From Squalus acanthias (taxonomy: Eukaryota), in assembly GCA_030390025.1 (NCBI GenBank), contig CM059431.1, forward strand, positions 95,978,001-96,042,000: 64,000 nt of DNA, in the 5' to 3' direction. The notes beneath the pieces are model-generated. The model did not search any database. It was not told the DNA's origin and was given only the letters and a program-made list of their open reading frames with translations. Positions 1 through 64,000 of this stretch are shown here, one piece after another. Positions within the stretch are counted from its first letter, which is position 1. Each line of letters opens with the position of its first letter. The position numbers were made by a program, and so were the translations under genes.

Positions 1-239
1 GATTTTCTGTAGATTGGCCTTGCTAAGCCTGCCCTGCGGGGTTCCTGGCCAATTAACAGGAAACGGGTCATTTGATGACGTGCCATCAGCCGGTTTCCTT
101 AAAGGGACCACGGCCACATTGATTTTGACAGTTGTGCTGTCAGTGTTCTGCAGCATTGAGGTGCTGCAAACACGGACAAGCACTGCACAAAAGTGCACGT
201 CTGCACACAGGCTCACACATGACTACCTCCAGCATGCAG

Positions 240-412
240 GGAGGTCCTCTTCCCTTCCCTTGGGCGAAAGAGACCTCCACAGGAGATCAACGCAGTCTAT
301 TTGCACATTGCACAGGACACAAGCAGGGATGTCATCAGGAGCCCCTGGCTGCAGTGGTGCCAACCTTTCAATGATCTCAGTAGATCACGAAACGTTACTG
401 CAAAGCCACACT
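240..412 (+). pseudogene. Harbinger Myb/SANT-like (trihelix) DNA-binding gene remnant
   Basis: Translates EVLFPSLGRKRPPQEINAVYLHIAQDTSRDVIRSPWLQWCQPFNDLSRS, which aligns by eye with copies at 43197 and 63708 (EVLFP...R.W..C.K.FNDL). Confidence 0.6.
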
Positions 413-1273
413 CAAACTCATCCTGCTGTGCCACGCATCACATCCCCATCACTCTGCCTTCCCTACCCTACTCCTGCACATCCTTACTCACACCACCTTA
501 CCTTGCACCTCCATCCATCACCCATCCCTCTCTATCTACATTATCACTTCCCCATCTCACTAGCCACCCCTCACACTCACCCTCATCCTACTGCAAGCAT
601 ACCAACGAACAACACACAAGGGTAGGCACTTGAGAGGTTTAGCAAATGTTCATGTGAAGTTTCTGTGAATGTGTTGTCAAACATTGAAATCCATATTTTC
701 AACACTTCACCTTATTGGACAGATCTGTGAGCACCTTGAGAAATGTCTTAGTGAGTTCTAGTGAATGTTAAGGCATAACTCCCCTCCCCCCCCCCTCACT
801 ATTGTGATGGGTGTGAAAGAAATGGCTTGGACATTATATGGATTCTTTATGGTGCTGGTGTGGGATGGTGTCAACCTGGCGCATCATGTGGCAGCCAGGG
901 TATACAATGTCAAGTGAAGTAAATCTGGCCATGGTGATGCCATCGCTGGCCTCCCAGACAGCAATGTTGTCAGGTGCTGATGCCCTGTGTAGCATCAAGT
1001 GATGCTGGAGAAGGTTGGTGTTGTTGTTGGCGATGTTGTTAGTGTTGTTGTTGGCGATGTTGGTGTGCCTGGTGATGTTGGTGTTGGGGCTGATCGTGGA
1101 AGGATTCAGGGGACGAAGGTGTGATTTTTCCAAGGGCCGATGTTGCTGGAATAGATGGCAGCTGCAGTTGAGATGACAGAAGCGTTCTGTCAATGGTGAG
1201 AGAGGTTGTTCCAATGAGGTGTCACTGGATATACAGCTGGCTCTAAACACTTGCAACCTAAATAAATCGCTAT

Positions 1274-2798
1274 GGCCGCGATTTTATCATTGGTGGCGGG
1301 TTGGGTGCGGGTCAGGTGGTCGGTGGGTTCTGGTCCCACCGCCGCTTTCAGCTGGTCAGAAATAGCAATTTTACCTTAATTGGCCTTCTTGAATCCCTGC
1401 GTGCGTGCTACCCGGGCCAATTAGTGGTTTCGGGTCTGCTGCTCACCTCTGCTGACGTCTGTCAGCCAGCTGCATTTAAGGGGCTCATGCAACATTGTTT
1501 CATTTTCATCCTTTTATGTTGGTTTTCATGCTGTCAACTGCTCCCATGACTGCTGCAAGAGCCAAGGCGTCTCCCCACTTTGATGATGACTCCCTCATCA
1601 CGGGCAGCAATATGCTCGTGTGCTGCTTGAGCTGGCTCATCCGCCTCCGCAAGGTCTTCCTCCTCCTCCTCCTCTATGCGCTGAGCCACTTGTTCCTCAG
1701 GCAGCTGCAAGCCACGATGCTGTGCGATGTTGTGTAGTGCACAGCAGACCACGACGATTCTGGAGACCCTGGCTGCTGAGTACTGTAGGGCTCCACCTGA
1801 TCTGTCAAGGCCTCAATCGCATTTTGAGCAAGCCAATGGTTTGTTCGATGATGGCTCTGGTGGAAATGTGGCTGGCATTGTCACACTCCTCAGCTTCGTT
1901 TGATGGCCTCCTCAACGGCGTCATTAGCCACATCATCAGGGGATAGCCCTTGTCTCCAAGTAGCCATCTGGAAAGTTGGGTTGGCGGATTGAAGAGCGGA
2001 GGCACAGTAGACTGCCGCAGGATGAACAAGTCATGGCAACTGCCAGGGTACTTTGCGCAAACATGCATAATGTTCTTCCTGTGGTTACACACCAGCTGGA
2101 CGTTAAAGGAGTGGAACCCCTTGCGGTTGACAAATACAGCTGGGTTGTGATGGGGTGCCCTGATGGCCACATGTGTGCAGTCTATGATGTCCTGCACCCT
2201 TGGCAAGCCTGCCATCTTTGCAAAGCCAACCGCACGCGTGGTTATACTTGCTTGATCCGTGGAGAAGTGGATGTAATTGTGTGCCTTTGCAAAGAGGGCA
2301 TTGGTAACTTGCGTGATGCAAGTTTGTGCGGACGACTGGGAGATGCTACTGATGTCTGCTGATGAGCCCTGGAAGGACCCTGAAGCAAAAAAATTGAGGG
2401 CGGTGGTGACTTTGACAGCCACAGGTAAGGGGTGTCCACCCGCTCCTCTGGGCTCCAGGTCTTGGTGCAGCATTGTGCAGATGTCAGCGACTACCTCTCG
2501 TGAAAGTCTCAGCCTCCTTTGGCACTGCTGCTCAGTCATGTTGAGGAAGCTCATCCTCGGCCTGTAAACCCTGTGTTGGGGGTATTTTCTGAGGCGACGT
2601 GCAGCCCTGTTGTTAACTGCCTTAAGGGCCTCTCCCACCGCTTGGTGGCGGGACCGATCGGGACTCCCAGAACTGGCATTTCGCAAAGTGGCGTGGAGGC
2701 GGGTTGATGGTGGGATGGCAACCCGCCGTCAATTAGAAAGATTTTAACCTTTGACCCGCCTCCAAACCCACCCTCTCAGTGCCGATAAAATCACGGCC
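1274..2798 (-). mobile_element. PIF/Harbinger DNA transposon, transposase-only, 1525 bp
   Basis: TIRs GGCCGCGATTTTATC / GATAAAATCACGGCC; 3-bp TSD TAT at 1271-1273 and 2799-2801. Confidence 0.9.
1534..2686 (-). pseudogene. Harbinger (HARBI1-like) DDE transposase with one frameshift near 1810
   Basis: Motifs [34 protein letters not shown] and [11 protein letters not shown] in ORF 1805..2686; continues in another frame as VCCALHN plus an acidic tail (ORF 1534..1752). Confidence 0.92.
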
Positions 2799-2861
2799 TA
2801 TATGTCTTACAAATGCAGTAACCAATAGTTTCTGAGTTCTGAAACTGAACAGCTGCAACAA

Positions 2862-3290
2862 GGGCAACACGGTGGCATAGTGGTTAGCACTGGTGTCTCA
2901 CAGCGCCAGGGACCCGGGTTCGAATCTGACCTCGGGTGACTGTCTGTGTGGAGTTTGCACATTCTCCCCGTGTCTGCGTGGGTTTCCTCCGGGTGCTCCG
3001 GTTTCCTCCCACAGTCCAAAAATGTGCGGGTTAGGTTGATTTGGCTATGATAAATTGACCCTTAGTGTTAGGGGGGGATTAAATATGTGGGGTTATGGGG
3101 ATAGGATGGGATATGTTAGGGGGAATTAAATACGTGGGGTTACGGGGGTAGGGTGGGATATGTGTACTGTGGGGATTAAAGCAGGGACAGGGTGCTGGAT
3201 TTGGATGATCAGCCATGATCGTATTGAATGGTGGAGCAGGCTCGACGGGCCGAATGGCCTACTCCTGCTCCTAAATTCTATGTTTCTATG
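2862..3290 (+). mobile_element. HE1-like V-SINE (tRNA head, V domain, CR1-derived tail)
   Basis: A box GGTGGCATAGTGG, B box GGTTCGAATC, V-domain GTGTGGAGTTTGCACATTCTCCCCGTGTCTGCGTGGG; tail TCAGCCATGATC...GAATGGCCTACTCCTGCTCC-(TTCTATGT)n is shared with CR1 3' ends in this window. Confidence 0.9.
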
Positions 3291-3639
3291 GTATCCTTTA
3301 TACCACTTCTGCAGCTGTCAGGTCAGATAAATCAAAGCAGACTCAACTCATGACAGGGTGAGCTGGTGTGTTCCCTGAGCAGCGGGTAACCCATGGGGGA
3401 GCACATAAAATTACAAGGCATGCTCAAAATAACATCAAATTGGCTCGTAACAAGCCATTTAATGAGCTCAATTGTCTCCCCCGCCGCTTGGTGCCGCGTC
3501 AGTTCTGTGCAGACAGACCTGACACCTGGGAGACTCGCGTGGAGGCGGGTTGGCAGCGGGTTTCCTACCTGGTGTCAATCTTTGCAATTTTGGCAGCGGA
3601 CCCGCCTCCAAACCCGCCAGCAAAATTCAGCCCATAGCT

Positions 3640-4575
3640 ATAGAAAAGTCATGACTTGGAATTAAACACTGCAGGGTATAACATATTTAGAAAAGAGAGA
3701 GGAAAAAAGGAGGAAGGTGGAGTTGCTGTACTTACTAGGGATAACATAATGGCAGTAGAAAAAGTGATGCAGCTATCAACAAGACAAAAATAGAATCCAT
3801 AGAGATAAAAGATAATAAAGGATCAATCACACTAATAGGGGTAGTCTACGTACCACCTAATAGTGCAAGGGAGGTGGAGGAAGAAATATGCAAACAATTT
3901 ATGGAAATGAGTAAAAAGCATAGAATAATAATCATGGGGGATTTCAACTACCCCGATATTAATTGGCCAGAAGAGGTAGGTAAAAGGGTAAGGGAATAGA
4001 GTTCCTACAATGTGTACAGGGCTCCTTTGTAACCCAATATGTAAGAAGCCCAACAAGGGAGGATTTGCTGTTGTATCTAGCAATGGGGAATGAACCAGAG
4101 CAAATAAAAGAAGTAAAAGTAGGGGAACATCGAGGCAATAGTGACCATCATATAATACACTTTAAGATAATAAGGACATAAGTATGGCAAAGACCAGGGG
4201 TAATAGACTGGAGAAAAGCCGATTTTGCGCGGCCGAGAATAGAACTTGGGAAAATAAAATGGACAACAATATTGGCAAACAATGATGTAGAACAGCAGTG
4301 GGAAATATTTAAAACGGTATTCAACAGAGTCCAGGAAAAATATATTCCGCTAAAAAACAAGAACAAGCTAAACACTAATGAAACACTGTGGATGAATAAA
4401 GACAAAGAAAAAATTGAGGATAAGGAAAGAGGCATACGCTAAGTACATGGACAGCAGGGGAGAGCATGACAAGACGTAATATGAAGAGGTTAGGAGAGAA
4501 GTCAAAAAAACAATTAGAAAGGAAAAAAGGAACTATGAAATTAAATTATCAAGGAACATAAAAAGAAATAGTAAA
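3640..4575 (+). mobile_element. Degraded CR1 LINE ORF2 fragment (APE endonuclease region)
   Basis: Broken frames contain GVVYVPPNS, MGDFNYPDINW and GNSDH, matching the CR1 ORF2 at 12498. Confidence 0.8.
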
Positions 4576-5162
4576 AGCAGCTCCTTTTCACACTATGTGG
4601 AATTAGCAACACAAAAGTGGTTTTGACATAGTCAAACTGTGAGGGGGTAACACATTCTAAGCTGTTATTTCATAATAAACACATAACTGGAATCTAGTGA
4701 GCTGTGGTCACTGGATTTTTAATCTTTAATCAAAGTTTTTCACCAATTTGTATGATGTTTATGTAAAGGATTTGTTTAGGTTTTACTGGGTAGATGCACG
4801 TTGGGTGAAGTTTCATCATGTCTGAGCGAGAGGACCTGCGGGAGGAACGGAGTCGGAGAGCGGGGATAAAGGCCTGGGAGTCTGAGCGCGCGGACTACCT
4901 GCGAGGGAGACAGTCGGCAAGTGACACAACAAAGGAGTGATGTCAGCTTTCAAAGGTGTCGCTGGCACAAGGGTAGAGGTGAATATTGGGTGAGTATTTG
5001 TGGTAATTTTTTTTTTGTTCTGTTTTGAGTATATTTCTGCTAAGTAGGTCATAGCATATCTAAGAGAGGGAGGTGCTGATTGGTGGGTAGCTGTTGAGTG
5101 TTTCTCGTCAAGTTTTAAGTTTATTTCAGCTAAATTACTTCCATAGTCTGGTAAATAGAGGC

Positions 5163-6111
5163 ATGGCAGGGCAGCTCAGTCTCTTGATTTGCACATCCTG
5201 TACCATGTGGGATATCCTGGATGCTTCTTGCGGCCTGGACGACCATGTGTGCAGGAAGTGGCGCCAACTGCAGCAACTCGAGCTCCGGGTTTCGGAGCTT
5301 GAGCGGCAGCTGGAGTCACTGCAGTGCATCCGCGAGGCTGAGAAATACTTGGAAAGCACGTTTCTAGAAGTGGTCACCCCGCAGCCTCAGAATGTGCAGG
5401 CAGAGAGGGAATGGGTGTCCACCAGACAGAGAAGGAGGACCAGGCAGGTAGGACAGGAATCCCCAGAGTGCATCTCGCTCACTAACCGGTTCACAGTTCT
5501 GGAAACTGGTGGGGGTGATGGCTCCTCTGGGGAGAGCAGCCAGAGCCAAGGCCACAGCACCACGGGTGGCTCAGCTGCACAGTGGGGGAGGAAGAAGAGT
5601 GGAAGAGCAATAGTGATAGGGGATTCATTGGTTAGGGGAACAGATACGCGTTTCTGTGGACGCAGACGTGACTCAAGGATGGTATGTCGACTCCCTGGTG
5701 CCAGGGTCAAGGATGTCACTGAGCGGCTGCAGGACACTCTGAGGGGGGAGGGTGAACAGCCAGAGGTCGTTGTCCATATCGGTACCAACGACATAGGCAG
5801 AAAGAGGGATGACGTCCTGCAGGCAGACTATAGGGAGCTAGGAAAGATTAAAAAGCACAACCTCAAAAGGTAATAATCTCCAGATTACTCCGAGAGCCAC
5901 GTGCTAGTGAGTACAGAAATAGGAGGATAGAACAGATGAATGCGTGGCTGGAGAGATGGTGCAGGAGAGGAGGGCTTTAGATTTGAGGCATTAGGACCAT
6001 ATCTGGGGAAGGTGGGACCTGTAGAAGCCGGACGGGTTATACCTCAACAGAGCCGAGACTAATATTCTCGCGGGGAGGTTTGCTAGTGCTGTTGGGGAAG
6101 GTTTAAACTAG
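5163..6111 (+). pseudogene. CR1 ORF1 (zinc finger, coiled coil, SGNH esterase), frameshifted near 5845
   Basis: CTSCTMW...VCRK zinc motif, leucine-zipper-like LELRVSELERQL, and esterase blocks IGDSLVRG, LPGARVKD, HIGTND. Confidence 0.88.
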
Positions 6112-6288
6112 CTTGGTAGGGGGAGGGGCACCAGCATATAGGAGTAGAAAAGAGGAATAAGGTGCATAAAAGAGTGTGTTGGTTAGTACTAGAGAAGAAA
6201 GTAGTACTAGAGGCGGAATTAGTACCATATTAGATAGGTGTGAGAAGTCGCACAACACCAGGTTATAGTCCAACAGTTTTATTTGAAA

Positions 6289-6326
6289 TCACAAGCTTTC
6301 GGAGCAGCTGCTCCTTCGTCAGGTGA
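6289..6326 (-). ncRNA. Minimal hammerhead ribozyme motif (inverted pLTR)
   Basis: Reverse complement reads TCAC-CTGACGA-A-GGAGC-agct-GCTCC-GAAA-GCTT-GTGA. Confidence 0.8.
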
Positions 6327-7018
6327 AGTGAAGAAATACAAGTGGGCACAGCATATATAGACAGAGAACAATGCCTGTGCAGAGAACAATGCCAGACGAC
6401 TACAGTTAATCTTTCTGACTGCCCTTTATCACACCTCGGCAAAGAGACAACCACGGCAATCAAATCCAACCAGGTCAGTCAGGAAGACATTACATCAAAG
6501 ACGATAGCAAAATACAACAAAGACAATGAGGTGGGGTCACAGGCGGTCTAATGTGGCAGAGGCTGCAGTCTGTATGGAAAACCAAAAACTTTAAACTTTT
6601 TACTTTTTTTACTGGAAATCACATCTGTGAACAAGCCAACGATGACTCGAGTCTGGATGACACTACGTTAGGTGGGGTTACATGTAGCGTGACATGAACC
6701 CAAGATCCCGGTTGAGGCCGTCCTCATGGGTGCGGAACTTGGCTATCAGTTTCTGCTCGATGATTTTGCGTTGTCGTGTGTCTCAAAGGCCGCCTTGGAG
6801 AACGCTTACCCAAAGATCCGAGGATGAATGTCCTTGACTGCTGAAGTGTTCCCCGACTGGGAGGTAACACTCCTGCCTGGCGATTGTTGCGCGGTGTCCG
6901 TTCATACGTTGTCGCAGTGTCTGTATGGTCTAGCCGATGTACCATGCTCCGGGGCATCCTTTCCTGCAACGTATGAGGTAGACAACGTTGGCCGAGTCAC
7001 ATGAGTATGTACCATGTA

Positions 7019-9440
7019 ACCAAGATAGAGTCCATGCTCTCAGCCTGTGCTCAGAACATAGCAGACCAGCTACGAGACACCGCCAAACAGACGAGGCAAC
7101 GGAACTACGCTGCCTACATGCACATCAAGAACAGGAAGCTTGAGAAACTTGGCATCACCACCAGCAGCAACCAAGCCTCCCCCGGTACCACGGTCGCAAC
7201 CACAGGGAAGTCCATCGTCAACATGTCCGACCACACCCTTCAATCAGACAAAATCGAAGTTCTCAGCCAAGGGCTCAAGTTCTGCCCCACCACCAAAATG
7301 GACCCCATCGGTCTCGCGGCAGACACAGAGGAATTCATCAGGAGATTGAGGCTCCGGGAATTCTTCCACAAATCCCAAGATGTCAGCAACGAACCCAATG
7401 AGACAATCAATGATCTGGAACAGCAGACAGAGGGACCCGCAGTGCAGCAACCGAAGAAGGAAGAGTCAAATTGGACCCCACCGGAGGGTTGCTGCCCTAA
7501 GCTTGACATGTATGCACAGGCTGTCAGGAGATGCATCAACGCCAGATTCATCAGCCGCACTCACAAGACAGTCCAGAATGTCACCCGAGCACAATGCAAC
7601 GCCATCCACACTCTCAAGACCAACCGCAACATCGTCATCAAACCAGCGGACAAAGGAGGAGCCATCGTCATACAGAACAGAATGGACTATTGCAAAGAAG
7701 CATACCAACAACTGGACAACCAGGAACACTACAGACAGTTACCCGCAGATCCGACCAAAGAACACACCCACCAACTCAATAGACTGATCAAGACCTTCGA
7801 TCCAGACCTTCAAAGCATCCTACGCGCTCTCATCCCACGTACTCCCCGCGTGGGAGACTTCTACTGCCTCCCAAAGATACACAAAGCCAACACACCCGGA
7901 CGTCCTATCGTATCAGGCAACGGAACCCTGTGAGAGAACCTCTCTGGATACGTCGAGGGCATCCTGAAACCCATCGTACAGGGAACCCCCAGCTTCTGTC
8001 GCGACACTACAGACTTCTTACAGAAACTCAGCACCCATGGACCAGTTGAACCAGGAACACTCCTCGCCACGATGGACGTATCGGCACTCTACACCAGTAT
8101 CCCCCACGATGACGGCATCGCTGCGACAGCCTCAGTACTCAACACCAACAACAGCCAATCTCCAGACGCCATCCTACAACTCATCCGCTTCATCCTTGAC
8201 CACAATGTCTTCACCTTCGACAACCAGTTTTTTACCCAAACACACGGAACAGCCATGGGGACCAAATTCGCACCCCAATACGCCAACATCTTCATGCACA
8301 AGTTCGAGCAAGACTTCTTCGCTGCACAGGACCTCCAACCAACGCTGTACACCAGATACATCGACGACATTTTCTTCCTTTGGACCCACGGCGAAGGATC
8401 ACTGAAAAGACTACACGATAACATCAACAAGTTCCATCCCACCATCAAACTCACCATGGACTACTCCTCAGATTCGGTTTCATTCTTGGACACACGAACC
8501 TCCATCAAAGACGGACACCTCAGCACTTCACTCTACCGCAAGCCCACGGACAACCTCACGATGCTCCACTTCTCCAGCTTCCACCCTAACCACGTTAAAG
8601 AAGCCAACCCCTATGGACAAGCCCTGCGAATACACAGGATCTGCTCAGACGAGGAGGAACGCGATGGACACCTACGGACGCTGAAAGATGCCCTCGTAAG
8701 AACGGGATACGACGCTCGACTCGTCGATCGACAGTTCCGACGGGCCACAGCGAAAAATCGCATAGACCTCCTCAGAAGACGAACATGGGACACAACCAAC
8801 AGAGTACCCTAGATCATCCAGTACTTCCCCGGAGCGGAGAAACTACGCCATGTTCTTCGCAGCCTTCAACATGTCATCGATGACGACGAACACCTTGCTA
8901 AGGCCATCCCCACGCCTCCACTACTCGCCTTCAAACAGCCGCCTAACCTCAAAAGTACCATCGTTCGACAGCAAATTACCCAGCTTTCAGGAGAACAGCG
9001 ACCACGACACCACACAACCCTACCACAGCAACCTCTGCAAGACATGCCAGATCATCAACACAGATACCATCACCACACGTGAGGACACTACCCACCAGGT
9101 ACATGGTACATACTCATGTGACTCGGCCAACGTTGTCTACCTCATACGTTGCAGGAAAGGATGCCCCGGAGCATGGTACATCGGCGAGACCATGCAGACA
9201 CTGCGACAACGTATGAACGGACACCGCGCAACAATCGCCAGGCAGGAGTGTTACCTCCCAGTCGGGGAACACTTCAGCAGTCAAGGACATTCAGCCTCGG
9301 ATCTTCGGGTAAGCGTTCTCCAAGGCGGCCTTCGAGACACACGACAACGCAAAATCATCGAGCAGAAACTGATAGCCAAGTTCCGCACCCATGAGGACGG
9401 CCTCAACCGAGATCTTGGGTTCATGTCACGCTACATGTAA
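7019..9440 (+). pseudogene. Penelope RT + GIY-YIG endonuclease ORF (5'-truncated; stops at 7931 and 8810; frameshift near 8967)
   Basis: KPADKGG, LPKIHK..PGRPIVS, DVSALYTSI, GTAMG, RYIDD, then VYLIRC...WYIGET. Confidence 0.93.
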
Positions 9441-9791
9441 CCCCACCTAACGTAGAGTCATCCAGACTCGAGTCATCGTTGGCTTGTTCACAGATGTGAT
9501 TTCCAGTAAAAAAAGTAAAAAGTTTAAAGTTTTTGGTTTTCCATACAGACTGCAGCTGCTGCCACATTAGACCCCCTGTGACCCCACCTCATTGTCTTTG
9601 TTGTATTTTGCTATCGTCTTTGATGTAATGTCTTCCTGACTGACCTGGTTGGATTTGATTGCCGTGATTGTTTCTCTGTCGAGGTGTGATAAAGGGCAGT
9701 CAGAAAGATTAACTGTAGTCGTCTGGCATTGTTCTCTGCACAGGCATTGTTCTCTGTCTATATATGCTGTGCCCACTTGTATTTCTTCACT

Positions 9792-9829
9792 TCACCTGAC
9801 GAAGGAGCAGCTGCTCCGAAAGCTTGTGA
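9792..9829 (+). ncRNA. Minimal hammerhead ribozyme motif (3' pLTR)
   Basis: TCAC-CTGACGA-A-GGAGC-agct-GCTCC-GAAA-GCTT-GTGA: CUGANGA/GAAA core, stems I and II, palindromic AAGCTT in place of stem III. Confidence 0.8.
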
Positions 9830-10260
9830 TTTCAAATAAAACTGTTGAACTATAACCTGGTGTTGTGCGACTTCTCACTTTTGTCCACCCCAGTCCAACA
9901 CCGGCATCTCCACATCATATTAGATAGGAGCAGACTAAGGAAGACTACGAAAAGTTCAAAAATGGGTTTAGAATGCATGTACGTAAACGCACAAAGTGTG
10001 GTGAATAAGGTTGGTGAGCTACAATCACAATTAGCCGTGTGGCAATATGATGTTGTGGCAATAACGGAAACGTGGCTTAAAAACGGTGAGGACTGGGCAC
10101 TTAATATTCAAGGGTACAAGGTGTTCAGAAAAGATAGGGAAGGAAAAAAGGGTGGTGGGGTGGCAGTGCTGATTAAGGAAGACATTGTAGTGTTGAAAAG
10201 GGAGGATGTTCTTGAGGGGACAAGGACAGAATCCATTTGGTCAGAGTTGAGGAGCAAAAA

Positions 10261-10982
10261 GCGTCGACAGCGGGGGAGGAGGAGCCTTTCTTTCTTTCTC
10301 TCTCCCACAGAGCGGTCGGCAGCGGGGAAGGAGGAGCGGACCTGGTTGGAGCGACAGAGGCCTGAGGTGAGTCAATAAAGGGAGGCCCGAGGCTCAGGTA
10401 GGCCTCAGACCAGCGTCGACAGCGGGGGAGGAGGAGCCTTTCTTTCTTTCTCTCTCCCACAGAGCGGTCGGCAGCGGGGAAGGAGGAGCGGACCTGGTTG
10501 GAGCGACAGAGGCCTGAGGTGAGTCAATAAAGGGAGGCCCGAGGCTCAGGTAGGCCTCAGACCAGCGTCGACAGCGGGGGAGGAGGAGCCTTTCTTTCTT
10601 TCTCTCTCCCACAGAGCGGTCGGCAGCGGGGAAGGAGGAGCGGACCTGGTTGGAGCGACAGAGGCCTGAGGTGAGTCAATAAAGGGAGGCCCGAGGCTCA
10701 GGTAGGCCTCAGACCAGCGTCGACAGCGGGGGAGGAGGAGCCTTTCTTTCTTTCTCTCTCCCACAGAGCGGTCGGCAGCGGGGAAGGAGGAGCGGACCTG
10801 GTTGGAGCGACAGAGGCCTGAGGTGAGTCAATAAAGGGAGGCCCGAGGCTCAGGTAGGCCTCAGACCAGCGTCGACAGCGGGGGAGGAGGAGCCTTTCTT
10901 TCTTTCTCTCTCCCACAGAGCGGTCGGCAGCGGGGAAGGAGGAGCGGACCTGGTTGGAGCGACAGAGGCCTGAGGTGAGTCA
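10261..10982 (+). repeat. 152-bp tandem repeat, ~4.7 copies (CR1 5' UTR)
   Basis: Units start with GCGTCGACAG at 10261, 10413, 10565, 10717 and 10869; identical short ORFs recur every 152 bp. Confidence 0.97.
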
Positions 10983-11314
10983 TTAAACTCACCTACGTGG
11001 CCTTTTTCCCCAGCGGGGAAAGAGCTTCGCGGGCTTTTTCAAAGGCAGAGGGCGGGGCCAATTCATTGGTACCCGTATATAGGTGGAGCGGTTGCTAAAC
11101 CCGAGACACTACACTAGTAGTGACTCCCACCCTCCCACCTCCTCTAACCTTTAGGGGTAGAGTGAATTTAAAAGGTAGGTTCGATTTTATATTTTGTTTT
11201 CAGGGACTTAACTCCTGGATCTAAGATAAATAAGTTTAAATTTTAGTAATAAAGTAACATAAGGGTTAAGTCATAACAGGAAGTCTCGGACCCGTTTCAT
11301 GCTCCTCCTGTGCC

Positions 11315-12217
11315 ATGTGGGAAACCAGGGACACTTCCAGTGTCCCTGACAACTACGTGTGCGGGAAGTGTGTCCAGCTGCAGCTCCTGACAGCCCGCAT
11401 GGCGGTGCTGGAGCTGCGGGTGGACTCACTCTGGAGCATGCACGATGCCGAGAACTCGGTGAATCGCTCATTTAGTGAGTTGTCCACACCGCAGGTAAAG
11501 GCTAGGACAGACAGTGAATGGGTGACCAAGAAGCAGGGCAATATCAGGAAGGTAGTGCAGGAGTCCCCTGTGGTCATCTCCCTCCAAAACAGGTATGCCG
11601 CTTTGGATACTGTTGGGGGAGATGGCCTACCAGGGGAAGGCACTAGCAGCCAAGTTCATGGCACCATGGCTGGCTCTGCTGCACAGCAGGGCGGGAAAAA
11701 GAGTGGTAGGGCTATAGTGATAGGGGACTCAATTGTAAGGGGAATAGACAGGAGTTTCTGTGGCCGCAACCGAGATTCCAGGATGGTATGTTGCCTCCCT
11801 GGTGCAAGGGTCAAGGATGTCTCGGAGCGGCTGCAGAACATTCTGAAGAGGGAGGGTGAACAGCCAGCTGTCGTGGTGCATGTAGGTACCAACGATATAG
11901 GTAAAAAGCGGGAAGAGGTCCTACAAGCAGAATTTAGGGAGCTAGGAGCTAAATTAAAAAGTAGGACCTCTAAGGTAGTAATCTCTGGATTGCTACCAGG
12001 GCCACGTGCTAATCAGAATAGAGAGAACAGGATAGTGAGATTGAATACGTGGCTTGAGCAGTGGTGCAGGAGGGAGGGATTCAAATTCCTGAGGCATTGG
12101 AACCAGTTCTGGGGGAAGTGGGACCTGTACAAAAGGGACGGTCTGCACTTGGGCAGGAATGGAACCGATGTCCTCGGGGTAATATTTGCTAAAGCAGTTC
12201 GGGAGGATTTAAACTAA
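11315..12217 (+). CDS. CR1 ORF1p (zinc finger + SGNH esterase); the ancestral start was probably a mutated ATG near 11273
   Basis: Open 300-aa frame with VCGKC, IGDSIVRG, CLPGARVKD, HVGTND and RDGLHL. Confidence 0.85.
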   Translation: MWETRDTSSVPDNYVCGKCVQLQLLTARMAVLELRVDSLWSMHDAENSVNRSFSELSTPQVKARTDSEWVTKKQGNIRKVVQESPVVISLQNRYAALDTVGGDGLPGEGTSSQVHGTMAGSAAQQGGKKSGRAIVIGDSIVRGIDRSFCGRNRDSRMVCCLPGARVKDVSERLQNILKREGEQPAVVVHVGTNDIGKKREEVLQAEFRELGAKLKSRTSKVVISGLLPGPRANQNRENRIVRLNTWLEQWCRREGFKFLRHWNQFWGKWDLYKRDGLHLGRNGTDVLGVIFAKAVREDLN

Positions 12218-12264
12218 TATGGCAGGGGAATGGGAACCTATGTAGCGAAACAGGGGGAAGTAAT

Positions 12265-15200
12265 ATGCAGTCAGAAACAAATGTTAGAAGGGTGAGAAAC
12301 AATAGGGGAAGGCCGAGTAAACAAAGGCAAGAAACACAAAGGGCCATACTAAATCATCAGTCTAAAAGGACAAAGGATGTTAATAAAACAAGCCTAAAGG
12401 CTCTGTGTCTTAATGCAAGGAGTATCCGTAATAAGGTGGATGAATTGACTGTGCAAATAGATGTTAACGGATACGATGTGATTGGGATTACAGAGACGTG
12501 GCTCCAGAACAATCAAGGCTGGGAACTGAACATCCAGGGTATTCAACATTCAGAAAGGATAGAATAAAAGGAAAAGGGGGTGGGGTAGCATTGCTGGTTA
12601 AAGAGGAGATTAATGCAATAGCTAGGAAGGACATCAGCTTGGAGGATGTGGAATCAATATGGGTTGAGCTGCAGAACACCAAAGGGCAGAAAACGTTAGT
12701 GGGAGTTGTGTACAGACCTCCAAACAGCAGTAGTGAGGTGGGGGAGGGTATGAAACAGGAAATCAGAGGTGCGTGCAAAAAAGGCACGGCAGTTATCATG
12801 GGTGACTTTAATATGCATATAGATTGGGCTACTCAAACTGGAAGCAATACGGTGGAGGAGAATTTCCTGGAGTGTTTAAGGGATGGTTTCCTAAACCAAT
12901 ATGTTGAGGAACCAACTCGAGGGGAGGCCATCCTGGACTGGGTGTTGTGTAATGAGGAAGGACTAATCAGCAATCTTGTGGTACGAGGCCCCCTGGGGAA
13001 GAGTGACCATAGTATGGTGGAGTTCTACATTAGGATGGAGAAGGAAACAGTTAAGTCAGAGACCATGGTCCAGAACTTAAATAAGGGCAACTTTGAGGGT
13101 ATGAGGCGTGAATTGGCGAGGTTAAATTGGCAAGCGATATTTAAGGGGCTATCAGTGGAAGGGCAATGGCAGACATTTAGAGATCGCATGGATGAACTAC
13201 AACAATTGTACATCCCGGTCTGGCGTAAAAATAAAAAAGGGAAGGTGGCTCAACCATGGCTAACAAGGGAAATCAGGGATAGTATTAAAACCAAGGAAGT
13301 TGCATACAAATTGGCCAGAAGTAGCAGCAAACCCGGGGACTGGGAGAACTTCAAAACTCAGCAGAGGAGGACGAAGGGTTTGATTAGGGCAGGGAAAATA
13401 AAATATGAAAGGAAGCTTGCGGAGAACATTAAAATGGACTGCAAAAGCTTCTATAAATATGTAAAAAGAAAGAGGTTAGTAAAAACAAACGTAGGTCCCC
13501 TGCAGTCGGAAACAGGGGAAGTCGTAATGGGGAACAAGGAAATGGCAGATCAATTGAACAAGTACTTTGGTTCGGTGTTTACTGTGGAGGACACACACAA
13601 CCTGCCGGAAATAAAAGGGGTCAGAGGATCTGGTAAGAGGGAGGAGCTGAGGGAAATCCTTATTAGTCGGGAAAAGGTATTGGGGAAATTGATGGGACTG
13701 AAGGCTGAAAAATCCCCGGGGCCTGATGGTCTGCATCCCAGAGTACTTAAGGAGGTGGCCTTGGAAATAGTGGATGCATTGACGATCATTTTCCAACATT
13801 CCTTAGACTCTGGATCAGTTCCGATGGAGTGGAGGGTGGCCAATGTAACCCCTCTTTTTAAAAAAGGAGGGACGGAGAAAGCAGGGAATTATAGACCGGT
13901 CAGCCTGACATCGGTCGTGGGTAAAATGATGGAAGCAATTATTAAAGATGTCATAACAGACCATTTGGAAAGTGGCGACATGATAGGTCCAAGTCAGCAT
14001 GGATTTGTGAAAGGGAAATCATGCTTGACAAATCTTCTGGAATTTTTTGAGGATGTTTCCAATAGGGTGGACAGGGGGGAACCAGTAGATGTGGTGTATT
14101 TGGACTTTCAGAAGGCCTTCGACAAGGTCCCACACAAGAGATTGGTGAGCAAAGTTAAAGCACATGGGATTGGGGGTAATGTGTTGACGTGGATTGAGAA
14201 CTGGTTGGCACACAGGAAACAAAGAGTAGGAGTAAATGGGTACTTTTCAGAATGGCAGGCAGTGACCAGCGGGGTACCGCAGGGTTCGGTGCTGGGACCC
14301 CAGCTGTTTACATTATATATTAATGATTTGGACGAAGGGATTAAATGTAATATCTCCAAATTTGCGGATGACACTAAATTGGGAGGCAGTGTGAACAATG
14401 AGGAGGATGCTAGGAGGCTACAGAGTGACTTGGACAGGTTGGGTGAATGGGCAAATGTATGGCAGATGAAGTACAATGTGGATAAATGTGAGGTTATCCA
14501 CTTTGGTGGTAAAAATAGAGAGGCGGAATATTACCTGAATGGTGGCAAATTAGGGAAAGGGGAGGTGCAACGAGACCTGGGCATCATGGTACATCAGTCA
14601 CTGAAGGTGGGAATGCAAGTGCAGCAGGCAGTCAAGAAAGCAAACGGAATGATGGCCTTCATAGTAAGGGGATTTGAGTACAGGAGTAGGGAGGTGATGC
14701 TGCAGTTGTACAGGGCCTTGGTGAGGCCACACCTGGAGTATTGTGCGCAGTTTTGGTCTCCTAACTTAAGGAAGGACATTCTTGCTATTGAGAGAGTGCA
14801 GCGAAGGTTCACTAGATTGATTCCTGCGATGGCTGGACTGACATATCAAGAAAGATTGGGTCAACTGAACTTGTATCCTCTGGAGTTCAGAAGAATGAGG
14901 GGGGATCTTATAGAGACATTTAAAATCCTGACTGGTTTAGACAAATTAGATGCGGGCAGAATGTTCCCAATGGTAGGGAAAACGAGATTGAGAGGTCGCA
15001 CAACACCAGGTTATAGTCCAACAGTTTTATTTGAAATCACAAGCTTTCGGAGCTATCGATTGCTCCTTCCTCAGGTGAAGGAAAACTAGAACCAGGGGTC
15101 ACAGTCTAAGGATTAAGGGGAAGCCATTTAGGACTGAGCTGAGGAGGAATTTCTTCACCCAGAGAGTGGTGAATCTATGGAATTCTCTTCCACAGAAGGT

Positions 15201-15303
15201 TGTTGAGGCCAGTTCGCTAAATATATTCAAAAGGGAGTTAGATATAACACTCACAACTAAGGGGATCAAGGGGTATGGCGAGAAAGCAGGAATGGGGTAC
15301 TGA
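12265..15303 (+). pseudogene. CR1 ORF2 (APE endonuclease + RT); frameshift near 12535 and insertion at ~14988-15079
   Basis: LCLNARS..ITETW in ORF 12265, then [39 protein letters not shown] and FADD in ORF 12498..15089. Confidence 0.93.
14988..15079 (-). mobile_element. ~92-bp Penelope pLTR-derived insert carrying a hammerhead motif (15037-15078)
   Basis: Near-identical to 6241-6328. TSD GGAAAAC at 14977-14983 and 15080-15086. Reverse complement reads TCAC-CTGAGGA-A-GGAGC-aatcgata-GCTCC-GAAA-GCTT-GTGA. Confidence 0.88.
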
Positions 15304-18300
15304 GGTAGCATGTTCAGCCATGAACGCATTGAATGGCGGTGCAGGCTCGAAGGACCGAATGGTCTACTCCTGTACCTATTTTCTATGTTTCTATGTTTCT
15401 ATTGGGGGTATTCTACAGGCCTCCAAATAGTGAGAGGGAGGTAGAGGAGCAAATCTGCAGGGAAACCGCAGAGATATGCAAGAGCTATAGAGTGGTGATA
15501 TTGGGGGACTTTCTAATTACCCAAATATCAATTGGGATAATGCTAGGGTAAATGGAAAGGAGGGGGAGGAATTTCTGAAATATGTTCAGGAGAATTTCTT
15601 GACCAGTATGTTCTTGGCCCAACTAGGAAGGAGGCATTGCTGGATCTGGTGCTGGGGAATGAGGTGGGCCAGGTCGACCAAGTGTTTGTGGGAGAACACT
15701 TGGGTACGAGTGATCATCGTATCATAAGATTTAGATTAACAATGGAAAGGAGAAAGGAACAATCTAGAGTGGAACTTCTAAACTGGAATAGGGCTAACTT
15801 CAATGGGATGCGAAAGGATCTAGCCAGAGTAAAATGGTACCAAAGACTGACAGGAAAAACTGTAACGGAACAATGGGAGATCTTTAAGGAGATGTTCCAA
15901 GTACAGGCTAGGTACATTCCAACAAGAGGGAAGGGTAAGGGAACCAAAACAAGGGCTCCTTGGATGACGAGGGAGATAGAGAAGAAGATGAGGAAACAAA
16001 AAAAGAGGGTGTATGATGAATGTCAGGTGAATTCTTCAAGGGAGAACCAGACCAAATACAATAAGTTGAGAGGGGAAGTGAAGATGAAAATAAGATTGGC
16101 AAAGAGAGAATGAGAGTAGAATGGCAGTTAACATAAAAGGGAACCCAAAAATCTTCTACCGGCATGTAAACAGTAAGCGGGTAGTAAGAGGCGAGGTGGG
16201 GCCTATTAGGGACAAAGGTGGTGTTATATGCTTAGAGGCGCAGGGCAAGGCTAGAATACTCAAATGAGTACTTTGTATCGGTGTTTACTAAGGAGGTGGA
16301 TGCTGACAAAATATATCAGTAGAAGTGGAAAAGGTAGAAGCAATGGAAGGGGTGAAAATTAATAGACAGGATGTGCGAGAAAGGCTGGGTTTGCTTAGAG
16401 TGGACAATGGCTTGCATCCCAGGTTGCTAAGGGAGTTGGTGGAGGAGATAGCGGAAGGGCTTGCCATAATTTTCCAATCTTCCCTCGATGCGAGGGAGGT
16501 GCCTGAGGATTGGAAAGTGGCAAATGTGACCCCATTCTTCAAGATAGTGTGTAAGGACATTCCTAGTAACTATAGTTTAACATCAGTGGTGGGTAAAGTT
16601 TTAGAAACAATAATCAAGGAAAAAATTAACAGGCACTTGGAGAGGTTTAAGCTAATTAAGGAGAGCCAACACGGATTTGTAAAAGGCAGATCGTGTTTGA
16701 CTAATCTAATTGAATTTTTTGATGAAGTAACAGAGAGGATTGATGAAGGGAATGCAATGGATGTTGTCTACATGGATTTTCAGAAGGCGTTCGACAAAGT
16801 ACCTCATAGCAGGCTGGTTAACAAAATTGAGGCTCATGGACTAGGTGGGTCAGTGGCAGCTTGGATAAGGAATTGGCTTAAGGACAAAAAACAGCGAGTT
16901 GTGGTAAATGGCTGTTTTTCAGACTGGAGGATGGTAGACAGTGGTGTTCCCCAAGGGTCAGTGCTGGGGCCACTGCTTTTTTTGATAATGACCTGGCTAT
17001 TGGAATACAGAGTAGAATTTCTAAATTTTCCAATGACACCAAACTTGGGGGTGTGGCAAACAGTGATGATGATACCAATCGACTGCAACAGGAAGAGGAA
17101 AGGCTAGCAGAATGGGCAGGCAAGTGGCAGATGGAACTTAATACAGAGAAGTGTGAGGTGATGCATTTTGGCAGAAGGAACATGGAGAGGCAATATACAT
17201 TTAATGGCACAGTTTTAAAGAGTGTGCAGGGACAGAGGGACCTGGGAGTTAATGTGCATAGGTCCCTGAAGGTGGCGGGACATATTGAGAGAGTGGTTGG
17301 CAAAGCATATGGGATCTTGGGCTTCATAAATGGGGGTATTGAGTACAAAAGTAGAGAAGTTATGCTGAACCTTTATAAAGCGCTGGTTAGGCCACAACTG
17401 GAGTATTGCGTCCAGTTCTGGTCACCACACTTTAGGAAGGATGTGAAGGCACTCGAGAGGGTGCAGAGGAGATTTACCAGAATGGTTCCGAGGATGGGGG
17501 ATCTTAGCTACAAGGACAGTTTGGAGAAGCTGGATTTGTTTTCATTAGAGCAAAGGAGGTTGAGGGGTGATTTGATAGAGGTGTACAAGATTATGACGGG
17601 TTTTGATAGGCTAGATGGGGAAAGGCTGTTCCCACTAGTTGATGGTACAAGGACTAGGGCACACAGATTTAAGGTTTTGGGCGATACAGGGGGGATGTGA
17701 GGGAAAACTTTTTTACGCAGCGAGTGGTGAGGACCTGGAACTCGCTGCCGACGGAAGCGGTGACACTCAATGTTTTCAAGGGGAGACTGGATAGGCACTT
17801 GAGGGAAATAAACTTGCACGGCTACGGGGATAGAGCGGGGGAATGTAACTGACGAGATTGCTCTACAGATTGGCGGCATGGGCCGAATGGTCTCCTTCTG
17901 TGCCGTTATGACTCTATAAGCACTGCTGACACAGAACTTTGTTCATGGTGAGCACATGTTCGTATTTCGGGCACCACCATTTCATCCATTCATTTTAGTT
18001 TGAAGATGAAAATTTACCACCTTATACTTTACAAAAATACATCTTATGTTAAGGAAGGTCTTCACAGTCCATAGAATGAAATAAAAGCAATTTCACCCTT
18101 CCTCTCCTGAAGCTGATGAATTACGCTGGGGTAAAGTTCTACAAGCACTGACAGATTTCCAGCACTTCACCCAACTGTTCATTCTTATTGGTTGAGTCTA
18201 GACACCAAGTAACAGCAAGCTGTCCAGGTGTTACCGAGAGGCCATGCATATGAATATATGATCAAATATCCAACGTTTTGCTGTTTGTCTTGATTGTGTT

Positions 18301-18679
18301 GATGAGAAGCCAGTTGTTGCTGATGAAGAACCACTATCACCATCATGCCTGCACTGGTCCTCTTTTTGTCACTATCCCCATCATGCCTGCACTGGTGCTA
18401 GCTCTTCAACTGGAGCTATCTATTCTAATTTGATTTTTCCTTTCCTTTCCCCATACACAGTAGTATAGAAATGACAGTGGAGGAGGAGGCTGTTTGGCCA
18501 GCAGTGCAGATACCAGCAGTGCAAATTGAAGTGCTCTGCCCTAATCCATGTCAATTTCCCCATATCCTTTAATCTAGCTGAACCAGATTTCAACAAAAAA
18601 GTAACACATCCATTTAGGAAACAACAGAAAATGTGCATAATTCCAGTTACTCTAACTGATTTTAACCAATGCATATAGA

Positions 18680-18900
18680 AAGCGGTCTCCATGGATCCAG
18701 TATGATGGCGGGGATGGGGAACTCTAGTTATGAGGAAAGACCTGAGATACTGGGACTATTTCCACTGGGACAGAGAAGGATAAGAAGAGATTCAATAAAG
18801 GTTTTTGAAATTATCAAGGATTTTGATGGAGTGAATACAGAAAGATGCTTTCTTCTGGTTGAGGAGTCAGTGAAAAGGGGTAGTTAATTTAAAATTGTCA
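18680..18900 (+). mobile_element. Old CR1 ORF2 3' fragment
   Basis: SYEERPEILGLFPLGQRRIRRDSIKVFEI resembles the CR1 ORF2 C-terminus. Confidence 0.7.
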
Positions 18901-18904
18901 CTAA

Positions 18905-18996
18905 AGAACTTGCATTTATATAGCACCTTTCACATCCTCACAATGTCCCAAAGCGCTTCATAGACAATGAAGTACTTTAGACGTGTAGCCACTGTT
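18905..18996 (-). mobile_element. 3' fragment of Deu-type SINE
   Basis: ACTTGCATTTATATAGCACCTTTCAC is close to the reverse complement of the SINE end at ~37715-37740. Confidence 0.7.
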
Positions 18997-18999
18997 TGC

Positions 19000-21770
19000 A
19001 ACATAGGAGTAGGCCACTCAGCCCCTTGAGCACGCTCCGCCATTCAATTAGATCATGGCTGATCTGTACCTCAACTCCATTTTCCTCCCTTAGCTCTATA
19101 TCTCGATACCCATACCTAACAAAAATCTATCGATTTCAGTCTTGAATTGTCCCAGCATCCACAGCCTTTTGGGGGGAAAAATCTGATACTTCCACTACCC
19201 TTTGTGTGAAAAAGTGCTTTCTGATTTCTTTCCTAAATGGCTTAGCTCTAATTTTAAGATTATGTATTATATTTGGATTTTCAGAAGGAATTCAATAAGG
19301 TGCCACGCAAGAGGTTGTTACAGAACATTAGGGTTCATGGGATTGGGTGTAATACATTAGCATGGATTGTGGATTGGTTAATGGACAGAAAACAGAGAGT
19401 AGGAATAAACGGGTCATTTTTGGGATGGTAGAGTATAACTAGTGGAGCTCCGCAAGGATCAGTGCTTGGGCCTCAGCTATTTACAATCTATATCAATGAC
19501 TAAGATGAGGGGACCGAGTGTAATATATCCATGTTTTCTGACAATACAAAGCTAGGTAAGCTGTGGGGATGACGCAAATAGGCTGCAAAGGGATACAGAC
19601 CGGTTGAGTGATTGGGCAAGATGGCAGATGAAGTATAGAGTGAAATTATCCACTTTGGTAGGAAGAACGAAAAAGCAGAATATTTGTTAAAAGATGAGAC
19701 ACTAGTAAATGTTGGTATTCAGAGGGATTTGGGTGTCCTTGTACATGAATCACAGAAAATTAACATGCAGGTACAGCAAGCAGTTAGGAAGACAAATGGT
19801 ATGTTAGCCTTTACTGCAAGGGGGTTGGAGTAGAACAGTAAGGAAGTATTGCTGCAATTATATAGGGCTTTGGCGAGACCACACCTGGAGTACTGCATAC
19901 AGCTTTGGTCTCCTTACCTGAGGAAGGATATACTTGCCTTAGAGGAAGTGCAATGAAAGTTCACCAGATTGATTCCTGGGATGAGAGGGCTGTCCCATGA
20001 GAAGAGATTGAGTAGAATGGGCCTATATTCACTGGAGTTTAGAAGAATGAGAGATAATCTCATTTGAAACATGTAAATTCTTAGAGGGTTTGTCAAAATA
20101 GATGTTAAGAGGCTGTTTCCCCTGACTGGAGAGTCTAGAACTAGTCTCAGGATAAGGAGTCAGTTATTTCGGACTGAGATGAGGAGAAATTTCATCACTC
20201 AGAGGGTTGTGAATCTTTGGAATTCCCAACCCCAGAGGGCTGTGGATGCTAAGTCAATGAGTACATTCAAGACTGAGATCGATAGATTTTTGAGCACTAA
20301 GGGAATCAAGGGATACGGGGAGAGGACGAGAATGTGGAGTTGATGTAGAAGTTCAGCCATGATTTTACTGGATGGCGGAGCAGGCTCGAGGGGTCATATG
20401 ACCTACTCTTGCTCCTATTTCTTATGTTCTTATGTCCCCTTGTTCTTGATTGCCCCACCAGAGGAAATAGTTTCTCTGTGTGTACCGTATAGAATCATAG
20501 AATAGTACAGCTCAGAAGGAGGACATTCAGCCCATCGAGTCTGCGCTGGATCGTTCGAAGAGCAATCCAGTGTGTCCCACTCCCCCGCTCTTTCTCCATA
20601 TCTCTGCAATGTTTTCTCCTTCAAGTATTTATCCAATACCCATTTGAAGGTTACTATTGAATCTGTATCCACCACCCTATCAGGCAGTGCATTCCAAATC
20701 CTAACCACGTGTTGTGTAATTTTTTTCCCCTCACGTTGCCGCTGGTGCTTTTGCTAATTAACTTAAATCTGTGCCCTCTGGTTATCGACCCTTCAGCCAT
20801 TGGAAACAGTTTCTCTTTATTTACTTTATGATTTTAAACCCTTTATGATTTTAAACACCTCTATCAAATCTCCTCTTGGCCTTCTCTGCTCTAATCAGAA
20901 CAACCCATGTCTAGCCACGTAACTGTAATCCCTCTTCCCTGGAACATTCTAGTAAATCTCTTCTGTACCCTCTCCAAAGCCTTCACGTCCTTCCTAAAGT
21001 GTGGTGCCCAGAATTGGACACAATACTCCAGCTGGGGCCGAACTAATGTTTTATATAGGTTTAGCATAACTTCCTGGCTTTTGTACTCTATGCCTCTATT
21101 TATAAAGCATATGGGATCCTGGGCTTTATAAACTGTTTTGTTAGGCGGTCCTGTCACCTTCAAAGATTTGTGCACAAACACCCCCAGGTCTCTCTTCTTT
21201 AAAATCCTTTTAATATTTTAAACACCTCGATCTTCTATACTCATGGGAATACAAGTCAAATTTATGTAATCTGTCCTCATAATTTAATGATTTTAGCTCC
21301 AGTATCATCTGGTGAATCTACGCTGCACCCCCTGCAAGGCCAATATATCCTTCCTGAGGTGCGGTGCTCAAAACTGAACACAGTACTCTAGGTGAGGTCT
21401 GACTGAGTCCAACTGAAACATAATTTCCTCCCCTTTGTATTCCTGCTACCATTAGATATTTTGATTTATTTTTGTACCTGTCTACTAGCTTTAAATGATT
21501 TCTGTATTTGGACTCTCAATTCTCTTTGCTCCTCTACTGGTCCTAGTTTCTCACCATTTAGAAAATACTTTGAATTATATTTCTTAGGTCCAAAGTAGAT
21601 GTCCGTACACTTGCGTACATTAAACTCCATCTGCCATAATGTTGCCCACATATTTAATCTGTCTATGTCCCTTTGCAACTTCCTGCTTTCAGCTGCACTA
21701 CTTACTATCTCTCATAATTTAGTGTTATCTGCAAACTTGGATATACAACTCTCTATTCCTTCATTCAAGT
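19000..21770. mobile_element. Cluster of nested 5'-truncated CR1 3' ends: (-) 19000-19266 + 20431-20480, (+) 19267-20436, (-) 20490-21195, (-) ~21215-21770
   Basis: RT C-terminal motifs (LVRPQLEYCVQFW, WQMEFN) and CR1 3' tails on both strands; TTATGT shared at both junctions of the (+) copy. Confidence 0.8.
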
Positions 21771-22830
21771 CCTCAGGTGAATCCAATTAAGACAGGAAAA
21801 TCATCAGGAATGTGAACTGGGCACCAGATTGCCCTCCCATCATACTAGGTTCCCACACCCCTTATTCGTTACATTTACTCCCAGATATTGTTGGCTCTCA
21901 CCTGGAGAATTAAAACTTTTGACTCTAAGATGGAGTAGCAAAGACAAATTACTGCTTAAAAATGCTTCTTTGATGAGCTCCAAAGGCATAAATTATATTA
22001 GCAGCACTGAGATAATTTCAGGAATCTCCACTTTGGAATGCAGTGTCAAAGTCACTACACCTTAAAACATATTTACCCTACTGCACAGTCAAAGATTTTC
22101 ACAGGCTCAAAGGCCAGCTAAGAAAACAGTAAGGCTTTCAAGGTTAGCCAGCTTGTCACTCAACCAACTACTGGTAAATGTAAGTAGCTCCAGGAGTTCA
22201 TGCCTGGTTAGCTGTTCTATTGATTTCTTTTGTGGAGAAGCAAACTGAAGGCGGCAGCAACACAGGGATAGAGAGAGCCTACAGTCAAAGAAAATCGGCC
22301 CTTGTAGTGCATTGTAGTGACTGCTGCCTTGAGGAATATTTGTTGTAGATTCCATTTGAAAACAGCAGCAGATTCCGTCCTTCAGCACTGCAGTGCAGTT
22401 ACACTGGACTCTGATCCTTAATATCCCTATTATTGCTATAAATCACAGTGGGATCAACACAGCTTGTTGCTTTGAATCTCAAAGCTGGAGCACGATGTCG
22501 AATCTACCTGCAGCCCAGCAATGAAGGAAGATCTTACTAAATGTGCTCTGCAAGAGTGATCTGCTCAAATCAACTGCCCTCAGTAATAAGGGCAGGTTTT
22601 TTTGAAACCATATGGGCAGAAACACTAACTGGCTGATTAGGGTTTGACAAAGCCCTCATGCATACTTCAAATTCGTGGCTGTATAAAAAGTTCCCAATTG
22701 AATTTCCAACATGGGATCACGCATCTCTGAAGAAGTTAACATTGCACGAAAGGGATAATATTACAACTTTGTGCTGTCGACGAGGTAGTATCAGGAAGTT
22801 TAAATTGGAAACTCCGCCCAATAACTCGAA

Positions 22831-23170
22831 CCTGAGACCAGTACTGAGGCAGGAGAGAGCAGAGAGAGTAGAGGGGAGAGATCTGGGGGTGGGAAGCGGG
22901 GTGGGGAAGAAAGGCAAGAAGCGGGGAGCAGCACTGAGGGAGGAGAGATCCACAGAGGAGAGAGAAGAGAACCAGGAGGGAGCAAGCAGAGAACCTGGGA
23001 GCAGTACTGAGGGAGCAGAGCAGAGTGAACTGGGGCGGGGGGGGGGAAGAGGGGAGAGAACCTGAGATCAGTACTGACAGAGGAGAAAAACAGCAAGCAG
23101 CAATGAGAGAGGAGAAGGCAGAAAACCTGGAGCAGTACTGAGAGGAGAGGGGATAGGAGAGAACCAGGGA
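22831..23170 (+). repeat. Purine-rich degenerate minisatellite, left part
   Basis: Recurring GAGAACC..GGAGCAG(C/T)ACTGAG motif. Confidence 0.8.
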
Positions 23171-23171
23171 A

Positions 23172-23254
23172 TGGTAGCATAATGGTTATGCTACTGGACT
23201 AGTAACCCAGAGGCCTGGACCAATAATCCAGAGACGAGAGTTCAAATCCCACCA
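23172..23254 (+). mobile_element. Isolated tRNA-like head of LINE family B
   Basis: A box TGGTAGCATAATGG, B box GAGTTCAAATCCC; homologous to ~23880-23960. Confidence 0.7.
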
Positions 23255-23255
23255 G

Positions 23256-23870
23256 GGCATGTCTGTCTTTCATGTTCCTTTGCCTATTCTAGTGCTCCAA
23301 TGCAGTGCTACCCCACTGGCTGAAGCATGGCTGGTGGAAGGCTGCTGACTTTCTGTGGGGGAGACGGCAGATGGTCTTGCAGGATGACCTTGAGTAGCTC
23401 TGGGCCTAGAAGCCCAGCTGCAGACTGCACCACCTCGGCATGGGTGGCAGCAGTCTGGGCTGGCTGGCTGAGAGGCAGCAGGAAGAGCACTTGCAGAGTG
23501 GCAGTACGAATGCTGTCATCCTGAGAGAGGACAACAGGTTCTTGCTCCACAGAGCCAATGCCACTCCCCCGAGGTGGCACCTCAGCCTTCCTAGTCATCT
23601 GTTGGAGGACAGATTGCTGGACTGCTGCGAGACCCTGCAAGCCCCTTTCCACACTCGTAAACCCAGCCAGGATAGCAGCAGTCTGAGTTTGTGTGGCAAC
23701 AAGCTGAAACTGCATGAGAGTAGTCTGAGCTTCCACTGCAGCACTCAGAAGTTGGGTCGCTTCCGCTTGTTCTGCAATGGAAGCTGCGACATCACTCATC
23801 GCACCCAGCATCATGGTTGGGTGCACAAGTGCTCGAATGAAGTTGCCCATCACTTCCACCCTGGAAATGG
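23256..23870 (-). pseudogene. Harbinger accessory-gene 3' exon remnant
   Basis: ORF 23308..23883 aligns with ORF 56447..57085 (LSA.VEAQT..MQ.QL.ATQ.QTA.I.A.F.SVERG.QG...EVPPRGSG.GS.E..P.VLSQD.SIR), which lies next to a Harbinger transposase. Confidence 0.7.
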
Positions 23871-23877
23871 GAAAAAA

Positions 23878-26800
23878 TAACATAGTGGTTATGTTACTGG
23901 ACTAGTAATCCTGAGGCCTGGACTAATGATCCAAGGACATGAGTACAAATCCCACACGGCAGCTGGGGAATTTAAATTTAGTTAATTAAATATATCTGGA
24001 ATAAAAAGCTAGTATCAGTAATGGTAACCATGAAACTACTGGATTGTCGTAAAAAAACCATCTGGTTCACTAATGTCCTTTAGGGAAGGAAATCTGCAGT
24101 CCTTACCTGGTTTGACCTATATGTGACTCCACACCCACAGCAATGTGGTTGACTCTTAACTGCCCTCTGAAATGGCCTAGCAAGCCACTCAGTTTTAACA
24201 AACCGCTACAAGAAACAATAATAAGAATAAAACCGGACAGACCACCAGACATCGACCTCAGCACCAGCTTCAGACATGACAAAGGCACACCCAGCCCAGT
24301 CGACCTTGCAAAGTCCTCCTCACTAAAATCTGGGGACTTATGCCAAAAATTGGGAGAGCTGTCCCACAGACAAGTCAAGCAACAGCCTGACATAGTCATA
24401 CTCACAGAATCATACCTTTCAGCCAAAGTCCCAGACTCCTCCATCACCATCCCTGGGTATGTCATGTCCCACCAGAAGGACAGACCCACCAGAGGTGGCG
24501 GCAGAGTGGTATACAATCGGGAAGGAGTGGTTCTGGGAGTCCTCAACATTGACTCCAGACCCCATGAAGTCTCATGGCATCAGGTCAAACATGGACAACG
24601 AAAAGTCCTGCTGATTACCACCTACCGCCCTCCCTCAGTTGATGAATCAGTACTCCTCCATGTTGAACACCACGTGGAAGAAGCACTGAGGGTAGCAAGA
24701 GCACAGAATGTACTCTGGGTGGGGGATTTCAATGTCCATCACCAAGAGTGGCTCTGTAGCACCACTACTAACTGAGCTGGCCGAGTCCTGAAGGACATAG
24801 CTGCCAGACTGAGCCTGAGGTGGTGAGAGAACAAACACAAGGGAAGAACCTACTTGACCTCATCCTCACCAATCTACCTGTCGCAGATGCATCTGTCCAT
24901 GACAGTATTGTTAGCAGTAATCACCACACAGTCCTTGTGGAGACGAAGTCCCGTCTTCCCACTGAGGACACCCTCCATTGTGTTGAGTGGCACTACAACC
25001 GTACTAAATGGGAAAGATTCAGAACAGAACTAGCAGCTCAAAACTGGGCATCCATGAGGCACTGTGGGCTATCAGCAGCAGCAGAATGGTATTGCACCAC
25101 AATCTGTAAACTCATGACCACTCGGCTCCTGACCTCATTACAGCCTTGGTCCAAACATGGACAAAGGAGCTGAATTCCAGAGGTGAGGTGAGAGTGACTG
25201 CCCTGGACATCAAGGCAGCATTTGACAGAGTGTGGCATCAAGGAGCCCTAGTAAAACTGAAGTCAATGGGAATCAGGAGGGAAAATGCTCTACTGGCTGG
25301 AGTCATACCTAGCCCAAAGGAAGATGGCTGTGGTGGTTGAAGGTCAATCATCCCAGCCCCAGGACATCGCTGCAGGAGTTCCTCAGGGCAGTGTCCTAGG
25401 CCCAACCGTCTTCAGCTGCTTCATCAATGACCTTCCCTCCAACATAAGCTCAGAAATGGGGATGTTCGCTGATGACTGCACAGTATTCAGCGCCATTGAC
25501 AACTCCTCAGATAATGAAGCAGTCCATGCCCGCATGCAACAAGACCTGGATGACGTTCAGGCTTGGGCTGATAAGTGGCAGGTAACATTCGCGCCACACA
25601 AGTGCCAGGCAATGACTATCTCCAACAAGCAAGAGTCTAACCACCTCCCCTTGACATTCAACGGAATTACCATCACCGAATCCCTCCACCATCAACATCC
25701 TGGGGGGTCACCATTGACCAGAAATTTAACTGGACCAGCCACATAAATACTGTGGCAACAAGGGCAGATCAGAGGCTAGGTATTCTGCGGCGAGTGTCTC
25801 ACCTCCTGACTCCCCAAAGCCTTTCCACCATCTACAAGGCACAAGTCAGGAGTGTGACGGAATACTCTCCAGTTGACGGGATGAGTGCAGCTCCAACAAC
25901 ACTCAAGAAGCTCGACACCATCCAGGACAAAGCAGCCCGCTTGATTGGCACCCCATCCACCACCTTAAACATTCACTCCCTCAACCACCAGTGTACCGTG
26001 GCTGCAGTGTGTAACATCTACAAGATGCATTGCAGCAACTCGCCAAGGCTTCTTCGGCAGCACCTCCCAAACCCACGACCTCTTCCACCTAGAAGGATAA
26101 GGGCAGCAGGCGCATGCGAACACCACCACCTAAAAGTTCCCCTCCAAGTCACACACCATCCTGACTTAGAAGTATATCGCCGATCCTTCATCGTCGCTGG
26201 GTCAAAATCCTGGAACTCCCTCCCTAACAGCACTGTCGGAATCCCTTCACCACACAGACTGCAGCGGTTCAAGAAGGTGGCTCACCAGCACCTTCTCAAG
26301 GGCAATTAGGGATGGGCAATAAATGCTGGCCTTGCCAGCGACGCCCACATCCCATATACGAATAAAAAAATATATATAGCCCTCACTCTACCATTATCGA
26401 GCCAGGTGGTCAACCCTGGTTCAATGAGGAGTGTAGTAGAGCATGCCAGGAACACCACCAGGCATACCTAAAAATGAGGTGCCAAGCTGGGGAAGCTGCA
26501 ACACAGGACTACATGCTTGCTAAACAACGGAAGCAGCATGCTAAAGACAGAGCTTACCGATTCCTCAACCAAAGGATCAGATCAAAGCTCTGCAGTTTTG
26601 CCACATCCAGTCATGAATGGTGGTAGTCCATTACACAACTGACGGGAGGAGGTGGCTCCATGAACATCCCCATCCTCAATGATGGCGGAGCCCAGCACGT
26701 AAGTGTAAAAGACAAGGCTGAAGCGTTTGCAACTATCTTCAGCCAGAAGTACTGAGTGGATGATCCATCTCGGCCTCCGCCCGAGGTCCCCTCCATCACA

Positions 26801-28045
26801 GAAGCCAGTCTTCAGCCAATTTGATTCACTCCACGTGATAGCAAGAAACAGCTGAGTGCACTGGATACAGCAAAGGCTCTGGGCCCCAACAACATCCTGG
26901 CCATCATGCTGAAGACTTGTGCTCCAGAACTAGCCGCGCCTCTAACCAAGCTGTTCCAGTACAGGTACAACACTGGCATCTACCCAACAATGTAGAAAAC
27001 TGCCCAGGAATGTCCTGTCCACAAAAAACAGAACAAATCCAATCCGGCCAATTACTGCCCCATCAGTCTACTCTCAATCATCAGCAAAGTGATGAAAGGT
27101 GTCATCGACAGTGCTATCAAGCGGCACTTACTCACCAATAACCTGCTCACTGATGCCCAGTTTGGGTTCCGCCAGGACCACTCAGCTCCAGACCTCATTA
27201 CAGCCTTGGTCCAAACATGGACAAAAAAAAAGAGTTTCAGAGGGGAGGTGAGAGTGTCGGCCCTTGACATCAAGGCAGCATTTGACCAAGTGTGGCATCA
27301 AGGATTGCACAGTGTTCAGTTCCATTCGCAAATCCTCAGATGATGAAGCAGTCCATGCCCGCATGCAGCAAGACCTGAATGACATTCAGGCTTGGGCTGA
27401 TAAGTAGCAGGTAACATTCGCGCCACACAAGTGCCAGGCAATGACTATCTCCAACAAGAGAGCGTCTAACCACCGCCCCTTGACATTCAACGGTATTACC
27501 ATCGCCGAATCCCCCAACAACAACATCCTGGGGGTCACCATTGACCAGAAACTTAACTGGACCAGCCACATAAATACTGTGGCAACAAGAGCAGGTCAGA
27601 GGCTGGGTATTCTGCAACGAGTGTCTCACCTCCTGACTCCACAAAGCCTTTCCACCATCTACAAAGCACAAGTCAGGAGTGTGATGGAATATTCTCCAGT
27701 TGCCTGGATGAGTGCAGCTCCAACAACACTCAAGAAGCACAACACCATCCAGGACAAAGCAGCCCGCTTGATTGGCACCCCATCCACCACCTTAAACATT
27801 CACTCCCTCCACCACCATCGCACCGTGGCTGCAGTGTGTACCATCTACAAGATGCACTGCAGCAACTCACCAAGGCTTCTTCGACAGCACCTCCCAAACC
27901 CACAACCTCTACCGCCTAGAAGGACAAGGACAAAAGGCGCACGGGAACACCACCACCTCCAAGTCACACACCAACCTGGCAGTTAGGGATGGGCAATAAA
28001 TGCTGGCCTTGTCAGTGACGCCCACATCCCAGGAACGAATTAAAA
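23878..28045 (+). mobile_element. Non-LTR retrotransposon family B (APE + RT, tRNA-like 5' head; clade not determined) with a nested copy of the same family at ~25117-26372
   Basis: PDIVILTESYL, TYRPPS, VGDFN, LDIKAAFDRVWH, GVPQGSVLGP, FADD; 3' end GGGCAATAAATGCTGGCCTTG..GACGCCCACATCCC occurs twice. Confidence 0.88.
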
Positions 28046-28049
28046 AAAA

Positions 28050-29075
28050 GGTGAGAGTAAAGAACCCAGGAGGAGCACCAAGGGAGGAGGCTGGAGAAAT
28101 CCAGGGGGTAGAGGAGAGAACTGTGGAGCAGTACTGAGCAAGGAGCAAACCAGTGAGCAGCAATGAGAGTGGAGAGAACCAGGGGGGAAGAGGACAAGGG
28201 AGCAGCTCAGGGAGGAGAGGAAAGAGGACCAGGAGCAGCACTGAGCAAGGAGAGGGGAGAGAACCCAGAGCAATACTGGGATGAGAACCGGGGGGTGGAG
28301 AGGTAGGAAAATGGAGGAAGGAAATAGGGAGCAGCACTGAGGGAGGAGAGAGGAGCGAACCATGGGGTAGAGAGGAGAGAACATGGGAGCAGCACTGAGG
28401 GAGGAGTGGGGGGAGAACCAGTGGGAGGAGAGTGCAGATAACCAGGGTGAAAGGAGGGAACCGGGGAACAGCACAGAGAGGAGAGGGGAGAGAACGAGGA
28501 ACAGTACTGCGAGGGGAGAAAACCACTGGTGGGGGGAGAGAACCAGTGCGAGGAGAGGAGAGAGAACCAGGAGCATTACTGAGGGAGGGGAGGGGAGAGA
28601 TCCCGGAGTAGCACTGAGGGAGGAAAGGGGAGAGATCCCGGAGTAGCACTGAGAGGAGAGGGAAGAGAAAGGAGAGAACCTGGGGGCAGTACTGAGGGAG
28701 GAGAGTGGACAGAAACAGGGGAGAGAGGAGAGAACAGGGGAGCAGCACTGAGAGAGGTGAGGGGAGAAACCGAGAAGCAGTACGGAGAGAAGAGGGGAGA
28801 GATGCAGGGTGGCGGGGCGGTGGATGAAGAAAGGAACAAACCGTGGCGTAGTACTGAGGGAGAAGAGCGAAGGAACCAGGGGGGAGTGGGGAGAGAAACT
28901 GGGAGCAGTACTGACAGAGGGGAAATACAGCGAGCAGCAATGAGAAAGGAGGGCATAAAACCAGGTGCAGCACTTAGAGAGGAGAGGGGAGAGAACCGGG
29001 GGGAGCAAGAAGAGAACCAGGGAGCAGTACTGAGAGAGGAGAGGGGAGGAAAGAGCAGAGAACCAGGGAGCAGTT
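28050..29075 (+). repeat. Purine-rich degenerate minisatellite, right part
   Basis: Many GGAGAGAACC..GGAGCAG(C/T)ACTGAGGGAG units. Confidence 0.9.
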
Positions 29076-29119
29076 AAATGAAGGTAGCTGATAAAAATCT
29101 ATCACTGGTGAAATCAAAG

Positions 29120-31150
29120 GGCTAGAAATTCATTATAGCCAAGGAATGGGCGGTGTTGGGACAAAAGATGATGAATTAGCACCAGGCGAAAATGTTCTAG
29201 ACTGTACGCAAAATTCGTCCTCACTGCGCAATAAAATGATTGGGGGGAAAAATTCAGTTGGTTGCGCCTCCCGTTAGCACCTTAAGAGGGCGCTAATGGG
29301 GCGCAAAGCATCTGGCGCCCAGACGCGGCGAAGTGTGCGCCGCTCGCGAAATTAACTAGACATTTTGCGGCGGCGCTAAACACTACTGCCACGATCTCCT
29401 GCGCCGGCAGATCGTGACGTCAGTCGAGTGCGCAACGCCCCGGTATTGCCCCGGAGCGGATATTGAGTGGCGCCCCCTGCCTTACCGCCTGACGCTAGCA
29501 ACGACAGGTTGAGGGGAGCGTTCTGCAGTCATGAAGGGAAAGGGGGAGCGCTATTTAAAGGTGACCGCTTCCTGCCTTTTATTGTTGGTGCCATTTTTGA
29601 ACTACGCATTCTGAGAGAGAGAGAGAGAGAGACTTCTGGAGAGATTCAACATTGTGTGAAGGAGTTTTGGGTACTGAGCAGCACTTTGCAGGTTCATTTT
29701 GATTTGCCATTCCTTGTATCGATTTAGAAGAGACTGTGGGGGCTGCACTCTGAGCTCTTTGCCTGGTACTCTCCATTGTTCTTTCCAGCAGATTTGATAT
29801 GCTGGTCTCTCCAGGCCGAGATTCAAGGCTACAATGAGCAGGATGTGGATGGAAAGTGAGATTAACCATCCCCTTTAAGAACTGGCCCGTGCCATTGTGT
29901 GTGTGTTCCATTGCTGACTGACATTACATGAGCTTCGCCAGCGCTCTGAGGTAGCGCCTCGCTCCTCGGCCTTTGCGCCTTAAGACAGGTGTGAAGCGCC
30001 TGATTTAGCACTCCAATCACCTCCAGGGGCGATAAAAGTCAAGTTTGCAGTCGGTGGCGATAATTAGCGGCAGGCGCTAATCTTTGCGCCCGGCCGATAA
30101 TTGCGCCCCAAATGGGGCGATACTGAATTTCTACCCCTTGGAGTCTTAAATCAAGTCTAAAAACCCAAGCTCACTGGTGTTACACTTAAAGGCTGGTCCA
30201 ATATTGGGTGCAGTCTAATCACATCTCATGACTGCCACAGGCTTTTTTCACTACTTAAAGGGGAGGTTCATTGATGCTGCGGCACCTCATTCTCAGCATT
30301 GCTGGCTGTGCAGCTGCCTCAACAACCATAGGAAGAAGGACAAGGAGAAAGAGCACTTATTTACAAATCCTCATGGCAGCTTGCCACCCCAGGGAGAGCC
30401 CACAGGTTTCCCATGAAGCTTTGGAGGCATTGTTTTCAGCACTGGAGAGAAGGTGGGCAGTCCTGTACCCATCAACTGACAGGAGGCCCTCGCCACAAGT
30501 CTGCCGCACTATGTGGAGGGAGGTGGCACACCACATCACGGAACGCCCATCCGGAAGCCCATTTGTCTGGCTGCCACCTACCTCCCTCCTCTTCCTCATT
30601 GTCCTCGTCATTCTCCCTCTGCACATATGTTCCCATCTTTCTCGCTGCCTATGCTACCTCAACCATAGATCCTGGAGGGTGAGGTGGCATGCCAGTACAG
30701 CCCCCATTAATCTTACCAAGTGTTGCAATTGAATCTTTGAAGAATAAATGTAGCTACTTTGTACTCGCCACAAGACTCCTGATACAAAAGAACCTTGAAA
30801 TTACGCAATGAAACTGCTGCAGTAGCTGAAACTAACAAAAAGCCACTGAAACTGCACTAACCTGACAGGTGCGAGTGATTATTGATGATCCCTTTAAATA
30901 ACGTCCCTAAAGCCGGCTTCCTGGTGCTACACGCCAGCTCCCCATGTCGATATTTACTCCAGGTGCTGAGGTAAGTGGCTAAAAGCAATTTGGGAAATCG
31001 GGCGTTCAGTGAGCATAACACACTCACTGACATCCCGATCTCCCTGGCGCTGAGGTCCCCAGTAATAGCTATTACCAGCAGCGCTATGGGGGGACCTGAT
31101 TTGGCGTGCGGCGCTGGAATCACCTCGCCATGTCGGTACTGCTCTCAATT
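29120..31150. mobile_element. Degraded Harbinger element with Myb/SANT remnant (~30372-30540, +)
   Basis: Left TIR-like GGGCTAGAAATTCA; translation EALEALFSALERRWAVLYPSTDRRPSPQVCRTMWREVA. Confidence 0.65.
29243..30137 (-). mobile_element. Harbinger-derived MITE, copy 1 (895 bp)
   Basis: 16-bp TIRs GGGGGAAAAATTCAGT / ACTGAATTTCTACCCC; TSD TTG at 29240-29242 and 30138-30140; near-identical inverted copy at 39635. Confidence 0.92.
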
Positions 31151-31154
31151 CCGC

Positions 31155-34100
31155 ATTGGGGAAGTCCTGCTACAACTGTACAAGGTATTGGTGAGCCCAC
31201 ACCTTGAGTACTGTGTACAGTTTTGGTCTCCTTATTTAAGGAAGGATATATTTCATTGGAGGCAGTTCAGAGACGATTCACTAGGTTAATTCCAGAGATG
31301 AGAGGTTTGACTTATGAGGAAAGGTTTCTCTCTACCACCCTTTTTGAATAGTGGGGTAACATTAGCTACCCTCCAATCCATGGGTACAGTTCCAGATTCC
31401 ATCGAATGTTGGAAGATGATCAGCAATGCATCTACTATTTCTAGGGCCACTTCCTTAAGTACCCTAGGATGTAGATTATCAGGCCCTGGGGATTTATCGG
31501 CCTTCAATCCCGTCAATTTCCCGAACACCATTTCCCTGCAAATACTGATTTCTTTCAGTTCCTCCCTTTCATCAGACCCTATGTTCTCCAACATCTCTGG
31601 GAGGTTATTTGTGTCCTCCTTTGTGAAGACAGAACCAAAATATGTATTTAATTGGTCTGCCATTTCTTTGTTCCCCATTATAACTTCCCCCGCTTCTGAC
31701 TGCAAGGGACCTACACTTGATTTCACTAATTTTTTTCTCTTCACATTTCTATAAAAGCTCTTACAGTCAGTTTTTATGTTCCCTGCAAGCTTACTTTCAT
31801 ATTCTATTTTCCCCTTCTTAATTAATCCCTTTGTCCTCCTTTGTTGTAGCCTAAACTGTTCCCAATCCTCAGGGTTACCGCTTTTTCTGGCCAATTTTAT
31901 GCCCTCTCCTTGGATCTTATGCTATCCCTAATTTCCCTTGTTAGCCATGGTTGAGTCACCCTTTTTGTTTTATTCTTATGCCACACTGGGATGAACAACT
32001 TCTGTAGTTTATCCATGAAGTCTTTGAATGTTTGCCATTGCCTATCCACCGTCAACCATTTGAGTGACATTCCCCAATCAATCCTACCCAATTCGCGCCT
32101 CATACCATTGTAGTTTCCTTTATTTAAATTCAGGACCCTAGTCTCTGATTCAACTACTTCACTCTCCATCCTAATGAAGAATTCTATCATATTATGATCA
32201 CTCTGACCCAAGGGGCCTCATACAACAAGATTGCTAATTAATCCTTTCTCGTTACATAATACCCAGTCTAAGATGGCCTGATCTCTGGTTGGTTCCTTGA
32301 CATATTGTTCCAGAAAACCATCCCGTAAACATTCTAGGAATTCCTCCTCCACAGTATTTTTTACTAATTTGGTTAGCCCAATCTATATGTAAATTAAAGT
32401 CACCCATGATGACTGCTGTGCCCTTACTGCATGCTTCTCTAATTTCCCTTTTTAATGCCGTCCCCAAACTCCGTATTACTGTTTGGAGGTCTATATACCG
32501 CTCCCACTAACGTATTCTGCCCCTTGTTATTTCTCAGTTCTACCCATACAGATTCCGCATCATCAGAGCTAATATCCTTCCTTTCAATTGTGTTAATCCC
32601 CTCTTTAACCAGCAATGCTACCCCACCTCCCTTTCTTTTTTGCCTATCTTTCCTAAATATTGAATACCCCTGTATGTTGAGTTCCCAGCCTTGGCCACCC
32701 TGGAGCCATGTTTCTGTAATCCCAATCAAATCGTATTCATTTACCTCTATTTGCGCTGCTAATTCATCCACCTTGTTCAGAATGCTCCTTGCATTAAGAC
32801 ACAAAGCCTTCAGGCTTGTTTTTTTAACGCTCTCAGACCTATATGAATTATTATTTACTGTGACCATGTTTGATTTAAACCGTTGAGTTCTTTGCCTTCT
32901 ACTTTTGTTTTTCTCCTTCCTGTCTTTTGCTTTTATCCTTCTTTTCCTTTCCTCTGTCTCCCTGCTCAGGTTCCCAACCCCCTGCCACTTTAGTTTAAAC
33001 CCTCCCCAACAGCACTAGCAAACACTCCCCCTAGGACATCGGTTCCGGCCCTGCCCAGGTGCAAACCGTCCCGTTTGTACTGGTCCTACCTCCCCCAGAA
33101 CCGGTTCCAATGTCCAGGGAATTTGAATCCCTCCCCCTTGTACCATTCTTCCAGCCACGTATTCATTTGAAATATCCTCCTATTTCTACTCTGACTAGCA
33201 CGTGGCACTGGTAACAATCCTGAGATTACTACCTTTGAGGTCCTATTTTTTAATTTACCTCCTAACTCCCTATATTCTGCTTTAAGGACCTCCTCCCATT
33301 TTTTACCTATATCGTTGATGCCTATGTGCACCACAACAACTGGCTGTTCGCCCTCCCCCTCCAAAATGTTCTGTAGCCGCTCCGAGACGTCCTTGACCCT
33401 TGCACCAGGGAGGCAACACACCATCCTGGAGTCTCATTTGCGGCCGCAGAAACGCCTATCTATTCCCCTTACAATTGAATCCTGTATCACTATAGCTCTT
33501 CCACACTTTTGCCTCCCAGCCTGTGCAGCAGAGCCACCCATGGTTCCAGGAAGTTGGCTGCTGCTGCCTTCCCCTGATAAGTCATCCCCCCCAACAGTAT
33601 CCAAAGTGGTATATCTGTTTGAGAGGGGGATGGCCACAGGGGACCCCTGCACTACCTGCCTGTACCTCTTACTCTGCCTGGTGGTCACCCATTCACTTCC
33701 TGCCTGTACACCCTTTACCTGCGGTGTGACCAACTCGCTAAACGTGCTATCCACGACATTCTCAGCGTCGCGAATGCTCCAATATGCATCCATCCATTGC
33801 ATCCATTGGAATTTAGAAGAATGAGAGGTGATCTTATCGAAACATATAAGATACTGAGGGGGCTCGAAAGGGTAGATGCAGAGAGGATGTTTCCCCTCGT
33901 GGAGAAATCTAGAACTCGGGGGCATAGTTTCAGAATAAAGGGTCACCCTTTTAGAACTGAGATGAGGAGGAACTTCTTCTCTCACAGGGTCGTAAATTTG
34001 TGGAATTCTCTGCCCCAGAGAGCTGTGGAGGCTGGGTCATTAAATACATTCAAGGTGGAGATAGACAAATTTTTGCAAGATAAGGGAGTGAAGGGTTATG

Positions 34101-34217
34101 GGGAGTGGGCTGGGAAGTGGCTTTGAGCCCAAGATCAGCCATGATCTTATTGAATGGCGGAGCAGGCTTGAGGGGCCAAGTGGCCTATTCCTGCTCCTAT
34201 TTCTTATGTTCTTATTT
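31155..34217. mobile_element. Rearranged CR1: (+) 31155-31325, (-) ORF1 to mid-ORF2 31326-33795, (+) 3' end 33797-34217
   Basis: Minus-strand ORFs 33434, 33086, 32439, 31897 and 31286 match CR1-B ORF1/ORF2; the plus-strand flanks encode the RT C-terminus and 3' tail. Confidence 0.88.
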
Positions 34218-34394
34218 CCCCCGAAGAGTTTAAAAGTAATCATTTTAATGCTGAAAATATTTGGCCCACGAGACCTGTACCCACAGTTGGTATGGAGGTG
34301 AGGTGGGAGCTTGTATTTGGGAGGACTGAGCACAATTACAAATTTGCTGTCTACAGTTCTGGCTGAAATGTTTAAAGTAATTGTGTTTGAGTCC

Positions 34395-37092
34395 CTTTTT
34401 TTATTCATTCATGGGACATGGGTGTCGCTGGCAAGACCAGCATTTATTACCCATTCCTAATTGCTCTCGAGAAGGTGGTGGTGGGTCGCCTTCTTGAACT
34501 ATTGTAGGTAGGGAGTTCTAGGATTTTGATCCAGCGAATATGAAGAACGGCGATATATTTCCAAGTCAGAATGGTGTGTGACTTGCAGGTGGTGGTGTTC
34601 CCATGCGTCTGCTGCCCTTGTCCTTCTAGGTGGTAGAGATTGTGGATTTGCAAGGTGCTGTCAAAGAAGCCTTGGCGAGTTGCTGCAGTGCATCTTGTTA
34701 ATGGTACACACTGCAGCCACAGTGCACCTGTGCCAGAGGGAGTGAATGTTTAAGGTGGTGGATGGGGTACCAATCAATCTTTGTCCTGGATGGTGTTGAG
34801 CTTCTTGAGTCTTGTTGGAGCTGCACTCATCCAAGCAATTGGAGAGTATTCCATCACACCCCTGACTTGTGCCTTGTAAATAGTGGAAAGGCTTTCGGGA
34901 GTCAGGAGATGAATCACTTGCCGCAGAATACCCAGCCTCTGACCTGCTCTTGTAGCCACAGTATTTATGTGGCTGGTCCAGTTAAGTTTCTGGTCAATGG
35001 TGACCACCAAGTTGATGGTGGAGGATTCAGCAATTGTAATGCCGTTGAATATCAAGGGGAGGTGGTTAGACTCTCTCGAGAGATAGTCATTGCCTGGCAC
35101 TTGTGTGGCGCGACTGTTACCTGCCACTTATCAACCCAAGCCTGAATGTCGTCCAGGTCATTCTGCACGCGGGCACAGACTGCACATTATCTGAGGAGTT
35201 GTGAATGGCACTGAACACTGTGCAATTATCCGCGAACATCCCCATTTCTGACCTTATGATGGAGGGAAGGTCATTGATGAACCAGCTGAAGATGGTCAGG
35301 CCTAGGACAGTGCCCTGAGGAACTCCTGCTGCGATGTCCTGGGGCTGAGATGATTGGCCTCCAACAACCACAACCACCTTCCGTTGTACTTGGTATGACT
35401 CCAGAATTTTCCCCCTGATTCGCATTGACTTCAACTTTACTCAGGCTCCTTGATGCCACACTCTGTCAAATGCTGCCTTGATGTAAAGGGCAGTCACTCT
35501 CACCTCACCTCTGGAATTCAGTTCTTTTTTCCATGTTTGGACCAAGGTTGTAATGAGGTCTGGAGCTAAGTGGCCCTGGCGGAACCCAAACTGAGCATCA
35601 GCAAGCAGGTTATTGGTTGAGTAATTGCTGCTTGATAGCACTGTCGATGACACCTTCCATCACTTTGCTGATGAATCAGAGTAGACTAATGGGGCGGTAA
35701 TTTGCCGGATTGGATTTGTCCTGCTTTTTGTAGACAGGACATACCTGGGCAATTTTCCACTTTGTCAGGTAGATGACAGTGTTGTAGTTGTACTGGAACA
35801 GCTTGGATAGAGGTGCGGCTAGTTCTGGAGCACAGGTCTTCAGCACAACAGCCGGGATGTTGTTGGGGCCCATAGACTTTGCTGTATCCAGTGCGCTCAG
35901 CCGTTTCTTGATATCACGTGGAGTGAACCGAATTGGTTGAAGACTGGTGTCTGTGATGTTGGGGACCTCAGGAGAAGGCCGAGAAGGATCATCCGCTTGG
36001 CACCTCTGGCTGAAGATAGTTGCCAACGCTTCCGCCTTGTCTTTTGCACTCACGTGCTGGCCTCTACCATCAGCGAGGATGGGGATGTTCATGGAGCTTC
36101 CTCCTCCTTCCGTTAGTTGTTTAATTGTCCACCACCATTCAGGACAGCAGAGCTTTGATCTGATTTGTTGGTTGTGGGATCGCTTAGCTGTCTATAGCAT
36201 GCTGCTTCCACTGTCTACTATGCATGCAGTCCTATGTTGTAGCTTCACCAGGTTGGCACCTCATTTTTAGGTACGCCTGGTGCTGCTCCTAGCATGATCT
36301 TCTGCACTCCTCATTGAACCAGGGTTGTTTTCCTGGCTTGATGGTATTGGTAGAGTGAGGGATATGCAGGGCCAGGAGGTTACAGGTTGTGGTGAAATAA
36401 AATTCTGCTGCTGCTGATGGCCGACAGCGCCTCATGGATGCCCAGTTTTAAGCTGCTAGATGTATCCCATTTAGCCTAATATTTGTCAAATCAAGCAACA
36501 GCCTGACATAGTCGTACTCACAGAATCATACCTTTCAGCCAATGCCCAGACTTTTCTATCACCATCCCTGGGTACGTCCTGTCCTACCAGCAAGACAGAC
36601 ACATCAGAGGTGGCGACACAGTGGTATACAGTCAGGAGGGAGTGGCCCTGGGAGTTCTCAACATTGACTCCGGACCCCATGAAGTCTCATGGTATCAGGT
36701 CAAACATGGGCAAGGAAACCTCCAACTGATTACCACCTACCACCCTCCCTTAGCTGACGAATCAGTACTCCTCCATGTTAAACAACACTTGGAAGAAGCA
36801 CAACACGATGGAGGGTGTCCTCAGTGGGACTGTGCGGTGGTCACTGCTACCAATGCTGTCATGGACAGATGGCTCTGCGACAGGTAGCTTGGTGAGGACG
36901 AGGTCAAATAGGTTTTTCCCTCGTGTTGGTTTTCTCACCACCTGCCGCAGGCCCAGTCTGGCAGCTGTGTCCTTCAGGACTTAGCCATCTCAGTCAGCAG
37001 TGGTGCTGCAGAGCCACTCTTGGTGATGGACATTGAAGTCCCCCACCCAGAGTACATTCTGTGCCCTTGCTACCCTCAGTGCTTCTTCCAGT
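34395..37092 (-). mobile_element. LINE family B copy with an internal inverted segment (36486-36800, +)
   Basis: Minus-strand ORFs (NYRPISLL, KAAFDRVWHQG, GVPQGTVLG); plus-strand QQPDIVVLTESYL segment. Confidence 0.88.
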
Positions 37093-37149
37093 TGAGCAAT
37101 AGGCCAATGTCCATACCTCTGAGTTTAAACTGAGATGGCACCAGGAAGG

Positions 37150-37320
37150 TAGATCAAGTTGATGCTGGAGTCAAAGAGGATGGTTTTGGTTTTGCTGATG
37201 TGTAGCTGGGAGAGGTATTGGCTCATTCAGGTCTTAAGGTCCAATAGCGAGTTGGAGAGCAGCAACAACCGTACAGTCAAGGATGGAGATTGGAGAGGTA
37301 GAGCTGGCTGTCATCATACA
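37150..37320 (-). mobile_element. Ancient L2-like RT fragment
   Basis: Reverse complement gives YDDSQLYLS followed by a degraded WMS..LQL..SKT-like block. Confidence 0.5.
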
Positions 37321-37338
37321 TTCATTTGTTTGCATTTA

Positions 37339-37751
37339 GGTGTCAGCTGTGGCTTAGTTGGCAGCTCTCTCGCCTGAGTCAGAAGGTAGTGGGTTCAAAT
37401 TCCACTCCAGAGACTTTAGCACAAGGTGTAGGCTGACACTCCAGTGCAGTACTGAGGGAGTGCTGCACTGTCAGAGGTACCGCCTTTTGGACATAAAAGA
37501 TCCCATGACACTCGAAGAAGGGTTGGAGAGTTCATCCTAGTGAATATTTATCCCTCAACCAATACCTAAAACAGATTATCTGGTCATTATCACCTTACTG
37601 TTTGTGGGAGCTTGCTGTGCATAAGTTGGCCGTCACATTTCCTACATTACAACAGTGACTACACTTCAAAAGTACAACATAGGCTGTAAAGTGCTTTGGG
37701 ATGTCTTGACATTGTGAAAGGCGCAATATAAATGCAAGTCTTTCTTTCTTT
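37339..37751 (+). mobile_element. Deu-domain tRNA SINE (SacSINE1/AmnSINE-like)
   Basis: A/B boxes GTGGCTTAGTTGG and GGTTCAAATTCC; central GCAGTACTGAGGGAGTGCTGCACTGTC; 3' GTGAAAGGCGCAATATAAATGCAAGT(CTTT)n. Confidence 0.82.
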
Positions 37752-38135
37752 GAATTTCCACATGGAGCAACATTTTCCAACATCCCACCTCACAAGCAGA
37801 GCATTGCACATGGGTTACTACCCAGTACTATGCAGTGCATTTTATCCACAGTGGCCAACTTCACTGTCAGATTAAGGCTGAGCTAATTGACTACAATAAC
37901 GTATGTGAGAGTAGCACGACCACAGAGTAATAAAACATCAAGATGTCCAAAGGATAGTACACAGCAGCAATGCACTTCTATCATCTTCCATCCTCCCTCC
38001 GGCCCCTCCCACCCACCACAGCAAAATCTGACTTCCACATAAAATGCACTGTGTGATAACTACATCCAATTTTAGAATATAGAATGTAGAGAACAAGCGA
38101 ATAGTTCAATTACATTCACAGCTTGCCACTGACGC

Positions 38136-38210
38136 CATATTATCCAATACGTTAGTCACTAGCCGCATGTGGCTAATTGGAAATCCAGATGTGGTTAATT
38201 GCATTTTTGA
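38136..38210 (+). mobile_element. Possible hAT-Charlie (MER3/MER33-like) terminal remnant
   Basis: TCCAATACGTTAGTCACTAGCCGCATGTGGCTAATTG resembles recalled MER3-type ends with a TAGCCACATGTGGCTA palindrome. Confidence 0.45.
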
Positions 38211-38384
38211 TTAGTAAATAAAAAATGAGCAACAGACACTGTTGTTGGGCACGTGATCTCAATACTCATATTTGCACAGCATATGCAAGTGTATTGTAAC
38301 CCTTTTGTGCATTGTCGGTAAAATGTTGAGACGAAAAGCAGTGCGAGTACTTTTTGATCATTGTGTATGCTTTACTTCCTTAGT

Positions 38385-41300
38385 TACTGCTAAATATTTG
38401 GGGAGGGTTTAAACTAATTTGGCAGGGGGAGGGGAACCAGAAAATAGCAGAAAAGAACAGAAATTAGATCAAAAAAGAGAGATATAAACAACAGTAAAAT
38501 TAGAAATATACCAAAAATTGCAGGGACCAGATTGAGGAAAATAGCAAAAGTGACGAAGGAGGTATTAAGTTGTATGTACGTCAATATCCATAAAGTAACT
38601 AATGAGGTTGGTGAGCTGCAGGCACAAATTGCTACATGGGATTATGAGGTGGTTGCATTAACAGAAACATGGCTCAAACAAGGCCGAGAATGGGTTCTTA
38701 ATAGTCCTGGTTACCGAGTATTCAGGAATGATGGCGAAGTAAAAGAGATGGGGGCGTAGCAGTATTAAGGATGACGTTACAGTTGTAAATAGAAAGGATA
38801 TACTAGATGGTTCCAGTACTGACTCTATTTGGCATAAGTTGAGATACAGGGGGGCAGCTGTCGGGAGTTTTTTTTTTAAACAGAGCTCCAAACAGTGAGA
38901 AGGAGATAGATAAGCAAATTTGTTGGCAAATTTCAAAGGTGTGTAACAAAAATAGAGTAATAATATTAGGGGATTTTAATTACCCTAATATAGACTGGGA
39001 AAAACATAGTGCTAAGAGTAGGGAAGGAGAGGAATTTCTGATATGTGTACAGGAGAACTTTCTCGACCAATATGTCTCCAGACCAACAAGGAAGGAAGTA
39101 GTATTGGATCTGGTTCTGGGAAATGAAGTAGGGTAAGTGGAGTACGTTAAAGTAGGAGATCATCTAGCTAACAGTGACTACAACATAATTCACTTTAAAG
39201 TAATCATGAAAAGAGACCAGAAAATATCTAAAGTAAAAATACTCAACTGGGGAAGAACTAATTTCAGTGATTTAAGAAGGGACCTAACACAGTTAGATTG
39301 GAAAAGGCGATGGCAGGGTAAAACAGTGATGGAGCAATGGAGGACATTCAGGGAAAAAATAGTTCAGGTACAAACTAGGCAAATTCCATTGAAGAGAAAA
39401 GGTAGAGTATCCAAAGTTAATGCGTCCTGGATGAGAAAGGAAATAAAAGTTAAAATAAAACAGTAAAAGGAAGCTTATGACAAATGTCAGGAGCAAGATT
39501 CAGTTAATAACCAGGAAGATTATGGAAAGTACAGGAGGGAATTGAAAAAGTTAATACGGAAGGCAAAGAGAGGTTACGAGAAAAGATTAGCAGGCAAAAT
39601 TAAATTGAACCCTAAAATATTTTATAAACATATAGGGGGAGAAATTCAGTATCGCCCCATTTGGGGCGCAATTATCGGCCGGGCGCAAAGATTAGCGCCT
39701 GGCGCTAATTATCGCCACCGACTGCAAACTTGACTTTTATCGCCCCTGGAGGTGATCGCAGCACTAAATCAGGCGCTTCACACCTGTCTTAAGGCGCAAA
39801 GGCCGAGGAGCAAGGCGCTACCTCAGAGCGCTGGCGAAGCTCATGTAATGTCAGTCAGCAATGGAACACACACACAATGGCACGGGCCAGTTCTTAAAGG
39901 GGATGGTTAATCTTGCTTTCCATCCACATCCTGCTCATTGCAGCCTTGAATCTCGGCCTGGAGAGACCTGCACATCAAATGTGCTGGAAAGAACAATGGA
40001 GAGTACCAGGCAAAGAGCTCAGAGTGCAGCCCCCACAGTCTCTTCTAAATCGATACAAGGAATGGCAAATCAAAATGAACCTGCAAAGTGCTGCTCAGTA
40101 CCCAAAACTCCTTCACACAACGTTGAATCTCTCCAGAAGTCTCTCCCTCTCTCTCTCAGAATGCGTCGTTCAAAAATGGCACCAACAATAAAAGGCAGGA
40201 AGCGGTCACCTTCAAATAGCGCTCCCCCTTTCCCTTCATGACTGCAGAACGCTCCCCTCAACCTGTCGTTGCTAGCGTCAGGCGGTAAGGCAGGGGGCGC
40301 CACTCAATATCCGCTCCGGGGCGATACCGGGGCGTTGCGCACTCAACTGACGTCACGATCTGCCGGTGCAGGAGATCGTGGCAGTAGTGTTTAGCGCCGC
40401 CGCAAAATGTCTAGTTAATTTCGCGAGCGGCGCAAACTTCGCCGCGCCTGGGCGCCTGATGCTTTGCACCCCATTAGCGCCCTCTTAAGGTGCTAACGGG
40501 AGGCGCAACCAACTGAATTTTCCCCCCATAAAGTGTTAACAGTTAGCTAGGGAAAAAGTTGGGCATATTGAGGAGCCAAAGGGAAATCATCATGTAGAGG
40601 CAGAGGACATGGCTGTAGTATTAAATGAGTACTTTGCATCTGATTTCACAAAGGAAGTGGATGATGTGAAGGTCACAGTAAAAGAGATGGAAATTATGGA
40701 CAGGATGGTAATAGATTGAGAAGACGTACTAAAAAGATTAGCATTTATGAAAGTTGGTAAGTCACCTGGTCTGGATGCAATGCATCCGAGGTTGCTGAAA
40801 GAAGCAAAGGTAGAAATAGCAGAGGCATTGGTCACAATCTTTCAATCTTCATTGGATACAGGAGTAGTGCCGGAGGACTGGAGGGTTGCTAATATGATAC
40901 CACTATTCAAGAAAGGGGAGAGGAATAAACCAGGAAACTACAGGCCTAACATCGATGGTGGGGAAGTTATTGGAACCATTATCAGGGACAAAATAAACTT
41001 TCATTTGGAAAGGCATGGGTTAATCAAGGAGAGCCAGCATGGATATGTTAAAGGTAAATCATGTCTGACTAACTTGACTGAATTCTTTGATGAGATAACA
41101 GAGAAGGTTGATCAAGGTAGTGCACTAGATGTTGTACAAATGGACTTTTGGAAGGTGTTCGACAAAGTGGCACACAGGAGGCTTGTTAAGATGAAAGCCT
41201 ATGGAATTAAGGGGAACGTGACGGTTTGGATACAAAATTAGTGACAGGAAGCAAAGAGTGATGGTGGTGGATGTTTTCAGACTCAGAGATGGTTTGCAGT

Positions 41301-42045
41301 GGTGTTTCACAAGGGTCAGTTTTGGATCCATTACTCTTTTCAATTTTTATTAACGACCTCGACTCGGGTGTTGGGAGAAGCATTATAAAGTTTCAGATGA
41401 TACGAAACTTGGCAAAGTAGTAGATAGTGATGAGGATAGTTACAGGCCTCAGGATGACATAGACAGGATGGTAAAATGGGCAGAGGCATGGCAGATGGAA
41501 GTCAATTCAGAGAAGTGTGACGTGATGCATTTTGGGAGGTCTAATATGGATAGACAGTGTACTACAAATGGCACGATTTGGAAGAGTGTAGGTGAGTGTC
41601 CATATACACAAATCCTTAAAGGTGGCAGGGCAAGTAGATAAGGTGGTTAAAAAAGCATATGGGTTACTTGGGTCCATAAATAGAGGAATAGAATATAAAA
41701 GCAAAGCGATCATACTAGAAATTTATAAATCACTGGTTCAGCCTCAGCTGGAGTATTGTGGACAATTCTGGGCACCACACTTCAGGAAAGATGTAAAGGC
41801 CTTAGAAAGGGCACAGAGGAGGTTTACCAGGTTGTTACCAGAGATGAGGGACTTCAGTTATGAGGAGAGGTTGGAAAAGTTAGGACTGTTTTCCTTGGAA
41901 CAGAGAAGGTTAAGAGGTGACCTAATAGAGGTTTTAAAGATGATGAGAAGTTTTGATAGAGTAAGTAGGGAAGAACTATTTCCTCTGGTGAGTGGGTCAA
42001 TAACTAGAGGTCATAACTTTTACATTATTGGCATAAGATCTAGAA
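38385..42045 (+). mobile_element. Degraded CR1 (end of ORF1 + ORF2) interrupted by a MITE
   Basis: ORFs 38532, 38939, 39137, 40747 and 41592 carry APE/RT motifs. Confidence 0.88.
39635..40527 (+). mobile_element. Harbinger-derived MITE, copy 2 (893 bp)
   Basis: TIRs GGGGGAGAAATTCAGT / ACTGAATTTTCCCCCC; TSD ATA at 39632-39634 and 40528-40530. Confidence 0.93.
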
Positions 42046-42797
42046 GCACTGTGGACCATCAGACGCAGCATTATTGTGCTACACCACAATCTGTAACTTC
42101 ACTGCCCAGCATATCCCTCACTCCTCCATCACCATCAAGCCAGATGGCCAACCCTGGTTCAAGGAGGATGTGCCAGGAGCAGCATCAGGCATACTTGAAA
42201 ATGAGGTGCCAACCTGGTGAAGCTACAACACAAGACTACATGCTTGTTAAACAGCATAAGCAGCATGCTGTAGACAGAGCTAAGCAATGTCACGACCAAC
42301 AGATCAGGTTAAAGCTCTGCAGTCCTGTCACATCCAGTCATGAATGGTGGTGGACAATTAAGCAACTAACAGGAGGAGGAGGTTCTGTGAACAACCCCAT
42401 CTTCAAAGATTGCAGAGCCCAGCATGTGAGTGCAAAAGTCATGGCTGAAGTGTATGCAACCGTCTTCATCTTGAAGTGCAGAGTGGATGATCTTTCTTGG
42501 CCTCCTCCTGAGGTCCCCAGCCATCACAGAAGCCAGTCTTCAGCCAATTTGATTCACTCCATGTGGCATCAAGAAACAGGACATGGCAAAGGCTACGGGC
42601 CCCGACAATATCTCGGCTGTAGTGCTAAAGACCAGTGTTCGCTTAGCTAAGTTGCTCCAGTACAGCTACAACACTGGCAATGTAGAAGATTGCCCTGGTA
42701 TGTCCTATCCATAATTTGTAGGACAAATCAACACAGCCAATTACTGCCCCATCAGCCTACTCCCAAGTATCAGCAAGTAATGGAAGGAGTTATCAAC
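42046..42797 (+). mobile_element. Internal fragment of LINE family B
   Basis: CQEQHQAYLKMRCQPGEATTQDY...HEWWWTIKQL is homologous to 26440-26700. Confidence 0.8.
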
Positions 42798-43196
42798 TAG
42801 AAAAGAGAGGCTGAGGAGTGACTAGTAGAGGTCTTTAAAGTTATGAAGGGGTTTAATAAGATAGACGTAGAGAAAATGTTTCCACTTGTGGCGAGATCAA
42901 AACTAGGGGCCATAAATATAAGATAGTCACCAATAAATCCAATAGGGAATTCAGGAGAAACCTCTTTACCTAGTCGAACTTCGTGCTACCTTCTCATTTC
43001 CATGATTGTGGCGATCAGCCCAGCTCTGAACACACTACTGAGTGGCTGACTGCTCAGCAGGGGGCCCAAGTGTGTAAGAGACTAGCACCACTTAAAGCTA
43101 GTCTGCATTACTTAAAGGCAGTCTGCATCTCTTAAAGGGAGTTGCCTGCAGCAAATCATTCAACTGTGTGAGGAAGAAAATGCAAAAAATCAATTA

Positions 43197-43440
43197 ATGA
43201 TGGCACAACAGGGGAGAGAGCATCCACCAAGGTTCTCCGATGCTGTACTGGAGACCTTGGTGCAGGAGGTCAATAGGAGGAGAGAGGTCCTCTTTCCACA
43301 GGGGGCCAGGAGGCCCTCCAGGCAACAGACCAAAGTGCAGTGGGATCAGATAGCCACTGTGGTGAATGCCAGCAGTGTAGCCCCGAGGATCTGGACTCCG
43401 TGCAGGAAGAAGTTTAATGACCTCACATGAGTGATCAAGG
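43197..43440 (+). pseudogene. Harbinger Myb/SANT-like exon 1
   Basis: PRFSDAVLETLVQEVNRRREVLFP...QWDQIATVVNASSVAPRIWTPCRKKFNDLT*; a CGA>TGA-type stop, then donor AAG|GTCAGC. Confidence 0.8.
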
Positions 43441-43674
43441 TCAGCGAATTCATCTTCAAATGCCATATCCCACAAACTGCTCAATTCACCACACCCCCAT
43501 CACTCTAACAATCACCAACAATCTCTACCAATCACGACTCGAACCTCACATTCACATGCTCCATCTCACCCTCACACACTTAGCACTGCTGCAAGCCTCA
43601 CACATCCACATCTCACGGCTTGCACACAGTCAGCTATTCAACCATGATACATCACTCAAACACATTTCACCACA

Positions 43675-45645
43675 GACCCAGCCTATCCAATCTTTCCCCG
43701 TAGCTAAAATTCTCCAATCCAGGCAACATCTTGTAAATCTCCTCTGTACCCTCTCTAGTGCAATCACATCTTTCCTGTAATGTGGTGACCAGAACTGCAT
43801 GCAGTACTCTAGCTGAGGCCTAACGAGTGTTTTATACAGTTCAAGCATAACCTCTCTGCTCTTGTATTCTATGCCTCGGCTAATAAAGGCAAGTATTCTG
43901 TATGCCTTCTTAACCACCTTATCTACTTGGCCTGTTGCCTTCAGGGATCTGTGGACCTGCACTCCAAGGTCCTTTTGTTCCTCTACACTTCTCAGTGTCC
44001 TACCATTTAATGTGTATTCCCTTGCCTTGTTAGGCCTCCCCAAATGCATTACCACACACTTCTCCAGATTGAATTCCATTTGCCACTGTTCTGCCCACCT
44101 GACCAGTTCATTGATATCTTCCTGCAGTCTACAGCTTTCTTCCTCATTATCAACCACACAGCTGATTTTAGTATTATCTGCAATCTTCTTAATCATACCC
44201 CCTACATTCAAGTCTAAATCATTGATACATACCACAAAAAGCAAGGGACCTAGTACTGAGCCCTGTGGAACCCCATTGGAAACAGCCTTCCAGTCACAAA
44301 AACATCCATCAACCATTACCCTTTGCTTCCTGCCTCTGAGCTAATTTTGGATCCAACTTGCCACTTTGCCCTGGATCCCATGGGCTTTTACATTTGTGAC
44401 CAGTCTGCCATGTGGGACCTTATCAAAAGCCTTGCTAAAATCCATATACACTACATCAAATGCACTACCCTCATCTACCCTCCTTGTTACCTCCTCAAAA
44501 AATTCAATCAAGTTAGTCAGACACGACCTTCCCTTAACAAATCTATGCTTACTGTCCTTGATTAATCCGTGTCGTTCTAAATGAAGATTTATCCTGTCCC
44601 TCAGAACTTTTTCCAATAATTTTCCCATCACCGAGGTTAGGCTGCCTGGCTTGTAATTACTCGGTCTAATCCTTCTCTCCCTTTTTAAACAAAGGTACAA
44701 TGTTAGCAGTCCTCCAGCACCACACCTGTAGCCAGAGAGGATTGGAAAATGATGGTCAGAGCCTCTGCTATTTCCTCTTTTGCTTCTCTTAACAGCCTGG
44801 GATACATTTCATCCGGGCCTGGGGGTTTATCCACTTTCAAAGCTGCTAAGCCCCTTAATACTTCCTCTCTCACTATGTTTATTTCATCTAATATTTCATA
44901 CTCCTCCTCCCTGATTGCAATGTCTGCATCGCCCCTCTCTTTTGTGAAAACAGACGCAAAGTATTCATTAAGAACCATACCCACGTCTTCCGCCTCCACA
45001 CACAGATTACCTTTATGGTCTCAAAAAGGCCTTACTCTTTCTTTAGTTATCCTCTTGCTCTTAATGTATTTATAAAACATCTTTGGGTTTTCCTTGATTT
45101 TACTTGCCAAGATGTTTTCGTGCTCTCTCTTTGCTTTCCTAATTTCCTTTTTAATTGCGCCCCTGCACTTTCTATACTCCTCTCGAGTTTCTGCAGTATT
45201 GAGCCCTCGGTATCTGTCATAAGCCTCCCTTTTTTCTTTATCCTACCCTCTATGTCCCTTGACATCCAGGGGGCTCTTGATTTGTTAGTCCCACCCTTTT
45301 TCTTTAAGGGAACATAATTGTTCTGAACCATCAGGATCTCCTCCTTAAATGCCTCCCACTGCTCTGACACTGATTTACCTTCAAGTAGCTGTTTCTAGTC
45401 CACTTTGGCTAAATCCCATCTCAGCTTAGCAAAATTGGCTTTTCCCCAATTGAGAACTTTTAATCCTGGTCTATCTTTGCCCTTTTCCATAACTACCCTA
45501 AATCTAACTGAATTATGATCACTAGCACCAAAATGCTCTCCCACTGATACCCCTTCCACCTGCCCAGCTTCATTCCCTAAAACTAAGTCCAGAACCACCC
45601 CCTCCCTTGTTGGGCTTGTTACATATTGGCTAAAAAAGTTCATCA
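43675..45645 (-). mobile_element. CR1 ORF2 fragment
   Basis: Minus-strand ORFs 45395, 45047, 44703, 44341 and 43630 contain SDH, MDFSKAFDKV and GVPQGSVLGP. Confidence 0.9.
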
Positions 45646-47210
45646 TGTACAAACTCTATTTAAAAAAAAAATTACTTGTCAGAAATGACTGGGATATAAA
45701 AGAACCGGATAATAATGCATTAACACTTCAGAAAAATCACTCACTTACAGTTATGCATCGGCAAACAATCCAAAAGCCCAAGGTGAGCTGAACAAGGCAT
45801 ATCTATTCATGCAATTTGTATTAATTTTGAAGTTTTCAACTTATTAGCCCATCCCTCATGCACAAGCAGCAGGAGCAGCGGCTTTCCTATGGTGCTGACG
45901 TGCTGTACGCCGACATAAGTAATTAGAATATTAATGACAATGCAACCAGACAACCAACAAATATAAAGTGCTGTAGTTCTTTAGTTCACAGTATTAAAAG
46001 AATTGAACAATTGAACAAAAATGGGTACCCGTAGTTTCAACTTCAATCACTTCCGTTAATAAACGTTGTCTTCTTGAACCAGTACACCCTCCATGTAACA
46101 AGTGCAGAAAAACACATACACAATTTGCGTCACTGAATTAAAAACAAAAAGCAGGAAAAGCTATGATTTAACAGAAATAAACAAACATTCATCTTTCTTC
46201 CTGGGCAGGAGAACCAATCAGACGGACTTGGAAATGTTTACTAATATGTTGACGTAAAGATGTTAATTTACGAATTTCGCTTCTAAGGTTTTTCTCTCAA
46301 GCATTCTCCACAATATTAATCCCTGCTCTTATTACGAAAAGTGTTGAATTATTTTAGGTTCTACGCAATTAAATAGCGGAAAAGAAACTTCATTGTACAC
46401 TCAATTTTTAATCTATTTCAAACATTTATACCAAATCAAAATTGTACATTATCAGTATAATCGAAGTATTTTCTGTGTCTTTCTCTATAGTGGTTTCTTC
46501 TAAAGTAGCTTCCTGCAGTTTTTATACATCATTACCTAACTCCTGTTTCTATTAACACTCCACTAAACTTTTAAGAGGAAATCTATATTTACATTATTCC
46601 TGGGACTTGTTCAGATTATAGAACGACAGACAAAATAAAATGGTTTGTGTTTTTCCCCTTTATTGGTTCTCTTCCTAAACGTCTTAATGATATACATTTT
46701 TTAAAAGTCAATAAAAATATATAACTCATACAAATCCTCCCCTCTCCCCCCACCCCCCCAACAGCATGTTTGCATGTTTGTGTGAAGTTACTCACGCCAG
46801 TCGATCGTTCAAGATCAAATATTGAGAAATTTCAATTTTAAAACATTTAAGCAATTCAGAGCCTCTTTTAGAAGCATTGGGACTTCAAGACCTAGTTGAA
46901 GCTTGTTTAGATGAGGGGAAAATTGATTTTTGTTTGTTTCTTCCAAAATCATATTCAAAACTTAGGGGGACAGAAAGTGTTTTTAACCATCATTTTTTGT
47001 GAAAAGTTCATTAAAAATCTTTAAATTCTTTCAAGTCTCATTGCAGCTTTGACAGAAGAAGTTGCTCCACGTTGTTCTTTCCCTCTTCAATGCCGTCGTT
47101 AAACATACAATAAAAAATATAATGAACTTTAATTCCAAATGGAGCTCAAATAAGAAAGCGAATAAAGTGGTTAAACTTCCTAAGAAGGCGGTGAGGTTAT
47201 CTATTCCCAG

Positions 47211-48587
47211 TAGCATCCGTGGAGAGAGAAAGAGTTAACATTTCAGGTCTGTGACCCTTCATCAGAACTGGAAAAAGTTAGAGATGTAACAGGTTTTAAG
47301 CAGGTGCAGAGGCAGGGAAAGGGGGGGAAAAGGGAGGAAGGAACAGAAGGGACGGTCTCTGCTAGGATGGAAGGCAGGAGAGATTAAATGTTGCAAATGG
47401 GGATGGCAGAATAATCAACAGCTGCTGCCTGAAAAAATAGGGGCAGAGGTTATAGTCTGAAATTGTTGAACAAAATGTTGAGTCCAGAAGGCTGTAAAGT
47501 GCCTAATCGAAAGATGAGGTGCTGTTCCTCGAGCTTATGTTGATATTCATTGGAACAGTGCAAGAGGCCGAGGACACAGGTCAAAGTGGAAGTGGAGCGG
47601 AGAATTAAAGTGACAAGTGACCGGAAGCTCAGGGTCACCCGAACGGACTGATCGGAGGTGTTCCGCAAAGCAGTCATCCAATCTGCGTTTGGTCTCCCCA
47701 ATGTAGAGGAGACCGCATCGTGAGCAGCGAATACAGTATACTAAATTGCAAGTACAAGTAAATCGCTGTTTCACCTGGAAGGGGTGTTTGGGGCCCTGGA
47801 CAGTGAGAAGGGAGGACGTAAAAGGGCAGGTGTTGCATCTCCTGCGCTTGCATGGCAAGGTGCCGTGGGGAGGGGAGGGGCTGTTGGGGGTGATTGAGGA
47901 GTGGACCAGGGTGTTGCGGAGGGAGCGGTCCCTTCGGAATTCTGAAAGGGAAGGGAAGGGGTAGATGCGTTTGGTGGCGAGATCACGTTGGAAGTGGCGG
48001 AGGATGATCCGTTGAATGCGGAGGCTGGTGGGGTGAAAGGTGAGGACAAGGGGAACCCTATCGTGGTTCTGGGAGGGAGAAGTGGTGAGAGCAGAAGTGC
48101 GGGAAATGAAATGGACACAGTCGAGGGCCATGCCAACCTCGGTAGAGGGGAATCCTCAGTTGAGGAAAAAGGAAGACATGTCGGAAGCACTAGTGTGGAA
48201 GGTGGCATCGTCAGAACAGATGCGGCGGAGACGGAGAAACTGGGAGAATGGAATAGAGTCCTTACAGGAAGCGGGGTGGGAGGAAGTGTAGTCCAGGTAG
48301 CTGTGGGAGTCAGTGGGCTTGTAGTGAATGTTTGTCGATAGCCTATCGCCAGAAATGGAGACACAGAAGTCAAGGAAGTGAAGGGAAGAGTCGGAGATGG
48401 ACCATGTGAAGGTGAGGGAAGGGTGGAAATTGGAAGCAAAGTGAATGAAATTTTCTAGTTCAGGGCGAGAGCAGGAAACGGCACCGATAGTCATCAATGT
48501 ATCGGATGCTGCCTGGCCTGCTGAGTGTTTCCAGCATTTTCTGTTGTTATTTCAGATTTCCAGCATCTGCAGTATTTTGCTATTGTA
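47211..48587. mobile_element. Second Penelope family, 5'-inverted insertion: (-) 47211-~48497, (+) ~48503-48587
   Basis: RT C-terminus (FHPSLTFT..FLD..YKPTD) and GIY-YIG (LVYCIRC..LYIGET) on the minus strand; TSD TTATCTAT(T/C)CCCAG at 47197-47210 and 48588-48601. Confidence 0.9.
47233..47269 (-). ncRNA. Minimal hammerhead ribozyme motif
   Basis: Reverse complement reads AGTT-CTGATGA-A-GGGTC-aca-GACCT-GAAA-TGTT-AACT. Confidence 0.78.
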
Positions 48588-48789
48588 TTATCTATCCCCA
48601 GCCTTGGCGATGAATTGGGATCAGTTTTGGAGAAGTTGTTTCCTCTTTTCCTGCTGCCATTCCCTCCGTCTCTCACAGACTCTGAGGTGCAAACGGGGGC
48701 ACAAACTTTATCCCCCTCTCGCATAACATGATTTAACTAACCCTAATAAACTCTTTCAAAGAGGGGACATTTAAATTTTGCTAGGTGTT

Positions 48790-49178
48790 GTCCCCTCTGT
48801 TTCTCTATCTCTCCCTCTGTCCCTGTCTCTCCCTCTATCCCTGTCTCTCGCTCACTCTCCCTGTATGTCTCCCTCTGTCCCGGTCTCTCTCTCCCTCTGT
48901 CCCGGTCTCTCCGTCTCTCTCACCCTCCGTCTGTCCGTCTCTCCCTCTGTCCCTGTCTCTCTCCCTCTGGCCCTGTCTCCCCCCCTCTGTCCCTGTCTCT
49001 CTCCCTCTGGCCCTGTCTCCCCCCCTCTGTCCCTGTCTCTCTCTCTCCCTCTGTCCCTGTCCCTGTCTCTGTCTCTCTCCCTCCCTCCCTCTGTCCCTGT
49101 CTCTCTCTCTCTCTCCCTCCCTCTGTCCCTGTCTCTCTCTCTCTCTCGCTTTCTCTCTCTTTGTTTTGCTGTCTCTCT
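48790..49178 (+). repeat. CT-rich simple repeat (CTCTGTCCCTGT units)
   Basis: Direct inspection. Confidence 0.95.
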
Positions 49179-49539
49179 GCAAAGAACATTGGAGCAAAAG
49201 GAGAAGCAGAGAATCATTGTCAGTTCAGGAGAGAGCTTTCTTCCCTTTTTTTTAAACGTTTGAAATCCAGTCAATGTTGAAAAGAGAGCAAAATTCTATC
49301 ACTCTTAGGGGAAATGCTTCTCGACAACGCTTTCCTATTTGTGTTTGTGATAATGAAGGTGCTTGTATCAGACACCAGCTCCACTAATCTGTTCGCAACT
49401 AATTGAATGCCCTTAATGTCCCAGCTCAGTGTAATCCTGAGCAATAACTGCCTGCAGGTTTTAGAAGAGACGATTAAATGAGGCCCAGTCGGTGGATGTT
49501 AAAGATTTTTTTTACCGCTATTGTAAGAAGCGCAGGGAA

Positions 49540-52501
49540 TCTCTCTCCCCAGTCTCTCTCGCTCTCTCTCTCCCCCAGACTTTCTCTCCCCCAGCCTCTC
49601 TCGCTCTCTCTCTCCCCCAGACTTTCTCTCCCCCAGCCTCTCTCGCTCTCTCTCTCCCCCAGACTTTCTCTCCCCCAGTCTCTCTCGCTCTCTTTCTCCC
49701 CCAGCCTTTCTCAGCCCCAGTCTTCTCGCTCTCTCTCTCTCCCAGACTTTCTCACCCTCCAGTCTCTCTCTCTATGTCTCTCCCCCCCAAGTCTCCCTCC
49801 CCGCCTCTCTACCCCCCAGTCTCTCTCCCCGCCTTTCTCCCCCAGTCTCCCCGCCTCTCTCCCCCCCAGTCTCCCCGCCTCTTTCACCCCCAGTCTCCCC
49901 GCCTCTCTCTCCCCCAGTCTCCCCGCCTCTCTCCCCCCCAAGTCTCCCCGTCCTCTCTCCCCCTCAGTCTCCCCGACCCTCTCCCCCAGTCTCCCCGACC
50001 CTCTCCCCCAGTCTCCCCGACCCTCCCCCCAATCTCACCGACCCTCTTCCCCAGTCTCCCCGACCCTCCCCCCAGTCCCCCCGCCTCACGTCCCCCCCCA
50101 GTCTCCACCGCCTCTTTCACCCCCAGTCTCCCCGCCTCTCTCTCACCCCCATCTCCCCGCCTCTATCCCCCCCAGTCTCCCCTCTCTCCCCCCAGTCCTC
50201 CCGACCCTCTCCCCCAATCTCCCTCCCCGACCCTCCTCCCCCCAGTCTCCCCGACCCTCTCCCCCAATCTCCCCGACCCTCTCCCCATATCTCCCCGACC
50301 CTCTCTCCCCCAATCTCCCGACCCTCTCCCTCTCCCCCAATCTCCCCGACCCTCTCCTCCAACTCCTCGACCCTCTCCCCCAATCTCTCCATCCCTCTCG
50401 CCCTCTCCCCGTCACTCTCGCNNNNNNNNNNCTCTCTCTGTCCTCCCCCGTCTCTCTCTCTCTCTCTCCTCCCCCGTCTCTCTCTCTCTCTCTCCTCCCC
50501 GTCTCTCTCTCTCTCCTCACCCCGTCTCTCTATCTCTCTCTCCTCCCCCCGTCTCTCTCTCTCTCTCCTCCCCCGTCTCTCTCTCTCTCTCTCCTCCCCC
50601 GTCTCTCTCCTCCCACCGTCTCTCTCTCTCTCCTCCGCCCGTCTCTCTCTCTCTCTCTCTCTCCTCCCCGTCTCTCCTCTCTCTCTCCTCCCCGTCTCTC
50701 TCTCTCTCTCTCCTCCACCGTCTCTCTCTCTCTCTCTCCTCCCCCGTCTCTCTCTCTCTCTCCTCCCCCCCCCGTCTCTCTCTCTCTCTCCTCCCCCCGT
50801 CTCTCTCTCTCTCTCCTCCCCGTCTCTCTCTCTCTTCTCCTCCCGTCTCTCTCTCTCTCTCTCTCTCTCCTCCCCATCTCTCTCTCTCTCTCCTCCCCGT
50901 CTATCTCTCTCTCCTCCCCCGTCTCTCTCTCTCTCTCCTCCCCCGTCTCTCTCTCTCTCCTCTCCCCGTCTCTCTCTCCCCCGTCTCTCTCTCTCTCTCT
51001 CCTCCCCCTGTCTCTCTCTCTCTCTCTCTCTCCTCCCCGTCTCTCTCTCTCTCTCTCTCCTCCCCGTCTCTCTCTCTCTCTCTCTCCTCCCCCGGCTCTC
51101 TCTCTCTCTCCTCCCCCCATCTCTCTCATTCTCTCTCTCCTCCCCGTCTCTCTCTCTCTCTCTCTCTCCTCCCGTCTCTCTCTCTCCTCTCCCGTCTCTC
51201 TCTCTCTCTCTCCTCCCCCGTCTCTCTCTCTCTCTCTCTCCTCCCCGTCTCTCTCTCTCTCTCCTCCCCTCCCCGTCTCTCTCTCTCTCTCCTCCCCTCC
51301 CCGTCTCTCTCTCTCTCTCCTCCCCGTCTCTCTCTCTCCTCCCCCCCGTCTCTCTCTCTCTCCTCCCCGTCTCTCTCTCTCTCTCTCCTCCCCCCGTCTG
51401 TCTCACTCTCTCCTCCCCCGTCTCTCTCTCTCTCTCTCCTCTCCCATCTCTCTCTCTCCTCCCCCGTCTCTCTCGCTCTCTCTCTCTCCTCCCCCGTCTC
51501 TCTCTCTCTCCTCTCCCGTCTCTCGCTCTCTCTCTCCTCCCTGTCTCTCGCTCTCTCTCTCCTCCGTCTCTCGCTCTCTCTCCTCCACCGTCTCTCTCTC
51601 TCTCTCTCTCCTCCCCCATCTCTCTCTCTCTCTCCTCCCCGTCTCTCTCTCTCTCTCCTCCCCGTCTCTCTCTCTCTCTCCTCCCCGTCTCTCTCTCTCT
51701 CTCCTCCCCGTCTCTCTCTCTCTCCTCCCCGTCTCTCTCTCTCTCCTCCCCGTCTCTCTCTCTCTCCTCCCCCCATCTCTCTCTCTCTGCTCTCCCCGTC
51801 TCTCTCTCTCTCTCCTCCCCCCATCTCTCTCTCTCTCTCTCTCCTCCCCCGTCTCTCTCTCTCCTCCCCGTCTCTCTCTCTCTCTCCTCCCCGTCTCTCT
51901 CTCTCTCTCCTCCCCGTCTCTCTCTCTCTCTCCTCCCCGTCTCTCTCTCTCTCCTCCCCGTCTCTCTCTCTCTCCTCCCCCCATCTCTCTCTCTCTGCTC
52001 TCCCCGTCTCTCTCTCTCTCTCCTCCCCCCATCTCTCTCTCTCTCTCTCTCCTCCCCCGTCTCTCTCTCTCCTCCCCGTCTCTCTCTCTCTCTCCTCCCC
52101 CGTCTCTCTCTCTCTCTCCTCCCCGTCTTTCTCTCTCTCCTCCCCCGTCTCTCTCTCTCTCTCTCCTCCCCCGTCTCTCTCTCTCTCTCTCCTCCCCCGT
52201 CTCTCTCTCTCCTCCCCCCGTCTCTCTCTCTCTCCTCCCCCCGTCTCTCTCTCTCTCCTCCCCCCGTCTCTCTCTCTCTCCTCCCCCGTCTCTCTCTCTC
52301 TCCCCCGTCTCTCTCTCTGTCTCTCCCCCGTCTCTCTCTCTGTCTCTCCCCCGTCTCTCTCTCTGTCTCTCTCTCCCCGTCTCTCTCTCTCCCTCCCCCG
52401 TCTCTCTGTCCTCCCCCCTCTCTCTCTCCCTCCCCCGTCTCTCTCTCTGCCCCGTCTCTCTCTCTCCCTCCCCCGTGTCTCTCTCTCTCTCTCTCTCTCC
52501 C

Positions 52502-52536
<35 letters not shown>

Positions 52537-52570
52537 CCCATCTCTCTCTCTCCCCCGCTCTCTCGCCCCC
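49540..52570 (+). repeat. ~3-kb polypyrimidine satellite, (CT)n-CTCCCCGT units, with assembly gap N10 at 50422-50431
   Basis: Direct inspection. Confidence 0.97.
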
Positions 52571-55500
52571 CGTCCAGTTCCCTGGACAATTTGTTCGAAG
52601 GTGACAGTCACACCCCTTAGGTTAAATACTTCAGATTGGTCCCTGGCCAGGGACAGGAGGGTGTGACTATGAGTGAGGCAGGTATGGGTATCTAGAAGGT
52701 AGCATTGGAAGAGCCTCAGCCCCTGCACTTGTCCAACGTTACAAGGTTCTTGCAGCCTGTGTGGATGAGAGCAGGGACTGCAGGGAGGATGAGCAAACTG
52801 ACCACAGCACCATGGTACAGGGGGCCATTCAAGTTGGGGGAGTAAAAAGGAATGTAGTAGTGGTAGGGGACATTATGGTTAGGGGGATAGATACTATTCA
52901 CTGCAGCCGAGAACATGAGTCCCGAAGGCTGTGTTGCCTGCCCAGTGCCAGGGTTAAGGACAACTCCTTGGGACTGGAGAGGAACTTGGAGGGGAAGAAT
53001 CCAGTTGTCGTGGTCCATGTAGGTACCGACGACATAGGTAGGACTAAGAAAGTGGTTCTGCTGAGGGAGGATGAGCAGTTAGGGGTTAAATTAAAAAGTA
53101 GAACCACAAAGGTAATAATCAGTTTGAGTGGAGATAAGAAATAATAAGGGAAATAAGTCAATGGTGGGAGTAGTCTATAGGCCCCCTAACAGTAGCCACA
53201 CTGTGGGACAGAGTATAAATCAAGAAATAATGGGGGCCTGTAAGAAAGATACTGCAATAATCATGGGCGATTTTAATCTTCATATAGATTGGAGAAACCA
53301 AATTGGCAAAGGTAGCCTTGAGGACGAGTTGATAATGTTTTCTGGCCAGTTTCTTAGAGCAATACATTGTGGAACCAACCAGTGAACAGGCTATTTTAGA
53401 TTTGGCAATGTGTAATGAGACAGGATTAATTAATGATCCCATAGTAAAGGATCCTCTAGGGAAGAGTGATCATAACATGATAGAATTTCACATTCAGTTT
53501 AAGGGTGAGAAACTTGGGTCTGAAGCTGGTGTCTTAAGCTTAAATAAAGGCAATTACAAAGGTATGAAGACAGAGTTGGCTTCAGTGGACTGGGAAAATA
53601 GATTAAAAGGTAAGACAGTAGATAAGCAGTGGCAGACTTTTAAGGAGATATTTCAAAACTCTCAACAAAGATATATTCCAATGAGAAAGAAAGACTGTAC
53701 GAGAAGGATGAACCATCCGTGGCTTACGAAGGAAGTTAAGGAGGGTATCAAATTGAAAGAAAAGGAATACAATGTTGCGAAGATTAGTGGTAGGCCAGAA
53801 CATTGGGAAATTTTTAGAGACTTGCAAAGGATGACTAAAAAAATAACAGAGGGAGAAAATAGATTATGAGAGTAAACTAGCAAGAAATATAAAAAGACAG
53901 TAAGAGCTTCTACAAGTATATAAAAAGGAAGAGAGTAGCTAAAGTAAATGTTGGTCCCTTAGAGGATGAGACTGGGGAATTAATAATGGGAAACAAGGAA
54001 ATGGTTGAGACTTTGAACAAATATTTTTTATCTGTCTTCATGGTAGAAGACACTAAAAGCATCCCAATAATAGTGGAAAATCAAGGGGCAAAAAGGGAGG
54101 GAGGAACTTAAAACAATCACTATCACTAGAGAAAAGGTACTAGGCAAACTAATGGGACTAAAGGCTGACAAGTCCCCTGGACCTGATGACCTGCATCCTA
54201 GGGTCTTAAAAGAAGTGGCTGCAGAGATAGTGGATGCATTAGTTGTAATCTTCAAAAATTCCCTAGACTCTGGAAAGGTCCCAGCAGATTGGAAAACGGC
54301 AAATGTACATCCATATTCAAGAAATAGAGGGAGACAGAAAGCAAGAAACTATAGGCCAGTTAGCCTAACGTCTGTCATTGGGAAAATGCTGGAATCCATT
54401 ATTAAAGTAGTAGTAGCAGGACATTTAGAAAATCATAATACAATCAAGCAGAGTCAACATGGTTTTATGGAAGGGAAATCGTGTTTGACAAATTTATTAA
54501 AGTTCTTTGAGGCTATAGCGAGCAAGGTGGATAAAGGGGAACCGGTAGATGTAGTGTATTTGGATTTCCAAAAGGCATTCGATAAGGTGCCATATAAAAG
54601 ATTACTGCACAAGATAAGTGTTGTGGGTAATATATTAGCATGGATAGAGGATTGGCTAACTAACAGAAAACAGAGAGTGGGGATAAATGGGTCATTTTCA
54701 GGTCGGCAAACTGTAACTAATGGGGTGCCAGAGGGATCAATGCTGGGGCCTCAACTATTTACAATCTATATTAATGACTTGGATGAAGGGACCGAGTATA
54801 ATGTAGCCAAATTTGCTGATGATACAAAGATAGGTGGGAAAGCAAGTTGTTAGGAGGACACAAAGAGTCTGTAAAGGGATATAGATAGTTTACGTAAGTG
54901 GGCAAAAATTTGGCAGAGAGAGTATAATGTGGGAAAATGTGAGGTTATCCACTTTGGTAGGAAGAATAGAAAAGCAAAATGCAATTTAAATGGAGAGAGA
55001 CTACAGAATGCTGCAGTACAGAGGGATCTGGGTGTTCTCGTACATGAAACACAAAAAGTTAGCATGCAGGTACAGCAAGTAATTAGGAAGGCAAATGGAC
55101 TGTTGGCCTTTATTGCAAGGGGGATGGAGTACAAAAGTAGGGAAGTCTTGCTACAACTGTTAGTGAGACCACACCTCGACTACTGCATACAGTTTTGGTC
55201 TCCTTATTTAAGGAGGGATATACTTGCACTGGAGGCAGTTCAGAGAAGGTTCATTAGGTTGATTCCTGGGATGAAGGGGCTGTCTTATGAGGAAAGGTTG
55301 AGCCTATACTCATTGGCGTTTAGAAGAATGAGAGGCGATCTTATTGAAACATAAGGTTCTGAGGGGGCTCGACAGGGTAGATGCTGAGAGGGTGTTTCCC
55401 CTTGTGGGGGAATCGAGAACTAGGGGGCATAGTTTCAGAATAAGGGGTCGCCCATTTAAGACAGAGATGAGGAGGAATTTCTTCTCTCAGAGGGTTGTGA

Positions 55501-55722
55501 ATCATTGGAATTCTCGACCCCAGAGATCTGTGGAGGCTGGGTCATTGACTATATTCAACGCTGAGATAGACAGATTTTTGAACTACAGGGGAGTCAAGGG
55601 TTATGGGGAACATGGCAGAAAAGTGGAGTTGAGGCCAAGATCAGATCAGCCATGATCTTATTGAATGGCGGAGCAGGCTCGAGGGGCCGAATGGCCTACT
55701 CCTGCTCCTATTTCTTATGTTC
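52571..55722 (+). mobile_element. CR1 with partial ORF1, internal deletion near 53120, degraded ORF2 and 3' tail
   Basis: HVGTDD..KVIIS is fused to EIRNNKG..YRPPNS; RT in ORFs 54152 and 54929; tail ends TTCTTATGTT. Confidence 0.9.
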
Positions 55723-55960
55723 CTCTCTCTCTCTCCCCCCAGTCCCTCCTTCTCTCACCCAGTCTCTCCCAGTCTCCCCCTCCTCTCTCTCCCCAATCTC
55801 TCTCTCCCTTGCCCCCAGTCTCTCTCTCTGCGCAGTGTCTCTCTCTCCCCGTCTCTCTCTCTCCCTCCCTCGATTCCCTCTCTCCCCCCAGCCCCCAGTC
55901 TCTCTCTCTACCAGTCTCTCTCTCTCTCTCTCCCCCTCCAATTCCCTCTCTCTTTCCACC
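55723..55960 (+). repeat. CT-rich simple repeat (continuation of the satellite)
   Basis: Direct inspection. Confidence 0.9.
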
Positions 55961-55972
55961 CCGCCAACGGAT

Positions 55973-56278
55973 CCAGTGACCTTCTTATGGAGCCAGGGCT
56001 TACGGGCTGCAACTGTGGGGTACTGTGCATGCATGGCTTCAGCGAACAGCGCGCATAGGCAGAAGGGGATCGGCTGCACATGCGCAGCTCTGGGATACTG
56101 CACGCCTGCGGAGAAGACCGCAAAGATGTTGGTGATGATAATTAGAGTGTGGTGTACTGGGCCCCTCCTCTGCTCCAGCTGCTGTCCAGTTTGCTCTGCA
56201 GCCTTTCAATTGAAGTGTGCAGGAGCTCAGGGATTAGCGCGCAGCTGTGCAGCCACGTACCTTAGAGGGAACAGTGGT
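55973..56278. mobile_element. Putative hAT-type MITE remnant; related right end at ~59340-59421
   Basis: Begins CAGTGACCTTCTTA, ends CTTAGAGGGAACAGTG, with internal TGCGCAG motifs. Confidence 0.45.
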
Positions 56279-57299
56279 GGTGAGTCACCAGGCACGAGTG
56301 GGCTGCAGCCAGTGCAGGGGGAAAAGGTAGCGCACAGCACTCAGATGAGGACTTTGATGGGGCGGCCTACAGAAGAACGCTGATGGGTACGCACAACAAA
56401 ATGCTTGGTGCATTGTCCGGCCTGCCAGAAAGCCTAATGCAATGTCATGGAGCATGGAGGAGTCCAGTGCCAACTTTGCACAGGGCTTTGCGCAGAGCTT
56501 GGTGCCCATGATTTCCAGCATGGAAGGTCCATTAGCACACTTGTGGACCCAACCATCATGCAGCGTCTGATGGCTGATGTCTCACCTTACAGTCCAGCAC
56601 AAGCAACCCTACATCTGAGTGCTTTAGTGGAAGCCCAGACTGAAGTCATGCAAGCTCCGACTGCTCTCATGCAGGCTCAGCTTGCTGCCACCCAAGCTCA
56701 GACTGCTACCATCATGGCTGTGTTTTCCAGTGTGGAAAGGGGCTTTCAGGGTGTCACAGCATTCCAGGAATTTATCCTCCAACAGATGGCTAGGAATGCT
56801 GAGGTGCCGCCCCGGGGGAGTGGCAGTGGCTCCATGGAGAACAAACCTGCTGTCCTCTCTCAGGATAACAGCATTCGTCCTCCCACCACTGCCACTCCAC
56901 CAGTGCCCTTGATGATGCCAGTCAGCCAGCCAGCCCAGACTGCTGCTGCCCATGGTGAAGTGATGCAGTCCGCAGAAGGCCTTCTAGGCCCAGAGCTGCT
57001 CAAGGTTGTCCTGCAAGGCCATCAGCAGTCTCCCCCACTGAAAGTCAGCAGCTTTCCACCAGCCATGCTGCAACCACTGGATTAGTACTTCGTAGGAGCA
57101 CTTGGACAGGCAAAGGCATGTGGAAGACAAGCACTAAGGGAATGCACAAGGATGATTAGTTGATTTCTTTATGTAATATTCCATGGATTGATGAATTGGA
57201 ATGTTTGTTTCGTGGTGGCTTTTATTTCAGCATTCTGGCTAAGAGGACACTGCGATGGTCAGTAACAGAAGGAAGGTAAGATGTGGGACTATTGTTGAA

Positions 57300-58385
57300 T
57301 GGGGAATAGGGGTTGCGTTCACTCATACTGCAGTCAGATGAGTCGATCACGGACAGCCCGGGCAGAAAGGGGCTGTCAGGGTTGCCTCCTCCTTTCTGTT
57401 TCCTCCTCTTCCACCTCCTCCTCCTCCACTCCTCCTCCTCCTCAGCTGGTTGCCGTATGCCTGGTGGCAAGGGCTGTGACCTCATGATGGCGAGGTTGTG
57501 GAGCATGCAGCAGACCACGACGAATCTTGAGACACGGTCTAGTGAATACTGCAGGGCTCCTCCAAAGTGGTCCAGGCAGTGGAAGCATTGTTTAACGAGG
57601 CCAATGGTCTGTTCTATCAGATTCCATGTGGCAGCATGGCTCTCATTGTATGCATGCTGCCCACGTGTGGTTGGTTTGCGGAGCAGAGTCATGAGCCAGG
57701 TGGTCAGAGGATAGCCCTTGTCGCCCAGTAGCCAACCGCTGGCTTGTCTTGGTGGCTCAAAGTCTAAAGGAACAGCGGACTGGCACAGAAGCAGAGCATC
57801 ATGATTGCTGGCAGGATACCTTGCATTCACTATCATGATGTGCTGAGCATGGTCACACAACTGTCGGGTGACTGTCTGTGTGGAGTTTGCGCATTCTCCC
57901 CGTGTCTGCGTGGGTTTTCTCCGGGTGCTCCGGTTTCCTCCCACAGTCCAAAAATGTGTGGGTTAGGTTGATTTGGCTATGATAAATTGACCCTTAGTGT
58001 TAGGGGGGATTAAATATGTGGGGTTATGGGGATAGGATGGGATATGTTAGGGGGAATTAAATATGTGGGGTGACGGGGGTAGGGTGGGATGTGTGTACTG
58101 TGGGGATTAAAGCAGGGACAGGGTACTGGATTTGGATGATCAGCCATGATCGTATTGAATGGCGGAGCAGGCTCGACGGGCCGAATGGCCTACTCCTGCT
58201 CCTGGATTCTATGTTTCTATGTTTCTATGTTAACAACTGCACATTCAGCGAGTGGTAACCTCTGTGGCTGCGGTACATCTCAGCATTTAGATGCAGCACT
58301 CGCAAATCCATGTGTGAGGTCGATGGCGCCCTGCACTATGGGGAAGCCCACTAATCTAGCAAAGTCACGTGCACGCTCTGCCTAC
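57300..58385 (-). pseudogene. Harbinger transposase remnant split by a SINE
   Basis: GFPIVQGAID.TH near 58330, then [27 protein letters not shown] and VCCMLHN. Confidence 0.88.
57864..58232 (+). mobile_element. 5'-truncated HE1-like V-SINE
   Basis: Near-identical to 2932-3290; TSD ACAACTG at 57857-57863 and 58233-58239. Confidence 0.92.
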
Positions 58386-58543
58386 CAACACCAGTGAACT
58401 GCAATAAAAAAATCCAAAGCAAATGTTTTGCCACTGGCAGACATCCCTGAAATGTTAAGGTGGAAAAATAACCCTTTTGAGTGCTGAATGTCTTTTGGAA
58501 CTTGCACGTTCTGTTAACTGACAAAAATTATTTTTCTTTTAAA

Positions 58544-58777
58544 AATCAGAACTGGAATCAGGTATACAACAGCTACTGGAATCAAGGTTATTGTAGTTAC
58601 AATAATGGCTATAGCAATCCAGGTAACAATGGATGTGGAGATTCTCATGATTCTGGGTACAACTACAACAACTGCGGATACGCTCCAGAATACGATACCT
58701 ACAATAGTCAGCAGAGCAGCTATGGAAAGGCATCTAGAGGTGCAAGCAGTCACCAGAATAACTAGGAACAATACTAA
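58544..58777 (+). pseudogene. HNRNPDL: hnRNP D-like C-terminal Gly/Tyr-rich domain fragment, intronless and degenerate
   Basis: NQNWNQVYNSYWNQGY...GYNYNN.GY...QQSSYGKASRGASSHQNN*EQY* compared with the recalled vertebrate HNRNPDL end QNWNQG...[22 protein letters not shown]. The paralog (DL vs D vs AB) needs confirmation. Confidence 0.8.
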
Positions 58778-60243
58778 AGAAAAACTGATATAGTTATTTC
58801 ATCGGGCCCGGTAAGTGACGGGTGACCCGGGCGGAGCTGCGCTAATGTGAAGCACGGTCGACAGGGAATGAGCTGACATCAAGCCCGTGCCCTGGTGCTG
58901 GGCCTCCTCCTTACCATGCTGGGCTGCTCGAGCTCCTGCAGGCTGCCGGCTGGGCTTCTCCACTCGCCGCTCGCTTCCATGGTAACTGGACCTCCAGTTT
59001 CTGTGCTCCGGACTCTTGACTCCCACTGCAACTCATCAGGCGTCACTTCTGGAAAGGGAACCTCAATGGCGTTAACCACCTGACAGAAAAGGCTCTCTTT
59101 GTGTGGGGACACCAGAGCCGCTTTTGCTGTCCAGAACCCGAGTGCCGCCATATTTTTGCGGGGCGGGGATCTTGCTCCTTTGTTCAATGAGCAGCAGCGC
59201 CATCATTTTCCTAGGGCACAGATGACGCCATCTAAGTTCAGATGGGAGTTCTGCTTAAAGCATGGCATAGGGTCCACCATCTTTGTTTAGGGCACTGGTG
59301 AATTTTTCCCGCTCGTTGGGTGGGACCCCTCCTCCCCGCTCCAGCTCTCTGCAAGGCCTGTGATTTTAAGTGCGCAGGAGCTTACAGATCAGTGCGCAGC
59401 GCACACCTTACAGGGAACAGTGCCCACGACTGGGAGCAAGTGGTCTGACCAGAACCCTTGAAGTCAGAAGCAGGGCCTTCTCCACTTGCAGCACCACTCC
59501 CTGTCACCTCACCAACTTTATTTAAACAACTCCACAAAACTCCGAACAGTTCCACAAACTTACACAGAGCCAGCAGAAATTAATCAGCAACTGATCTGAG
59601 AGGGGTTGATGATCCCTTTAAATATCACTGTGCGAGGTTAACACACTGCGTTACTTGCACCATTGAGGACACAAATGGCAGCGCTGGCGTCAAATCAGCA
59701 TGCAAGTCATGATGTGCCTACTCCACATACTTCTGGCGCACGCTCCCAGCACCGACACTAGCACACTCACCAAGATGGCGTCCGGCTCAGCCCGTGCCAG
59801 AATTTTGTGCACGCAGTTCAAACGACATTTTTGACCCAAAACAGCACCCACAGTACCCAAATGACTGGCATTACACAATCAAATTTTTAGACCCACCAAT
59901 ATAAAATCAGCTTGTAAGCAGCTCAGGGTGGCCCTCATGAATTTAAGTAGAACAACACAAGCATGCAGACAATATGAACCAGCACTGCATCCATTTCCAA
60001 CTTTGTCCTGCCTGTATTCCAGAAAAATTATAAAAGTAATTTGAAAAAAAAACTGTAGGTTACTCAATACCATTTTGAAGTCTCCTGCGACTCTCCAAAA
60101 TATTACTCCCCATCAAGAGCTGGCAGATCGAAGTTAATAAAGCATATGGGATTGTGGGCTTTCTAAATAGAGGCAGAGAGTACAAAGCCAGAAAGGTATA
60201 CTCAGCCTGTATAAAACACTAGTTCTGCTCCAGCTGGACTATT

Positions 60244-60720
60244 GGGGGCGATTTTGACAGCCCTGGGGAGGCGGGTATGGAGGCGGGTCTGCTGGGAAAA
60301 TGGCAGAATTTGGGGACGGGCGTCCAACCTGCCCCCATGCCATCTTATTAGGAGGTGGGTAGCCGTCCCGCGCCAGGTCCCGTCTCCTTGGAGGCGGGAA
60401 GGGATTAAAACCTATTAACTGCCTGTTAACAGGTAGTTAACAGGCAGAAAATAGGATTATCCCATTTTTGCGCTCACGTGAGGGCTTCCCGAAGGCTCCA
60501 AGACCCGCCAGCTCAGCGAGCTGAGTAGGGGGTGTGTGGGGGTCGGGGGGGGGGGGGGGTGGTGTGCAAAAGTGTGCTGTGAAGGCAAGTGACTGGTGCA
60601 AGAGTGTAGAGGTGAGTATCTGAGGTAAGTGCAAAGTGTTATTAAAAGTGTACTTACCTATGTTTCTTCCTGCAGGTTTTAGTTGGTGGGTATGTGGAGA
60701 GTCTTGGACTTCCACGTTGG
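60244..60720. mobile_element. Harbinger-like left-end remnant abutting CR1 fragment 60135-60243
   Basis: GGGGCGATTTT start and GGCGGG-rich subterminal region like that at 1274. Confidence 0.5.
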
Positions 60721-61289
60721 GAATGACTAAATTTGCCGACGACACCAAACTTGCGGCTGTGGAAAACAGTGATGATGATACCAATCGACTGCAACAGGAC
60801 ATAGAAAGGCTAGCAGAATGGGCAGACAAGTGGCAGATGGAATTTAATACAGAGAAGTGTGAGGTGATGCATTTTGGCAGAAGGAACAGGGAGAGGCAAT
60901 ATACACATAATGGCAGTTTTAAAGAGTGTGCAGGGACAAGGGGACCTGGGAGTTAATGTGCATAGGTCCCTGAAGGTGGCAGGACATATTGAGAGTGATT
61001 AACAAAGCATATGGGATCTTGGGCTTCATAAATAGAGGTATTGAGTACAAAAGTAGAGAAGTTATGCTGAACCTTTATAAAGTGCTGGTTAGGCCACAAA
61101 AAGACTTGCATTTATATAGCGCCTTTCACAACCACTGAACATCTCAAAGCGCTTTACAGCCAATGAAGTACTTTTGAAGTGGAGTCATGTTGTAATGGTC
61201 ATGATGCAGAAATGCCGGCGTTGGACTGGGGTGGACAAAAATGAGAAGTCGCATAACACCAGGTTATAGTCCAACAGATTTATTTAAAA

Positions 61290-61327
61290 TTACAAGCTTT
61301 CGGAGCTGTCGCCCCTTCCTCAGGTAA
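61290..61327 (-). ncRNA. Minimal hammerhead ribozyme motif
   Basis: Reverse complement reads TTAC-CTGAGGA-A-GGGGC-gaca-GCTCC-GAAA-GCTT-GTAA. Confidence 0.78.
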
Positions 61328-62738
61328 AGTTACAATGAGTGAATCTACAATATTCCACAGTATATAAACACAGAAACTGCAGAGATACAATCTTTCAGGG
61401 AAGGTGTCCTTACATCAAAGACACACCAAGAGCACAGCCAAGACAATGAGATGTGTCACAGGGGGTCCAACGTGTCAAATCCTGCTGTCTGCAGTTTTTT
61501 TCTGTGTTTTTTTTAAAAAACTGGAAAGACAGACAACGATGTCGAGTCACGTTCTGTAGCATGACATGAACCCGATATTCTTATTGAGGCCGTCCTCATG
61601 GGTGCGGAACTTGGCTATCAGTTTCTGCTCGATGATTTTGCATTGTCGTGTGTCTCGAAGGCAGCCTTGGAGAACGCTAACCCACAGATCCGAGGCTGAA
61701 TGTCCTTGACTGCTGAAGTGTTCCCCGACTGGGAGGTGACAATCCTGCCTGGCGATTGTTGCGCAGTGTCCGTTCATACGTTGTCTCAGTGTCTGCATGG
61801 TCTCGCCAATGTACCATGCTCTGGGGCATCCTTTCCTGCAACGTATCAGGTAGACACCGTTGGCCGAGTCACATGAGTATGTACCATGTACCTGGTGGGT
61901 AGTGTCCTCACGTGTGATGACGGTATCTGTGTTCATGATCTGGTATGTCTTGCAGAGGTTGCCGTGGCAGGGTTGTGTGGTGTCGTGGTCGCTGTTCTCC
62001 TGACAGCTGGGTAATTTGCTGCGAACGATGGTACTTTTGAGGTTAGGCGGCTGCTTGAAGGTGAGTAGTGGAGGCGTGGGGATGGCCTTAGCAAGGTGTT
62101 CGTCGTCATCGATGACATGTTGAAGGCTGCGAAGAACATGGCGTAGTTTCTCCGCTCCGGGGAAGTACTGGACGGTGCTCCGGGGAAGTACTGGTGACTC
62201 GGCCAACGTTGTCTACCTGATACGTTGCAGGAAAGGATGCCCCAGAGCATGGTACATCGGCGAGACCATGCAGACACTGAGACAACGTATGAACGGACAC
62301 CGCGTAACAATCGCCAGGCAGGATTGTCACCTCCCAGTCGGGGAACACTTCAGCAGTCAAGGACATTCAGCCTCGGATCTGTGGGTTAGCGTTCTCCAAG
62401 GCGGCCTTCGAGACACACGACAACGCAAAATCATTGAGCAGAAACTGATAGCCAAGTTCCGCACCCATGAGGACGGCCTCAATAGGGATATTGGGTTCAT
62501 GTCACGCTACAGAACGTGACTCGACATCGTTGTCTGTCTTTCCAGTTTTAAAAAAAAAACACAAAAAAAAACTGCAGACAGCAGGGTTTGACATGTTGGA
62601 CCCCCTGTGACACATCTCATTGTCTTGGCTGTGCTCTTGGTGTGTCTTTGATGTAAGGACATCTTCCCTGAAAGATTGTACCTCTGCAGTTTCTGTGTTT
62701 ATATACTGTGAAATATTGTAGATTCACTCATTGTAACT

Positions 62739-62776
62739 TTACCTGAGGAAGGGGTGACAGCTCCGAAAGCTTGTAA
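62739..62776 (+). ncRNA. Minimal hammerhead ribozyme motif
   Basis: TTAC-CTGAGGA-A-GGGGT-gaca-GCTCC-GAAA-GCTT-GTAA. Confidence 0.75.
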
Positions 62777-63363
62777 TTTTAAATAAATCTGTTGGACTGT
62801 AACCTGGTGTTCTGCGACTTCTCATGTTGTAATGGAGTATTGCGTCCAGTTCTGGTCACCACACTTTAAGAAGGATTTGAAGGCCCTTGAGAGGGTGCAG
62901 AGCACTTTTACCAGAATGGTTCCGGGGATGGGGGATCTTAGCTACAAGGACAGGTTGGAGAAGCTGGATTTGTTTTAATTAGAGCAAAAGAGTTTGAGGG
63001 GCAATTTGATAGAGGTGTACAAGATTATGACGGGTTTGGATAGGCTAGACGGGGAAAGGCTGTTCCCACTAGTTGATGGTACAAGGACCAGGGGACACAG
63101 ATTTAAGGTTTTGGGCAAGAGATACAGGGGGGATGTGAGGAAAAACTTTTTTACGCAATGCGTGGTGATGACCTGGAACTCGCTGCCGACGGAAGTAGTG
63201 GAAGTGGAGACACAATGTTTTCAAGGGGAGACTGAATAGGCACTTGAAGGAAATAAACTTGGAGGGCTACGGGGATAGAGCGGGGAAATGGGACTGACTG
63301 TATTGCTCTACAGAGAGCCGGCACGGACTCGATGGGCCGAATGGCCTCTTTCTGTGACGGTAT

Positions 63364-64000
63364 GGGGGAGAAATTCATTATCGCCCCATTTGGGGCGCAA
63401 TTATCGGCCGGGCGCAAAGATTATCGCCTCCGACTGCAAACTTGACTTTTATCGCCCCTGGAGGTGATTGGAGCGCTAAATCAGGCGCTACACACCTGTC
63501 TTAAGGCGCAAAGGTCGTGGAGCAAGGCGCTAACTCAGAGAGTGGGCGCAGCGCAGGTGCTGTCAGTTAGCGATGGAACACAGACACACTGGCGCCGGAC
63601 AGTTCTTAAAGGGGAGGGTCGATCTTGCACTCCAGCCACACCCTGCTCATCGGAGCCTTGAATCTTGGCCTGGAGAGACCTGTGCCTAAATCTTCCAGCC
63701 AAGGACTATGGAGAGGGTGAGAGAACAAGCTCAGCACTTCAGCGAGCGGGCCTTGGATGCTCTGGTTGGCGTGGTGGAGCGCAGAAGATCTATACTCTTC
63801 CCTGAGAGTGGCAGGAGGCCTTTGCCGCGCGAGTACAGAAGAGTGTGGAGGGAGGTGGCTCAGAGCGTCTCCTCCAGGAGCATGGTGCCCAGGACCCATA
63901 TACAATGTTGAAAACAGTTCAAGGACCTCACCCGGATCGTCAGGGTGAGTGGCTTTTTTTCAATACCGCTCCATCCCTCCATCTCAACCTCACTCTATGG
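63364..64000 (+). mobile_element. Harbinger element left end with Myb/SANT exon 1 (63708-63944); runs off the window
   Basis: TIR GGGGGAGAAATTCA; FSERALDALVGVVERRRSILFP..VWREVAQSVS..RTHIQC*KQFKDL; donor AGG|GTGAGT. Confidence 0.88.

Follow-up and report, generated by a model that had tools for sequence, protein, structure and literature searches.

The described system closest to the locus reported here is the Poseidon-type Penelope-like element (PLE) of Anolis carolinensis (PAc; PMC11167929). As in the shark repeats analysed below, PAc carries a hammerhead in its end repeat, and two internal reverse-transcription start sites bound an optional tail, the tail being the stretch between them. Ribozyme mutants of the anole element still insert, so that cleavage of the hammerhead is not needed, and a template shortened at its 5' end yields a shorter product in vitro; both features, including a product length determined by the template's 5' end, agree with what is proposed here. 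The anole enzyme moreover requires RNA well downstream of its reverse-transcription start sites. The two systems differ in that the PAc ORF starts at stem II, whereas here an ATG appears behind the tail. The main text of the PAc report describes neither start-bounded genomic copies nor a mapped transcription start.

Minimal hammerheads of metazoan PLEs, as characterized in the accessible sections of PMC4209133, have a short stem I, an unpaired base before stem II, a G10.1-C11.1 pair, a palindromic residue of helix III and highly variable loops, all of which recur in our sequence. The same sections state that dispersed minimal hammerheads are mostly single motifs, ascribed to truncated PLEs; the ends and duplications of these motifs lie outside the analysis given there, whereas both ends of the insert described here were mapped to candidate functional sites. 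The Pen2a repeat of the rotifer Adineta vaga provides a further parallel. According to the available part of PMC3846280, it contains a TATA box (TATATATA) followed after 20 bp by a TCACT initiator, and Pen2a shows an optional 31-bp tail, an inverted arm, 8-10-bp duplications and solo repeats. The solo repeats have no duplications and were ascribed to recombination or deletion, whereas the shark insert has a duplication and begins at a predicted initiator. Animal non-LTR retrozymes also resemble the insert in being non-coding, derived from PLE repeats and equipped with a type I hammerhead, but they form tandem arrays with one ribozyme per unit and a circular RNA running from cut to cut, whereas the insert is a single copy with an internal cut site (PMC7761336, in the sections at hand; bioRxiv 10.64898/2026.07.22.740005).

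The window analysed here (the whole stretch of Squalus acanthias DNA, 64 kb in length) contains a CR1-type LINE with a 7-bp direct repeat, GGAAAAC, within its ORF2. Between the two repeat copies lie 96 nt, antisense to the host CR1, that consist of 91 nt homologous to a Penelope end repeat and five extra nucleotides at the 3' end (Table 1); the homologous part amounts to 92 nt if the C common to the duplication is counted. By a rough estimate, a 7-bp repeat would be met by chance, with 5 nt of slack on each side, with a probability of about 0.01. Alignment with empty sites clears most of the remaining doubt. Three other CR1 copies of the window lack the insert at this position, and the CR1 frame is open for 71 residues up to a stop once the insert and one repeat copy are deleted in silico. 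Because of the empty paralogues and the restored frame, we conclude that the insertion and its target-site duplication are real. A previous interpretation of this locus, made from the letters of the window and hereafter called the sequence-only reading, had described an insert of about 92 bp flanked by its own GGAAAAC duplication, and this is borne out by both repeat copies and the three empty sites. The same reading placed the start 1 nt before stem I and the end about 50 nt further on, in agreement with the 1 nt and the 52 nt (from predicted cut to CTCA end) found here.

Table 1. Features of the insert, of its host LINE and of Penelope-like elements in the 64-kb window
Feature	Position	Strand	Basis and remarks
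Inverted, tail-less arm of nearby PLE	6240..7018	-	Whole unit 6240-9918 flanked by 10-13-bp duplication
Main arm of nearby PLE, tail-bearing; parent reference	7019..9918	+	RT; endonuclease region matches GIY-YIG-bearing copy at 61.5-62.2 kb
TATA box TATATATG	9759..9766	+	Motif; perfect TATAWAWR, absent from insert
Initiator, strict consensus	9787..9793	+	Prediction; predicted +1 is A9789, 30 nt after TATA start
Tail of parent repeat, absent from insert	9878..9918	+	Alignment; carries 3' strand (9894-9901) of conserved helix
Host CR1-type LINE	10260..15402	+	152-bp 5' tandem, esterase ORF1, APE-RT ORF2, 8-bp 3' repeat
Target-site duplication, left copy (GGAAAAC)	14977..14983	+	Sequence, empty-site alignment
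Whole insert, 96 nt, antisense to CR1	14984..15079	-	Alignment
Five extra nt at reverse-transcription start end	14984..14988	-	Origin inferred: untemplated, or false start in tail
Penelope end-repeat sequence	14989..15079	-	Alignment; from parent position 9791 to tail-less CTCA end (9877)
5' strand of conserved 8-bp helix	15015..15022	-	Alignment; partner in missing tail
AATAAA hexamer	15026..15031	-	Alignment; in 5/5 window copies, not in relative L001
Minimal type I hammerhead, predicted	15037..15078	-	Read from sequence against description in PMC4209133
Stem II loop, 8 nt, palindromic centre	15054..15061	-	Alignment; 4 nt longer than in other four window copies
Target-site duplication, right copy	15080..15086	+	Sequence; first base also matches parent repeat (1-nt microhomology)
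Second PLE insertion, other subfamily	61199..62824	.	Tail-bearing arm on minus strand; tail-less inverted arm 62194-62824; 11-14-bp duplication

Besides the insert, the window contains four copies of its sequence, each located in an end repeat of one of two PLE insertions. A profile search across the window recovered these five copies, with no additional one at E below 1. ORFs linked to these end repeats match Pfam RVT_1 and GIY-YIG, and the closest named homologues of the window Penelope protein come from sharks (80-88% identity). The insert is 91-92% identical to the repeats at 6241 and 9790, which belong to an element about 5 kb away. Its alignment with the copy at 6241-6327 comprises 84 matches, 3 mismatches and one 4-nt gap, and 8-9 mismatches separate it from the second subfamily. 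Its loop and three substitutions set the insert apart from both window subfamilies. The promoter described below is read from the nearest relatives of the insert rather than from its own parent subfamily. The insert was made by an endonuclease-positive PLE, as repeat homology, CTCA 3' end and 7-bp duplication all match such an origin.

For comparison, a metagenome scan supplied 12 PLE loci. One of them, L001, is 58% identical in protein to the shark element; the other 11 represent one closely related far clade. At the 3' end, CTCA is the stopping point, to within 1 nt, of three of the five window copies; the other two have a tail of 40-41 nt. The CTCA end of the insert is also the end of the two inverted arms in the window, and the tail is missing in 6/12 repeats of the far clade. 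On these counts, absence of the tail was rejected as a special feature of the insert. The sequence-only reading was correct that a tail is missing but gave its length as 37 nt, while the parent tail measures 40-41 nt (9878/9879-9918). The 3' end of the insert matches one of the two reverse-transcription start sites published for a PLE. The five extra nucleotides are identical to a 5-mer found in the tail at 9906-9910; reverse transcription may have begun wrongly within the tail and then jumped, or the identity may be due to chance. In both PLE insertions of the window, the main arm has the tail and the inverted arm lacks it, as would be expected if each target strand had been primed at a different one of the two reverse-transcription start sites.

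The 5' end of the insert corresponds to parent position 9790-9791 and not to the ribozyme cut. A boundary set by ribozyme cleavage was rejected, the cut being internal. In the parent repeat, 20 nt separate a TATA box from an initiator, and the predicted +1 lies 1-2 nt before the first base of the insert. TATA-initiator pairs of such spacing occur four times on both strands of the 64-kb window, and two of these occurrences are the parent repeat. In the second subfamily, an imperfect TATATA and a TCA are found at the same spacing. L001 has TATATAAA and CTTCACT at a distance of 31 nt from each other, placed 8 nt ahead of the hammerhead core, with unrelated sequence in between; 260 of 100,000 shuffles placed a TATA box at the L001 position. 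All 12 far-clade repeats contain T(C/T)AGTAT 24-26 nt before the core, which we take to be initiator-like. Occurrence of a TATA/initiator motif in PLE repeats is itself already known from the rotifer element. The layout is not universal among PLEs, since the Penelope promoter of D. virilis is TATA-less and its start lies far upstream of the ribozyme, at 46 bp from an intron whose end coincides with helix I and which follows the start (PMC2377424, PMC4209133, as far as their accessible sections go). A literature search, with most subscription journals outside it, returned no paper on PLE micro-insertions bounded by a transcription start or on a link between this motif and insertion ends. That the 5' end of the insert may mark a PLE transcription start is supported by conserved promoter motifs together with a small, confounded set of junctions (see below). 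In the sequence-only reading, the boundary at the ribozyme edge was taken to favour a defined unit; a predicted start site at the TATA/initiator just before the ribozyme explains it better.

In LTR retroelements, minus-strand strong-stop DNA is formed when reverse transcription, primed by tRNA at an internal site close to the RNA 5' end, soon runs off. We consider it probable that the insert is a comparable product, i.e. a run-off, strong-stop-like cDNA of the 5' end of uncleaved PLE mRNA. Pol II would start at the TATA/initiator of the end repeat, giving an mRNA that begins 3 nt before hammerhead stem I. The RT-endonuclease of the element would bind the tail/ORF-start region near the mRNA 5' end, nick the target and start reverse transcription internally, at the tail-less site, after five extra nucleotides. 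The enzyme would then copy about 90 nt through the uncleaved ribozyme and run off the RNA 5' end, and joining of the cDNA end with loss of about 1 nt and with 1-nt microhomology would leave the 7-bp duplication. The ribozyme would be part of the insert owing to its place at the very start of the transcript. Observed in favour of this route are the duplication, the homology, the common 3' end, the promoter motif at the 5' end and the intact cut site. The comparison with strong-stop DNA is an analogy, as PLEs are not LTR elements: here nicked target DNA would serve as primer and the product would be fixed in the genome.

It is conceivable, and proposed tentatively, that PLEs routinely start reverse transcription at the junction of 5' repeat and ORF of capped, uncleaved mRNA and integrate run-off cDNAs of 90 and 130 nt. 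If so, many of the minimal hammerheads that lie dispersed by the thousands in animal genomes would be strong-stop products. Such copies would map PLE transcription starts from DNA alone and would indicate that templates in vivo usually carry an uncut ribozyme; they would also help to explain the need for read-through into a tandem copy in full-length mobilisation. For the PLE transposition cycle and the role of the hammerhead in it, start-bounded copies, if real, would constitute a large, countable record of RNA starts and cutting.

Alternatively, the insert might have arisen by ordinary extreme 5' truncation, in which reverse transcription from the tail-less site of the 3' repeat ended after about 91 nt, either by fall-off of the enzyme or by microhomology capture. 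Coincidence of the end with the ribozyme edge would then be due to chance, or the enzyme had just left the last helix; a 5' end fixed by chance would make the insert a truncated copy of the ordinary kind. Most copies of PLEs are 5'-truncated (PMC8557442, in its accessible portion), and only one of five arms in the window ends at the predicted start, the other four ending at unrelated distances of about 630, 780, 970 and 2900 nt. We nevertheless regard truncation as rather unlikely, since no more than 2 nt separate the end of the insert from a predicted start site, one that L001 conserves and that has been published for the rotifer element.

Public contigs bear on both explanations. The parent repeat (9070-9969) was compared with four of 21 listed public runs at 88% likeness; three DNA runs yielded 16,876, 26,485 and 46 matching contigs. 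In one RNA run, 0 reads matched this region, a result that has no bearing on expression. Among the 21 distinct joints listed, which comprise 15 of the 18 in one table and six more from a second, each represented by one contig, 4/42 ends lie at 9789-9790 (binomial P 2e-5 to 9e-5). Position 9789 is the most frequent place among listed joint ends (three of 42, plus one at 9790), which argues against truncation. Two of the four ends are direct junctions with element sequence (P 0.01-0.02 alone). One of these two, at 9789, has a single extra G; an untemplated G is described in the available part of PMC4859970 as a mark of capped full-length LINE-1/SVA copies. An extra G is also present at one joint beginning at 9826, immediately behind the ribozyme cut, a place at which a cap would not be expected, and this counts against the cap reading. 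The insert itself shows no untemplated G at its 5' junction.

In the three DNA runs, depth (which in such a contig comparison is not a copy number) steps up at 9790 from 0.50 to 1.19, from 0.36 to 1.31 and from 0.12 to 1.26 of the endonuclease region. It rises further inside the unit, reaching 3.3-6.0 times the endonuclease level at 9850-9879, and such a steady climb toward the 3' end is what plain 5' truncation or clipped loop variants would give. Similarity of the second subfamily also begins at 9789, so that the depth step is confounded, and possibly two of the four joints as well. No pile-up of molecule starts or ends was seen among the rows listed, again as truncation would have it, and 0/18 loose-end rows listed (777 further rows) fall at 9789-9791 or 9877-9878. 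One opposite-strand joint, represented by one contig, connects 9789 with 9881 and has a depth about fourfold that of a single copy; its short side is 39 letters, equal to the tail length, and it may represent a recurrent unit of inverted tail plus short arm.

The ribozyme part of the insert was read from sequence and alignment. On the minus strand, stem I (15078-15075 with 15040-15037) is followed by the core (15074-15068), an unpaired A, stem II (15066-15049), GAAA and GC. Conserved core, stems I and II and the palindromic remnant of helix III are all present, and the sequence fits a predicted minimal hammerhead of the PLE kind. Cleavage is predicted between 15041 and 15040, i.e. 39 nt inside the insert, and the motif is intact across the cut. 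Rfam gave no match at gathering score anywhere in the 64-kb window, and the sequence is called a hammerhead from its motif and its family context. Folded alone, the insert has z-scores of -0.12 (sense strand) and -1.46 (ribozyme part); stability of the fold is therefore no evidence. The sequence-only reading had noted that the insert has a stem II loop of its own. This holds insofar as the loop exceeds that of the four other window copies by 4 nt, but loop II varies among public contigs too (a substitution and gaps of 1 nt at 9811-9812, and variants clipped at 9814), which makes an own loop unremarkable. Stem II with its loop forms a perfect 14-nt palindrome in one subfamily (9804-9817, 6301-6314) and a near-perfect 18-nt palindrome in the insert (15049-15066); such palindromes could favour intermolecular pairing.

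The own loop is also relevant to a further explanation, namely that the insert belongs to a non-autonomous, SINE-like mini-family whose master copy has this loop, is transcribed and is mobilised in trans by Penelope RT. Both ends of the insert look defined, the loop and three substitutions are unlike those of both window subfamilies, and non-autonomous PLE derivatives are known (PMC8557442, accessible portion; bioRxiv 10.64898/2026.07.22.740005); the fourfold depth of the joint ending at 9789 points in the same direction. On the other hand, no second copy with the loop of the insert is found in the window, and in the public contigs no 4-nt loop insertion reached 3%, although contigs with such an insertion may be clipped. 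The first ribozyme bin has only 1.2-1.3 times the depth of the coding region, and there is thus no sign of a large stand-alone family. A simple consensus scan detected no A or B box for Pol III on either strand of the insert, and no TATA is found upstream of it at its present site; assignment as a SINE by an internal Pol III promoter was rejected on the scan result.

Requirements of the enzyme speak against such a family as well. In tail-bearing repeats, the segment behind the ribozyme pairs with the tail in an 8-bp helix (9844-9851 with 9894-9901). The helix is 98% paired with two compensatory pairs in seven tail-bearing sequences, a set that leaves out two near-duplicates and all tail-less copies; the two compensatory pairs distinguish one clade from the other and amount to roughly one event. 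Present in the window and in L001, L003, L004, L009 and L010, the helix is kept from the shark to a 25%-identical clade, and the tail-less reverse-transcription start lies in its loop. It is a candidate recognition element for the PLE enzyme. The insert lacks the tail strand of the helix, whereas the anole enzyme needs RNA well past the start of reverse transcription. Having neither promoter nor tail helix, the insert is not expected to move again and is probably unable to do so, and we judge the mini-family improbable. What stands of the sequence-only reading is a duplication-flanked product of Penelope machinery with defined-looking ends; its stand-alone mobile ribozyme cassette, retrozyme or SINE finds no support. 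The distinction guards against annotation of such copies as new ribozyme SINEs or retrozymes.

A second pairing, of 9857-9861 with 9901-9905, could cross the first as a pseudoknot in the shark copies and L001; this helix was rejected, as it is only 71% paired over all sequences and is not retained by the far clade. Far-clade repeats have an ATG directly behind the tail. For the shark family, 120 contigs give a consensus after the tail whose most common letters complete an ATG (agreement 0.37).

Among the listed joints, the one that begins with 9826, the base immediately behind the ribozyme cut, is represented by one contig, and another joint duplicates 9789-9838 in tandem. Both would suit an insert that is a retrozyme monomer or a hammerhead cleavage product, that is, a linear or circular RNA defined by cutting, reverse-transcribed and inserted. 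An intact hammerhead core is likewise compatible with this, and non-LTR retrozymes related to PLE repeats have been reported from one chondrichthyan (bioRxiv 10.64898/2026.07.22.740005). Neither end of the insert, however, is near the cut. Tandem multimers, for which the sequence-only reading had proposed to look, are absent, 14977-15086 being occupied by a single copy, whereas animal retrozyme units are about 150-300 bp long and tandem (PMC7761336, sections at hand). A non-LTR retrozyme was rejected for this single copy with its internal cut, which is neither a tandem nor a cut-defined unit. Moreover, single minimal PLE hammerheads did not cleave in vitro according to the accessible sections of PMC4209133, and the anole ribozyme mutants are insertion-competent. 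The retrozyme or cleavage-product origin of this copy is thereby largely refuted, and we consider it very improbable.

Insertion shifts the CR1 frame near the end of ORF2. It was rejected as the sole lesion of the host LINE, as a separate frameshift is present near 12.5 kb. The host CR1 is near full-length and is nested in an older CR1; its 5' region is a tandem array of 4.8 units of 152 bp that are 99% identical. Sequence words of the region 13200-16400 are present in runs of seven organisms, over half of them in six, which suggests a young or shared CR1 family. The window further contains 10 N bases, a CT-rich simple sequence of about 3.8 kb (48800-52600) and a repeat of about 100 nt that occurs three times (61100-61197, 37645-37743 and 18899-18996), one copy lying in CR1 and bordering the second Penelope insertion. 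Pieces of the PLE endonuclease region also turn up in a number of gene isoforms predicted for sharks, among them septin, cytochrome P450 and XRCC5 (P0005, P0011, P0014, P0016, P0019, P0027), and are either exonised copies or annotation artefacts. In other databases, DNA patterns derived from the repeat gave 0 matches in viral, metagenome and prokaryote contigs, and alignment of the protein to viral contigs produced three candidate stretches, 0 of them confirmed.
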